A stretch of 64,000 bases of DNA from Isurus oxyrinchus (taxonomy: Eukaryota). The first letter of the stretch is position 1. Each line of letters begins with the position of its first letter. Shown here piece after piece: positions 1-64,000 of the stretch. A model generated the notes under the pieces. It searched no databases and was not told the DNA's origin. It saw only the letters and a program-made list of their open reading frames with translations. Both the position numbers and the translations under genes were made by a program. Location of the stretch: contig JANJGN010000011.1 in NCBI GenBank assembly GCA_026770705.1, forward strand, positions 21,452,001 through 21,516,000. Reading direction: 5' to 3'.

Positions 1-490
1 TAGTTTTCACATGTACATTAATGACACTCTGCTCTACCTCACATCTACCTCTTGACTGCTCCACTATTGACAACACGCCACTCTATCTCACTGCTACCCC
101 TCTTCACTTCTCCAATATTGATAAACTATCAGACTGCTTATGGATGAGCAGAAATTTCTTGCAATTAAATATTGGGAAGACTGAAGCCATTGTTTTTGGC
201 CCCTGCTCCTAACTCTGTTCCCGAGTTACCAACTCCATCCCTGTCCCTGACCACAGACTGAGGTTAAGCCAGTCTGTTCGCAACCCTGATATCACGTTTA
301 ATGCCGAGACGATCTTCCAACCTTATATTCACTCCATCACCAAGACTGCCTATTTCCACATTTGTAACCTTGACTGACTTCATCCTGTCTCAGCTCATCT
401 CTTGCTGAAACCCTTATCCATGCCTACATTACCTCTAGGCATGACTATTTCAACATACTCTTGGCTGGCCTCCCCCATTCTACACTCAAG
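1..490 (+). mobile_element. L2 LINE fragment (RT C-terminal part), decayed
   Basis: Translates as ..WMSRNFLQLNIGKTEAIVFG.. and, near 410-480, an ETLIHAYITSRHDYFNILLAGLP-like segment. Both are typical of the L2 ORF2 C-terminus. Stops are present. Confidence 0.75.
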
Positions 491-617
491 AAGGAAATAT
501 TAGCTGTTAGGAAGGTCCTAAAGGTGGATAGAGGTTTGGAGAAAGATTTCCAGATGGCCAAAGGTACATCCATTAAAAATGTGGAGAATGTCAGTGTGAG
601 AGAAACATAAAGTTTGG

Positions 618-1128
618 AGCTCAGGAGTATGATGGAATACTCCCCACTTGCTTGGATGAGCGCAGCTCCCACAACACTCAAGAAGCTTGACACAGTCCAG
701 GACAAAGCATCCTGCTTAATTGGCACTACATCCACAAACATCCACTCCCTCCACCACCGACACACATTAGCAACAGTGTGTACACTCTACAAGGTACGCT
801 ACAGGAATTCACCAAGGCTCCTTCAACAGCACCTTCCAAACCCACGACCACTATCATCCTGAAGGATAAGGGCAGCAGATAGATGGGATCACCACCCACC
901 TGGAAGTTCCTCTCCAAGTCACTTACCATTCTGACTTGGAAATATATTATCGTTCCTTCACTGTTGCTGGGTCAAAATCCTGGAACTCTCTCCCTAAAGG
1001 CATACCTACACCACATGGACTGCAATGGTTCAAGAAGGCAGCTCACCACCACCTTCTCAAGGGCATCTAGGGATGGGCAATAAATACTGGCCCAGCCAGC
1101 GAAGCCTACATACCATGAATGAATAAAA
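618..1128 (+). mobile_element. CR1-group non-LTR retrotransposon 3' fragment (family A)
   Basis: RSMMEYSPLAWMSAAPTTLKKLDTVQDKA peptide and a 3' tail atgaatgaataaaaa. The same sequence recurs at about 3700-5440, 28240-28310, 51640-52445 and inverted at 54705-56560. Confidence 0.8.
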
Positions 1129-1365
1129 AGTGGCTACAGAGATGAGGATGTGAAGGGATTTAATCATAAGCATGAGATTTTTAAGTTAGAGGCTTTGGTG
1201 TGGGGAGGGATGGCGGAGCGATCCAGGAGCCAATGCAGGTCAGCAAGGATAAGGGTGAGCTGGACTTAGTATGGAGTATGATATGGGCATGACATGCCAC
1301 ATCATGAGTTTTGGATGAACTGAAGTTTACAGAAGATGGGAGACTGACCAGGAGTCAAGTCTGGG

Positions 1366-1748
1366 ATTTTTTTTTCTTCCATCTTTGGAAGAGGTGGTGT
1401 TGCCAAGATCGGCATCAGTTGCCCATACCTAATTGCCCTTGAACTGAGTCGCTCAGGGGGCAGTTAAGAGTCAACCACATTGTTGAGGATCTGGAGTCAC
1501 ATGTAGACAGGACCAGGTAAGGAGGACAGATTTCCTTCCCTAAAGGGTATTAATGAACCAGATGGTTTTATGACAATCAATGATGGCTTATGGTCACCAT
1601 TACTGAAGCTAGCTTTCAATTTCAGATTTAAAAATAATAGCATTTAAATTCCACCAGGTGCCATGATAGGATTTGAACCCATGTACCCAGGGCATTAGCC
1701 TCTGGATTATCCAGCCCACTGACATTATCACTATGCCACCAACTCCCC
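1366..1748 (-). mobile_element. tRNA-derived SINE inserted in a minus-strand L2 remnant (about 1130-1920)
   Basis: Minus-strand B box GGTTCAAATCC at 1669-1679 with an A-box-like TGGCATAGTG upstream. A-rich tail (T run near 1367-1375). The 3' part (attgcccttga) resembles the family A LINE 3' UTR. Confidence 0.7.
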
Positions 1749-2573
1749 CCTAAGTAGTCATGTCTGGAAATTAAAAAAGGCATGGATGAGGGTTTCAGCA
1801 GTGGATAGATTGAGGCAGGGAAGGAAGGGGTTTGATGTCAGAGGTGGAAGGAAACAGGTGAACTTTGTGATAGAGATTGTAATCTGAAAGTCAGCTCAGG
1901 TCAAATAGAATGTCAAGAAGATCTGCCAGTGATGTTCCACCCACCGCAGTCATTTCCCCCCACCCTCCTTCCCATCATAATTTAAAGAGTTAATAGAAAT
2001 AGGATGAAGTCTACACATAACTGGGTTCTAAAATTCCAGGGTTGCGCAGCCCAGAAGCACATTTTTCATCTACATTAATATTCCTAATTCAAATTACTTT
2101 CACTTTCAGTTTCCATCTACCTGTTGCCCAAACTGGAAAAGTATGGCCCTGACATACATTCTTATCCAATATTTTAACTCCATTCATATTATAATCTAGT
2201 GTCCTTAACCCATTGGATACTTGTGGTCCACTGGCTCCTGCAACAAAAAAAATTGATTTTTTAATAGGCCTACAGTTGTTGACTTAAGCTAATTAGGTGG
2301 CAATGAATTGTAGTTTGTCACAGTCTCCAACTAATTGCAAGGCCAGAGGTGATTATGCCTTTTTGTTCAGGGAATTAGTTACACAATAAACTCTTGTCAG
2401 TGTAGCAATTACACAATAAACTCCTGTCCTGTGAGTAGCATTCCTGCCTTGGTTTGGTCAATCAAACACTTCCTAAAATCCTAAAAAAGATAATGGCTTC
2501 AGATTAAAATAAAATCAAATCATTTATAAATAGGTACAGGTTTATCTGGCTGTCTACTGCCTTCCAAATACTG

Positions 2574-3151
2574 GGGACAGGATTTTGGGTTGGGACCCGG
2601 ACGTTGGGGCCAAAAGGCGGTCCTGACCCCTCACTGTGTTGGGATCATCACGTGGCAGTGACTTTTCATGAATTGACCAATTAGTGGCCAGAGAGCACAC
2701 CCGCCATCCAACGGGTGGTCTCTTGAAGCTGGAGGGCCAATAGGAAGCTTTCCAACACAGGAGCTGAAGGCTGCCATTGCAGGCAAGAGAGATATCCAGA
2801 TGGGTGGGAAGCACCTCAAAACCTGCCTGCAGCACTGCCCACAGCCACCGCCCACCCACCGACCCCCATTCACCACCACCCCCTCCCCTCCACTCACCTA
2901 CCCCATCCCCAGCACTGGGAGACTGCCTCTGGGCAGCTGGCCTATTTCCAACTGGAAAATTCCAATCCGCCTCTGGTAATTGGCCCCAATTGGCTTTTCA
3001 CTTACTTTAATTTCTTCCACTCCAATCTTGTATATGGGAAAATGGCCCGAGAGCGGGATGTTGCTGGCAAATTGGCATGCTGGCCAGCAGCCTTAATTTA
3101 CACACCTGTCTGACTCTGTTCTCAGCCCCACTATAGAGTGAAAATTCTGCC
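2574..3151. mobile_element. Non-autonomous DNA transposon (Harbinger-type MITE)
   Basis: Degenerate TIRs ggacaggatttt ... aaaattctgcc around a GC-rich noncoding interior. The termini match other MITEs in the window. Confidence 0.55.
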
Positions 3152-3699
3152 TAGGCCTCAACTCAATGTGTCACAAAACCAGTGGAATGAGTTTAAAAAT
3201 TTTGTGCATGAGAAATAAACCTGTATGCTGCCTGTCTTTTACAAATTTTAAGAAAATGCATTCACCACCCCACCCCTCCCGCAACTTTCTGCCTATTTCT
3301 CCTCAAGCTAGTCACTCATGCTGCAATATAGCTCCACAGAAACCTTCCTGTACCTCATCCAAATGTGTATTCTTCACAAGTCTAAAAAATGGGTGTTGGA
3401 AGGTGTTTGCCAATAGGCGTATCATAGCTGTGACTCATCTTGTCCCCACTTTATGGTGGTATTTTATGGAGCCTACAAGAGCGGGGTGACCTAATTAGGT
3501 GGAATGGGAAATTTTGATTTCTCAGTGATAGATTGATGAAGTTAGTTGATGGCATGTCAATAATTACTCTGACCTGTGGTGGGTTCATACTTGCAATACA
3601 TTTGCACGTGTTCTCTTACATCACTGTGTGGGCAGGACTGTATGCAGTCCCACATTAACCCTATTTGTGCCAGACCCTTATACTACAGATGCAACCCCC

Positions 3700-5440
3700 A
3701 TGATCAGTACCTCATCCACCACCTTAAACTTTTACTCCCTTCACCATTGTCTTTTAATAACTGCAGTGTGTACCATCTACAAGATGCACAGCAGCAACTC
3801 ACCAAGGCTCATTTGATCACACCATCTAAACCCACAGCCTCTGCCACTACTATAAGAAGAACAACAGATGAATGGGAACACTGCCACCTATGGGTACTCC
3901 TCTAAGATTTGGAGCTGTATCAGTGTTCCTTCACTGCCGCTGGGTCAAAATCTTAGAACTCCCTTCCTAACAGCACTGTGGGTGTACCTACTGTTATGAT
4001 CCCCAGCTGAGGTTACGTCTGATCCCAGGATGGAACCCAGCTTGATAGATCCTAACTTTTATTTGTTTGTTTTGATACGTGGAAAGGGGCTACTGAACAG
4101 ACACTGGAGTCAGCAAATGAACTTTTAACAAAAACATAACATTTATTAAACAAGAAAAGATGAACAATATTACAATACTCCTGCACCAACAATTATACTT
4201 TTACAGATATATACAGATTTGTAAGGGTAACTCAAGTTACAAAAGCTATCTTACACACTAATGTTCACAGTAAGTACACAGTCCATGTAACCCAATTGGC
4301 AACCTGTGGTCAGACACACCACACTCTGAAACCAAGTGACAGATGCCACCTCAACCAAATGCTATGGATCTCTCCTCAACTCCTGCCATCCCCACACCCC
4401 CCCCCCCCCGCCCCCACCAGATGCTTGTCACACTGTGAGCCAACTGGTCTCACTGCACTCCGTCTTTCACATGAGGGTTTCCAATCTCCACTTGAAGAAC
4501 ACACTTTGGAATCATCTCCCAAACCGATGCTTTTTCACAGCTTCCTTCTGCAAGGGTTCACCCCCCAGGGTTTCAAACTCTCCTTCTGATGTTCCTCTTT
4601 CCTGGGTCACCATATGCTTTCAAGCTTCCTTCCATACATTCTGTCTCTCCAACTCAGCTGTCAACAGTATACCACTGCTTCACATGCCCATAGCAAAGAC
4701 TTATAGGCCTTCAGCCATCTATTTGGACCTTCTTGCCTCTTGAAAGTTGTTCTCACTTTAAATCTGTTTTCTGCAGCTTTTGTCTCTTTAAATCTGAAAC
4801 TCTGGAGCCTTTCTCTTTGCCCCTCACTCTTAACATTAACATTCATTAACAGGACCTTTTCCAGGTTCCTGTCCTTCCTTTGACTAGAAGGCCTGCTTGG
4901 GACTTTCCCCTGTTTCTGTCTCTTTTGGCCTTGGGACCATTTTGCTTCTTTTGGGAAATCTGCTCTCACTCTGCAGTTCCCTCTCCCAGTGTCCAGTCTC
5001 TCTGGATTCCTTGCTTCAAACTGAACTCAAAACTGCTGTTTCTCTAGTTTTTGTGTCTCTGGGAGGGACTTGCCTCTCTGGACCCCTGTTGCTGGGCAAC
5101 AGCCCACTTTCTCTACTCTTGTTTGTTTAACTTAACTGCCAAAGTTGTAAATCTCATTAGAAACGCAGGCATCTTTTAAAGTGAAACTAAATTTGACCTT
5201 TACTAACAAAGATACAGAAATGCAAGTTAAACTTAAACACTAAAGTTAAAACTCATTCCTGACACCCACAAGTACAAATATAACTTACTTAAATTGTCTC
5301 TATTTCCTAACACTACACCACATGAGCTGCAGTAGTTCAAGATGGCTGCTCACCATCTTCTGGAGGGCAATTAAGGATGGTCAATAAATGCTGGCTTCAC
5401 CAGTGATGTTTACATTGTTCAAACAAATAGTAGAAAAAAA
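3700..5440 (+). mobile_element. Family A LINE 3' fragment split by a solo LTR
   Basis: AVCTIYKMHSSNSPRL peptide. The LINE sequence stops at ggtgtacctac (3991) and resumes at ctacaccacatg (5313). Confidence 0.75.
3992..5312. mobile_element. Solo LTR (1321 bp)
   Basis: TGTTA...TAACA termini with an exact 4-bp TSD CTAC (3988-3991 and 5313-5316). It interrupts a recognisable LINE and has no internal pol sequence. Confidence 0.85.
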
Positions 5441-5654
5441 ATGACATGATTGTTTTCCCAGCCACTGATCACCAGCAGTGGCCCTTATTCCAGAACTTCA
5501 TTGCATAATCTGCAGCACTGTCCTTAGATTAAAGTTTGGGGACCAATCTCCTGGGCTCTACAAACTTGACCATTTGTGTGCAGCATACACAGCTAAGGGT
5601 GGCTGAGGGGGAATCAGAGCTCTTGGATTTCTAGTCTGAGGATGGTCTCAATTT

Positions 5655-5757
5655 CCCTCACTCTTTCTTTCTCTCCTCTTTCTTTCTTCTCTCTTTTCTC
5701 CTCTCTGTCTTTCGTTCTGTTTCTTGCTCTCTCTATTTCTTTCTCTCCTTCTCTCTT
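5655..5757. repeat. CT-rich low-complexity tract
   Basis: Visible imperfect (CT/CTT)n run. Confidence 0.85.
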
Positions 5758-6679
5758 GTGTGTATAATGCGAACAATGTGACTTTATAGACATGCTATTG
5801 AAATTCAATGCGGAGGTTGCTACAGTTTGGAAGAAAAGTGGTAAACTATTCAAGCACATTTGGGAAAAGCCCACAGTATTGAGCGAGGCAAGTTAACAGC
5901 CATTGAGCACAATCTACACTTAAGTGCATTAATGAATAGAAGTAGGTCAAGGGAAATCCCCAAGCCTGGAGAAATGCATACCTTTCAATCTGATTTTCAT
6001 TGCATTAAATATTTACCGTTCTTGGGCCTTTCCAAGCGATGTTAAAATCTTGCAGCTCTAATTTTCGACCTAAATAGCCTCAGGGAAGCTCAGCAAGCTG
6101 AAATTCAGCAGCTGGTAGCTGAATGTGCTTTAGTATTTCTATACAGCCCACTAAAAATTCTAATTTTCTTAGAGCAAATTGAGTAGGAATTTACATTGTA
6201 GATTTATTCTGCAGAGGTGCTATTGCATAAAAATAAATGTCAAATTTCAAGAGCTTATTGTCAGAATTCTGGTATAATTTGTTTTACTAACCTATGTCTA
6301 AATAAACTAATGGGGCTTCATTGTGTCAAACAGTGATGATATTTCCACAGAGATTAATTTTAGTTCATATGAATATAATTACAGTTAGTGATGCGTAAGT
6401 AAGATTAAATAGCATTAACTGTAATAAATCATTACTTTGATTAACTATTCATGAAAGATGATTTTGAGATTAATTTATTGGTTAGACTGTAATATTTTCT
6501 GTATATGACAGTTAATTGACTCCTATTCAGATTCATTCAAAATATACAGGACTAGGTTACTAGCTATTGAATGACTGAATTAATCCTTTCTTGCTGACTA
6601 TCAAATAAGAAGGCAGTTGACTTGAACTAACCCAGAACTGTAGATAGCTATACTTGAACTTTAAATTGCTGGTGCTTTC

Positions 6680-7735
6680 CTTCCATTTACTTAGGATGGT
6701 GGTCGTGCAGCAAACCTATTGGGGATGGGGTAGCTTCATATGGTGCACCTTTGCCAATGGCTGAAGAGACCAATCCATAGGAGGCAGGTTCTGCCACAAG
6801 CGCTGCACATGAAGTGTTATGGTGTTGACGTGGTGTTTTTGGTGTGACACCTGTTGTCATGGTGCTGTAACCACTGATTGTAATGGTGGCGCACACTGGC
6901 CCACAGGTGATGCCGCTATTTCCTTTGTCATTAGCTAGGTGTGAAAATCGATGTTGGGTCCTATATGTCACGCTAGCAGGCATCCTTGAAGTGGAGCTTT
7001 GGGTGTCCTACTTGTCTTCTAGCTCTGGCTACCTTGCCATACAGAGAATTCTTGGGTTTGTATCCATCCTCCAACCTGCGACTATGCCTGAGCCAGCTAT
7101 GTTGCCTCTACTTGCAGATGGCCAACATTACTTAGTTGGAAGGGGTTACCAAGGTTGTGATTTTGCCCTTCTATGAGATGCCCAGAGAATGCGCTGCAAA
7201 CAGCGACAATGAAATTTGTTGAGCTTTCTTTCCTAATAGCTGTAAGTTGTCCGTGTTTGCGAGCCGTACAACAAGGTTCTGAGAACACAGGTCCAGTTAA
7301 CCAGCACCTTGGTACTAAGAGTAAGTTTAATGTTATTTCATGCAAGTTTCTTGGAGTTGGTGAAAGGTGGTAGCTGCTTTCTATATGTGTGGATGAAGCT
7401 CTGCATTAAGAAACAGCTGATCTGTCACCATAGACCCAAGATAGCAGAATATGCTGACTACTTCCATTTAGTGAGATCAAGCGAGGGGTTGTGGCATACA
7501 GTCCCATAACCATAGTTTTCTCTGCTGGTGTTGAATGCTTTGAGATCAATGCAAGTAAGGTAAAGAGGTATATCCTATTCCCTATACTTCTGTTATGGCT
7601 GGTGTATGGACAAGATCATATCGGCTGTAGGTCTGCAAGCGTGGAAACTGTGCTTCTGGATACACTCAGTCTGCAAATAGATGGAGTCTTTTGAGTATGA
7701 CCCTAGCGAAGGCCTCCCCTGGGACACCTAGTCCT
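6680..7735 (-). mobile_element. RTE-clade LINE 3' fragment, decayed
   Basis: The minus strand gives a C-terminal FMCSACGRTCL zinc-finger-like segment (about 6780-6815) and upstream RT-thumb-like fragments, with many stops. Confidence 0.55.
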
Positions 7736-7829
7736 ATTTTGCTTGATTATCAGAAAGTTACATTTCAAATTAATGTCTGGGATTGATATAAATTGATGAG
7801 ATTAATTTTAGGTTAGATACATTAGATAA

Positions 7830-8055
7830 AAATAGAATTTGCATTTATATAGTACCTTGCATGACCACAGGACATTGCAAAGAGCTTCAGTCAATGAAGT
7901 ACTTTTGAATTGTAGTCACTGTTGTAATACAGGAAACACCGGAGCCAATTTGTGCATAGCAAGGTTCTTCAACATGCAATGAGATAATGACCAGATAATC
8001 TGTTTTAGTGATGTTGGATGAGAGATAGATGTTAGTCAGGACACAGGGGAGAACC
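7830..8055 (-). mobile_element. SINE 3' half with L2-type tail (Deu-domain/SacSINE-like)
   Basis: The minus strand ends ctatataaatgcaaa and contains cttgctatgcacaaattggctcc...caacagtgactaca, similar to the Deu-SINE central domain as I recall it. Confidence 0.55.
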
Positions 8056-9249
8056 TTGATTTGGGAGACATTGCTGACTGAGTTACTGTTGCAAATTGCA
8101 ACAAAATCTAAATCATTTGCACTAATGTGAAGGAACAGTCTTTCTGAACCTGCCAATTCAACAACCTAACTTTCTGCTTGCCTGTTCGTTCCTTTTGTAG
8201 GGACAGCGCTGTCATCTCCAAAACATTAACGTAGGGAAGAAAAAGACATTTAGAGGGATCTAGGAGAAAACTAATCAAAGATAGTGATGGATGACTGAGA
8301 ATCAGACACGCCTGAGATATGCCTTTTAAAATATTGTGCAGACATAGATTCTGGTACATAGCAGGCTAAGAGAAGTTAGACCTTGGGGTGTAACACTTCC
8401 CCATTTTAGGCAACATCTTGCTTGGTCAAGTCAGGTGTAACACAGTCATCTGCAGAGGAAAGCTAACCCTAATATTAATTATAACATTTTAATAAACTGG
8501 GCAAGTGGGTATGGCCACTTCAACACAACATGTGAGATTACCTGATTTGGTATTGTATTCCAGACAGCAATATTCATTGATCAAGAGGTAGGATGTATGC
8601 TTTCACTAATGCAAGATGGACATTGTTATTCCTCACCCTGCCTTGGTGTAAAATATCTCATTGAGATGTCATTTAAATGCACAACAGTGATCTATGGGTA
8701 GTGGGATGATTCTTGCATACATTCCTTGTATTTAACAATTTTGTTGTAAAAACTTAAGCTTATCTCTAGCTCTAATTTGCATAGACTGGCTTTACTTTCA
8801 CATTTGTATTTATAACTCTAGTGTATACCTCATCTTCCTCCTAATAAAATATACTGTCTCTCAAATAGCACTGATTTGAATTGTTGCAGTTTTGCATGTA
8901 CTATATGGAAGAATTAGTAAGCTCAGCTGCTGTCTGATGCAATCATCATGGCTGATATGGAATCTGCATTTCTTTGACATTTTGTCACATCCCAGAGCAG
9001 TTATCTTCTTGCAAAGGACCATTTGCATTGTTGGAAAGTGCAAGATCAGCAAAATGAAACTGACTACAATTGATTGAGGTGTCACAGCCATTTTCTCTCT
9101 GCTGCTGCAGCTCATGTCTGAACATTTGTATGTGTTTTCAGCTATTGGCTTACTCGTTCATAGATTAAATGGGGAGAATTTTGCTCCTGAGGTTCCTCAT
9201 AGGTATTGAAGGAATCTGTGCGGGCTTGTGCAGGTGGAGGCCCGCAGTT

Positions 9250-9983
9250 TCTCCTGCCATGACCAAGTTCCATGTAGAGCAGTTGCCTTGGGAGTCTGGT
9301 ATCAGATGTAAAAGAAGAGCCATACGGACTCAGAACGTTAACTCTGTTTCCCTCTCCACAGATGCTGCCAGACCTGCTGAGCTTTTCCAGCATTTCCAGT
9401 TATGATACAAACGACATGTCCTGCCCAGCGGAGCTGGCTTTGAGTGATTAGCGCTTCAATGCTGGACATGTTGGTTTGGGGGAGGATGCTGCTGTTGGAC
9501 TGCCTTTTGTGCCACCAGATTTGGAGGATCTTGCAAAGGTACTGCTGGTGGTGCTTCAAAGTGCCTGCTGCAGGTTGACCTAGCCTTCGAAGCATGTAGC
9601 ACGTGGGGAATCACTGCTGCCTGGTAAACCATGATCATAGTCTTGGGTTTTGAGGACTATAGAAATGCTTGAGGGATGTCCTCCAACCATCCCTGAAGAA
9701 GTCAAACTCATGGAAGACCCTAATTTGTGACTGACCAAAATAGAGAAGGTTCATCCGAGGAGGTGCTAAAAACATTGAGAGACTTAAGGAAAACGCAGAG
9801 GAAAAGTCTATGTTGGAGAGAGTGCACAAGTCTTCAAACAACTCATCCACCCGACCCTCTGAGCACCACCTGTCCCTCATGTGGCAGAGTTTGCAGATCA
9901 CACATTGGACTTATTTCAGAACCCATCGAACTGGAGTGGAAGCAAGTCAGCCTCGATTTCTGAGGGCCTGCCTATGAAGAAGA
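9250..9983. mobile_element. RTE LINE 3' end with inverted 5' segment
   Basis: 9250-9653 on minus encodes ..YLCKILQIWW..QLRWAGHVV..RLPRQLLYMELGHGRR. 9653-9983 on plus continues to TTCPSCGRVCRSHIGL and a gaagaagaa tail. Confidence 0.75.
9312..9398 (+). mobile_element. Short Penelope-derived element inserted in the RTE
   Basis: aacgttaactctgtttccctctccacagatgctgccagacctgctgag matches the 3' tail of the Penelope element at 58957-59060 and the copy at 26506-26635. Confidence 0.65.
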
Positions 9984-11413
9984 ATCCAGGGTGCTCACAT
10001 TCCACCCTAACATTTTGAGAAGCAGTTTAAAAAATATAGAAATGAAAAGCTGGCACCTCCATCACTGGCCCCCCTTTCCCAACTGCCATCCCAGGATGCC
10101 CCCTTTTCCTTGGCCTTTCCAACACAAACCCCCTTCCTCGCTTACTCAGGGGCCTCCCCTCTTTACCTATGTCCTGGGCTCCTGGTACTTATAAGCTGGA
10201 GGACTGCCTGCAGTCCCAGCAATGGCCACTACTCCCAGTGGTGCTAGAGGGACTACAGAGCTGCCAGCCAATCTGACTGGCTGGCAGCTCTTTGACATTC
10301 TGGGGCAGAAGGCCTGCCTCTAGCCAATCAATACTCAATGGATTATTAAAAGGCTACAGGACTACCAACCTTGGTGGATTGTGTGTCCCGTCGACTTTTC
10401 CTTAAGGCCTGGCTCTAATTTTTGCACTGTGCCCTGTAGTCCCAGACTCTCCAATCAGAGGAAATAGTTTCTGTCTTCCCTATCTGTTCCCCCTTAAAAC
10501 CTTAAACTTTGATCAAATCCCTGGATTTAGCTAGATTTCATAAATGGATTTTATTTTCCACTTGTTTATTTTTTTGTTTTCTCAATTGTCTCACTTTTCA
10601 TTGGGAAGTGGTTCCAGAGGCATCAACATCATTCTGGTGATTCAGCCTATGAGCCACTCTCCTGTGAGCTCAGACACTGACTCCTGGTTGCCTATTCAGA
10701 CCAGTGCTGATGCTGTTTCCACCTGATGTCCAGTCACTGCACCTCACCTGCTGCCCTAGATAGATCAGCTATTTGCGCACAAACTGAGCTTTGTTACCTT
10801 CTGATTTGTATGGTTGCTACTGCTGCAGTTATTCACTGGGCTATCAGTGAAGCGATGAAAAATGAGCATAAAATGCCTTTTTATGCCTAGAACATTCTCA
10901 TTCTCTCTCTCTCTGTCTCTCTCTCTCTCATGAGATGCCGCTGAGTATTTCCAGCATTTCTGTTTTTATTTTAGATTTTCAGCATCTACAGTACTTTATT
11001 TCTGTATTAAAAATCACATTCTTGACCAGTTAACAAATTTCTCATGGAGCTCAATGGGCTGTTAATTGGCAGCAAGCAGGTTCCCTGTTCCCTTCCCCCT
11101 CCCCACGACACTTCGATTGACATTCCCGACTGCCCGGAGGCATTGGGATCCTGAGTTGACTTTGGCCTCCATCCCAGCAGCATTTGAAAATCAGCACTGA
11201 GACAGACACCCCTCACTCTCCTGTTTGTACATATTCTAGCTATGGAGAGATAGGTAAAAACCTGGAACCTTGAATACAAAGGGGGAAATTTACAAAACAA
11301 AGGTGATCATTATTGTTGAGATCAGGTCTAATATCTGCTAACCATGAGTATGCTATACAAAAAATGTAAATTGTCAGATGCCACTTAGGTCAAAGCTTCT
11401 CCTAATCTGACCG

Positions 11414-14400
11414 TAAAACACTATACACCACATCCCCGCCTTTCTCAGTAATTGAGAGACATATATTTCAATGATTTGTCTCCAAAGTCTAAAGAAAACA
11501 CTTAAGCTTAACGAGAACATTCAACTTATTAAATATTCCAAGTCTTGTATTAATTTACCAAGCACATAGTTATAGTCATTTACAGCATAGAAGGAGGCCA
11601 TTTGGCCCTTTGAGTCCATGCTGGCTTCCCACAGAGAAATCCAGTCAGCGCCACCCCCACTCTTGATCCCTGTAGACCTGCAATTTTACATCCATTAAGC
11701 ACCCACCCAACTTCATTTTGAAATCATTGATTGTTTCTAATTCCACCACCCTGTGGTCAGCAAGTTCCAGATCATTACCACTCACTGCATTAAAAAAAAG
11801 TTGTTCCTCACCTTCCCCTGCATCTCTTGCCCAAATCTGTGTCCCCTAGTCCTTGTACATTAGCTAGTGGGAAGCGTTTTCCCTTGTCTACCTTATCTAA
11901 GTCTGTTGTAATCTTGTACACCTGTTTTAAACCTCCCTTTAATCTCCTTTGCTCTAAGGAGAACAATACCAGTCTTCCCAAGCAAACCTTGTAACTAAAC
12001 TGCCCCCACCTCCCAACATTCCTGGAACTAAACTGGTAAATCTCCTCTGCACCTTATCTTCCCTGCTTTTGTACTCAATGCCTCTATTTAAGTTATATAC
12101 AATGCGATGAAAGACTTGTTAATCAATTGAAAATAGCTCACTTTGTAACCTTTTCAAGGAATACGTAACCAACTTCTCCATTAGCTCTTGGTCAATGCGG
12201 TTTGATTTTTTGATGAGTGAAACTTAGTTTGGAAATTTACTGAACTCTTTGCAGTTGAATGGAGGCCTATTGTCACTTCTGACCATTTGTGGGATTCCAA
12301 ACAAAGCAAAAAACTGCTCAAGTTTTGGGATGAATGCTTTTGATGAAGTAGACATAACTAATTCCATGAATGGGAATCGGCTGTAGTTGTCAGTGCCAAA
12401 AGCAGATGTTCACCATTGTGCAAGTCAACACTAACTTCAATCATGGTCCTAGAGGTAGTTTAGGCACCTTGAAAGGATCATGAAGATTTGACATTTTCAT
12501 TTCATTTGCTATTAGGAGTTGTTTGGTTTTGACAATTCCCTGGTGATCTTCATGTGCTACATCAACAGCACATTCTCTCAATGATTGTGAGATGACAATG
12601 CAATTATTCTGTAACACGAGATCAGATGTCATTGTAATGGTGAGCTTGTGTCGAACATTGTGAAGACCTGTAGTGTGTGAGATTTCATTTGTAGATGCTC
12701 TTTCAATCATGTCTTGGCAGTTTTGTGAGCCGTCATATGTAGTTGCAATGCTTCATCTTGTTTTGTTGCCACTTTAATGCCAGCTAGTTTTAGCAATGTT
12801 TGTTTAGCCACATTTAGGTTTACGTAGTTAAGATGTTGTTCAGCAACCTTTTCCCCACAACTAGTGGGACTGACACCACTGTGCCTAACGGATGCTGTGA
12901 AAGATAGTCCACTGGCTTCAGCTTGCCTGGCTGATACTCAACAAGGAACTTGTACTCTTGTAGTTTGAGTATCCAATGCTCTATTCAAGTAGCTGGTTTG
13001 CTTTGTGGGTTGTTGAACAAGTTTACTAATGGTCAATGATTGGTTATGGCTTCAAACTCGCTGCCATGCAAATAGAGCTGAAAATGTGAGATACCTCATG
13101 TGATTGAGAGCGCTTCTCTCTCTGTTTTTGAATAATGTTGCTCTGTAGGTGTTAGCGATCTGCTTTCCATCTCCACCAATGATGGGTTCCCTGCCTTGTC
13201 TTTTTGCATGAGAACTGTACCTAAACCAACTGGGTTGGCATCCACAACTAGCTGGATGGTTTTTTGCAGGTTCAAAATAGGCATTTTTGCAATTTGCTGA
13301 TAACCGTTGTTTTATCTGGTGTACTGCCGGTTTGTATAATGTAGTCCACTCCCACTTGGCGGTCTCTTTTGTCAGATCGTGTAAAGGGACCGATAGCATA
13401 GCGAGGAGAAGAATGAAGCAACTACAGTACTTGATGAGTCCTAACAGACTCTGGACTTCCTTCATGTTTGTAGCATCCGCAACATTTGCAATGGCTTCAA
13501 CTTTCAGTGGATCAGTTGTTACCCGTTCAACACTGAACACGTGAGTGATTGAAGAAGCACTTGTTTTTGCTCAAGGTGAGGTTACATTCTCTAAGATGTT
13601 GTAGGCATGCCTCGAGTTCACCTTCTGTGCAAACGTAGATGAGAATGTCATTACCAATGTTCAGCGTGCTTTCAAGCCCTTGAAGTGCAGACTGAATCTC
13701 GTGCTGAAAAGCCTCAGCTGCTGAATTGACTCCAAAGTTGAGCCTCTTGTATTGAAAATGTCCAATGTGAGTGGAGGTTTCAGATACCTTGATTCTTCTG
13801 CAAGCAGGATTTGATGGTATCTGCATTGAGATCAAGCTTAGTGAAGTGTTCAGCAACATGGACTTTATGATGCCACCAATTGTCGGTGCCAAGTGTCTTT
13901 CTCGTTGTATGGCTTGGTTTGATGACTTCATATCAACACAGCCTCTAACCTGGTTCTTGCTCTTAGGTTTCATGAGACCTAAGGTGTAGACTCAACCCCA
14001 ACTTTCTCCATAAATCAAGGTCAAATTGACATTGAAGTTCCTTCACACTCTGCTTCCTGACATGAAATGGTATTCACTGCCAGTGATGCACTACTGGGGA
14101 CAAAATGGGGTCTACATGCAACTTACATGTAAAATCTCTCTGTTTGCTGATACCAATGAAGCAGCCAGCACACAATTCGAGAATATATCCATATGATATC
14201 CATAGGAATCGTGTTTGTGATGGCAATCGTGCAGACCTGTTGCTGTGTGAAAACTGATGAGCGTGTTACATTCTCCAGATATGACAAAGCACATATTCAT
14301 CCTGGTGTCTATGAGTGAAATTGGCATTTCAAAAGTCCTGTGAATTTTCAGTGATTTCATGATTGTAAGGGAAAGTTTTTGTGTTCCTTGGTTTGCAGAA

Positions 14401-15717
14401 AATGAGGCAATCCTGAAGTTTGCTGAACGTTTTGTCTCCCATGACATTGACAGATGCTCCTGTGTCTATGAGAGCATCTATGTCCGAACACCCAATGGTT
14501 ACTGTCATGCATGGCTGTTTGCTGTGTCTGAAAGAGAGCACAAAAGTATGTTCAGGGCCATCTACCTCAATTTTGGCTACATTCTGTTGCCCTTTTCTGT
14601 TGGTAGTGGTCTTGGTAGTTGATGAGCAATAAACATGAGCAAAATGATTGGATTGCCTACAAGCTTTGCACTGTTTACTGGTAGCAGGACACTCCGTGGC
14701 ACTGCCACAGTGGAAACATTGTCGCTGTTCTGTTTGTGAGGCTGCTGTTGTTGCTTTACAGGTGGGTTCCTGGCACATGGGTGATGAACAGTGTTTACAG
14801 GAGTTGAACTTGGAGTGATATTTGGCAGCCTCAACTTCTGTAGCTCTGGACTTAAAGCAAAAGTGAGCTTGCTAACTCCAACAGCTCTGGCAGTTTTCTG
14901 TCTTTCTCAAATGCTTTACAGCATAGTTGGCTAGAGGGACAACCTTTGTTGATTTGTGTTTTTATTTCCCTTTCGACATTTTCAACTTCACCAAAGTCAC
15001 ATTTGGCTGCTGGTCACCTCCAGCGTGGGCAAATACAGGTCAATTGTTTCATTAGCTTCTTGCTTTGTGCGTCTGAAGATGATTGATTCATGTATTGTGT
15101 TTTTCTTGGGCATAAAATAGGATGTTAGTGCATTGGTTGCTGAGTTGTAGTAATTTTGCTGAGGTGTAAATGTTTCAAAAATGTCTTCTAATTCTTAACT
15201 GCCTTAGTGGAAAAGTAAGCCTGTTCTCTTTTGTCCTCTGTGATAGCAAAATGCCATAGGCCCTTTAAAATGTTACAGCCACTTTTGCCAACATGGAAAT
15301 ACAGATGGCTCTAAAGGTACTTCAAATGTTGATAGATTGGGTACGGGCAATGCCATTTTTATCAGCTACAGGGATGAAACTTGTCTGTAAAGCTTTCCCG
15401 CTTGTTTGCTCTGAGCTTATGTGTCTTTGAAACAGCCTAAGTGTTTCTCTAAATCTGCAACTTAAAGTGTTGTGTTCTCTGCAGAAAGTAGGTAAAACCC
15501 TCAAAATTCACACCTTCTTATTTTGCTTTATCTTCCTCATCAGTGTGGGGTTCTTGGGACTGGAGAATTAAAAGTCCAAGAGCAACATGGCTTCTTTATT
15601 GAACAGCTTCTTCATACTTTGCTCCTGCTTGCAGACTTCCTCTGTTGGTACAATTGTATATGGTAGCTTCAAGTGAACAAAATGAACATTACGCTTTTCA
15701 AAACACTCTGCACTACA
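11414..15717 (-). mobile_element. Ty3/Gypsy LTR retrotransposon, decayed
   Basis: Domains in order on minus: gag knuckle CFHCG..CKAC..HFAHVYC, protease ALIDTGASVNV, RT YKRLNFGVNSAAEAFQ / IGNDILIY, RNase H VDANPVGLG..YSKTEREAL, integrase AHEDHQGIVKTKQLL. A PPT (AGAAAGGCGGGGA) abuts TGTGGTGTATAGTGTTTT at 11432, which resembles the 5' LTR start TGTAGTGCAGAGTGTTTT at 15717. Confidence 0.9.
11575..12090 (-). mobile_element. CR1 LINE 3' fragment nested in the Gypsy
   Basis: CR1 3' UTR end (aaatggcctccttctatgctgta on minus) plus upstream ORF2 tail. Confidence 0.7.
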
Positions 15718-15927
15718 GAAACGTTACCCTGAGGCCACCAGGTTGATTGGCCAGGGAATTGGAAATATGAAATAATAAAAGAAAATGCTGTAAATACTGG
15801 TCTAATAGGGCACAGTATCCAGGTAAGGCATATTGTTGTCACAGAGCAGAGAAAACTTTACCCTGGCAGGACTGAATGTTGATATTGAGTGCCTGAATGG
15901 TAAGTTGTTCCACTTAACAGAAGTAAT

Positions 15928-16680
15928 GGGCAAATTCCTGTGGCGGCAGTGAGCATCTTGGCTGCTGGCTGGAGAGCCGTCAAGACCCACGTGTCACCTT
16001 ATTCGAGGGTGTTAGCTGCATCTTGTGCCACTCATGCACTTGACAGGCCAGCAGCAGGCATTCCCCTGAGATCAAAGACCCCGAGGGCAGAAATCCTGCC
16101 TGCTGTGGATTGGATTGCCAGCCAATCAAATGTCTGTATTCCTCCACCAGGGGAGAGGTGGTTGTCACTGCCAGTACTGCAACCACCTGAGGCCTGAGAT
16201 AAACAAGGGAGCCAGGCACAAGTTAGAGATGGTGCAAAGTGGATTACAGGGGAGGGGGGCTGCAAGGGCAGTATGTGGTTCTCAGCTACCTCTGCACCAA
16301 CCCACCCTCCCCCCCCCCCCCACCACTTCCAAATGCTAGGTCCCTTGATCAGACAGAGTGCTTTTGAATTAGAGACCCTCTTGGGGGCCCACGAGTAAAC
16401 ATGCTAAGGTTTGTTTGTCATGTTCTCTGCATGGAAAGCCCCCCACCCACCACAGGATTATACCAGTGATGGCAGGATGAAGCTCTTAAGTGGGCATTCA
16501 TTGCCCACTTAAGGGCCTCAATTGATGGTGGAGTAGGAAGATTGTCCATGGCTCTTCCTGCCACAGACTTAATAAAGGCGCGGGTGGGAAGGTAGCAGAG
16601 TCCCCACCAACCATCCTCCCGCCTGTTTTAAATGTCCCTGCCATCTAACTCATCACAGGAAAGGGCACAAGATTCCATTC
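15928..16680. mobile_element. MITE-like non-autonomous DNA transposon
   Basis: gggcaaattc left end and internal palindromes (cttaagtgggc/gcccacttaag). Similar to 24965-25563. Confidence 0.5.
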
Positions 16681-17194
16681 AAAATCCTTCATTTTGCTGA
16701 ATACAGAATCACGGGGGGGAGGGAAACCTGAGATGCAAAAGGCATTATGGTAAATGTGTATGCCATAGAATAAAATGTCTTCCTTTTGCATAACTTCATT
16801 TGTTCTGCTTTCAGTTGGAAAATCAAATTTTGCCAAGCTCAAAAGTGGCTCTGCTACACAAGTAAACTTTTAAAGGCTGCTTTTTAAAAAAATATAGCTT
16901 TAATGAAATTTAAAAACCACACTAGTCAAGTTGCAAATGTTAAATATTCTCCAGGTTTATGTTGCCTTGTGTGATTTAACCTGAACTTGATGGTGTATGT
17001 ATGGAATGGAAATCAATAGTACAGAAAGTTGGATGATCTATGGTCAGTGCCAGTTTTATACCTGGGCAGCTGATTGAACATCCATCCCATCATGTCACTG
17101 CACCCTCAATATAGGGCAGTGCATTGTAATGCTTTACAATGCTGATGATCATTAGGGAGATGTTCATGCAGAGCCACTCCTTTTCTGTTGATAG

Positions 17195-17377
17195 AAGAAG
17201 CTACTTGACTCTTCATGAAGCGGATCCTGATGAATCATGGGAAAGCAGCTCAGGCGAACTGGAGCGACGGGGTCGACTGGGAAGTGAAGTTGGCTGCCTT
17301 TCTGCATCTACCTCTACCGAGAAATGTGACATCTTGGACAGTCTCCACCTGAACTTCACACTTTCCAACAAGCTTAG
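17195..17377 (+). CDS. OCA2: OCA2 (P protein) internal coding exon, equivalent to human exon 4
   Basis: tag|...|gtaacc, 183 bp, phase 2/2. Encodes RSYLTLHEADPDESWESSSGELERRGRLGSEVGCLSASTSTEKCDILDSLHLNFTLSNKLR, which aligns with recalled human OCA2 [49 protein letters not shown]. Confidence 0.93.
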
Positions 17378-17664
17378 GTAACCAATGCCCTTTACACTTT
17401 GTTCAATAGTTTCCTACTGATTATTTGTTTTATTTTTTATTCTGTTTTCTCCCCTCCTGTCACAAAGGCTTTAATCGTGCTTGACACAGTCCCATAGGTG
17501 AAAACCACACTTTAGCTTGTTTAAGTGGCCATTGTTTGTGTGTAACTACATAGTCACAAAATCTGTTGCCTAGCCTCTGACTCTATCCCTCCAACCCAAT
17601 GTCTGAGGTTTATGTACATGCAAACATACAAATTAGGAGCAGGAGTAGGCCACCTTTGCATCCT

Positions 17665-17970
17665 TGGGGTATTATTTGACCCCAAGCTGAACTTCTGAAC
17701 TCTTATCTCCTCCATTACCAAGACCACCACTTTCGACTACAGTAACATCGAGGCTGAAAGCCTCGTCTATTCCTTTGCCACCCTTAGGCCTGACTGTTCC
17801 AACCCTTGCACCCTCTATAGACTTGAGCTCACCCAAAACTCTGCACCCTTTATCCAAACTTGCAACAAGTCCTATTCACCCATCACCCTTGTACTGATCT
17901 ACGTTAGCTCCCAGTCTGGTTACTCCTCAATTTTAAAATTCTCATACTTTTTTTTTCTCAAATTCCTCCA
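17665..17970 (+). mobile_element. L2 LINE 3' fragment
   Basis: ggggtattatttgacccc..., catcacccttgtact and ttttaaaattctcat motifs shared with the L2 at 30210-30930. Confidence 0.6.
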
Positions 17971-19404
17971 GGCCTCATCACCACCTCCCCCCGCCCCCCC
18001 ACCCCACCCCCCCCCACCACCCTCCACCCCCCCCCCCCACCCCCTGCCCCCGCCACCATGATTTTACTAGGGCAGGTGGTGGGGGGGTGCTTGGGTGAGG
18101 CCTAGGGTGGCCTGCCTGCCCTCACTCAATTATTGGCCACTTTAGGCTGCAATCTTTAGGCCAGTTGGAGGAGATCAGTTATGTATGGTCGCCCGGCAGG
18201 TTAGTCTGCTCAGGCCTCAGGTGGGAAGGAGTGGGGGCTCCTTCTTCATGGACCCTCTTTCCCGATCAAGGGCCCTGCCCAAGGTCTGCTTTCCCCTTTC
18301 CTGCCCCCATCACCATCTCCTCCTCCATCAACCACCCCCCCCCACCCCGCCCTGCCCCAACCGGGTACCCAGCTCCTGCTGGCATTTGCAACCTGACACC
18401 CGCCCCCACTCCACTGCAGCTCCCCACCCTGGAGCTTCCTCTTTTGCCTTTGCTGATAGACCCCAGGACTTAGCTGCATTCTGGTCTCCTGGCACTTTGC
18501 TCTGTGGAACTTGGTGTAGCCCCAACAGTGGTCATGGCTCCTGATGATGGGGCTGCATTTTGTTAAGAAATTAACAAATTGAAATTGATTCTTGATCAAT
18601 ATCTTATCCTGGAAGTTAACGATGAAAAAAAGTAGCATTACAAGTTCAGCCTGACTGAAATCCCTGTTTATGATCCCCAATCATTTAAGTTCAAATTGTG
18701 GCCTAAGATATTAGTAACAAGCTATTACGAAATTCCTTTATGTCCTCTTTATCAAATATATTATTCCATTCATTTTAATCAGCATAATGCCTTCTTTAAA
18801 GGACCTGACTAGGGAATCTCAAGCATGTTTGTGCTTTTGAACGAATGCTACATTGCGTGATTTCAACCTTCATGACCATCAATGTTATCTTCGTTAACAA
18901 AGGTTTTGAAGAAATTTGCATCTTCTTGCTGAAGGTGGCAGTAGTGGATTATCAAGAAAAGAGTGGTGGTACTAGTGAGGTTACAAATTCAAACTGAAAA
19001 TTTGGTTAGTAAATATAAATGAATTAATGGATACCAGCATTGCCGGGTTGATTGATTGAACTGAAGTGGCACAGTTTCAATAGTTATTTACATTTTAGTT
19101 TTTGGAATGAAATGCAGTTTCTGTATAACCTACACAGCTCTTCCAACTAATAAATGAATTATTGATTTCACTGCCCCAAATTATTGCTATATTTATGGAT
19201 ATCAGTGCATTCCATTTTGAACACTATAGTATAAATAAAATTCAAACTGTGGCCCTTCGAACTAATTCTTTACATTTGCAGATATGGACATATATTTGTA
19301 TGCATGTAATATTTATGTGTTTGCATGCATGTATATATGAAGTTAGCTGTTGAAGTGTTGCTATAAAAGAATGAGGAGTGTCCAGGGTAGGAAAGGAAGG
19401 GATC

Positions 19405-19630
19405 ACATGTTATCTTCAGTGCCCTGGTGAGGTCGTTGAACTTCTTTCAGGACTGCTGCACAGCCCCAGAGGTGAGGGATTTGACACGTGGTACCACTTT
19501 CCTCTAGAGGGCATGGATGTATTCCTGGCTGACCTGTTACCACCCATATCTTGGTACCTGTGCCTCCTGACTTCAATTTCCTTGAAGAGGTCTTGGAGGC
19601 TTTCTTCTCTTCCTGTGCATCGCCATGCCC
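19405..19630 (-). pseudogene. Harbinger Myb/SANT-like ORF remnant
   Basis: The minus strand gives SLQDLFKEIEVRR and, after frameshifts, QQS*KKFNDLTRALK, resembling the QC-KKFNDL helix of Harbinger/MSANTD DNA-binding proteins. Confidence 0.5.
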
Positions 19631-19759
19631 TGCTGCATTTTCTGGTTGCTTGGTGCAGATGCTGCTGTTGTCGAAATAATTCTCAAAGTACAATGAAAAG
19701 CTTGATGAACCACCATTGAGTGAAGTCATTTGAGAATCTTGTGTACGAGACAAGTGCCT

Positions 19760-20995
19760 TGGACAGGATTTTTTGCTTGCGAGTTGGGCAGCTCGAGTTG
19801 GGACATTTCCTAGCTCAGAGTACCCGCCTTGGGGAGAAAAGTGCCCAGAATGGCACGTTTCATTCTGGGAGGTTGGGTGGGTGTGGGAAAGGGTCGGGCC
19901 CACCATCCTGGATGCAGATTGCAGGTGCCCATGAGTGCCAAGGCAGGCTGGTTAAAAGACTTCATCCTAGTTATTTTGCTAAATATTAGGCCCTCTAGTC
20001 TTCAATCCTCACACCACTTCACTCCACCACTGACTTGCCATGTCCCATCCATGCCAACTCATGCCAACCCTTGCACCCAACATCCTTCAATTGCACCCAT
20101 ACCCTCCATACCAAACCATTTGCAAGGCCCTTTAAAGCCCCATTTCAACTGTGTCAACACCCACCCATCCCCATGGCCCCTTTGCCACCTTAGTGCCAGT
20201 GCATGCAAACTCATATCCTCCATCCACCACCCTTTGCCCTTACACTCACCATGCCAACACACCTAGTGTCTATCCACCATAGGCAGATCTCAGGAGCGAG
20301 GCTGAGATGAAGTGAAATAATGTTCTAAATATTTATTATAGACTTTACTACATAAAGTAACTCCCATCTGTGAAAGCTCATTCAATACATTTAAACCCCA
20401 TTGAGTACTTAATCCTTATAAAAACACACATTTGTATTCATAACCCCACATTCAAGACAGCTAACCATTTTAATAACCTCTTTCAGTTGTCAATTAAACT
20501 GTGAACTTACAGCCACCCACTGTGATAATGATAGGTTGTGGAAAGCAGTCAAGCAATGCTACAATAATAGCACTTAGGGTACTGTCAACAAAATCTATTG
20601 AAACTGTTAGAACAGATTTTCTTTACTCAGACACAGAGAGGCAGTTTTTTCTTTGCGATTTTAAAAGGGATTTAAATAATGTGACAGCTTGAAAGCTCTA
20701 TATAATTTATCCACCCATTAATAGCATTTAAGGCTCCACCATAAAGCCGTGGAACACACACTGCATGTTGAGGCTGTTCCTGGAGCGAAAATAAGGTCTG
20801 CTTGTCTTGTGCATTGAGTTTTTAAATGGCACAGCCAATTTGTAATTTGGGCCTGTGTGCTTCATGCCCTGCCCCCTTTCCCCTACCAGTGAAAATGGAA
20901 TCTGCTGGAAATGTGGGCAGGTCTTCCGGACCCAGGTCGTGTCTGCTATTTTTAAAAGTCGGCAGACTCTCCACGACTCAATAAAAATCTGGCCT
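19760..20995. mobile_element. MITE-like element
   Basis: Ends ggacaggatttttt and aaaaatctggcc. The interior is related to 21790-23020 and 57915-58750. Confidence 0.5.
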
Positions 20996-21789
20996 TATAT
21001 TCTTTCCTCATTGCCTCCTGATGCTGAATTTTGTAGGCTGTATTGTCCTTGTAAAGGTGACTGTCCAGTTACCATGTGCTGCAGATAATTACCCCTAAAA
21101 GTGAAAGCCTTTCTAATCGGCATAACATCAGTGCATCTGTGAGGAAATCTCACTGCTTTGCGTACATTTTGTGATTGTTTAAATCAAGCACCGTCTAGGA
21201 AGTGGTATAGTTGCAAATTGTTCTGTCTGACTTATTTCATAGTGGGGAAACAGCTGTAAATTTGAATAAAGAGGTTTCTCAATCAGCAAAACTGCGTCAG
21301 CAAGAACAGCCCTGTGACTTCCAAGATAAAAATAATCGCTGAATATTAGATTTCACCAATTACATTCTGGAACAGCTTTTATCCCACTGAGGAAGGTAAC
21401 AGCAAGGAAGTGTCACTAGCTAGATGTTCTTGCCACTAGATGTGATAGCAATAGACTCTGATGAAGAGCTGTACATCAGTAATGTGTAAGGTAAGAGACA
21501 GCTTAATGGGAAGTGCTGAGTGAATGTAAAACGAGTGTAGAGCAGGAAGTAGTTACACAAACATAGTAGCTTGGGGAAATACAGCTGTATCTCCAGAATA
21601 AAGTAAGATGTCATCAAATTGAGAGCCTTTACAACCAACCTTTGAACTATTCAAGAGTGCAGTATTGGGTGCATGCATGTGAGGTGCTGAATTAACAGAA
21701 GGTAAAGGCCACAATTACTAAAACCTTGGCTTCACAAGTTGATCAAAGAAAAGACACATGCTCTTGTCCTTTACTTGTGATATTTAAAC

Positions 21790-23020
21790 TGAATAGATTT
21801 TCCACAGATTAATAGATGTATCTTTGCGGAAATGATGACAAGATGCCTGGATTTGGAAGTCCCACCCTCAAACCTGGTTCCCACCATTTTCACAGGGGAG
21901 GGGGAAACAGGCGCAGGTTCAAGTTTACACTTCTGTGGTTCGTGGAGGCAATTGTACATGTTAAAGTGCAGTCAGATCCAATTTTGGCTAGAGGTATGTC
22001 TAAAACACGGTGTGTGCACTTTAGACTGGGTAGGAGAAGATCTAAAGATATCAGATTTCTTTGGAGAGGTCAGGTACCCTTTTGGTGTGGTCCCAAGACA
22101 CCTTTGGGATTAGTAAAGTGCCTTTTGGGAGTAGTAAGGCGTCATTTGGGAGAAGGTTGGTGCTCTTTGGGAGTGTTAAGGTGCCTTTTGGTATTGTTAG
22201 AAATGTGAAGTACATAAACTCATTAGAACTGTCAAGATAGCAGGCAAGCTGTCAAGGCATTTAAATCTCCTGCCTTTTAAATAAAAAAGGCAGTCTGCAA
22301 TGTTAAAAACATTTTTTTTTGCTTTTTCACTCTGATATAAGCCTCAGGGTTATCATTACAAGATTAATGCTGCATGGCTGATGTCACAGCCTTTCATAAC
22401 CACAGTAGAGTGACTGCTGGTTCAGTTTGACAGCTCCAAATGCTCTTTGAAGTGGGATGATGAATACAAGTGCTTATTTTCATAAGGGATTAAACACATT
22501 TAAATGTAATGAATGAGACTTTTTATCAATGAGAATGTTTTTGAAATAGTGAATTAACCAATAGGCATTTAAGAACTTTATTTAATCTCAGCATGGGTGC
22601 TGAGGTCTGCCCACGGTGGTTGCTGGGTGAGTTGGCATGAAAGGTGTAAGGGCAAAGCTTGGTGGGTGGGGGAGCATGGGTTGGCACTGAGTTGGGGGCT
22701 TGGGCTATGAAGGGCCATGGGGTGGGTGGTGGGGCATAGGTTAGCATGGGGGGTATGGGGGCATGAGGTGCCATGGGTTGGCATGGATGGGACTTGGGGT
22801 GTGTATTGGGGGTGAGGGGGTGTGAGTGGTGAGGGCTGTTTTTTGTTTTTATTTCAGTAGCCTCGACAAAGTGCCGGTGCACTGATGCTAGCCTTTTGCT
22901 CAGCCCACTTGGCACATGGCAGCCTCCAAACTCTTACTGGGGTCGCTGCCATGACTCCTGCTTTCACCCACTCCCCACTCTCGACCCGGGCACTTTTTCC
23001 TGGATCAAGATTTCAAAGCT
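21790..23020. mobile_element. MITE-like element (same family as 57915-58750)
   Basis: Shares gctgtcaagg..tttaaatctcctg..ggttatcatta..ttgacagctccaa..ttttatcaatgaga blocks with 58380-58740. Confidence 0.55.
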
Positions 23021-23189
23021 GGGAATTGCTCCGGTTCTGTGCTCCCAACATGGGATTGAGTGTGTTTTCTTCATCCTGTGAAAGAGAACCTTTAGAATAC
23101 TGAAGTGGTAGTGACAGGCTAGATGTTATTATTGTAAATGCTTTTCTAGAACTGTTGCTAATTGTGTTTCTGCTGGGAATTAACCTTTC

Positions 23190-23900
23190 CAATATGTTTA
23201 ATGGAGATTTTTTAAATTATGAAGGGGTTTGTTTCTACTTGTGGGAGGGATCCAAATTATGCCCATAAGTACAAAATAGCCACAAAGTTCCTTCACTTGG
23301 AGAATGGTGAGAATGTGGAACTCACTACCCCAAGGAGTAATTAAGGTGAATATCACAGATGTATTTACAGGGGAACAAGATAAACACATGAAGGAGGAAG
23401 GAACAAACGCTAATAGGATTAGTTGGAGAAAGTGGGAGTAGGTTCATGTCTAAATGCTGGCATAGACAAGTTGAGCTGAACAGCCAGTTTCTGTGCTGTG
23501 AAGTCTATGTAATATATGGAGAGGGCCTACAGAAGGGCTGCCACATAGGCCAAACAACATGAGGGATGCTCATGGCTCTGTACCTACCTATTCAATGGTG
23601 TCTGCGCACACATCTACAGTGGGATTGGCACCCCACATTGGCAGATGAATAGCACAGGTGGAAGCCTGGTGAGTGGAATGTAGCATTTCATTTAGATAGT
23701 CATTCATAGAAAAAAAACATACAAACATAGAAAATAGGAGCAGGAGTAGGTAAATTGGCCCTTCGAGCCTGCTCCGCCATTCAATATGATCATGGTTGAT
23801 CCTCTATCTCAATGCCATACTCCTGCTCTCTTCCCATGCCCCTTGATGCCTTTAGAGTCTAGAAATATATCTATTTCCTTCTTATATATGTTCAATGGCT
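23190..23900. mobile_element. CR1 3' fragments (23190-23510 +; 23715-23900 -)
   Basis: gtgagaatgtggaactcactaccc (WNSLP) motif and the CR1 tail aacatagaaaataggagcaggagtagg. Confidence 0.65.
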
Positions 23901-24377
23901 TGTATTATATTTAGTAAATTAAAATTGTTATTATATTTAATAAATATAATGCGCATCATTTGAATGGTTCTCGCTGGAGGTCTGACTTCTGATTGATATA
24001 TAATGGTTAAGTTTGAGACTTCTTTTTGGCTTTCTGTATCAATTGAAGAGGAAGCTAACTTTAAGACTAAGTAGTGCATTGAAGTACAGTACCTTCCCAT
24101 GTTCAACAAAGGCAGCTTGTATTTATATGTTGCTCTTACCATAGTGAAATGTTCAAGGCACTTCACAGGAGCATTATCAAATAAAATTTGGTACCAAATC
24201 ACACAATATTGTCACATATTAGGTTAGATGACCTAAGAAGAAGACACCCTGACAAGGCGCAACCCTTGTCACTTTGTTTGGCTCAGGATCTTTCTTCAAA
24301 TGATTAAATAAATTGGGTATAGCTTGTGGCAACATGAGATTTGTGGCTCAAGTAACCAATGGCCCATTCTCATTGTA

Positions 24378-24478
24378 CTTTTCCTTAACATTTTTAAATA
24401 AAGGAGAAAATGATGGAGGTACTGATTGGCTGTGTACCTCCATCATTTTCTCCTTTATTTAAAAATGTTAAGGAAAAG
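24378..24478. repeat. Perfect 45-bp inverted repeat with 11-nt spacer
   Basis: Arm 24378-24422 is the exact reverse complement of 24434-24478. Confidence 0.95.
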
Positions 24479-24594
24479 AATAAAGGCAGTTTATGATGTT
24501 TGGACCCTTCCCCAGTCTTAGGTGGTAACTGCTTCTCACCATGGATAAAGGAGAAATGTGACAAATTCTGTCCATAAATTCATGCAACACTCAA

Positions 24595-25790
24595 GTACTG
24601 TAGGCTATTCAGCCCATTGTGCCTGTGTTATCTCTTTAAGCTATCCAATTAATCCCACTCCCCTGCTCTTTTTCCCTAATGCTGAAAAAAAAGGATCTTC
24701 CAATATTTATCCAATTTTCTTTTGATAGTTGAGATTGAATCTGTTTCCACCACCTTTTCAGGTAGTGCGTTCCATGTGTATTGTTTGGAGTTTAGAAGGT
24801 TAAGGGCAGATTTGATCAAAGTTTTCAACTTAATAAAGTGAACAGATAGGGTAGATAGAGAGAAACTGTTTCCACTGGTTGGGGAGCCTAGAGTTAGAGG
24901 AATAATCTGAACATTAAAATTAGACCCTTCAGGAGTGATATTAGGAAACACCTATCCACAAAGGGAGGACTATGATCCAGGTTGGGAGCTCCTCATTGCT
25001 ATCAGTGTCAGTGGGGAAGGGGTGATGGGGTGCATTGCCAGCAGCTACCAGAGACCCAGGATCAGCAATGGACCCAGGCCACAGGTGAGTGAAGGTGGGA
25101 TGGGGCGTCACAAGAAGTGGGCCACTGGCTAGGAGTGGGGCCAGAGGTCAGAAGAAAGGGCACGGGGAGTGGCTCTCAGTGGGCCTCCTTTCCCCCGATG
25201 CTCGGCCCCTCAATCAAGCGCAGAGTGCCTTTGAATGAGGGACTACCACACTGAGAGCAGCAAGCACACTCAACAGGGTTTGCTTTCTGGGATTCCCACG
25301 TGGCAACTGCTGTGCCCAATGTTGGTTGAATACCAGTGACAGCAGGATGAGGCCCTTAAATGGGCCCAGTTAAGGGCCACAATTGCCCTCTGGACAGGAA
25401 CTGCCAACAAGCCTCCCCCACCTCATGGACTTAATTGGGGCAGACATGGGAAGGGGGCAGGGTTCCCACACAGCACCCTCTTGCCCAATGCAATGCCCCC
25501 CTTGCCTCCAAACTTCCCTCGGGGGGGTGGGGGTGTGGGGGGTGGCAGCATTAAAATCCGCCCAAAGTGTGATGGACATTTGGAGTGCTGTTCTGCAAAA
25601 AGACAAAAAATGCTGGAGCAGTTGTAAATTTTTTATCTGAGATTAATAGATTTTTGTTAATAGCAAGGTATTAAAAACTGAGAGTCAAAGGTGGTTTATG
25701 GAGTTAGGTCACAGATCAGCCAAATCTCCTTGAATGGTGGAACAGGTTCAAGAGGGTGCTAATGGCCTCCTTCTGTTGCTAAGCTCCTAG
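24595..25790. mobile_element. CR1 3' fragments (24595-24780 -; 24785-25790 +) with a nested MITE-like insert (about 24965-25563)
   Basis: TWNALPEKVVE peptide on minus. The plus copy has RRLRADLIKVF, LFPLVGE and the tail aatggcctccttctgtt. Confidence 0.65.
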
Positions 25791-25962
25791 ATCATAATAA
25801 TCCTTGTGTGCCTGTATAATAGGTGAAGGTTTTGGGATAATGTGTATTCTTTTAAAGTCAGGTTCAAACTGTGTTACTGTCAATCATAGTCAATTAGGCA
25901 TAGACTGTAAACTGTTGAATGTATCTATATTTACAACTTTTTTATTTGTTTCTTTTTTGCAG

Positions 25963-26020
25963 ATGTGTTTTAAGAGTCCTGAAGATTTCCAGCCTCTTTA
26001 TCTTCGTAGTTGTTTGCTCA
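25963..26020 (+). CDS. OCA2: OCA2 internal coding exon, equivalent to human exon 5 (first TM helix)
   Basis: Strong acceptor tcttttttgcag and donor gtaggt, 58 bp, phase 2/0. Encodes (R)CVLRVLKISSLFIFVVVCS versus recalled human RCVQWLKVMGLFAFVVLCS. Splices in frame to the exon ending at 17377. Confidence 0.93.
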
Positions 26021-26505
26021 GTAGGTGCCCTGTTTTCCATTATTTCATGTAGCTTTTCCTTGGCTTGGCTACACGGGTAAAAGCAGTAACTATGCACAAA
26101 CCCAGTTAATTAAGGCTACGTTATTACTCTCAAACAGGCATTATGATTTGGGAATGGTGGTTGCTTAATGTATCACCCCTGTGAAGCTGCTTGGGATGCT
26201 TCACTAAGTTAAAGATGTATAAATGCAAGTTTTTGCATGGTTTAATGAACAACCAGCAGATGCAAATTATACTGCCAGCTACATCATGTAGGAACCAACT
26301 TAGGAGCTCCATATATAAATATCTGACTGCAGGCAGAAAACTCCTTTCGCAAGATGTCCAACTATTAGACCACATTCAGAGGCATTACTGCTCTCAACAT
26401 AAAAAAAGTATCAAAAGTAAGAAAGCTTTCACAGGCACCCCCAGGCTCCCTGACCACCTTAAATAGGGTGGTGTTGTACTGGTGTGAAATGTAAGGGGTG
26501 CGAGA

Positions 26506-26635
26506 CTAATGAAGAGTCTTATTAGACTCGAAACATTAACTCTATTTCTCTCTCCATAGATGCTGCCAGACCTGCGGAGTTTTTCCAGTTTTTTCTGTTT
26601 TTATTTCAGATTTTCAGCATCTTCGGTATTTTGTA
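26506..26635 (+). mobile_element. Short Penelope-derived element with a decayed hammerhead core
   Basis: CTAATGA-A-GAGTCT tatt AGACTC-GAAA-CATTAAC followed by the gatgctgccagacctg...ttttatttcaga tail. Confidence 0.65.
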
Positions 26636-26689
26636 TGGGAGTGGGGAGTGGGGGGTAGGTGGTGGGGCGGTTGTATAACGGCATTGAGA

Positions 26690-28235
26690 TGTGTTCTTCC
26701 ATGGATAAAATGGTCAGTGCCATGGGTTGTCATATCCCCAACCAAACGAAGGCAACTTTCAACATTACTGTGGGACTCTGGATGCCAAAGTCTGCCACCT
26801 TAAATAGGTTGAAATACCTTGGACTCGGCCTTACATGCTTGCACTGATCGGCATCAAGCTGTTCTTCAGCACAGTGGTAACAGTAAAGTGCAACCATAAG
26901 AGGGGTGATAGTGAAAGGGGTCCAATCAAAGTGCTTCAACTTCTTGCCCACAGCCCACCTCTGTGAGTAGCCCTGCTCTGCCTCTTCTCCTGAGTCTGTT
27001 CCAGCACAGGTACAGGTGGAACACTCTATGGTGGGGTCCTTACAGGTTCCAAAACCCAAAAGGACATCAGGCAAGATCAGCGGTGCAGTCAGAGCGGGGT
27101 TGTGAGCAGTCTGCCTCTATTTCTGCTGAAGCCACAGGGATTGCACCATGTAGGAGAAGCAGACAAGTGAAGAGTGAGGTTTTGTAGTTGTGCTAGGATC
27201 TGCACAAAGGTGTGTGAGAAACTGTTGTGTTAAGTTTTTGTAACTTTTTCACATCACAGATGTTCTTTTTCACCATTGCCCAGTTTTGTCCATGTTAACT
27301 TATCTTTTAACATGTTTGATGAATGTGAGGACATGAATTCATGGGGACCAATGGGAGGATGCTGAAAGGGTGGTATTTAGTTGCAGGACTATTTTGTGTC
27401 AGTGGCATTGGCAGTTGGGGAGCACGAGGGAAGAATGGCTCTTGCATTTTCAACTGACATGAATGCACTAGTACAACCCAAGTGAACCTTACAGTAACAA
27501 GAGCATCCCTGGCCTCCTGGGTAAAAATGTGAGCAGCTCGGGGGCTGTATTACCCTCATTATCCAACTCCTTTTCTTCCTCCTCCTTCCCCCCATATTTC
27601 TTGTAGGCGCCTGCATAACGATCTCCTTGTGGTTGATGAATAATCTTGATGGGGGTGCCTGGATTGCTATGTTCGTGCAGTCGATGGTACCTGTGAGATG
27701 CCGGCCAGAGCTGTACTCTCTTCTTCTGACTGGCATCTTTGGTGGCAAAGTTGACGTAATTGCCAGCCCTGACACATAACCCATCTAACCACCTGTCTAA
27801 TGTACCTGTGGGCAGCTGCCTGGGAATTCCTGGATTGGTCTGTGGCAGAACCTTGGCAGGATCCTGGCTGGACGGCAGTGATGACTTTGACAGCCACTAG
27901 TAATGTGGGACCACCTAGTCCAGAAGGCAGCAGGTCTTCTCCTCGGTGGCTGCAGATGCCTGACACCAACTGACATGATGTTCTGAGCACCTTGAGACAC
28001 TGATGATCAGATACGTCAAAGAAACTGAGCCTCTGGCTGCCCTGTAAATCCTGCCTCCTGGGTTTTTCCGCCTGTGTGAAGCTTCTGTCTGCTGGCCCCC
28101 ATTCTGCTGGTCCTCTTGCCGCTCTGTAGCTGTAGATGTTGCTCGTCTGAGGTGCAGCGTAAGGCAGCATAAGCAGCACCAACCTGATGTGAGTAATGTC
28201 TTAACTACCCTCTGAAATGGCTGCAAGCCGCTCAA
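26690..28235 (-). mobile_element. PIF/Harbinger remnant with HARBI1-like transposase pseudogene
   Basis: Minus strand: LLVAVKVITA, QGSATDQSRNSQAAAHRYIRQV and TGTIDCTNIAIQAP..FINHK (first catalytic D motif G-IDCTH), followed by an acidic tail. Frameshifted and internally deleted. Confidence 0.8.
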
Positions 28236-29482
28236 TTCATGGGCGAATAGGGGTGAGCAACAAATGCTGGCCTTGCCAACGACACCTACGTCCCATCAAA
28301 GAATAAGAAAAATCACACATCCAGTGATATGAGCAAAACCCCTAAGGAGTAGAGAGTAACTTTGAAATGTTACAACATGAACGTAACCTCTCAGCAAAAT
28401 AATTGTGGGCAAACTTTATTCCACTCGTAGGAAAGACAGCAGCTGTGACTACTGAGTATTTATTGGCCTCTTTGCCAGGGATTACTCAGCGCCCCTCAAT
28501 TCCCACTGTGTTCTTGCCTTGGGTGATTTATGGGCGAATTTCAGGAATCCTGGAAAATCCGTGGACTTGACATTAAGCTGAAAGCAGTGTGTCAATATCG
28601 CTTCAATTGAGTGATTAGCAGAGGGAAATTGACGGCCTGTCTCTTCTGCGGGGGCTGCTTGCACACAGCCTAACACGCTGGAGTCGAATGCAGGAGTCAG
28701 CAGGCTAGTTTCCTGTCGTGCTGTTGGTTTTAACACCCCTTGTGCATTCAAACCCCCACACTCTTCCACATTAAAAACCCAATTCTTTGTCACGCAATTG
28801 GATTAATCTTGCAAGTGAAAGGTCCCTTTTCTCGCCCACCTTCAATCTTTAAGTATCTGAAAAGGTTCAAAGAAAGTTTGAAAAAATATCATTTATTTTT
28901 AATGCCTCAGATTGCTCGCAGCAGTATCCTGGAGGCTCTTGGACAATCCTAGAGAGATGGCAACCCTGGAGGTCCTGCTGGATTTAAAGCTCAGTGTGTT
29001 TTCAAGCAGACTGCCTTTTGAGGCTAGACATTGGGATTTATGACGTTGGAATAAAGGGAACAGTTGGCGTAATGATTGTATGCGATTGCGTGTTGGGCAT
29101 AGATGTCTGATTCAGTCCTTCAGCCACACTATTGGTCAGAGTCCAAAGTGAATACATTTGAATCCAGCAACCAATCTCAACGATGACTTCAGACCCTGTA
29201 CTGGGAAATGGGGCTTTTAAAGTGGAAGGAAAATGAATAATTAGACATTAGCTTAAAAATTTCCTGTTGGTGAAATGCTAATATATTCATAACACTATTT
29301 TTTCTGCCATATTACATCAACTCGGTAAATAGATTGACATAAATTAACTGACAGAGGAATTACTGTGGATATCAGGGATTTCTTAATGTATTACATTACT
29401 TTTTCTGCTATTTTATTGAAAGCTAAAACAGATTAACACCTGCATTATGGTGATAATATATGGTTCACAAAATCACACAGAC

Positions 29483-29580
29483 AAAATACTAGAGTTGCTG
29501 GGAATCTGAAATAAAACTAGAAAATGTTGGAAATGCTCAGCAAGTCAGGTAGCATCTATGGAAAGAGAAACAAAGTTAAC
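29483..29580 (-). mobile_element. Short Penelope-derived tail
   Basis: Reverse complement of the gttaac...gatgctacctgacttgctgagcatttcc...ttttatttcagatt tail. Similar remnants occur at about 10930-11000, 15760-15860, 45410-45510 and 56835-56885. Confidence 0.55.
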
Positions 29581-30209
29581 AGTATGATTTTAATGCCCCA
29601 ACCCCCACTCCCCGCCAATCCAGTGAAAATGATGGAACAGGATGGGTTAAAATCATCTGAGTCCGCTTATTGGCCTAGAAACCGTACCCGTCCTGGCTGC
29701 TGACATTTCACTCTGTCATACTGCGACTTTCCAGGTTTTCCTGCTGAGCACTGATGTCATTCCCAATGGCTTTAGATGGGAGCCAATTCCGCTGTTTACA
29801 AATGAAGCCCGAGTCAAATATCCATAATTCCCAGCTTCCAAATTTATATTAACCCCAACGTTTCAGGCCAATGGTCTTTCATGCAGTTTGATTTGCCCAC
29901 TAATATCACCAGCAGTAACATCCTGACTCTATAAATATTGCTACTTAGAGAATGAACAATTCAGAGCCTTGGTGCTCATGCCAAACACTCCATTTTTTAT
30001 ACCAATTTATCTTCACTGATTGCTATCTGTTAGCTTCTGCATAAATTATACCAGTTGCTCAGGATGTCTAAAGTTGGATAAGAAGTAAACCAATGTGCCA
30101 GCTTGTTAGTCATTGCAACTATTTCAGTAAAATATTTTGATATCGGTTTGCTTGTGACCTTCTGAAGATTGGAGCCATTCCTTTCAGTCCCCACTCAACT
30201 TGTTTTCCT

Positions 30210-30930
30210 AGGTACTGACTCCATCTGTCTCCCCAGCAACAGTCTGAGATTCAGATTGACCCTGTGATGAGCTTCTGACCTCATTTGTGCCATCACTAAG
30301 ATGATTTCCACCTCTGTAACATTGCCTGACTTCACCCCTGTCTCAGCTCATCTGCTGCTGAAACCCTCGTTCATGCCTTCATTACCTCTCGACCTGACAA
30401 TTCCAATGCACACTCAGCTGGTCTCCCATATTCTCTCTTTCACAAACTTGAGATAATCCAAAACTCTGCTTAAGACCAGTGTCTTAACTTGCAATCAAGT
30501 CCCATTCCGCTGTCACCCCTGTGCTTTCTGGCCTACAATGGCTCCTAGTCAAGCAATGTTTTGGTTTTAAAATTCTCATTCTTGTTTTCAAATCCCTCCG
30601 TGCCCACAACTCTCCCTATCTTTGTAATCTCCTCTAACCCCACAGCCCTCAAAGATATCAGTGCTCCTCTAATTTTGGCCTCTTGAACATCCCTGATTTT
30701 AATTGCTCCAGCCTTCAGCTGCCAGGGCCCTAAGCTCTGGAGTTCCCTCTGCATCTCTGTACCTCACATTCCTTTAAGACTGTACTTAAAACCTACGTCT
30801 TTGACCAAGGTCATTGACCTAATATCTCCTTACGTGGCTCGGTGTCATATTTGTTCTATAATGCTCCTGTGAAGCACCTTGGGATGTTTTATTATGGTTA
30901 AGGTGTTATATAGATATAAGTTGTTATTAT
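30210..30930 (+). mobile_element. L2 LINE 3' end
   Basis: ETLVHAFITSRPDNSNA peptide and L2 3' UTR ctgtgaagcaccttgggatg...tatataga..agttgttatt. Confidence 0.8.
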
Positions 30931-30994
30931 TATTGTTAACCTTTGAGCTGAAATGAAAATAGTTTACAACTGCTATATTTTCTAATTATCCCAG

Positions 30995-31067
30995 GTTTTA
31001 TTTAGCTCTTATCCGGATCATGGGAACCCTAGGCAAATGATAGCTGTTTCACCATTCGAAGGCACAC
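30995..31067 (+). CDS. OCA2: OCA2 internal coding exon, equivalent to human exon 6
   Basis: cccag|...|gtatcc, 73 bp, phase 0/1. Encodes VLFSSYPDHGNPRQMIAVSPFEGT versus recalled human [24 protein letters not shown]. In frame with the exon ending at 26020. Confidence 0.92.
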
Positions 31068-31077
31068 GTATCCTTTT
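31068..31077 (+). promoter_or_regulatory. U12-type (minor spliceosome) 5' splice site
   Basis: The intron starts GTATCCTTTT, an exact match to the RTATCCTTT consensus. Confidence 0.85.
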
Positions 31078-31779
31078 CCAGTACAAGTATTCATTTGATT
31101 CTGCATCACACGTAGCATCCATTATGGATGTAGATCTTTTGTGATTAAATTAAAAGCCAGAACACCTATTTAGAAGAACTTTGGTAAAACACTACTCGAT
31201 TAGTGATTTGGCTTAGAGGTGTTTATTTTAACTTTTTTATTAATGTCCCTGTCACAAGTTTCAACCATGTTCCTTGGTTTAAATAATACTGACAAGACTT
31301 TCCTGTCAAGTTAAAGAAAGACATGTTTTGCTGAACCGGGAATGTTTATAATAACAGTTTATTAACTCCAGCTGCCTAAAGGTGAGGGAAGTCTACCTCA
31401 TGAATTTGCAACACACAACTAAAAGAGAATTCCGTACCTTCTGGTGCTGAAACATCAGTGGCCAGTGGATCCTGCTCAGCAGTCAAAACTTTGGCTTAAC
31501 GTTTCAGTCAATTCTCAGTTTCTCTGTTAGAATTCCTAAATTGTGCAACAACTTTGTGATATTTGCACCCGGAGTTTCATCCATGACAACTTTTTAGAAC
31601 TCCCTAACATTGTCTGCAATTGGTGGAAGGCATGCTAAATGCATCTCCATACAACCCATTTAGAAAATTTGCTGCCACTGATTTCCACTGATCAATGAAG
31701 CCTCAGGAACCAGCCTGCCATTGTGCAGCATGTCTCTTTTCTTTCAGCAGTACTCAAGTTCTGTACATCCAAGAGACTA

Positions 31780-32790
31780 TTTAAATGATTTGGACAGAGT
31801 GACAAAGTAAGGCTTGATGATAATAAATTAGTGGAGATGGTGATAACCTGCGAGAAAAATGCAAGATTGGCAAGGGCACAAAAATAGGTTTCTATTAATG
31901 GGCAGATAAATGACAGATGAAGGTCAATGTAGGGAATTGTGAAGTGCTACATTTTGGGGGAAAAATACACAGTGAAAGGCAGTGTAGCCAGAATGGAGGA
32001 ACAGAAGGATCAGGGACGTGGATACATAATCCTTCAAAGAGTGTAGGTAGAATAAGACCAGAAAAAAGCAAACAGGATGTTCAGTTTTCTTTAAAGGGGC
32101 ACAGAACACAAAAGCAATTAATCGATGTTAAATTGGTCTGAAAAATAGCTTAAGGCAAGGTTGGAGTATTGTAAGCAGTGCTGGGCACCCCATAATAAAA
32201 ACAGTACTGGAGCGACGAAAAAGAGATACATGGAGAAGATTTGCTAGAACGATGCTAAGATTGAAAGGTTATGGTTGTAAGGGAAGACTGAATATTAAGT
32301 GGTAAATCTAAAAGAGGATTCTTTTAAATTATGGATAGTTTTGAGTGGGTAAATGGTAAGATTGTTCCACTGGTTGGAAACAATAACAATGTGGCAAAAA
32401 CTGGCGATTATCACTATCATTTGAAAAATGAAAAGGGCAGGAACAAGGATTTTCCTTACACATTGCATTATTAGGACCTGGAATGATGAACAAAGCCCTT
32501 CAATGTGTCCTTTATGCATTAGTTGCATTGTTAGTTTTGTTATTACCTGATACAGTAAATTAATGTTTCACTGCATTTATTTAGATTGTGAAATAAAGCT
32601 GGATCTAGTAGAGTGGCAATGGAAGCCGTGGCTATAATATTAGTTATTAAAGGGGGACTGGAGTTGGATTTGGATTTGTAAAGGAAGAAAGATTACAGAA
32701 AAAGGGCAGAGAAATAGGTTAATAGATCCAGTGATAAATGATAGCATCATTATGGGCTGAATGGTCTCATTCAATTTCTGCTGCTATGAT
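31780..32790 (+). mobile_element. CR1 LINE 3' fragment, old
   Basis: MKVNVGNCEVLHFG, LEYCKQCWAP and the tail gggctgaatggtctc. Confidence 0.7.
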
Positions 32791-33021
32791 TCCAGGTTTG
32801 GAAGTTTACTGAACCAAGAACCACCTGAGTTAGGCCAAACCCTTCAGTCCGCTGAGTACCAGTATTGATAGTTTAACTTTTGGAAGACTAACTCCTATAG
32901 TGTCTTATTTACGTATCTTATTGGTAGTTTTACGGCTTGCTGATGCAATAAAGTACTGTTTCACTTTCTGTGCACTTAAATTATAAAATACATTTGGATC
33001 CATGCAGTCACTTTGATCATA

Positions 33022-33152
33022 GGCCAGGATTTTAAGGCCCCTCCCACCCGGTGGGATATTACTGTCCTGCCGAACGAAATGGAGATTTAAATGCCTCCTC
33101 ACCACACTCGCTGGGAGGAGACACGCCACAGTGGGGCTGTAAAATCCTGGCC
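33022..33152. mobile_element. 131-bp MITE (PIF/Harbinger-like)
   Basis: Perfect 13-bp TIRs ggccaggatttta / taaaatcctggcc with a 3-bp TSD ATA on both sides. Confidence 0.85.
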
Positions 33153-33914
33153 ATAATTTCTTTTGAGTCCATCACATGAAATGCAAAATTATGAGGTTTT
33201 TTTTACATTTTTTACCTTGGTGTTTGGAAAGAGAGAATTTTCCGTCTGTTTCAAAATAATTGAAGGACTGCAAGGCAAAACTGTTTTAAATAGTATCCAC
33301 AAATTGGAAAAAAGTGCCTTTTTGGAGCAGTTTGCCAAAGCAGTAATTTGTGTTTTAAAATCTCATTGGGCTTTTGCAACTAATGTGCAATTCCAGTCAC
33401 CCGGCCCCTGGCCTTTCAAACAGTTATATTCGGGAAACCCAAATTAATTGCACCAGGTGACTATTTGAACATCTATATTTGGTTTCAGCAGCCTTCACAA
33501 ACCTGCTGGGGAAAACAATCTGTAAATAAGATGTTAAAATCTCTCTACAGGAACATTAATGTGATACTCACTGCCACTAACAGAGGCCTGGCAAGCATAG
33601 AGTGTGATAATTAAGCAGCTGTGACGCAGATGGCCAGTGAGCCAGATGTGGAACTCTTTAAGAATTGTTGGCACTGGATAATGTAACTTTTTGTTTTAAG
33701 TGTTGTGTAGAGATTGCCAATTGTGCTATTCCTGTACGTTTGGTCTTATGGCTGTTGCTGAAGTCTGTAAATGTTATTGTAGTTATTTTTGATGGATTCT
33801 TGCTGAGGATGCCAATGACGACTACTGACAGCTGTAATTTTAATTCGACCAACCTGAGCACACCGGTGCTTGAGACTGAAGCTCACGTATTGGCAATGCA
33901 ATTGGAAATTATAG

Positions 33915-34760
33915 AATTATAGTGCGATGCAACACAGAAGGAGGCCATTTGGCCCATTGTGCCTATGCCAGCTTTTGAGAAGAGTTATCCAATTAGTCCC
34001 ACTACCCTGCTCTTTCCCCATAGCTCTAAGTTTTTTTCCCCCCTTCAAGTATTTGTCCAATTTTCTTTTGAATGATACCACTATGTTGAATCTGCTTCTG
34101 ACACTCTTTCAGGCATTGCATTCCAGGTCACACCTCTACGTGTAAAACAATGTTTCCTTATGTCACCTCTAGTTCTTTTGCCAATCTCCTTAAATCCGTG
34201 TCTTCTGGTTACCAATCCATCTGCCATTGGAAACAGTTTTTCCTTATTTACTCCATCAAAACTGTTCATGATGTTGAACGGTGTTATCAAATTTCCTCTT
34301 ACTATTAACTGCTTTCAGGAGAACAACCCCAGCTTCACTGATCTTTCCTCTTAAATGTTGTCTCTCATCCATAGTACCATTCTGCACCCTCCCCAGTATA
34401 ACACTGCAGCTGAGGCCAAACCAGTGTTTTATAATAGTTTTCCATAATTTCCAAACTCTATTTCTTAATTAATAAAACCACTGATTGTATATGCTTTTAT
34501 TAACAGACTTCTCAATGACCTTAAGATTTGTGCGCACACCCCAGGTCTTTCTGTTCCTGCATCAATTTTAAAATGGTACTATTTAATTCTTATTGCTGTT
34601 CCTCATTCTTCCTACTGCTATTTATCACTTTACATGTTTTTCTGCATTAAATTTCATCTGCCATATGTCTATCCATTTCATCAGACTATCTGTCCTTCTG
34701 TTGCTATCCTTATTATTGCTTGCTACATTTCTGAGTTTTGTTATCTGCAAACACCACTGT
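33915..34760 (-). mobile_element. CR1 LINE 3' fragment
   Basis: KEKLFPMADGLVTRRHGFK..FTRRGVTWNAMP peptide and CR1 tail. Confidence 0.75.
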
Positions 34761-34913
34761 ATACATCCCCCCCCATTCTGAAAAACAGCTATTCACCACC
34801 ACCTTCTGCTTTGTCCCTTAACCAAGCTAATATCTGTGCTGCTAATGTACCTTTAATCCAATGGGCTTTAATTCTGCTGACCATTAATTTTAGATACACC
34901 ACAAAAACTTGGA

Positions 34914-35649
34914 GGGCAGAATTTTTCCATCGGCGAACTGGGGGCAGGGTCCTCAATGTCACCCCGCCCCATTTAAATATTCAGGAAGGTGGGGGCACAG
35001 CGCGATCAGCTGTCTGCCTGCCAACCTGTCAATGGCCAATTGAGGCCAATGACAGGGTAGTTAAACCAATTAAAGGCCCTGCTTGTCTAACCTTAAGGCT
35101 GGCGGGCAGGCCAGGAGCCCCGGCGGGCTTCTGATAATACATGAAACCTCATCCACTGGTGGGATGAGGTTTCATGTTTGTTTAAAAAAGTTTTTGTGAT
35201 ATTTATTAACATGTCCCATCTCGTGTGACATTGTCACATGAGGGGGATATGTTAATTTTTAAAAATTTTTCTATGTTTAAAGTTTCAAACACTGTCAGCG
35301 CTCTCCCTTGGGCAGCACTTAGTCTCAAAGAGATGTGCGTTCTTTCACGCACTCTGACAGTTGGGGAATCCCTCTCCCCACACAGGAAGCGGGCAGGCCA
35401 GGAGCCCCGGCGGGCTTCTGATAATACATGAAACCTCATCCACTGGTGGGATGAGGTTTCATGTTTGTTTAAAAAAGTTTTTGTGATATTTATTAACATG
35501 TCCCATCTCGTGTGACATTGTCACAAGCGCTTCCCGTCAGGCTGCCCACTTAAAATGGCGGCGGGGCCCGTTTCAGCGGTGGCAATCGGCTGCCTGCCCA
35601 TCGCCGAGCCGATGGGGCCCGCCCGCCCATCAAGGGCAAAATTCTGCCC
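34914..35649. mobile_element. MITE with internal hairpins and an exact 137-bp internal duplication
   Basis: TIRs gggcagaatttt / aaaattctgccc. 35102-35238 is identical to 35389-35525. Homologous to 44371-45082. Confidence 0.85.
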
Positions 35650-35846
35650 GTAGTTTTTGTTTGCTAATGGCTCTAGTACATCATATTTTATCAACATCTT
35701 TTAAAAATCCATGTATGAAGCATCAACCACACCATCCTCACCAACCCTCCCTATTATTTCAAAGAACTCTATCAATGGTAACCAGAGACCCTAATGCTTA
35801 GCATTGATGATTCATCATTGTTGGACTCATCTTCAGAGCTGGACAC

Positions 35847-38800
35847 TGTAGAGTAAAAGGTTAGCACCAGGAGCTCATGAAGCTGATATAACCACAAGAT
35901 TGAATTACAGAAATCTGGGGAAGGAGAAATTCCAACCACGTGCTGTGTTCCCAATATGCACAGAGTAACTGTAAATAAAGAGCAATGGTTCTAACTATCT
36001 ACAGTCTTGAGCAGCTTACTTTGAAGGATAGAGAAGCCCCAAAGAACCCCATCTAGATTCTGAACACATGACGAAACATGGTGGTAGTGGACAGCAAGTA
36101 AAAGACCTAGAAAAAAAACTGCAAGAACTAGCCACAGACCTGGCAAGTTGAGATCCTCAAAAGGAACATACTTAAAACTCACCAAAAAGTCAGAGCATCG
36201 CAGGTGCAGCAGATGCAAGCTGACCCACAGACCTGGAGTCCAGACAGCAGTGCGCACAGGTCAGAACCCAGAAGCAACACCAGTGAAGCAGCGACTATTC
36301 CAGGGTTTGTTACAAGCATGGAATCCACACCACTGTTCCCTGAACCATTCCAGAGCACTGAAGGATCGAATTAGGCTCAATACTGGGACAATCGGAGAAT
36401 AAGATTTTCCAGATATAAAACCGCTTCTGGTTGGCACAAAAAAGAACAAAAGGATCAGGTCAGTATATTACTCTATGCAGCTGGAGCTATTGCTGTCACT
36501 GTAATAGCAAGGCTGGGTGTTGATGAGACTTCAGCTTCTTATGAAAAAGTCCAGCAAGCATTTGATTTGTATTTCAGCATTCGCAAAACTTAATTATAGA
36601 AACTGCAAAATTTAACAAATGAAAGCAAAGACCAGGCGAGAGCTTGGATTGATTTATCAATGATCTATACAGGCTGGCAGAAATTTGTGACTACAGAATA
36701 TTGAGGGATGAATTGATTTGTGATCGAATAGTAGTTGGGGGTCCTAGATGAAACTCCATCAGGTTGCTTTCAGACGAGAGAGGATTTAACTCTGGTCGAG
36801 GCACTACAAATTGCAAGACAAACTGAGCTCAGAAAACAAAATGAGCATTTGTTCATGGAGGAGGTGAGGTCCCATTGGAAAGAATGAGTGAGGCCATTCA
36901 GTATGTGGGCCATCAGAGGAAAAGCACACCAAAGCAGAAGCTCATGGAAAATGGGGAAAAGTGTGCCAATCACCACCCTGGAAAAATAGGACATTTTAAA
37001 ATCACCTGCTGATCTAACTGACAACCTGAAAAATGATAAAGCTAAAACACATACAAGAATGGGAAGAATCACAGAGAAAGGAAGTAACTTTCCCAGGGGA
37101 AGTAAATGAAATAGAAAATAAATACTGGTGTATTAAACTTGAAATGGATGGTTACCCCACAGTTTAAATTCGACACATGGGCGGGAGTTTCCATCTTATC
37201 TGACAAAGTAAAATGGCCCAGGGACATTACATTACAGCCTTCATCTATCGAGTTACAGGGTCCAAGTGGGAGTATGCTGATAGTCATAGGCCAACACATG
37301 GCAAAATTGAAGGACAAAGACACAGGAAATGTTGATCCTCTCTGTCACCCAGAATGTTCTTTACTCAGCAGGAAGGCCTGCTTAAAATTAAAGCTAATCT
37401 ATGAAGTTGATGCGGTTACTGATGAGCATAACACCAGTGTATTCAGGAATGAATTTCCAAGATTATTTACATAGGGCTGGGAAGACTGAAGACTGAGTAC
37501 CATGACAACCTAAGAACTGATGCTAAACCAATTTGCCTCTTCACACCAAGGAAAGTCCTTCACTCACTCTTGGACAAAGTCAAGGGTGAAATTGAGAACA
37601 TGCTACAGCAAGGGGTCAACTCACCAGTTAACATGCCAATAAACTGGTGTCCAGGAATGGCCACGATCTCATAGCCAAATGGCTCAATTAGAACCTGCAT
37701 AGATTTAACTCAGCTAAACAAATCAGTGGAATGAGATCTACCTGATGGCCCAGTGGATGACGGTTTTGCTAAACTAGCCAAGAGTACCCTATTCACCAGA
37801 TTGGCTGCAAACAGTGGACTTAGGCAATTGCCTCCGGACAAAGATTCCAGATTGCTGATCACTTTTATAACACCACATGGTTGTTATGGCTTTAATAGAT
37901 TACCATTCAGAATTGTTTTTTTTCCTGAAATATTCCAGAGAACAATGTCTCAAACCTGAGAAGGCATGGAAGAAATAATATGTCATATGGATGATATACT
38001 TACATATGGCTCCATGAGAGAAGATTATGACCACAGAGTTAGAGCAGTTCTGAAAATCTTTAAGGAGGAATGAAAAATGTGAGGTCGCCAAACCTAAAAT
38101 TAAATTTCTAGGTCAAGTTGTACAAGCCTTTGGAACAACAGTTGAGCTAAAGAAAAGGTGATCAGGGAGTTTTCACAACCCAGGAACATGACTGAGCTCA
38201 GGATAGTCAACCAAGTGGACAAATTCCTGCCAAATTTGCCAGGTGTCAATGAGCCTTTGAGACAACTGTTAAGATGGAGTCAACAGTCGTGCTACATTGT
38301 GGACCAGCAAAATGCTTTTGAGAAAATCAAAAGTCTTTTAATTTCCTATGAAATTTTGGCACATTACAACCCAGAATTACTAACCATAGTAACAACAGAT
38401 GCATCCAGGTCTGGTGGTAGTATTATTTCAAGTACAGAGGGATGGTAAACGTGGACCAGTTTATTACACCTCAAGGTCACTCACAGACACAGAAAAGATA
38501 GCTACAATTGAGAAGGAAGCATTGGTAGCAACATGGGCATGTGAGAAATTCTTGGACTACATGATAGGATTGCGGTTCAGAATTGAAACAGACCATAAGT
38601 CACTAGTCACTCTTCTGAACATGAAAGAGACTGCTAAAATGCCATCTAGAATACAATGGTTCAGATTAGGATTAATCAGATATGACTTCATAACAGAGTG
38701 CATTCAAGAGAAGCACCAGATGATAGTAGATACACTTTTGAGGATACCAACTGAGGTAACCAACCTGGTGGAATTACATTTCATCGGGAGGTGAAAGCAT

Positions 38801-39135
38801 CTACATCTATCATTACTCAACACTTACCGGCTATTGCAAAGAAGTCGCAGGAGATAAAACAAGCACAGCAGCACAATGATGAATGCGTCCAGATAAGAAA
38901 TACTGCCTGGAAGGATGGCCAGGGTATCTATACTCCCAAAAATCCAGTACTATAACAGTACTTAGAACAGAGAAAGCACCTCGCAATTATTGATGATTAC
39001 CTCTGAGTGTTTAATGACTAAATAGACATTCCAAGAACACTTTGGCTTAAAATTCTTCAAAGACTTCACCAAAGTCACCTTCAGGATAGCAAAATGTTGA
39101 ATGAGAGCCAAGCAATCAGTCTGGTGGCCAGGAAG
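35847..39135 (+). mobile_element. Ty3/Gypsy LTR retrotransposon, 3'-truncated and decayed
   Basis: Candidate LTR TGTA(35847)..AATAAA..AACA(36078) followed by PBS-like TGGTGGTAGTGG. Then gag remnant, protease FDTWAGVSIL, RT CHMDDIL (37981), RNase H DAS..IEKEAL..ETDHKSL, and integrase start LHQSH..SVWWPG. Confidence 0.88.
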
Positions 39136-39319
39136 AAGGGAGAACCTGATTGGGCAATTTTGAATTGGGGGCACAGCTGTTGTGAGGAAGTAACAAATGT
39201 TTGTTTGGGGATGAGGGGGAAGAGATGATGATGATGGGGTTAAGTCAGAGTCCAGAGCACAGCTGAATCCGTAATTTTTGGGATCTTTTATTGTCTTTCA
39301 TTCCCCAAAGGCTCCTTGG

Positions 39320-39665
39320 CGAGAGAAGGGTGAGAGGCAGCCTGGTGAAGATCTTTAAAATTATGAAAGGGCTTGATAAGATAGATACGGAGAAAATATT
39401 TCCACTTGCAGGGGAGGGCCTTAAATATGAGATTGTCACCTAGGAAATTAAGTAAGAACCTCTTTACTCAGTGAGAATGTGGAACTTCCCACCACAATGT
39501 TGAGGAAAATAGCACAGATGCATTTAAGGGGAAACTAGAAAGGAATAAAAGGAGGTGCTAATAGGATAAGATGAAGTAGGGTGGGAGAAATCTCCTATGG
39601 AGCATAAACAGACATTTACCAGTTGGGCTGAACGACCTGATCCTGTGCTGTAAAAAGTCAATGTA
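39320..39665 (+). mobile_element. CR1 LINE 3' end
   Basis: LVKIFKIMKGLDRIDTEKIFPL peptide and tail gttgggctgaacgacctg. More tails at about 40110-40330. Confidence 0.7.
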
Positions 39666-40404
39666 AGCTACACAGGTGTGAGACAATGATGGGGGCAATT
39701 CAACAGGGAATGGTGCTGAACAGATAGGGGAGGTTTGGGCAGAGGGGGTTTGTGGAGGGTGCGGGGATTTGTGGAGGGTGAGGGGCTTTGCGGACGGTGG
39801 TGTGGCGGGAGGGGGGGGAGTCACTGAAACAGAACACATTTAAAAGATGAAATATAAGTTTGAAATGACTTAGCTGTGGGGAACATATCAGTGGTTTTAT
39901 TTTTACAGGCTGATGTCTTGGCTTTCTCCCTCTTTTACCTGCTATTCATGGGGAGGCTTTCACATACAGAGGCTGCCAGGGAAACAGGGCAAACTGCGCT
40001 GCCAAAGTACTTTTCGCCCACATTGGCGGCAGCAAAGCCCAGGAGATGCGAGGCAATTCTGGAAGCCTCCCAGGGAACCCTAGCACTGTGCGTTGAGAAT
40101 GGAACATAAATGCCAGCATGGACTGGTTGGGCTGAATGGCCTGTTCTTGTTCTGTATATTCAATGTAATTCTATGCCTTGAAGCTACTGAATGCATGAAG
40201 AAGAAAAGCAATAGAAGGATATGCTGATAGGGCGAGGTGAAGCAAGGGTTGAAGGAGGCTCATGTGGAGCAGAAAAGCATTAGCATCGACAATTCGACCA
40301 AATTGTCCATTTGTTGTTGTAAATTCATGTGAACCCAGATTAAACCTTCTCTTTTAGTTGAATCTGGACGCTGGCAAGACCTACTTTTTTTTTTAAAAAA
40401 CAGG

Positions 40405-43400
40405 GGGCAGAATCATCCCAGATTTGCGTTAATAGTGGGCAGGAAAATTGACATTTTACCCGCCGGCCGCAATGACGGCTTCTCGAGCCATATTGCTCCA
40501 CATTATGCATTCCTGGGAAACACGCCATTTCGATGGGCAGGCTCTCATATGCCCACCACACCATCACCTCGCTGCTTCATCACGCCGGGTGCCATATTTA
40601 AAGTGTAGCAGCGCGCACATATCTCAGTGCTCCCAGCCCAGGACTGCTGCATGGAAGACATGGCTCTGAAGGACAAAATGTCTTCAGCCCCCAGGTTCAA
40701 TGACGGATCCCTTGAGAACCTTTTGGAGGCAGTGGAGTCCCGCTTTGACGTCCTCTACCCCCTCTCTGGCTGTAGGATGGGCAGCAACATCATCAACCTG
40801 GCCTGGGAGATGGTGGCAGTGGTGGTCAGCACCAACACCCTGCAAAAGAGAACAGCCACCAAGAGGATGAATGGCCTCCTCCATTCCACCAGGGTAAGTC
40901 ACTCATCTAATCACTCTCCACACACACACTCACAAACCCATCACACACTCACAGGGCCCTCACTCACTGCCAGTTCAAGGGACATCACCATTCACTCTTT
41001 CATACACACCTTCATTGTCCTCATCCCGTCCATGGGACCACTCCCCACCCACGCATGCCAGACATATGTATCATCCAGCCTGGCAGGCATCCCACTTACA
41101 CTCTCTCCATCCCTATTCATGCAGATCAAGCTGGCACTGCAACAGGCAGAGGTCGCTGACCAGTGGAGGAATGCCTGACATTAAGGTCCTCATGGACTTA
41201 GAAAACAGCCATCCAGCTGGCCAGCAAGGATCTGAACTATCCCTGTGCTCACGATGAGGCTCTACCAAGTGCTCCAGCAGTGCAACATCCATCAGACAAC
41301 CATGCTGTGAGTGATGTGTCCTCTTTCACAGGCCACTGCCATGCATCCTCCAGTCAAGCCCTGAAGAAACTTCTGAAGATGAATCTGAAGGCACCCTTCC
41401 TGAAATCCTGTCATAGCGCTCACTCACACCTTCCACCAGCGCAGAGACACACACACTTCAGTGGGACTTAGCTATAGAGGAGCCTTGGGATCACAATCTG
41501 GTGAGCACACCGCACTGTCTGATCCACAGCAGGCAGAAGCAGGGACTTCCCAGGTTTCTGGCACTCGGAGGACTGTTAGATATCAGAAATCTGCTGAGTC
41601 CGAGTCAGATGAGGATCCTCTGGACTCAGTCATGCCTCGGTTGCTGGAGCTGCAAAGGCAAGCTCGGGAACATCAGGAAGGGATGTCCGCCTTCAGGCTG
41701 AGGCAATACTGCTGGCATGCCAATGCACCGAGGTCAACACTGGTAGGATAATGGCCGCTATGGAGACCCTGGTCCAAGATGTGCACCTGCACTGCTGTGC
41801 AGGCTGAACTCCATCACTGACACCATAGTTGGCCTCCGACTGTGTGGCAGTTCGATCTCACTCCAGCTACCCCTTCTCCTCAAGGAGTCAGCCAGAGGCC
41901 CTCAGGCACCCATAGGAAGGAGGTTCAGCAGGTGCATCCCTGAGGATCGTACACCCAGGTGATTCCGGGAGTGTCCAGCCCATCTGAATCCTCCCTTCCT
42001 GTGACCCCAGCAGCTCCAGCTCCACAGGCCAAGGACGGTGCCACTGCCACACAGCAGGACACGGAAAGCAGGCTGGAGCCCTCCAGGTCTCAGCCCTCCA
42101 GAGGACACCCATCAAGGTCATCACAGTCAGCAGGCTGCCTCCACCTCCACTGTAGAGGTCCGGGGAGCACCAAGATGTAGTGGCAGGGTTAGGAAAGTCA
42201 AGAAGTTGAGGCTGTGCAGCCTGGACACAGGAGTTAGTCACTTGTACATAATGTTCACTATTGTAAATAAACTCCCAACAATGTCTCCCTGCCAATGGCT
42301 CCTTGTTCTGATGAGCCATGTTCTTGTCACTCAGATGTGAAACCTTTCTGCACAAGATAAAAGCAGTTGTCTCAATCCAGGGCCTCTTCCCCGTAATTTG
42401 TGCATCCTTCAGACCACAGTGATGGTCCAGCCTCACTGGACACATTAGTGAAGCCTGCACCTCGATGGTGCTTGTCATTGCTGCCAGAATGTTGTGGGCA
42501 GGCGTCACAGAGTTCCATCATTCTCTGTGTGCTCTTAGCACCTTTAAGGTGGGGCTGGCCCCCATCTCTTCAGCATCTGTGACCAGTGACACTGTGCTCC
42601 TGAAGGGGACAGGTGCTGATGACAGACAAAGGATCAGTTGCATTTAAAGTTTCATGGCTGTGTCTCTATGATATGACCCTGATCACAGCGCAAGCGAGCT
42701 GCCCCCGGTGAGACAGGAGTTAGACAGTCTCAGGCTGCGTGAAGATCTATGGAGTGTCCTCACTACATGTCATCATCATCATTATCATCTTGCAATCAAG
42801 CGACTATCAGGACCTCCACTGCTCTCCGCGACAGGAGCATTATCACAGAGGGTATATGCGCTGCCATAAGCTGGACTGGAGTCAAACGTTCATAGATGCG
42901 CTTTGAGGATCTATTGTGTCTCCGTGCTACATGTCATTGTTGTCGTCATTGTCCACAAATCTAGCAGCTATGTGGACCTCCTCAGCATGCCTGTCTGGCC
43001 TGGCCAGTGCGAGGGCCTCCACCCTTATCGTCGCCTTTGAGGACCTCCTCACCCTCAATCCTGTCAATGTCCTCCTCATTGGAGGAGACCTCCAGTTCCT
43101 CTTCAGCCAGCTCCTCTCCCCCTTGCCAGGTTGTAAAGGGTGCAGCAGATGACGACAATGCATGACACCCCCTGTGGACAACGCAATCAGGTGGACAACG
43201 CAGTCAGGTGGCTCAATCGATCTCTTCTCCGTCATCTTCGCTCGCTGTGCACCACGAGGCATAAAGCTAGTTCACTAGGCACCACGCTCCTGATCCTCTT
43301 GCAGGATGAAAGGGTGATGTGTGGGTTTGCTTGGGTGTTCTAAGATCTCTGGGTTAAGTCTGAAGGCCCCTTAACACATCCTGAAGAGTACTGGCCACCA

Positions 43401-44368
43401 TTTGGATGACCAGAGCTTACTGTGCTTCATGGCTGCCCAAAATCCCACCCACCTCCGCCCCACTCCACTTTGCCCTCTGGACTGCATGTTGTGCTCTCAG
43501 CTCAACTGCAGGCATTCTCCTAACCCGCACTGCAAGGTGGCACAGTTATCTTGACCCATAGGGGAAACTGGCCCAAGCTGGGATGTTGACATTGCAAGGG
43601 GCTGTGAGCACCTCCACTAGTGCCTACTCCACGGCCAGCTTCAGCAAGAAGGTTGTACAACGTGCCCGGTCATCCATCCGTTCTGCAGTCCACTAAAATG
43701 CTCAGTAGTTTGCAGTCTGTGTCTGAGGGATGTAAAGCTCTGGAGCACTTGGTGGCACTTGTATGCCCCTGTGTTGCTTGAGTGGGCTGATTAGAGGCCC
43801 GACTCCGGTCATATCAATGTGGCTGCATCTGAACTGCCTCAGCTGCAGAGGAATGGTCACTTTATACAAGGTTTCCGTACTGCGTGGCCACTTCCTTTGC
43901 ACACCCCTAATGCTTGTGCACTACCCTCAACCACAGGACAGCCCTTGCTGCCCCCCCTTGCCAAGCCGCCTCAACCTTGAAGTCCAACAGGTGACCCCGG
44001 CGAGTGATGCACAATGTTTCTGTGCAATCACCTCCAAGTTCCCCTCAAGGTGCAGCCCAACAAGTGCTCGCCTTATATATGCTATTGTGAAACACATTGG
44101 CGTGCAATCACAATGACTTCGGCAGCTGATCCAGAGTGGTGGGTAGGGGGAATGATTATGGTGGGTTCGCCTTATAATAATATGCAGATGTATTACAATG
44201 AGGTTCCCCACGTCCGATGGCGGGAAATGCATCCCCGATGGGCTGAGCTGGACGATCGCAAACTTGGTTCACAATGTTGTGAAGCCGATTTTTTTTTACC
44301 TTCTCGCCATTTTGTCTGCTCACACCGCTGAACATGGCCAACACCAGTGAGCAGGGAAAATTCCACCG
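40405..44368. mobile_element. PIF/Harbinger element: intron-containing Myb/SANT gene (+) convergent with an internally deleted transposase (-)
   Basis: Left end gggcagaatcatccc and a degenerate right TIR gggaaaattccacc. Plus exon 40651-40893 reads APRFNDGSLENLLEAVESR..AWEMVA..KRMNGL with donor gtaagt. Minus strand near 42930-43175 reads PQGVSCIVVICCTLYNLA plus an acidic tail (HARBI1 C-terminus). Confidence 0.85.
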
Positions 44369-44370
44369 AA

Positions 44371-45082
44371 GGGCTAGGATTTCCCGGTCGGCGAGCAGAG
44401 GTTGGGGGGGGGGTCGGTGGGGGAGGGGTCTGCTCGCCGACGGATAAAATGACACAGGATGATGTTGGGAAGAACCCCCAATGTCACCCCACCTCATTTC
44501 AAATTTCAGGTGGGCGGGGTCTCAGCAGAATCAGCTGTGCGCCCGTCGACCTGTCAATGGCCTCAATTAAATTAAAGTCATTAATGGACCTGCCTGTCCA
44601 ACCTTAAGGTTGGCGGACAGGCCAGGAGCCCTGGTGGGCATTAGAAAAAGCATGAAACCTCATCCACAGGTGGGATGAGGTTTCATGTAGGTTTTTAAAT
44701 TTTTAATAAAAGTGTTAGTGAAAGTGATGGACATGTCCCAACTCATGTGACATTGTCACATGAGGGAACATGTCAAGGGAAGTTTTTTTTCTCTATTGTT
44801 AACATTTTAAAATTTGGCGCCAATCTCCCTGAGGCAGCACTTAGCCTCAGGGACATCAGTGTGTGAAAGAGCACTCTCAGTTTAGGGACACCCCCTCCTC
44901 ACCCGCACAGGAAGCACATAGCGCTTCCTTGTGGACATCACGCTGTGTGGGCCTTAATTGGCCCACCCACCTAAAATGGCGGCGTGCCTTCCGATCGGGG
45001 CCCTGCTCGGAGGTGTGCCTCCATGCGCCCACTCCTGAACTCACCCCCCCCACCCCCGCCCAACGAGGGGAAAATTCTGCCC
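44371..45082. mobile_element. MITE, same family as 34914-35649
   Basis: Ends gggctaggattt / aaaattctgccc. Shares the hairpins catgaaacctcatcc..ggatgaggtttcatg and catgtccc..gtgacattgtcac..catg. Confidence 0.8.
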
Positions 45083-45869
45083 AAGGTGTTTGCTGGGGGC
45101 AAATGTGCCAGATCCAGTAAGTTTTCATTGGACTTGATGGTGGTTGAGTGGGGCCTGTCACTGACAATGGAACAGGAGGGCTTTTAAAAATGAAACAAAC
45201 AGAAGCTGGAAATGATGGTAATGTACAATAGAGTCTGCGCTGCTGATACAACAGCATCTGTAAAAAGAAAGGATAATTTAATGTTTTGAGGTGCACAAGT
45301 GTTTATCCAAACAAAAGTGTATATACATGAAAAATGGCCTCTCCCATTAGCTGATGCTGTTGTACTCGATGAGTGGCCCATTATGAAAGCAACAAACTGT
45401 GGCACTAGTCATCTGAAAATGAAACCAATAAATGTTGGCAAACACTCCGAAGGTCAGGTAGCAACTTTGGAGAGACAAAGAGAGTTAGCTCTTCAGGCTG
45501 ATGATGCTTTCATGTCCTCCTTTGAAAGGAGGATTGCAGAAGCAAGTGAGTTAGCTCGCTGGATTTTATTTTGTTAAATTTGTGTTCTGTAGGCCAGGGG
45601 CAAACTGAAATTCAACAGCTCAACTGGCAGACCCAGGAATCTGAGATGAATGAAGATCAATGTGGGAGTAGCTTGGACTTCTAACACTAATTAATATGAG
45701 AATTTGTCTCCTATGTCATGACAACTGAGATTATGGATCTATTTTAATGCATTAGGCAGTCAACATTTTTATTGGACTCATTATTGGGTAATGCAGCTGC
45801 CAAACAACAACAGAGCTGGCTGATGCAGAATGTACTGGGTGATAGGAAGCTTCCTTGCTTAAACCATAC

Positions 45870-46215
45870 AATAACAACTTTTATAGTGCCTATAATGTAA
45901 TAAAACTTCCCAAGACAGAAACCTAGTCAAACAAAATTTGCCACTGTGCCACTTAAAGATATATTAGGATAGGTGATCAAAAGCTTGATCAAAAAAGGTA
46001 GGTTTTATGGAGTGCCTTAAAGGAGGCAGGTGGCGGGGGGTGGGGGGGAATTGGGGAGGTGTGGTGGGGGTAATGGTGGGGGGGGGGGGAATGGGGGGGA
46101 GAGAGAGAGATGGAGAGATTTATGATTGGAATTCCAGAGCAAAGGGCCTAGGCAACTGAAGGCATGGCCATCAATGTTGTAGCAATTTAAATCAGGGATA
46201 TGTAAGATGCCAGGA
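45870..46215 (-). mobile_element. L2 LINE 3' end
   Basis: GHAFSCLGPLLWNS peptide on minus and an L2 tail. Confidence 0.65.
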
Positions 46216-46418
46216 ATGCATAAAATAATTTTTTTTTGCAAAAATATACTTCATTCATAAATCTTCAAAAACATTTCGAACCATTTCAATATCACCATTA
46301 CAAAAATACAATCAGGTTCAACTTTTACATCGTGAATCACAAGCTGTATCAGTACAAACAATGAATATTACAATCATTGGCAGACATTCATTTTAATCTG
46401 TACAGACTGAGGGGCTCT

Positions 46419-49400
46419 TTACAGTTCCCAGCCCCCCAGTGCACTGTGGCAGAAAGGTCTTAGACAGCGGCCCTTCCCCATTGCGCCTTTGTGGCGGCTG
46501 CCCCAAGCTTAACTGTGTCCCTCAGCACGTAGTCCTGGACCTTGGAATGTGCCAGTCTGCAACACTCGGTCGGGGACAACTCTTTGCGCTGGAAAACCAA
46601 CAAGTTTCAGGCAGACCAAAGAGCGTCTTTCACCGAGTTGATGATCCTCCAGCTGCAGTTGATGTTTGTCTCAGTGTGTGTCCCTGGGAACAGCCCGTAG
46701 AGCACAGAGTCCTGTGTCACAGAACTGCTCGGGATGAACCTCGACAGAAACCACTGCATCTCTCTCCAGACCTTCTTCGCAAAGACACAATCTACAAGGA
46801 GGTGAACAACGGTCTCTTCCCCACCACAGCCTCCTCGAGGGCAACGTGCAGAGGGGGTGAGACTCCTGGCGTGTAGGAAGGATCTTACAGGGAGGGTCTT
46901 TCTCACCACCAGCCAAGCTACGTCTTGGTGCTTGTTGGAAAGTTCTGGCGATGAGGCATTCTGCCAAATGACTTTGTCAGTCTGCTCAGGGGACCATCCC
47001 ACAGGATCCACCCTCTCCTTTTCCCTCAGGGCCTTTAAGACGTTACGTGCCAACCACTGCCTCATGGACTTGTGGTCAAAGGTGTTTCTCAGCATAAATT
47101 TTCCCACGAGGGATAGGTGGTACGGCACGGTCCAACTACTTGGAGCGTTCCACGGCAGCGTGGCCAGACCCATCCTTCGTAACACTGGCGACAGGTAGCA
47201 CCTCAGCACGTAGTGACACTTGGTGTTTGCATACTGAGGGTCTACACACCGCTTGATGCAGCCACACTCAAAGGTGGCCATCAGTATGAGGGCGATGTTG
47301 GGCACGTTTTTTCGCCCTTTATCTAGAGGCTTGTACATTGTGTCCCTGCGGACACGATCCATTTTCGACCTCCAGATAAAGCAGAAGATGGCTCGGGTGA
47401 TCGCCACCACACATGAGTGTGGAATGGGTCAGACCTGTACCACATACAGCAACAGCGAGAGTGCCTCACACCTGATGACTAGGTTCTTACCCGCAATGGA
47501 GAAGAAGCGTCGCTCCCACATGCCCAGTTTCCTTTTCACCATAGGCACTCGCTCCTTCCAGTTTCTAACGCGTGCCCTGGTCCCTCCGAACCATATCCCC
47601 AGCACCTTCAGGCCATCAGCCCTGACATTGAAGGGGACAAAGGATCGGTCAGCCCAGTACCCAAAGAACATGGCCTCGCTCTTCCCACGATTTACCTTGG
47701 CTCCCGAGGCCAGTTCGAACTGGTCGCAGATGTGGATAAGTCTGTGCACCGACAGCGGATCTGAGCAGAAGACGGCGACATCATCCATGTACAGGGAGAC
47801 TTTGACCTGAGTGCGTCCACTGCCTGGGAGTGCACATCCACCATGCAGGTGTGCAATATTCTGTCAAAGGCCTTCTCCTGATCCAGGCTGATGAGGCAGG
47901 TATCCACACCCCTGTCCTGTACATAGGCAATTGTATCCCTGAGCAGCGCGAGGCTGTCAGAGATCTTCCTGCCCGGCACAGTGCAGGTCTGGTCAGGGTG
48001 AATCACCAATTCCAGAGCGGATTTGACCTGATTGGCGATGACCTTGGACAGAATCTTATAGTCGACATTCAACAGTGAAATGGGTCACCAATTTCTAATT
48101 TCCTCCCTTTCCCCCTTGTGCTTGTAGATGAGGATGATAATGCCTTTCCTCGTGAATTCTGACATACTGCCGGTGAGGAGCATACTCTTGTACACTTCTA
48201 GCAGGTCTGGGCCAATCCAGTCCCACAGAGCCGAATACAACTCCACCGGCAAGCTGTCACTTCCGGGAGTTTTACTCTTCTCGAAGGACTCAAGGGCCTC
48301 AGTCAGTTCGTCAGGAGTTAGCGCTTTGTCCAGACTCTCCCGTGTCCTGTTGTCTAAGACCTCCGTGATAGAGGACAGGAAGGATTGGGAGGCCGTGCTG
48401 TCTGTGGGCTTCACGTCATACAATCCGGCATAAAAGGATTTGCTGATCCTCAAAATGTTGGACTGTAATAACTTTACTGAGCCATCTTCTTCCTTCAGGC
48501 TGCTGATCACAGAGCTCTCTGTGTGTACCTTTTGGAAGAAGAAACGTGAGCATGTCTCGTTCTGCTCCACGGAGCGGACTCTGGACCGGAAGATGATTTT
48601 GGAGGCCTCCGAGGCAAAGAGCGAGGCTTGCTGGCTCTTCACCTCTTGGAGTTCCTCCTTGACATCGACCCCCATCGACTGCAGCCGGAGCAGATTCTGC
48701 ATGTTTTTCTGGAGTCGGGACATTTCCCTCTGTTTCTTTCTAGCTTTCTGGATGCCTTTGAGGACAAAAAACCTCTTGATGTTTCCCTTGATCGCTTCCC
48801 ACCAGTGTGTCAGTGACTCAAAGTGGGGTTTCATGGTTCTCCAACCTTTGTAATCCCTCTTGAGCTCCTCAATGTTCTCTGGGGTCAGCAGTTTCACGTT
48901 TAGCTTCCATGCCCCCTGCCAACCCTTTGGTCTTCCTCTAAGTGACAGTCAGCCAGTAGGAGGCAGTGGTCAGAGAAGAACACCGGCTTGACGTCGGTGG
49001 ATCTGACTGTGAATGCACGGGACACAAACAGGAAGTCTATCCTGGAACAGATGGACCCGTCAGGCCGCAACTAGGTGTATCTACACTGCGCTCCGTCTGC
49101 AGGGTTGCTGAAGACGTCGTGCAGCTTGACATCCTTTACTGTTTCCATCAGGGATCTGGATGTAGCGTCCAATCTGCTTTCGGCCCTGCCGGATCGTCCA
49201 GCCGCATCGATGATGCAGTTGAAGTCACCGCCCAGAATGATCAGCCTGGAGGTCGCCAGCAGCAGTGGGAGCTGCTGAAAAACCTCCAGCCGCTCAGTCC
49301 CTTGTGACGGGGCGTAGACGTTAATTAACCGGAGTGGAGCATTCTTGTACATTACGTCTGCTACGAGGAGGCGTCCACCCACCACCTCCTTAACCTGGGA

Positions 49401-49649
49401 GACGGTGAAGCTGCCTCCCCGCAGCAGAATCCCCAGGCCGGAGGAACGAGAGTCGTTTCCTCCCGACCAGATCGATGGCCCGTGGGACCACCATCATGAC
49501 CATTGCCTGTAGGAGCTGAGGTGCGGTATCGCACACTCCTGCAGAAACAACAGGTCAGCTTTGACCGTGGCAAGGTAACCCAAGGTCGCAACACATCGCG
49601 TAGTAGATTTAATGCTACGCACATTTATGGATACAATCTTTACACCCAT
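46419..49649 (-). pseudogene. Tx1 ORF2 (APE endonuclease, RT, zinc finger), disrupted
   Basis: Starts MGVKIVSINVR. Contains LINVYAP, GGDFN, FSDH, KTPGSD, NVDYKILSK, SLDQEKAFD, YMDD and CPRGGC..ETVVHLLVDC. Frameshifts are present, and a deletion near 47830 removes the QG-PLSP RT motif. Confidence 0.88.
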
Positions 49650-49659
49650 TTTAAAGCAG

Positions 49660-51181
49660 TTAGTCGCTTACCAAACCTGTTGTCTCTGAGAGTTCCTTCA
49701 TGCCCGTGGTGTGCTCAAATTGCTTCACTTGGGATGGGCTGAGGAAAGTGTCCTGAACCTCCCCATTCGAGATGTTCTGCTCAGGTGGCATCTGGGGGTC
49801 CGTGCAGAGAGCGGGGTTTGAAATGTCCTCTGTTGAAGAAGCTTCTCCAATCCTCTCCCCCTCTGGGGTGTTGCTGCTCCCGGCTTCCCGGAGCTGGGGT
49901 GCGCTGAGCGCCTCACTGTTCCCAGATTCCTGGGGTTGTGGTGCACTGGCCTCTTCAGGTTGTGGGCCAAGTTGGGGTGCGCTGGTCTCCTCATTGTCTC
50001 CAATGTTCTGGAGCTTGGGCGTCTCATCCTCCAACTCCCTAGCGTTTTGCCGCTTCTTCTGTTGGTGCCACCCTGGCCCTTCTTCGTCCGAAGAGCTGCT
50101 GCTCTTGTTATCCGTGTCGGATAGGAGACGCCTCTTGCCTCTTGTCTGGGAAGTGGCTTGGTTTCTTTTTAGCCCCTTCTTCCTTTTGGCTCTTTTCACC
50201 AGCTGCCACTCCCCCTGCTGCTTTCCCACTGCTGCCTCCTCCTCCTCCGTTGATTCGCTCTCCTGAGGAGTGGGAGGTTCAGGGGGCAGTGCTGTTGGTT
50301 GGCCGTCTGTTGCCCCAATCTTTTCCTCCACCTTGTCTCTCTCTGTGTCCTCCTTTGTCCCGTTGTTCTCCCTGGGGGCCTTGGTAGTTGGAGTGACACG
50401 AGGCATTTCTTCTGCTTCCCCCTCGTTGGCTTTGGCTGCCTGTGCATAAGTACGGCAACGTTTGGGGCAGGTCTTGTAGAGGTGACTTGCCTCGCCACAC
50501 AGGTTGCAGCACTTAGCCTGTCTACAGTCTTTTGTCTGGTGCCCTTCCTGTTTGCAGTTCTTGCAGAGGACGGCGCTGCAATTGGCCGCCACATGACGAG
50601 ACTTGCTGCATGAGCGACAAAGTTTGGGTTGCCCAGCTTAGGCAAGGTAACCACGGCTTCCCCCGATAGTGAATCTGGAAGGGGGGTGGAAAACGGCTCC
50701 CTTACCATCGGTCTTGAGCGTTACCTTAACCTGGCATTTACATGTCCAGATCCCCAAATCATCTCTAACCGCGGTGCAGCTCCCAACCTTATGGAAGTAC
50801 CTGGTAAGGAAGGTGAGCACGTCAGCGACAGGGACGTAGGGGTTGTACATTTGCACCGTCGCAACCCGTTCTCATTGCAACGGCAGAGCAAAGAGCGGCT
50901 CTGTCGTCAGGATCTTCATTTCTGACAGGTCTTTCTTTTCCTCAAACACCTTCAGGAGTTTGACACAAGCTGCCACTTGCTTGAAAGTCACATCAAAAAA
51001 ATCCAGTGCTGGGGAAATCCTGTAGGCAGTAGATCTCCGCAGCCTCGAAATCACACAGCTTGAATAGGATCCTCTTGGTGAAGAAGGTCCTATCCATTCC
51101 TGTTCCTTGCTCGCTGCCCTTCACCATTACTCGGATGGTGTTAGGTACCCCATGGTAAGGGGTTTGACTGGTTATAGCCAT
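49660..51181 (-). pseudogene. Tx1 ORF1 (gag-like, CCHC knuckles), frameshifted
   Basis: ATG at 51181 (MAITSQTPYHG), FFDVTF, MYNPYVP, three knuckles including CKNCKQEGHQTKDC and CNLCGEASHLYKTC, and a low-complexity tail. Confidence 0.85.
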
Positions 51182-51204
51182 TGCTCTTTCCCTGGCAGAA
51201 ACAC

Positions 51205-51232
51205 GATGAAGGTCTCTCCCCTGCCAGGTAAG
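51205..51232 (-). other. U1 snRNA 5'-end-derived sequence forming the head of the Tx1 element
   Basis: The minus strand reads CTTACCTGGCAGGGGAGAGACCTTCATC versus recalled vertebrate U1 (ATA)CTTACCTGGCAGGGGAGATACCATGATC: 18 contiguous matches, 25/28 overall. Confidence 0.8.
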
Positions 51233-51639
51233 GAATGCATAAAATACAGCTATATTAGCAATCAGTGAATATGGATCGATTGGGGTCTTTATTGGTTCTG
51301 TGTCACTGAATATGTACAGATGCACAGCTATATAATTTACCTTAAAACAAAATTTCATTAACTATACTGAACTATACGGTGCATATTCTGTTATCCTGTG
51401 CTTCCAGCATCATTTGTCCCTGGCTCTCTCATGATGCTCTCTTTTCTACCTACTGTAATTATGCACACTTGCCTGGCCTAACATGATGATTGGAACAAAA
51501 AAAGTCTTACTGTAATCTTGCTCAGCTTTCCTGTGGCCTTATCTGTTGTACTGTGTCACGTTCTGTAGTAGGTTCTGCATAGTTGCGCTTTCATCTTTGA
51601 GGGTTACATTTCAATATTTGGCAACAAACCAATATAAAT

Positions 51640-52445
51640 CAAGGCAGACAAGTAACATTCACACCACACAAATGCCAGACAATGACCATCTCCAACAAGA
51701 GAGAATCTAACGATCTCCCCATGACATTTAGTGGGGGACTCAGTGATGGTAATGCCATTATCAACATCTTGAGGATTACCATTGATTAGAAACTTAACGG
51801 GACCAGCCATATAAATACTGTGACTGCAAGAGCAGGTCAGAGGCTGGGAATTCTGCGGCGAGTAACTCATCTCCTGACTCTCCAAAACCTGTCCTCCATC
51901 TAAAAGGCACATGTCAGGAGTGCGATGGAATGCTCTCCATTTGCTTGGATGAGTGTGGCTCCAACAAAACTCAAAGTACCTGCCACCTCGAGGACAAAGC
52001 AGTCTGCTAGATTAGAACCCCATCCACCACCTTGAATATTCACTCCCTCCATTACCGACACACAGTGGCAGCAGTGTGTACCATATAGAAGATGCAGTGC
52101 AGCAACATGCCAAGTCTCCTTCAACAGTAAAACCCACAAATCTGCAACCTCTACTTTCAAGAAGGACAATAAAAGGACAAGGACATCAAATGCATGGGAA
52201 CACCACCACGTGTAAGTTCCCCTCCAAGTCACACTCCATTCTGACTTGGAATTATATCGCCGTTCCTTCACTGTCACTAGGTCAAAATCCTGGAACTCCC
52301 TTCCTAACAGCACGGTGGGAGTACCTATGCCAGATGAACTGCAGTGGTTCAAGAAAGTGGCTCACCACCATCTTCCCAAGGGAAACTGGGATGGGCAAAA
52401 AACACTGGCCTTATCAGCAATGCCAATATCCTAAAAAAACAAATG
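51640..52445 (+). mobile_element. Family A CR1-group LINE 3' fragment
   Basis: Colinear with 618-1128 and the reverse complement of 54705-55500. Confidence 0.8.
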
Positions 52446-52580
52446 AAATGAAAGACAGAGAGACTCACTATGCACCGTTGTTTTCTGGGTGTTAACCTTT
52501 CTGTTTCTGTCTGAAAAAGCTTGTTAACAGGGATTTGAGTTGGGGAGAGGTCTGGAGTGCTTATGTGAAATATTCTTATT

Positions 52581-53742
52581 GTAACTCTTTCAAGTACAAA
52601 CACGTTTCTATCTGTTTCAGATGAAGTTACATTGTTTCATAGTTTTGCCATTGTGAGATTTGAACTCTTGAGGTTACAAACCCAGTACCATAACCACTTG
52701 GCCATTTAGGCCAAGCTATACTCTTATTGTAACTCTTTTGAGTACAAACCCGTTTCCATCTGTTTATTCAGATGAAGTTACATTGTTTCATAGTTTGCCA
52801 TTGTGAGATTTGAACTCTTGATACTCTTTCGAGCACAAACCCGTTTCCATCTGTTTCAGATGAAGTTACATTGTTTCATAGTTTGCCAGTGCAAGAGTTG
52901 AACTCTTGATCTTGGGGTTACAAACCCAGTACCATAACCACTTGGCTATTTAGGCCAAGCCAAGAAGTTATATTGTTTCATGTATGTAACTCTTTCAAGT
53001 ACAAACACGTTTCCATCTGTTCCTATTCAGATGAAGTTACATTGTTTCATAGTTTGCCATTGTGAGATTTGAACTCTTGATTTCTTTCGAGTACAAACCC
53101 GTTTCCATCTGTTTCAGATGAAGTTACATTGTTTCATAGTTTGCCATTGTGAGATTTGAACTCTTGATCTTGGGGCTACAAACCCAGTACCATAACCACT
53201 TGGCTATTTAGGCCAAGCTATACTCTTATTGTAACTCTTTTGAGTCCATTGTGAGGTTTGAACTCTTGATGGTAACTCTTTCAAGTACAAAGCCGTTTCC
53301 ATCTGTTTCAGATGAAGTTACATTGTTTCATAGTTTGCCATTGTGAGATTTGAACTCTTGATACTCTTTCGAGCACAAACCCATTTCCATCTGTTTCAGA
53401 TGAAGTTACATTGTTTCATAGTTTGCCATTGTGAGATTTGAACTCTTGATACTCTTTTGAGCACAAACCCATTTCCATCTGTTTCAGATGAAGTTACATT
53501 GTTTCATAGTTTGCCATTGTGAGATTTGAACTCTCGATCTTGGGCTTACAAGCCCAGTACCATAACCAACTTGGCTATTTAGGCCAAGCTATACTCTTAT
53601 TGTAACTCTTTCCAGTACAAACCCATTTCCATCTGTTTCAGATGAAGTTACATTGTTTCATAGTTTGCCAGTGTGAGATTTGAACTCTGGATCTTGGGGT
53701 TACAAACCCAGTACCATAACCACTTGGCTATTTAGGCCAAGC
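52581..53742 (-). repeat. Head-to-tail array of 10 units of a ~141-bp tRNA(Thr)-like SINE
   Basis: Units start (plus coordinates) at 52581, 52729, 52823, 52986, 53082, 53231, 53272, 53363, 53451 and 53602. The minus-strand head TAGCCAAGTGG..TTTGTAA..AGATC..GAGTTCAAATC carries A- and B-box-like motifs. Confidence 0.85.
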
Positions 53743-54084
53743 TATACTCTTATTGTAGCTGCCTCAGTTATTAAATCACTAATTAGCTCTAATTATTCAT
53801 CAATTTGAGGGTTGACTTCTCTAAGGCTTTTATTGACCATCTCCACCTCATAGATCCTCATTCTCAGCTGCAAACCCATTCCTGGATTCATTACATCTAA
53901 TGAAGCGATCTCCTCCAGACATAAACTCCTGCTTACACTCTTGTGTGTGATTAGATGACTTCTTTGTGATCTCTGGATGATTATTGGAGGACAATCATTC
54001 AATCACTATGCCCCTAGTTTCTGAAATGCTCTGAAAACAGTTTCTCTTACTAACTCACTCCCTGCTGGACTTGGTTCCCTAGAA

Positions 54085-54550
54085 TAATACAGCAGAGGAG
54101 TCCATTTGGTGCACTATTCCTGTGCTGGCTCTGTGAAAGAGCTGCCCAATTAATCCCAATGCCCTACCCTTTTCTCATTGCCGCGCTAAATTTCCCCCCT
54201 CACATATTTATCCAATTCCCTTTTGAAAGTTAATATTAAGTCAGCTTCCACCAACCTTTCAGGCAGCGCATTCCAGATCATGACAACTTGCTGTGTAAAA
54301 ATAATCCTCCTCACCTCCCCTCTGGTTCTTTTGTCAATTAACTTAAATCTGTGTCCTCTGGTTAATGCTGCATAAGAGTTTCCGCTTATTTACTCTATCA
54401 AAATCTTTACTGGTGTTGAACAGCTTTATTAAATTTCCCCTTAACCTTCTTTGCCCTAAGGAGATCAATCCCAATTTCTCTACTTTTTCCACATAACTGA
54501 AGTCCCTCATCCTTCATTCCATTTAATGAAGCTTTTCTGCGCCCTCTCTA
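54085..54550 (-). mobile_element. CR1 LINE 3' end
   Basis: Minus strand FYTASCHDLECAA/IWNALP region and a CR1 tail. Similar to 33915-34330. Confidence 0.7.
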
Positions 54551-54704
54551 AGGCAGTGTTATGTCTGATAGTGAGCTGAGCTTCAAATCTAACATCTAAT
54601 ATATTTCATGCTCTCCATTATCCAGAAAAAGTCTTCAGCCACTTTTTTGTCAAACATTGGAATCTCTTTTTAAGCCACTCTGCCTTACAGCAACTCACCC
54701 AACA

Positions 54705-56560
54705 TTTTTTTTCATTCACAGGGTGTGGATGTCGCTGGCTGGGCCCAGCATCTATTCCCCATCCCCAATTGCCCTTGAGAAGGTGGTAGTGAGCTGCCTT
54801 GTTGAACCGCTGCAGTCCATGTGGTGTAGGAACACCCAAAACGCTATTAGAAAGGGGTTTCCAGGATTTTGACCCAGTGACAGTGAAGGAACAGCGATAT
54901 ATTCCCAAGCCAGGGTGGCATCTGGCTTGGAAGGGAACATGCAGGTGGTGTTCCCATGCATCTGCTGCCCTTGTTCATTGAGGTGGTTGAGGTCGTGGGT
55001 TTGGGGAAGCTGCTGTTGAAGGAGCCTTGGTGAGTTACCGCAGTGCATCTTGTAAATGGCACACATTGTGCCACTGTGCATCAGTGGTGGAGGGAGTGAA
55101 TGCTTAAGTTAGTGGATGGGGTGTCAGTCAAGTGGGCTGCTTTGTCCTGAATGGTGTCCAGCTTCGAGTGTTGTTGGAGCTGCACTCATCCAGGCGAGTA
55201 TTCCTTCACACTCCTGACTTGTGCCTTGTAGATGGTGGACAGGCTTTCGGGAGTCAGGAGGCGAGTTATTCACCACAGGATTCCTAGCCACTGACCTGCT
55301 CTTGCAGCCACAGTATTTACATGGCTAATCCTGTTCAGTTTCTGGTCAATGGTAACCCCAAGAATATTGATAGGGGGGGATTCAGTGATGGCAATGCCAT
55401 TGAATGTCAAGGGGAGATGGTTAGATTCTCTTGTGTTGGAGAAGGTCATTACCAGGCACATGTGTGACACAAATGTTACTTGCCACTTATCAGACCAAGC
55501 CTGGATATTGTCCAGGTCTTGCTGCATTTGGGCATGGAATACTTTAGTACCTGATGCTCACGAATGGTGCTGAACATTGTGCAATCATCAGCGAACATCT
55601 CCACTTTGACCTTAGACTGGAGGGAAGGTCATTGATGAAGCAGCTGAAAATGGTTGGGCCTAGAACACTACCCTGAGGATCTTCTGCAGCAATATCCCAG
55701 GACTGAGATGATTAATCTGCAAAAACCGGAATCATCTTCCATTGTGCTCGGTATGACTCCAAACAGCGGTGTGTTTTCCCCCTTATTCCCATTGACTCCA
55801 GTTTTGCTGGGGCTCCTTGATGCTACACTGGATCAAATGCTGCCTTGATGTCAAGGGCAGTCACTCTCACCTCACCTTGGGTATTCAGCTCTTTTGTACA
55901 TGTTTGGACCAAGGCTGCATTGCGGTCAGGAGCTGAGTGGCCCTGGCAGAACTCATACTGAGCGTCAGTGAGCAGATTATTGCTGAGTAAGTGCCGCTTG
56001 ATAGCACTGCCGATGACTCCTTCCATCACTTTACTGATGATCAATAGTAGGCTGATGGAGCGGTAATTGGTTGGGTTGTTTTTGTCCTGCTTTTTGTGTA
56101 CAGGACATACCTGGGCAATTTTCCCCATAGATGCCAGTGTTGCAGCTGTACTGGAACAGCTTGGCTAAGGGTATAGCTAAGTTCTGGAGCACAAGTTTTC
56201 AGTACAGTTGCCAGAATATTGTCAGGGCCCATGGTCTTAGCAATATCCAATGCCTTCTGCCATTTCTTGATATCATGTGGTGTGAATCAAATTTGCTGAA
56301 GACTGGCATCTGTCATATTAATGGGTCCTCAGTAGGAGGCTGACATGGATAATCCACCTGGCACTTCTGGCTGAAGATGGCTGCAAATGTTTCAGCCTTG
56401 TCTTTTTCACTGATGTGCTGGCTCTCCCATCATTGAGGATGGGGGTATTTGTGGAGCCTCCTCCTCCAGTTAGTTGTTTAATTGTTCACCACCATTCATG
56501 AATATAGTGTCAGGGCTGTAAAGTTTAGATCTGATCTGCTGGTTGAAGTATTGCTCAGTT
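54705..56560 (-). mobile_element. Family A CR1-group LINE, RT-containing 3' portion, decayed
   Basis: GPDNI, YRSISLLLIISKVME, ALDIKAAFD, QGSVLGP, MFADD and QQDLDNIQAWSDKWQVTF in order, with an A tail at about 54706. Confidence 0.88.
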
Positions 56561-57914
56561 CTGTCTCTTCAGAAGCCACCTTCTTTTGGGCCCCCTCCAA
56601 TTTGTGAAGTTCTCAGGTGCGTAATCACCACTCTAAAACTGCTTTATAAGCGAGAGATGCACCCATGACAAATTGAATAATGACAAACTATTCCAATAAA
56701 AAGAACCATCCACAACCCATCTTTCAACAACTACTATATGTAAAAGAAAAAAAAAATCAGGTTAATGTTTTGGTGTAACCGTGCATTAGAATTACTGAAA
56801 GATTGTGCCCAAAATATTATTTTGTCTTGGCTCCTTTCAGATGCTGACTTGATCGGTGTGTTTCCAGCATGTTCTATTTTAATAGCAGGAAAATAGTTTT
56901 GTGTGCATATTTGATCCTGGCTACTTTAAGGCTTTTCTCAGTGAATTTTTGTTCAGTGATGAAGAAGCATTTGGTAAAGGAGGAAGTTTAGAGATTTGAA
57001 TCAAGATGTTGTTTATGCACTGACAGTGCCAAAGCAGCACTGCTGCCATTTCTATAGTGGTGCTAACAGGTACCAACACAGTTCTATTGCTGGTTCACAG
57101 GACCACAGTAAGGCCTGGACCAGGAGGGACAGAAAGCAATGCAGGCAGAGCTCCATCAATGCACAGAACAAAATCCGTTGTGAAATTATTCTCCCAAATT
57201 GTTAATGTCGTGATGAGTCTAGCAACGTTAGTACTGTACTGAACCTGGACTGAACCTCTGTCATGGACACTGCAAATATAGCATATAATGATATGGTTGG
57301 AATAGTTACAGACACAAATGAAGTAGGAGAGTGCTTCACCATCTTATAACCGAAAGCAATGCCTCAGCAAAGCTATCTTTGCACTTGATATTGAGGGGTA
57401 AAATTGTAAAGCCAAATGGGAATCCTTGTTATGATGCTTGCAAGGGATAATTTATTGTACCATGTGCAAAATTGAGAAGAAATTAATTAGAATTTGGTAA
57501 ATTAAATCGGCTGGGTGCAATTTTGATTGACAAGCATAGCTGCTCATTAACTGATATTCATTTACTTGTAGAAAACTATGGAAAAATCTTCCCTCATGTT
57601 TAAAGGTTCACCAACAAAGCAAGATATTTTATTCTTAAGATAATTCAGGCTGGCTTGGGGGGGTCAAAGCTGGCAGTAGTTCCAGAAAATAGAAATAACG
57701 AGAAGCGATCGCGTTGAAATACATATAATTCTCAGAGGGCTTAACAGCATAATTGCCGAGAGGCTGTTTCCCGCCAGCTGTAAAATCTAGAACTAGCCCC
57801 CACAATCTCATGAAGAGGGATCATCAATTTAGACTGAGATGAGGAGGAACTTCTTTACTCAAGACAGCTGCGAACCTTTTGGAATTATCTATCCTGCAGG
57901 GCTGCAGACTCTCG

Positions 57915-58750
57915 GGCCTGAATTTTTTTGCAGATGGAGAGGTTCTCCTTTGTAGCGAAAATGGCACTGAAGGCCTGAATGTGGAAGACCCGACCCCGAA
58001 CCTGGCCCCCATAATCTTTGCAGGTGGGTGGGGAATGGGGGCGAGTTGCACATTGCACATCCGTGGTTCCCAGAGATAGCTGCAGATGTTAAAGTGCAGC
58101 TGCCTTCAGTTAGATCTAATTTTGGCTAGCAGGCTATCCAAAACACAACTTGTTGCACTTTATCAGTAGAAAGTCTAAAGCTAGCTGAGTTCTTTGGAGT
58201 AATGGAGTACTCTTTTGAAGGGCTAGGGTATCCTTTTGGATAGGTCCATATATATATTTTAAAGATGTGAGGTGCCCTTTGGAATTGTTAAAAATATACA
58301 TGAATGTGTGTAAAAATAGATAAGCTCAGTGGAGCTGTGAAGCTCCTTGGAGCTGTCAAGGGAGCAGTCATGGAAGCTAACATGGAAGCTGTCAAGGGAC
58401 TTAAATCTCCTGGCCTTTAAATTAAAAAAAAAATTACCTGCAGGTTAAAAAAATCAGTGCTTGTTATTTCACTCTCTGATGGCATCAGACTGAAGGTTAT
58501 CATTATAAGATTTGTGCTGCATGACTGACTTCATAACCTAGCATTATCATAGCAGGGTGCTGGCCAGTACATAGTTTGATTGACAGCTCCAAGTGGTTAT
58601 AAAGTCTTTGATGAGGGGCTGTGAATTCAAATGCTTGTTGTTGTAAGGGATTAGGTGGTTGAAGGAATTTAAATGTCATGAATAGGGTTTTTATCAATGA
58701 GAAAGTTTATTTTTAAACAGTGAATTCATTAATAGACACTTAGAACTTTA
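57915..58750. mobile_element. MITE-like element, truncated
   Basis: Left end gggcctgaatttttt. Interior homologous to 21790-22580. Confidence 0.55.
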
Positions 58751-58761
58751 GTATTGCTGAT

Positions 58762-58956
58762 AAAAGATATGTTGTCAAAGCTTTTCCTCTTGCACTCATT
58801 AGGACAATTGCAAGAATACCAATGTCGGGGGAAGCAACAACTTTATACTGTATGAGAAGAGAGTGCTGATTGGCTGGCAATGGACTCTGATTGGTAGAGG
58901 CGATGCCACGGAGAATGCACAGGTTAATGGCGATTGACAGTTAATTTCTAAGCATT
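58762..58956 (-). mobile_element. Second Penelope-type terminal repeat (continues at 61318-61378), host of the larger insertion
   Basis: Minus strand TGTC-CTAATGA-GTGCAAGAG-GAAA-AGCT-TT-GACA at 58773-58806 is a decayed minimal hammerhead. Repeated ctgattgg motifs occur on both sides of the insertion. Confidence 0.55.
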
Positions 58957-59054
58957 AATAAAAACAAAAAACTGCGGATGCTGGAAATCCAAAACAAAAA
59001 CAGAATTACCTGGAAAATCTCAGAAGGTCTGGTAGCATCGGCGGAGAAGAAAAG

Positions 59055-59093
59055 AGTTGACATTTCGAGTCCTCATGACCCTTCAACAGAACT
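59055..59093 (-). ncRNA. Minimal type I hammerhead ribozyme-like motif (inverted copy)
   Basis: AGTT-CTGTTGA-A-GGGTC atgag GACTC-GAAA-TGTC-AACT. Confidence 0.55.
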
Positions 59094-59417
59094 AGGTGAA
59101 TCCAAGGAAGGGGTGAAATATAAGCTGGTTTAAGGTGTGGGGGGGGGAAGGTGGGGGTGGGGGGGGGGGGGAGAAGTGGAGGGGGGTGGTGTGGTTGTAG
59201 GGACAAGCAAGCAGTAATGGAAGCAGATCATCAAAAGATGTCAAAGACAACAGAACAAAAGAACACATAGGTGTTGAAGTTGGTGATATATATCTAAACG
59301 AATGTGCTAATTAAGAATGGATGGTTGGGGAATTAAGGTATAGCTCTAGTGGGGGTGGGGGGAGCATAAAAGATTTAAAAATATTTAAAAATAATGGAAA
59401 TAGGTGGGAAAAGAAAA

Positions 59418-60860
59418 TTCCCACCTACATCCGTGATTCCTCTGACACCTTATGTCACATCAACAATTTCCAGTTCCCTGGCCCCAACCGCTTCCTCTTC
59501 ACCATGGACGTCCAATCCCTCTACACCTCCATCCCCCACCAGGATGGTCTGAGGGCCCTTAGCTTCTTCCTCGAACAGAGGCCCAAACAATCCTCGTTCA
59601 CCACTACTCTCCTCCGTCTGGCTGAACTTGTTCTCACGTTGAACTATTTCTCCTTCAACTCCTCTCACTTCCTCCAAATAAAAGGTGTGGCTATGGGTAC
59701 CCACATGGGCCCCAGCTATGCCTGTCTCTTTATGGGGTATGTGGAACATTCCTTGTTCCAGTCCTACTCCGGCCCCCTTCCACCACTCTTTCTCCGGTAC
59801 ATCGATGATTACTTTGGTGCTGCTTCATGCTCTCGTTGGGACTTGGAAAAATTTATTAATTTTGCTTCCAATCTCTACCCCTCCATCATTTTCACGTGGT
59901 CCATCTCTGACACTTCCCTTCCTTGACCTTTCTGTATCAATCTCTGGTGATAGACTGTCCACCAATATCCATTACAAGCCTACCGACTCCCACAGCTACC
60001 TCGACTACAGCTCCTCATACCCCGCTTCTTGTAAGGACTCCATCCCATTCTCTCAGTTCCTTCGCCTCCGTCGCATCTGTTCCGATGATGCTACCTTCAA
60101 AAACAGTTCCTCTGACATGTCCTCCTTACTTAACCGAGGTTTTCCATCCACGGTCGTTGACAGGGCCCTCAACCATGTCCGGCCCATCTCCCGCACATCT
60201 GCCCTCACGCCTTCTCCTCCCTCCCAGAAACATGATAGGGTCCCCCTTGTCCTCACTTATCACCCCACCAGCCTCCGCATTCAAAGGATCATCCTCCGCC
60301 ATTTCCGCCAACTCCAGCATGATGCCACCACCAAACACATCTTCCCTTCACCCCCCTTATCGGCATTCCGTAGGGATCGTTCCTTTCGGGACACCCTGGT
60401 CCACTCCTCCATCACCCCCTACTCCTCAACCCCCACCTATGGCACCACCCCATGCCCACGCAAAAGATGTAACATCTGCCCCTTCACTTCCTCTCTCCTC
60501 ACCGTCCAAGGGCCCAAACACTCCTTTCAAGTGAAGCAGCATTTCACTTGCATTTCCCCCAACTTAGTCTACTGTATTTGTTGCTCCCAATGTGGTTTCC
60601 TCTACATTGGAGAGACCAAACGTAAACTGGGCGACCGCTTTGCAGAACACCTGCGGTCTGTCCACAAGAATGACCGAAACCTCCCTGTCGCTTGCCATTT
60701 TAACACTCCACCCTGCTCTCTTGCCCACATGTCTGTCCTTGGCTTGCTGCATTGTTCCAGTGAAGCCCAACGCAAACTGGAAGAACAACACCTCATCTTC
60801 CAACTAGGCACTTTACAGCCTTCCGGACTGAATATTGTATTCAACAACTTTAGGTCCTGA
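59418..60860 (+). pseudogene. Penelope RT C-terminal half plus GIY-YIG endonuclease, one frameshift near 59920
   Basis: FTMDVQSLYTSIP, GVAMGTHMGPSYA, RYIDDYF, then NLVYCICCSQCGFLYIGETKRKLGDRFAEH...GLN. Confidence 0.92.
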
Positions 60861-61262
60861 ACTCCCTCCTCCATCCCCACCCCCTTTCTGTTTCTTCCCC
60901 CTTCCTTTTGTTTTTTCCAATAAATTATATAGATTTTCTTTTCCCATCTTTTTGAATTATTTTAAAATATTTTTAAATCTTTTATGCTCCCCCCACCCCC
61001 ACTAGAGCTATACCTTGAGTGCCCTACCATCCATTCTTAATTAGCACATTCGTTTAGATAATATCACCACCATCAACACCTATGTGTTCTTTTGTTCTGT
61101 TGTCTGTGACATCTTTTGATGATCTGCTTCTATTACTGCTTGCTTGTCCCTACAACCACACCACCCCCCTCCACTTCTCTCCCCCCACACAACTCCCCCC
61201 CCCTCCTCCCCACACACACACCTTAAACCAGCTTACATTTCACCCCTTCCTTGGATTCACCT

Positions 61263-61301
61263 AGTTCTGTTGAAGGGTCATGAGGACTCGAAACGTCAAC
61301 T
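61263..61301 (+). ncRNA. Minimal type I hammerhead ribozyme-like motif
   Basis: Stem I AGTT/AACT, core CTGTTGA, stem II GGGTC/GACTC, GAAA, palindromic ACGT and a GTC cleavage triplet. Confidence 0.65.
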
Positions 61302-61378
61302 CTTTTCTTCTCCGCCGAATTTTCAAGCATTGTTTGACGTTTAAATCAAGCAGCTTGACTCTGATTGGTCAAGGAATT

Positions 61379-64000
61379 GGGCAGAATCATCCCAGATTTG
61401 CACTAAGTGCGGTAGCGGATGGGTAAAATGACATATTCCCCACCAGCCACAATGGCGGCTTTTTATGCCGCACTGTCCCAAATCCAAGGCATTAATTATG
61501 CATTCCCAGGAAACACGTAATTTCCATGGCGGGGGGGAATCTCATCTCACTGCTTCCTCACGCCTGGTGCTATATTTAAAGTGCAGCCGAGCACACACCT
61601 CTGTGCTTCCGGCCCACAACTGCTGCAAGAAGACTGCAGCCCCCCAGGTTAAATGACATGTCCCATGAGCACATTTCGGATGCCGTGGAGTCCCTACCTC
61701 TTGCTCTGGCTGCAGGATCGGCAGTGACCTGACTAATCTGGCTCCTCATCACTCTCAACTCATACGCTCACAAACCCATCACACATTCACAGGGCCCTCA
61801 CTCACTGCCAGTTCAAGGGACATCACCATTAGCAGTCTCACACTCACCATCACTGTCCTCACCAGTTCATCGGAGCATTCACCACCCACACATGCCACCT
61901 GGCCTGGCAGGCATTCTGCTGACACTCTCTTCATCTCTGTTTATATAGGAACAAAAGTGCCATAGGCACAGAACAAAAGGGAGAGGTAGCTTACCGCTGG
62001 AGGAATGCCTGAAATCAAGGTCCTCATGGAGTTTGAAAACAAAGCCACCCAGCTGGCTGGCGAAGATCTGGCCTGTTTCTGTGCTGACGGTGAGGTCAGC
62101 GCTGTTCTACCAAGTGAGGATCCAGCAGTGCAACATCTAGCAGACAACCATGCTGTGAGTGATATGTCCTGATTGACAGGCCACTGCCATGCACTGATCA
62201 TCTCCCCTTGCTTTCACAGGCACATCTGGGAAACAGCCAACATAATCCATGACCCAGGGCCTCCAATCAGGCCAGAAGAAACCTCTGAAGAGGAATCTGA
62301 AGGCACCTTCCTTGAAGTCCCATCACAGTGCTCACCCACACCTTCCACCAGTGCAGAGACACACACCTCGGTGGGACCTAGCTTTAGAATAGCCTCGGGA
62401 TCGCAATCGGGTGAGCATATCGCACTTTCTAGTCCACATTAGGCAGTGGCAGGGACTTGCCAGGTATACTGCACTTAGAAGACTGCTGATGGCCAGAATG
62501 TTGCTGAGTTCGAGTCAGATGACCAGCCTCTGGACTCGGCCATGTCACAGTTGCTGGAGCTGCAAAGGCAAGCTCGGGAACATCAGGAAGGATGTCCGCT
62601 GCACTCCTCAGATTGCAAGGCAGGATGGAGGAGTCTGTCCGCCTTCAAGTTGAAGTGATAGTGCTGGCATTGCAACGCACTGAGGTCATCACTAGTAGGA
62701 TGGTGGCCGCCATGGAGATCTTGGTCCAGGAAGTTGCTCCTGCACTGCTGCACGGGCTGAACTCCATCGCTGACGCCATAGTTGGCTTCCAGCACTGTGT
62801 ACATGAGAGGGGTATGGGACAGCCTGATCTCACTCCAGCTTCCCCTTCTCCTCAAGGGGTCAACCAGGAGCCCTTGGGCACCAATAGGGAGGAGGATCAG
62901 CAGGTGCACACCCTGGGGCCATCCACTGGGAGTGTCCAGCCCATCCAAATCCACTCTTCCCGTGACCCCAGCAGCTCCAGCTCAACAGCTCCAGGAGGGT
63001 GCCACTGCCACACGGCAGGTCCCTGAAAGCCAGCTGGAGCCCTCCAGGTCTCTGCCCTCCAGAGGACACCCATCAAGGTCATCAAAGATAGGGTGTAGCA
63101 GTCAGCAGGCTGCCTCCACCTCCACTATGGATGTCCAGGGACTGCCAAGACAAAGTGGCAGTGTTAGGAAGGTTAAAAAGATGTAGTTGCACAGCCTGGA
63201 CTTAGGTATTTGTCTCTTGTACATAATGTTCACTATTGTCAATAAACTCCTAAGAATGTCACCCTGCCTGTGGCTCCTTGTTCTGATGAGCAGTATTCGT
63301 GTCACTCAGATTTGAAACCTTTCTGCACAAGATAAAGACAGGTGTGACCCTCTTCCCTGTGCTTTGTGCAGCCTTCAGACCAAAGTGATGGTCCGGCCTC
63401 ACACTCCCTGGGGACATTACTGATGCCTGCACCTCACTGGTGCTTGTCATTGCTGCCAGAATGTCATAGGCAGGCATCACAGAGTTCTCTCATTCTCTCT
63501 GTGTGCTCTCAGCACCTTTAAGGTGGGGCTGGCCCTCATCTCATCAGCATCTGTGCCCAGTGATGCTGTGCTCCTTAAGGGGATCAGGCACTGACAGCTG
63601 ACAAAGGATCAGATGCATTTAAAATTTCATGGCTGTGTCTCTGATCACAGAGCGCAAGTGAGCTGCCCTTGGCCAGACAGGAGTCAGACATTCTCAGAGG
63701 CTATGTGAAGATCTATGGAGTGACTTCACTGCATGTCGTCATCATCCTCCTGTAATTGAGCGACTATTAGGGCCTCCACTGCATCCCCATGACAGGAGCA
63801 TTATCACAGAGGGTAGTCGTGCTGCCATAAGCCAGACTGGAATCAGACGTTCATAGATGCAATGTGAGAATCCTATGGTGTCTCTTCACTACATGTCATC
63901 ATCATCTTCCACAAATCTAGCAGCTATGAGGGTCTCCCATGCGCGCCTGCATCGTCTAGTCAGTGCGAGGGCCCATTGCTGTCATTGTTGCCTTCGAGGA
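61379..64000. mobile_element. Second copy of the Harbinger family at 40405-44368 (runs off the window)
   Basis: Same left end gggcagaatcatcccagatttg. Colinear Myb-gene exons (GGMPEIKVLMEFENKA, LLELQRQAREHQEGMSAALLRLQ) and downstream region. Confidence 0.85.

Follow-up and report, generated by a model that had tools for sequence, protein, structure and literature searches.

NeSL-1, a retrotransposon that inserts in spliced-leader genes and uses their promoter, belongs together with R2 to the restriction-like endonuclease clades, whose targets are strict. R2 is for its part co-transcribed with the 28S rDNA (cited in PMC4494074). Closer in structure to the elements considered here are the crocodilian LINEs described by Kojima (2015; PMC4494074), in which three Tx1 families (Tx1-2_Crp, Tx1-2B_Crp and Tx1-4_AMi) bear U1 heads and a fourth, Tx1-11_Crp, has a U2 head; in the available part of that account this snRNA-headed Tx1 group clusters with Keno. 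The same text ascribes the heads to template switching and leaves the transcription of the SINEU elements open because snRNA promoters are external (PMC4494074). Keno is an APE-bearing element of the Tx1 clade that inserts in U2 genes, and both Keno and Utopia have their 3' junction at U2 nt 39; in the available portion of this 2015 paper, no elements that target snRNA genes are named beyond Keno, Utopia, Dada-U1 and Dada-U6 (PMC4640811). Dada-U1A/B also target U1 snRNA genes, but the accessible text describes them as DDE DNA transposons whose target-site duplications (TSDs) measure 6-7 bp (PMC8869645).

Here, we analyze a LINE family of the shark Isurus oxyrinchus, a copy of which lies in a stretch of 64,000 nt (contig JANJGN010000011.1, positions 21,452,001 to 21,516,000; the whole stretch is called the window). 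We think it highly likely that this U1-headed family inserts recurrently at U1 nt 39/40, that the landed copies serve as source elements which are likely transcribed from the U1 promoter, and that the dispersed copies are likely promoterless. Like the crocodilian families, it has 5' ends derived from U1 or U2, with exchange between the two kinds of head. The crocodilian elements prefer Mariner-N4_AMi or LTR targets, whereas the shark family occurs both in U1 genes and dispersed; in the accessible part of PMC4494074 no U1-gene insertion is reported for the former, whereas U1-embedded sources can be traced in the latter. The shark family, for its part, has a head whose last portion is the putative target-site duplication left by an insertion in U1, the comparison being made with the published description of the crocodilian families. 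SINEU elements, which are short (<500 nt), non-coding and non-autonomous, differ from the shark element, which measures ~5.2 kb and has two ORFs. With Keno, as far as the available text describes it, the family shares the APE endonuclease, the junction at U2 nt 39 and, in its older subfamilies, the U2 head. Unlike Keno, it is mostly dispersed (most of its 987 exact 3' ends lie at unrelated sites), its young heads are U1, and its 21-28 U1 junctions compare with 5 in U2; because it lacks Keno's U2 specificity we do not file it as Keno, and say only that it works like a Keno-derived, snRNA-promoter-dependent LINE. Like R2 and NeSL-1, it would rely on a multicopy RNA gene both as insertion target and for its promoter, but those elements are not known to scatter about 99% of their copies with a fixed host-RNA head, as this family does. 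The first-pass annotation of the window had noted no described autonomous U1-headed LINE in sharks; the head itself is less new than this suggests, since it is published for the three crocodilian families (PMC4494074, in the part available). Insertion at the U1 site, 3' transductions and the older subfamilies with U2 heads were absent from that annotation. Neither a LINE targeting U1 genes nor the capture of an snRNA promoter was found in the openly accessible literature searched, and the accessible parts of PMC8869645 and PMC5381603 hold nothing further on LINEs in U1.

The window copy lies on the minus strand and extends over 5.0 kb, from 51232/51230 down to a terminal 9-nt poly(A) at 46229-46237. 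It is flanked by 16-nt direct repeats, the 5' one at 51231-51246 and the 3' one at 46212-46227, in a site unrelated to U1. ORF1 (49660-51181), which carries two ZCCHC3-type RNA-binding domains and CCHC knuckles, is interrupted here by a frameshift and stops; ORF2 (46460-49649), with an APE endonuclease, a reverse transcriptase and a zf-RVT domain, is also broken and, compared with copy L056, has lost ~214 nt near 47828. The 3' UTR occupies 46229-46459. These assignments come from matches to PF23057 and PF23058 in the ORF1 protein (P0001), with the CCHC motifs read from the translation, to PF03372 and PF00078 in the ORF2 protein (P0002), and to PF13966 in the window. The ORF1, APE and reverse transcriptase domains were read in open stretches of other copies, and zf-RVT in the window itself. 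A full element measures ~5.2 kb with its two ORFs, of which ORF1 is open in L211 (506 aa); both were open together in none of the fetched loci scanned for ORFs. Poly(A) tails, TSDs and 5' truncation are present among the copies, as in products of target-primed reverse transcription. The copy in the window is dead and TSD-bounded, and belongs to a LINE family of Tx1 type. The Tx1 label follows the architecture and the U2-site relatives and is to be taken as provisional: no protein match was named Tx1, and the reverse transcriptase (RT) tree was built without any named reference. The best named protein matches by identity are partial ones from ray (81%) and whale shark (two hits, 64% and 70%); the full-length matches are amphibian, at 45-47% identity.

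Other repeats share the window with this copy. Positions 52570-53772 hold tandem units of 88-258 nt with tRNA-like heads on the minus strand, for which the best RF00005 score is 30.2 bits; the array is probably a SINE of tRNA origin repeated in tandem. Another repeat is present in two old copies, 51649-52390 and 54764-55482, which are inverted and 73-86% complementary to each other. On the plus strand, 59321-60860 contains overlapping ORFs with weak matches to a reverse transcriptase (E 2e-6) and to GIY-YIG (E 5e-4), both below the Pfam cut-off, which we take to be Penelope-like. There is no match to the U1 promoter within the window.

All coordinates annotated here for the TSD-bounded element with a U1-like 5' end are confirmed. 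Compared with a host U1 gene (L033, identified with Rfam RF00003), U1 4-27 is reproduced at 24/24 positions, with an E of 3e-8 in the window. The Rfam cmscan of positions 40000-56000 reported no U1 at E<=10 because the piece is too short. Full-length members of the family begin at U1 +1 and have a leader of 54 nt, made overall of U1 nt 1-32 joined to nt 39-~57. In the window copy the first part (U1 nt 4-32) lies at 51204-51232 and the second, a degenerate version of nt 39-56, at 51186-51203, with U1 33-38 deleted between them; being clipped, and having the last 2 nt of its 5' TSD in common with U1 nt 4-5 (microhomology), the copy has its start at U1 nt 4-6. The ORF1 ATG at 51181 is 49 nt past 51230, and the short leader reported for this copy therefore stands. 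The oldest U1 head differs at a single position from host U1 1-32 joined to 39-57, and an 8-nt remnant separates it from the ATG; in later heads C46G and further changes appear and the remnant is shorter. The second part of the head is probably the old target-site duplication of the U1 insertion site. The lost nucleotides 33-38, presumably within the U1-70K loop, sit immediately upstream of that site, and we would guess that their loss shields the RNA either from the U1 snRNP proteins or from self-insertion.

The leader of the window copy contains a predicted hairpin (51191-51228, minus strand), the arms of which (51221-51228 and 51191-51198) are indeed 8-nt exact complements 22 nt apart. The first-pass annotation took this complementarity as an argument for a stable family feature, and this reasoning is not supported. 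The second arm aligns to U1 44-51, past the 6-nt gap and with the single change C46G; perfect pairing needs that change, the oldest U1 heads lack it, and it became fixed after the oldest U1-headed subfamily. When one head of the oldest type (L301) was folded the hairpin did not form. The fold of the window leader is a weak one, with a z of -1.5 and 14/200 shuffles equally good, and three heads with C46G gave z from -2.1 to -2.6.

That the U1 head is a fixed feature of the family, as had been proposed, is borne out by the comparison of 5' ends throughout the genome. A 336-nt query returned 1022 candidates, and all of those scored (40/40) start at query positions 1-5 with 96-100% identity. Among 30 fetched copies the flanks are unrelated, except for two sets (L006, L007 and L012; L023 and L024) with common upstream flanks; these are probably segmental or assembly duplicates and were left out of the counts of independent copies. 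A degenerate pattern of the head has 233 exact matches in the genome, and its reversed control 0. From the first 100 of these 233 matches listed, 87 heads were examined (13 were skipped): 39/87 reach U1 nt 1-2, the remainder begin a few nucleotides inside U1, and in the 300 nt upstream of the head U1 promoter sequence was found in 0/87. The base at -1 is G in 24/39 heads as against a background of 21% (p 5e-8). An extra G at full-length 5' ends is known from L1 biology as a trace of a reverse-transcribed cap, and by analogy the G at -1 would fit such an origin here. An RNA start upstream of +1 was also considered, as C at -1 seemed enriched in selected copies; it was rejected, the unselected heads giving 6/39 (p 0.76).

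If the family makes use of U1 genes, copies should be met behind U1 promoters or in front of U1 3' remainders, and both were found. Rfam recognized 42 full-length U1 matches among the candidates scored. A U1 promoter query led to 30 fetched loci, of which ~21 hold U1 genes, whether intact or degenerate, and five (L123, L124, L125, L126 and L138) have the order promoter, element and U1 ~39-164, L123 being the full-length one among these promoter-linked copies; a sixth locus of this kind, L205, was found from its 3' side. A junction query joined the poly(A) of the element to U1 39/40, followed by the remainder of the gene (~39-164), in 28/40 scored loci, which come to ~16 independent events once tandem, segmental and transduced duplicates are merged by their common flanks. 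In the C29-type genes, where nt 39 is T, this T is missing past the A-run, which places the cut at 39/40; a few junctions are displaced by 1-3 nt. The exact 3' 27-mer of the element, counted 987 times genome-wide, is present in 13/28 of the U1 junctions, and uniform insertion would predict about 2e-5 of them. Among unselected 3' ends 1/30 lies in U1, and the U1 share of all 3' ends is about 1%. The U1 site is the object of a strong preference, not of strict specificity. Duplications at this site run from U1 ~39/40 to 51-57 (L216, L206, L124 and L304), which coincides with the second half of the head.

For many of the U1-joined copies (L201, L204, L209, L210, L214 and L216) no promoter was found within the 6-15 kb fetched, and a deletion upstream is directly visible in L138 and L205. 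In L123 the ORFs are broken, the head is degenerate and ~8 nt are absent before +1. No intact full-length copy of the young subfamily was found under an intact U1 promoter among the promoter-search candidates scored (40/71 and 40/56) or the 87/233 heads. The tandems L135 and L136, which were considered as insertions into the head, proved to be repeated insertions at an ordinary TSD. Rfam, applied to 20 of the 30 unselected 3'-end loci, gave no other RNA-gene target at E<=0.01, and 140 kb around the U1/U2 clusters gave nothing but U1 and U2 at the gathering score. As for the U1 genes themselves, dispersed ones (L031, L098, L099, L101 and disrupted paralogues) have a common downstream flank of ~1.2-1.4 kb (82-98% identity) on several contigs, as if the U1 unit had spread as a cassette.

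The most direct trace of U1-embedded copies is left in their offspring. L211 lies in a 21-nt TSD at a site unrelated to U1, and has in order U1 +1, a full element (95% identical to the reference copy), a poly(A), U1 39-164, the flank of a U1 gene over ~250 nt, a poly(A) signal and another A-run. The same flank is present in L212, which is 5'-truncated, in L213, where it is interrupted by sequence similar to the 52570-53772 array of the window, and as an orphan piece in L307; among 40 matches scored, the single one in an intact gene is L033. Since the flanks of L211-213 are 92-93% alike mutually and 85-89% identical to this nearest intact gene, their source was a U1-gene paralogue absent from the assembly. 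L200 (14-nt TSD) and L215 have a second, different flank in common; L200 derives from this second source, and L304 derives from a tandem at a U1 site. Since TSD-bounded dispersed copies take in U1 +1, the element, the remainder of U1 and U1-gene flank up to a poly(A), U1-embedded copies were sources. Such transduced products need an RNA begun at U1 +1 inside a U1 gene, and we infer that the U1 promoter made it. The junction search can detect transductions from U1 sources only; in a test for other sources, 12/30 copies were usable, of which 6 have an immediate TSD and 6 are ambiguous, so dispersed masters may exist as well. Part of the 5' region of the element is present in 20/22 of the listed runs, as contigs only, most of them presumed RNA, which carry neither transcript start nor strand information; three such runs cover the 3' part of the element but not the unique flank. 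The joint between poly(A) and U1 is unbridged in the contigs of the listed runs, the best piece ending at 1553, inside the A-run. The two options first offered for the window copy, a source within a U1 gene or a fixed U1 head, thus prove true together, the head being inherited and the sources U1-embedded.

The cycle that we propose would have four steps. The endonuclease would nick a U1 gene at 39/40, from which a 13-19-nt duplication of U1 ~40-57 would arise. The U1 promoter upstream would then yield a capped RNA from U1 +1 through the element. ORF1 and ORF2 would copy this RNA mostly into unrelated sites, where the head is kept and the promoter lost. About 1% of the copies would re-enter an snRNA gene and may become new masters.

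The family has not always been tied to U1. Older copies have U2 1-37 ahead of the same remnant and ORF1 start. At five loci, which account for 13 overlapping matches against 0 in the control, the poly(A) adjoins U2 nt 39, and the 3' ends there are mostly of the older type. A tree of 51 rows, built on the 5' ends of ORF1, places L211 and L213 in the youngest clade (100/96), L200 in the middle group and the promoter-linked L123 at the base of the middle and young groups (100/99); it is midpoint-rooted with weak root support and gives no direction alone. A 19-row tree of 300 columns, composed of 17 of these rows and two divergent relatives, sets the 10 U1-headed rows apart by a branch with support 93/97, recovered in 98% of the bootstrap trees, and leaves the U2-headed and U2-site rows outside this group, the root itself hanging on one long branch (0.43). 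Taken as phylogenies, these would indicate a single swap from a U2 to a U1 head. A Keno-like ancestor that targeted U2 and had a U2 head likely gave rise to the lineage, which would have swapped heads once, on landing in U1. Among 80 metagenome relatives, L331, L333 and L340 lie in U2 genes and none in U1. The RT of the family, together with amphibian proteins, is sister to a set that contains the U2-inserted L331 and L333 (97/96); the third U2-inserted element, L340, is placed elsewhere in this tree. Two distant metagenome relatives (L349:1-210 and L351:5010-5150) adjoin intact U1 genes without being inserted in them.

Two arrays combine both snRNAs. In L197-L199 (G000:C21:76.77-76.80 Mb), each of the tandem ~7.3-kb units has a U2-headed element and, behind it, U1 ~39-164; the array might be an intermediate stage in the swap of heads, and no promoter match was found upstream of it. 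In L517-L521 (G000:C29:177-242 kb), a ~20-kb repeat unit with one U1 gene and one U2 gene contains two U2-headed copies of the element, which have been amplified together with the unit.

Least certain in the model is how the element finds its site. The cuts lie at U1 39/40 and at U2 38/39: the position agrees, and the motifs common to both genes are out of register. This speaks against a choice of site by sequence alone, whether by endonuclease preference or by pairing between head and target, an alternative which leaves promoter capture intact and to which we allow somewhat less than an even chance. The same may be said of the promoterless heads, of which there are at least 233 and in which 1 exact junction (L302) was found, whereas the U1 site has 21; the one match left over, L303, is a U1 variant gene. 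Moreover, in L299 a U1-type promoter is followed by non-U1 sequence with three insertions at +42, although these are tandem re-use of one site and not independent. In favour of sequence reading, the dispersed sites show a weak bias like that of the U1 site (G first in 18/30, T fourth in 13/30 and T fifth in 15/30), in L302 a copy adjoins the head of the element itself at the corresponding point, and L123 has a single head right behind the promoter, as though joined by homology; the heads, being without U1 33-38, might also be skipped by a sequence-reading enzyme. We favour recognition by position behind an snRNA promoter over the reading of sequence alone, with a confidence close to even. In L062, L305 and L302, junctions also lie within the element's own ORF2 (nt ~4515-4580), possibly a secondary hot spot.

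The U1 head might instead have been captured once, an internal promoter then starting transcription at head +1 anywhere in the genome, and the U1-embedded masters would be a minority of the sources. The hundreds of dispersed full-length copies, the lack of an intact promoter-linked master in the assembly, and a head that is inherited with its own deletion and substitutions across subfamilies, not refreshed from U1 genes, would all suit this explanation. We consider it unlikely, as the leader has just 54 nt and is U1-derived nearly to the ATG, and the starts equal the host gene +1 for U1 and U2 heads alike; the promoters of U1 are external, upstream of the gene, according to the available text of PMC4494074. 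Furthermore, U1-embedded transductions occurred at at least two stages of the lineage, yet U1 sites hold about 1% of the copies. Still less probable, to the point of being scarcely tenable, is that each head was added separately by a template switch from LINE RNA to U1 snRNA during insertion. Such switching is known, with variable junctions, for the 5' extensions of crocodilian SINEU-2 (PMC4494074, in the part available), and L134 has a partly doubled U1 start; but the 6-nt deletion is common to all 233 matches, the subfamily-specific substitutions in the head agree with the ORF1 tree (label changes number 10, and 22.4 when shuffled), and both the junctions of poly(A) to U1 39 and the transductions would be left unexplained. 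A chance match or one-off chimera, which the shortness of the piece and the absence of an Rfam U1 call in the window might suggest, can practically be set aside in view of the E value of the match and of 233 heads against 0 controls.

Returning to transcription from captured U1 promoters, a broader reading may be offered, tentatively and at a little under even odds. The lineage as a whole would be promoterless and would reproduce only by re-entry into snRNA genes, guided by the promoter, ~39 nt behind the start; its heads would record successive captures, of U2 and then of U1, and its masters would be short-lived, disrupted U1 genes, broken U1 loci being about as many as intact ones. The same cycle would then lie behind the crocodilian snRNA-headed Tx1 families and SINEU. 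The shark genome contains the intermediates that were missing, namely elements placed behind U1 promoters and descendants in which the remainder of the U1 gene is included, and the transcription of U1- and U2-headed retroelements thereby becomes testable. U1 joins the RNA genes that are targeted by non-LTR retrotransposons. A natural switch of target and promoter from U2 to U1 in one lineage should help to identify what directs an APE-type LINE to a site, and the family suggests a source of turnover in the copies of the U1 gene.

Follow-up and report, generated by a model that had tools for sequence, protein, structure and literature searches.

A mosaic tandem array of a tail-less tRNA-headed SINE in which five shortened units begin at one shared head position

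The array and its surroundings

The window analysed here is a 64-kb stretch of DNA in which a tandem array of ten units of a short element occupies positions 52570-53757, with the sense RNA on the minus strand; no further copies of the element were found in the window outside the array. The array is flanked by 3′ fragments of what we take to be CR1/HER1-like LINEs, at 51740-52440 (plus strand) and about 54080-54520 (minus strand). Also in the window are a broken LINE (46607-50720, minus strand), presumably Tx1/L1-like, with a zf-RVT match (E = 6.5e-11) and a zinc-knuckle-like ORF1, and a set of broken frames at 13052-14871 (minus strand) that looks by eye like a fragment of LTR-retrotransposon gag-pol; the two frames tested gave no Pfam match. 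A Penelope-like element at 58960-61320 has broken-frame RVT_1 (E = 2.4e-6) and GIY-YIG (E = 4.8e-4) matches, both below the Pfam cut-offs. Its pLTR-like repeats are inverted and carry hammerhead-like motifs with a degenerate core at 61267 (plus strand) and 59089 (minus strand).

Five units (1, 3, 5, 9 and 10) have a full head and reach the 5′ end of the element, GCTTGGCC, at 52716, 52960, 53218, 53589 and 53742, as a sequence-only reading of this DNA had claimed. The short units (2, 4, 6, 7 and 8) end on ...GAACTCTTGAT at 52822, 53081, 53270, 53362 and 53450; these five end points, taken from the same reading, are all exact, and each short unit begins precisely at element base +51, which is position 46 of the tRNA cloverleaf. 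An 11-nt linker, TATACTCTTAT, separates units 1 and 2, 5 and 6, and 9 and 10, leaving four blocks: unit 1, units 2-5, units 6-9 and unit 10.

All ten units lie on the minus strand. The array opens with a target-duplication-like repeat (52570-52583) that is 2 nt shorter than the right copy and whose last 4 nt are also element 3′ end. Unit 1 (52580-52716) has a full head, a complete 3′ end, a 6-nt deletion in the +51 region, the family-wide allele 53623A and an extra T. The first linker (52717-52727), locus-specific and TSD-like, leads to unit 2 (52728-52822), which starts at +51, has a complete 3′ end and a loop 3 nt longer, and would be the distal half of a dimer with unit 3. Unit 3 (52823-52960) has a full head and a 3′ end without the last 4 nt; its T-arm (52892-52908) has become, via several clustered changes, a perfect 8-bp inverted repeat around one base, the pattern expected from fold-back template switching. 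At the junction of units 3 and 4 lies a 24-nt patch (52961-52984), 17 nt of which come from the unit's own interior (16/17 match); it resembles a head-to-53646 join among the rows listed for run X1 (contigs, see below). Unit 4 (52985-53081) starts at +51 and has a complete 3′ end, the family-wide 5-nt long loop and the linked 53623A; it would be the distal half of a second dimer with unit 5 (53082-53218), which has a full head, a truncated 3′ end and a gat/t/tct join (slashes mark the join) found in run X15 too.

After the second locus-specific linker (53219-53229) come unit 6 (53230-53270), of 41 bp, with a start at +51, a complete 3′ end and about 51 nt deleted internally; unit 7 (53271-53362), which starts at +51 and is joined to unit 6 by gat/ggtaac; unit 8 (53363-53450), which runs for 88 bp from +51 to +138 and differs from unit 9 at two sites; and unit 9 (53451-53589), with a full head, the family-wide allele 53706G and a 3′ end without the last 4 nt. 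The third linker (53590-53600), also locus-specific, precedes unit 10 (53601-53742), and the right target-duplication-like repeat (53743-53757) closes the array. This last junction is present without differences in an X1 contig covering 53728-53830 at a depth of 42.3.

The units differ from one another at 2-11 sites, no two of the ten being identical, and blocks on either side of a linker are not copies of each other. The array has a higher-order period of 258 bp and contains AAGAGT 21 times. Two loop variants had been described as interleaved; longer loops are indeed present in units 2 and 4, but they are unlike, with insertions of 3 and 5 nt, respectively. Every short unit precedes another unit and finally a full head, so that blocks 2+3, 4+5 and 6-9 can formally be regarded as full elements that contain internal duplications; the same blocks have the partial-SINE copies and longer terminal units that characterize SINE-derived tandem arrays.

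Head, tail and fold of the element

The element is 141-142 bp long. In its complete 142-bp form (unit 10) it consists of a 5-nt leader, a tRNA-like head (53737-53666) with the +51 boundary at 53692, and a 3′ stem-loop domain (53655-53601). The tRNA likeness of the head, proposed earlier by inspection, was recovered by Rfam, whose tRNA model matched four of the five heads with 30.2 (unit 3), 25.5, 24.5 and 20.7 bits; unit 3 lies above the gathering threshold of 29, and the head of unit 1 gave no match. ARAGORN found no tRNA gene. The triplet at the anticodon position is UGU, from which, together with general knowledge, we take the head to be of tRNA-Thr origin. A B-box motif is present in all ten units.

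The element ends sharply at 53601/53602, with no poly(A), microsatellite or simple-repeat tail, in agreement with the sequence-only reading. An 8-bp stem closes at the last base of the 3′ end; it describes the terminus better than the ACTC-GAAA-GAGT hairpin suggested before, whose exact form occurs in none of the ten units. This terminal stem belongs to the MFE fold of three of the four complete tails tested (z = −2.56, −3.72 and −2.40), while the tail of unit 4 folds weakly (z = −1.55) and has the stem in the centroid only. No run of four Ts occurs in the array, the nearest being at 52518. The CTGANGA sequence of a type I hammerhead was found on neither strand of the unit, although a loose-core descriptor does find both Penelope pLTRs of the window, and no Rfam ribozyme was detected in the unit at E up to 10. 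Long-range pairing between T-arm and tail in the 88-nt unit was considered and was not significant (z = −1.78).

Linkers and target duplication

The linker plus the next four bases is repeated at both ends of the array, and the 10-mer TCTTATTGTA occurs five times in the 64-kb window, every time in the array. Read depth falls from thousands within the element to about 80 at 53590-53598 (mean depth 39+44) and to less than 10 past 53752; the linker is therefore not element sequence. We read it as a duplicated target, the last four bases of which coincide with the element 3′ end. At this one locus, where the empty site was not seen, the repeat at the two array ends is exact over 10 bp and imperfect over 13-15 bp. 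This feature, at both array ends and between blocks, was absent from the earlier reading.

Several known element types were compared with this structure. Helitrons and DIRS elements were set aside on account of the target duplication. A 153-bp unit that includes the linker, as in a circular-template model, was rejected on the collapse of depth in the linker. TRIMp3 elements (Helenus, Cassandra) are defined, in the relevant passages of PMC10886601, by two LTRs with PBS and PPT and a TSD of 4-5 bp; here, there is no internal region between units, and the duplication is at least 10 bp long. The signature of RTE-mobilised SINEs, as outlined in part of PMC6007223, is a TSD that has T as its first base, some 10 nt downstream of a stretch of Ts, with a 3′ microsatellite common to RTE. 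At our single locus T is the first TSD position, TTT lies 16-18 nt upstream and the microsatellite is absent, so half of this signature is found.

The family in sequencing runs

Parts of the stretch are carried by 20 of the 24 listed runs, nearly all from two organisms, A (which holds the array locus) and B; a coral-metagenome run (X20, share 0.19) was left out of the evidence. Four runs were aligned to unit 10 and its flank: X24 (raw DNA reads of organism B, 1887 Mb, 16199 reads aligned), X1 (contigs of organism A), and X15 and X18 (contigs holding the family, whose RNA status is a guess and in which no discrete transcript is seen). Counts are partial, since the tables cover the best rows: for joints 15 of 204, for inserted letters 12 of 382, for loose ends 24 of 333 and for variants 40 of 104.

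In X24, depth was about 13,000 in the element and 1 in the flank, which gives 1.8-4.3x10^4 units in organism B for an assumed genome of 2.5-6 Gb; the family makes up about 0.1% of the bases read in this organism. It is dispersed, with random flanks at both element ends, and exceeds the threshold of at least 100 copies used for SINEs. Among the X24 rows listed, loose-ended reads numbered 2749+870 at the head end and 1446+555 at the 3′ end (53601/53602), in both cases flank-like, with an agreement of 0.32-0.35. Tandem copies are frequent: 1774 of 5393 head ends (33%) among these rows are joined to the tail of another unit in several registers, and full head-to-tail joins vary in register from 53598 to 53602. 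In X1, six of the nine inserted-letter rows listed join a head to a tail with 1-16 letters added, and their depth is 4-8 times that of a single locus.

Among the variants listed, allele 53706G has a share of 19% and 53623A of 26%. It had been asked whether variants of the array occur at separate loci, and they do: the 5-nt loop insertion of unit 4, the extra T of unit 1, 53706G of unit 9 and the gat/t/tct join are all found elsewhere in the family. One local duplication is therefore not the whole story, more than one template was involved and an assembly artefact is unlikely. Exact-pattern scans of metagenome, viral and prokaryote genome contigs gave no loci.

The +51 boundary

Between 53689 and 53693 the X24 depth drops from 12950 to 10560, a loss of 2390 reads (18.5%). 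The listed rows account for 2339 of these at 53692 (1007 joint and 1332 loose-end reads) and contain no other internal 5′ end. Since about 18% of X24 depth ends there, the +51 boundary is family-wide, and the random truncation that would have spoken against a fixed site does not appear among the X24 rows listed.

The joins in the array are fewer in kind than their number suggests. The join gat/actcttt makes up three of the five short joins, and the units downstream of it (3, 8 and 9) are the sole carriers of C at the equivalent of 53616; with this linked SNP there are at most three independent joins rather than five. The earlier statement that the joins differ thus holds for three types at most. 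If independent, five ends would fall on one base with a chance of about 7e-9; for three join types the figure is about 8e-5, if those are independent. The second join type shows a two-base change relative to the dominant one and occurs in X15 as well. For the third, the +51 site and the linker have ACTCTT(G)AT in common, so this join can arise by local exchange. The main join keeps both copies of AAGAGT, on which ground its origin by a simple microhomology duplication at this motif was rejected.

At the family level, 955 of the 1007 listed short-join reads re-enter the element at 53605, four bases short of its usual end, and 533 of these have one further haplotype, with a 2-nt deletion, in common (among the rows listed). 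The dominant short join lacks the last 4 nt, whereas full joins mostly keep those four bases. At least four forms of join start from +51 (to 53605, 53607, 53602 and 53664). Both distal halves that are informative and complete at the end have a long loop, whereas none of the seven other units covering the loop has one, a placement with a chance of 1/36, the two units not being independent; the share of long loops in X24 depth ranges from 4% (insertions only) to 17% (clipped reads counted), and its upper value is close to the 18% ending at +51.

In X1, 156 contigs pass from the head into unique DNA, and a passage from +51 into unique DNA is found in no row listed. If rows are ranked by count, at most 6 such contigs exist, against 34-57 expected; short ends running into unique DNA thus appear rare in organism A. 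The 1332 loose ends of X24 at +51 have an agreement of 0.78, versus 0.32-0.35 for flank-type ends, and are therefore not random. They may represent one amplified context or locus, diverged joins, another repeat at +51 or a blend with unique flanks; if unique flanks stand behind them, solo short copies would be common in organism B, and a model with a stall or cut at +51 would gain. The consensus of these ends is A-rich, 14 of its 19 first letters matching the unit start by eye and nothing beyond; a motif derived from it had no match in the window at up to three mismatches. In two X15 contigs the element starts at 53605 behind non-element DNA that looks like the +51 site, which hints at insertion directed by sequence.

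Origin of the short units

The explanation we favour, at somewhat better than even confidence, is that a dispersed tail-less tRNA-derived SINE, probably of a cartilaginous fish to judge from the neighbouring repeats, supplied an inherited quasi-dimer, the source of the short units, and that blocks were stacked at a duplicated target and then shuffled. Pol III would start at the head and pass through neighbouring units, readthrough being suggested by the lack of a T4 run in the unit. A borrowed RT would begin at the structured 3′ end, with its 8-bp stem at the last base, and insertion would proceed by target-primed reverse transcription with a duplication of 10-15 bp. A single old duplication within the element, covering +51 to +138, would have produced a quasi-dimer in which the stem at the inner 3′ end is missing its last 4 nt. 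We infer that the dimer is copied whole: with half of the inner stem removed by the main join, the outer end alone could serve as a start for copying, and both halves would spread together. The ‘truncated’ units would then be distal halves of the quasi-dimer plus their local re-duplications.

The array itself would have grown in the form TSD-(block-TSD)n, with at least two templates supplying the blocks. The stacking would have come about through further insertions into the target as it was regenerated, through unequal exchange between target copies or through both, and local exchange would later have shuffled the result. The blocks carry different family alleles (the 5-nt loop in unit 4, 53706G in unit 9 and 53623A in unit 1); at least two templates therefore contributed, and re-insertion, template switching or conversion did occur. 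Interleaving of loop variants is also explained by a dimer with two differing tails. Raw-read support for the dimer comes from organism B and not from organism A, which holds the locus, and the TSD reading comes from one locus without an empty site.

The sequence-only reading had favoured serial RT template jumping with a fixed stall or cleavage site. In this form the RT would stop, or the RNA be cut, at tRNA position 45/46, followed by a jump to the 3′ end of another RNA, and the array would be built in one reaction; we regard this as improbable. Parts of the proposal stand: +51 is a family-wide boundary and the sole internal 5′ end among the X24 rows listed, more than one template took part as the units bear different family alleles, joins from +51 take at least four forms, full joins vary in register (53598-53602), and the patch between units 3 and 4, with its counterpart among the X1 rows listed, looks like template switching. 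A fresh stall for each short unit is not supported, since 955 of 1007 listed reads show one join: short joins are dominated by a single register, unlike that of the full joins, and repeated RT stalling is disfavoured. The model also predicts many solo short copies, which appear rare in X1, and plain RNA-to-RNA jumping would not yield the target DNA found between blocks. No ribozyme was found in the unit, and we know of no RT-blocking modification at tRNA position 45, which counts against a stall there.

In a second alternative, which we hold to be unlikely, a partner endonuclease (e.g. Penelope-like) would nick existing copies at +51 and at the 3′ boundary. A new copy that starts from +51 and is completed by pairing with the head already present would add a short unit; one primed at the 3′ boundary would leave a target-DNA linker. 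It agrees with this scheme that short units in the array always precede another unit, that linker-separated blocks are not copies of one another and that two X15 contigs start at 53605 behind +51-like DNA. Joins to 53598, with TAT before the end making ATT, number 259 of 1174 listed, against about 2% by chance; in the passages of PMC11167929 on the anole Penelope protein, ATT is nicked, nicking of own repeats is proposed and RT starts in a stem-loop. The window contains a Penelope-like element, but the tail has no similarity to it or to the rest of the window (best score 36; shuffles 30-38), and the unit is without a hammerhead. Further points against the scheme are that the array has no duplicated T-arm fragment behind a head and that no target is common to the flanks (agreement about 0.35).

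That a single inserted copy was multiplied purely locally, by slippage and unequal exchange as in a satellite, seems quite unlikely to us and is largely refuted as the sole cause, unless the imported alleles arrived through gene conversion. The 258-bp period, the repeated linker, the 21 AAGAGT motifs and the SNP and join common to units 3, 8 and 9 do have a satellite-like appearance; against this, the units differ at 2-11 sites, and the rest of the family also has the 5-nt loop insertion, 53706G and two of the join types, which were therefore imported rather than made locally. An assembly artefact is very improbable: of 26 words sampled from 53451-53760 only 19 occur in the best run (share 0.73), and the array is not spanned by any read, but no two units are identical, the right junction is matched without differences by an X1 contig and the join types recur in other runs.

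The mobilising partner

The sequence-only reading saw no mobilising partner among the LINE ends of the window, and local alignment of the tail against the 64 kb likewise gave nothing above shuffled sequences (best 36; shuffles 30-38); nor was there a match between the 3′ end and a pLTR of the one Penelope-like element present. Some features of the family are nevertheless reminiscent of Penelope-like elements as discussed in parts of PMC11167929 and PMC3846280, namely the lack of a tail, a putative start in a stem-loop, tandem copies and the excess of TAT before the end. A Pol III-transcribed, tRNA-headed SINE might accordingly be moved by a Penelope-like RT that starts at the terminal stem and nicks its own copies at the 3′ boundary and at tRNA position 46, arrays growing as unlike RNAs insert into existing copies and the target overhang is copied again between them; we give this scenario little credence. 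Literature searches listed no tRNA-headed SINE with a Penelope partner.

Comparison with known systems

The present SINE family did not turn up in the literature searches, and sequence libraries such as Repbase/Dfam may contain it; the family is real and probably undescribed. HE1 is a described chondrichthyan SINE, from the animal group to which the present family probably belongs. CmiSINE (tRNA-Ala head, CORE domain and L2 tail) and SacSINE1 (>400 bp, Deu domain) are likewise tRNA-derived (PMC5499810), and they differ from the present family in the features described there. The comparisons below are likewise with the passages of the cited sources that describe each system.

The closest layouts are those that Martelossi et al. 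2024 (PMC11481361) describe for tandem SINEs in the blood clam, namely TSD-(SINE-TSD)n and TSD-(SINE)n-TSD. Both occur in the present array, the one as units separated by the same target copy and the other as a unit with a full head ahead of units that are all cut at a single point of the head, the last alone keeping the tail. In the clam account, about 3% of SINEs are in such structures, and simple-repeat tails are required; here, about 33% of listed head ends are in tandem joins and 18% of depth ends at +51, the family is tail-less, and, unlike in the clam, both layouts are nested together with unlike units.

Partial-SINE tandems are also described by Vassetzky et al. 2023 (PMC10702118) as squamate satellites derived from SINEs, a source that also mentions the Dip SINEs of jerboas, where multimers hold nearly half of the copies. 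Tandem part-SINE copies with a longer terminal unit are shared with our array; squamate satellites, as described there, tend toward long homogenised arrays, whereas the present one is short and mosaic, with target-DNA linkers. In the crocodilian SINEU-3, tandem copies sandwich a target duplication, which was read as sequential insertion (Kojima 2015, PMC4494074); the sandwiched duplication is common to both, but the description of SINEU-3 gives it a U2 head and Mariner-N4 as target, in contrast to the tRNA head and absence of a common flank here.

Non-LTR retrozymes and non-autonomous Penelope-like elements form short tail-less monomers and head-to-tail multimers according to passages of bioRxiv 10.64898/2026.07.22.740005 and PMC8557442, and the present tail-less element likewise occurs in both states. 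Both kinds, in these accounts, carry a type I hammerhead and resemble pLTRs; the present unit has no hammerhead, does not match the pLTRs of the one Penelope-like element in the window and has a tRNA head instead. For the dimer, SINEBase provides a precedent, in the sections of PMC3531059 where internally duplicated SINEs are classed as quasi-dimeric subfamilies.

Significance

The layout of the array itself is already known; the points worth pursuing are which enzyme mobilises the family and what the +51 ends are. An RT for a tail-less SINE would add a new SINE-partner pairing, and a Penelope partner would surprise specialists. If the inherited quasi-dimer is the true explanation, the family shows a SINE without tail or terminator copying from a structured end, and one internal duplication that turned into a heritable dimer. 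The array would then be a tractable case of the transition from SINE to satellite, with its history legible in the joins and linkers.
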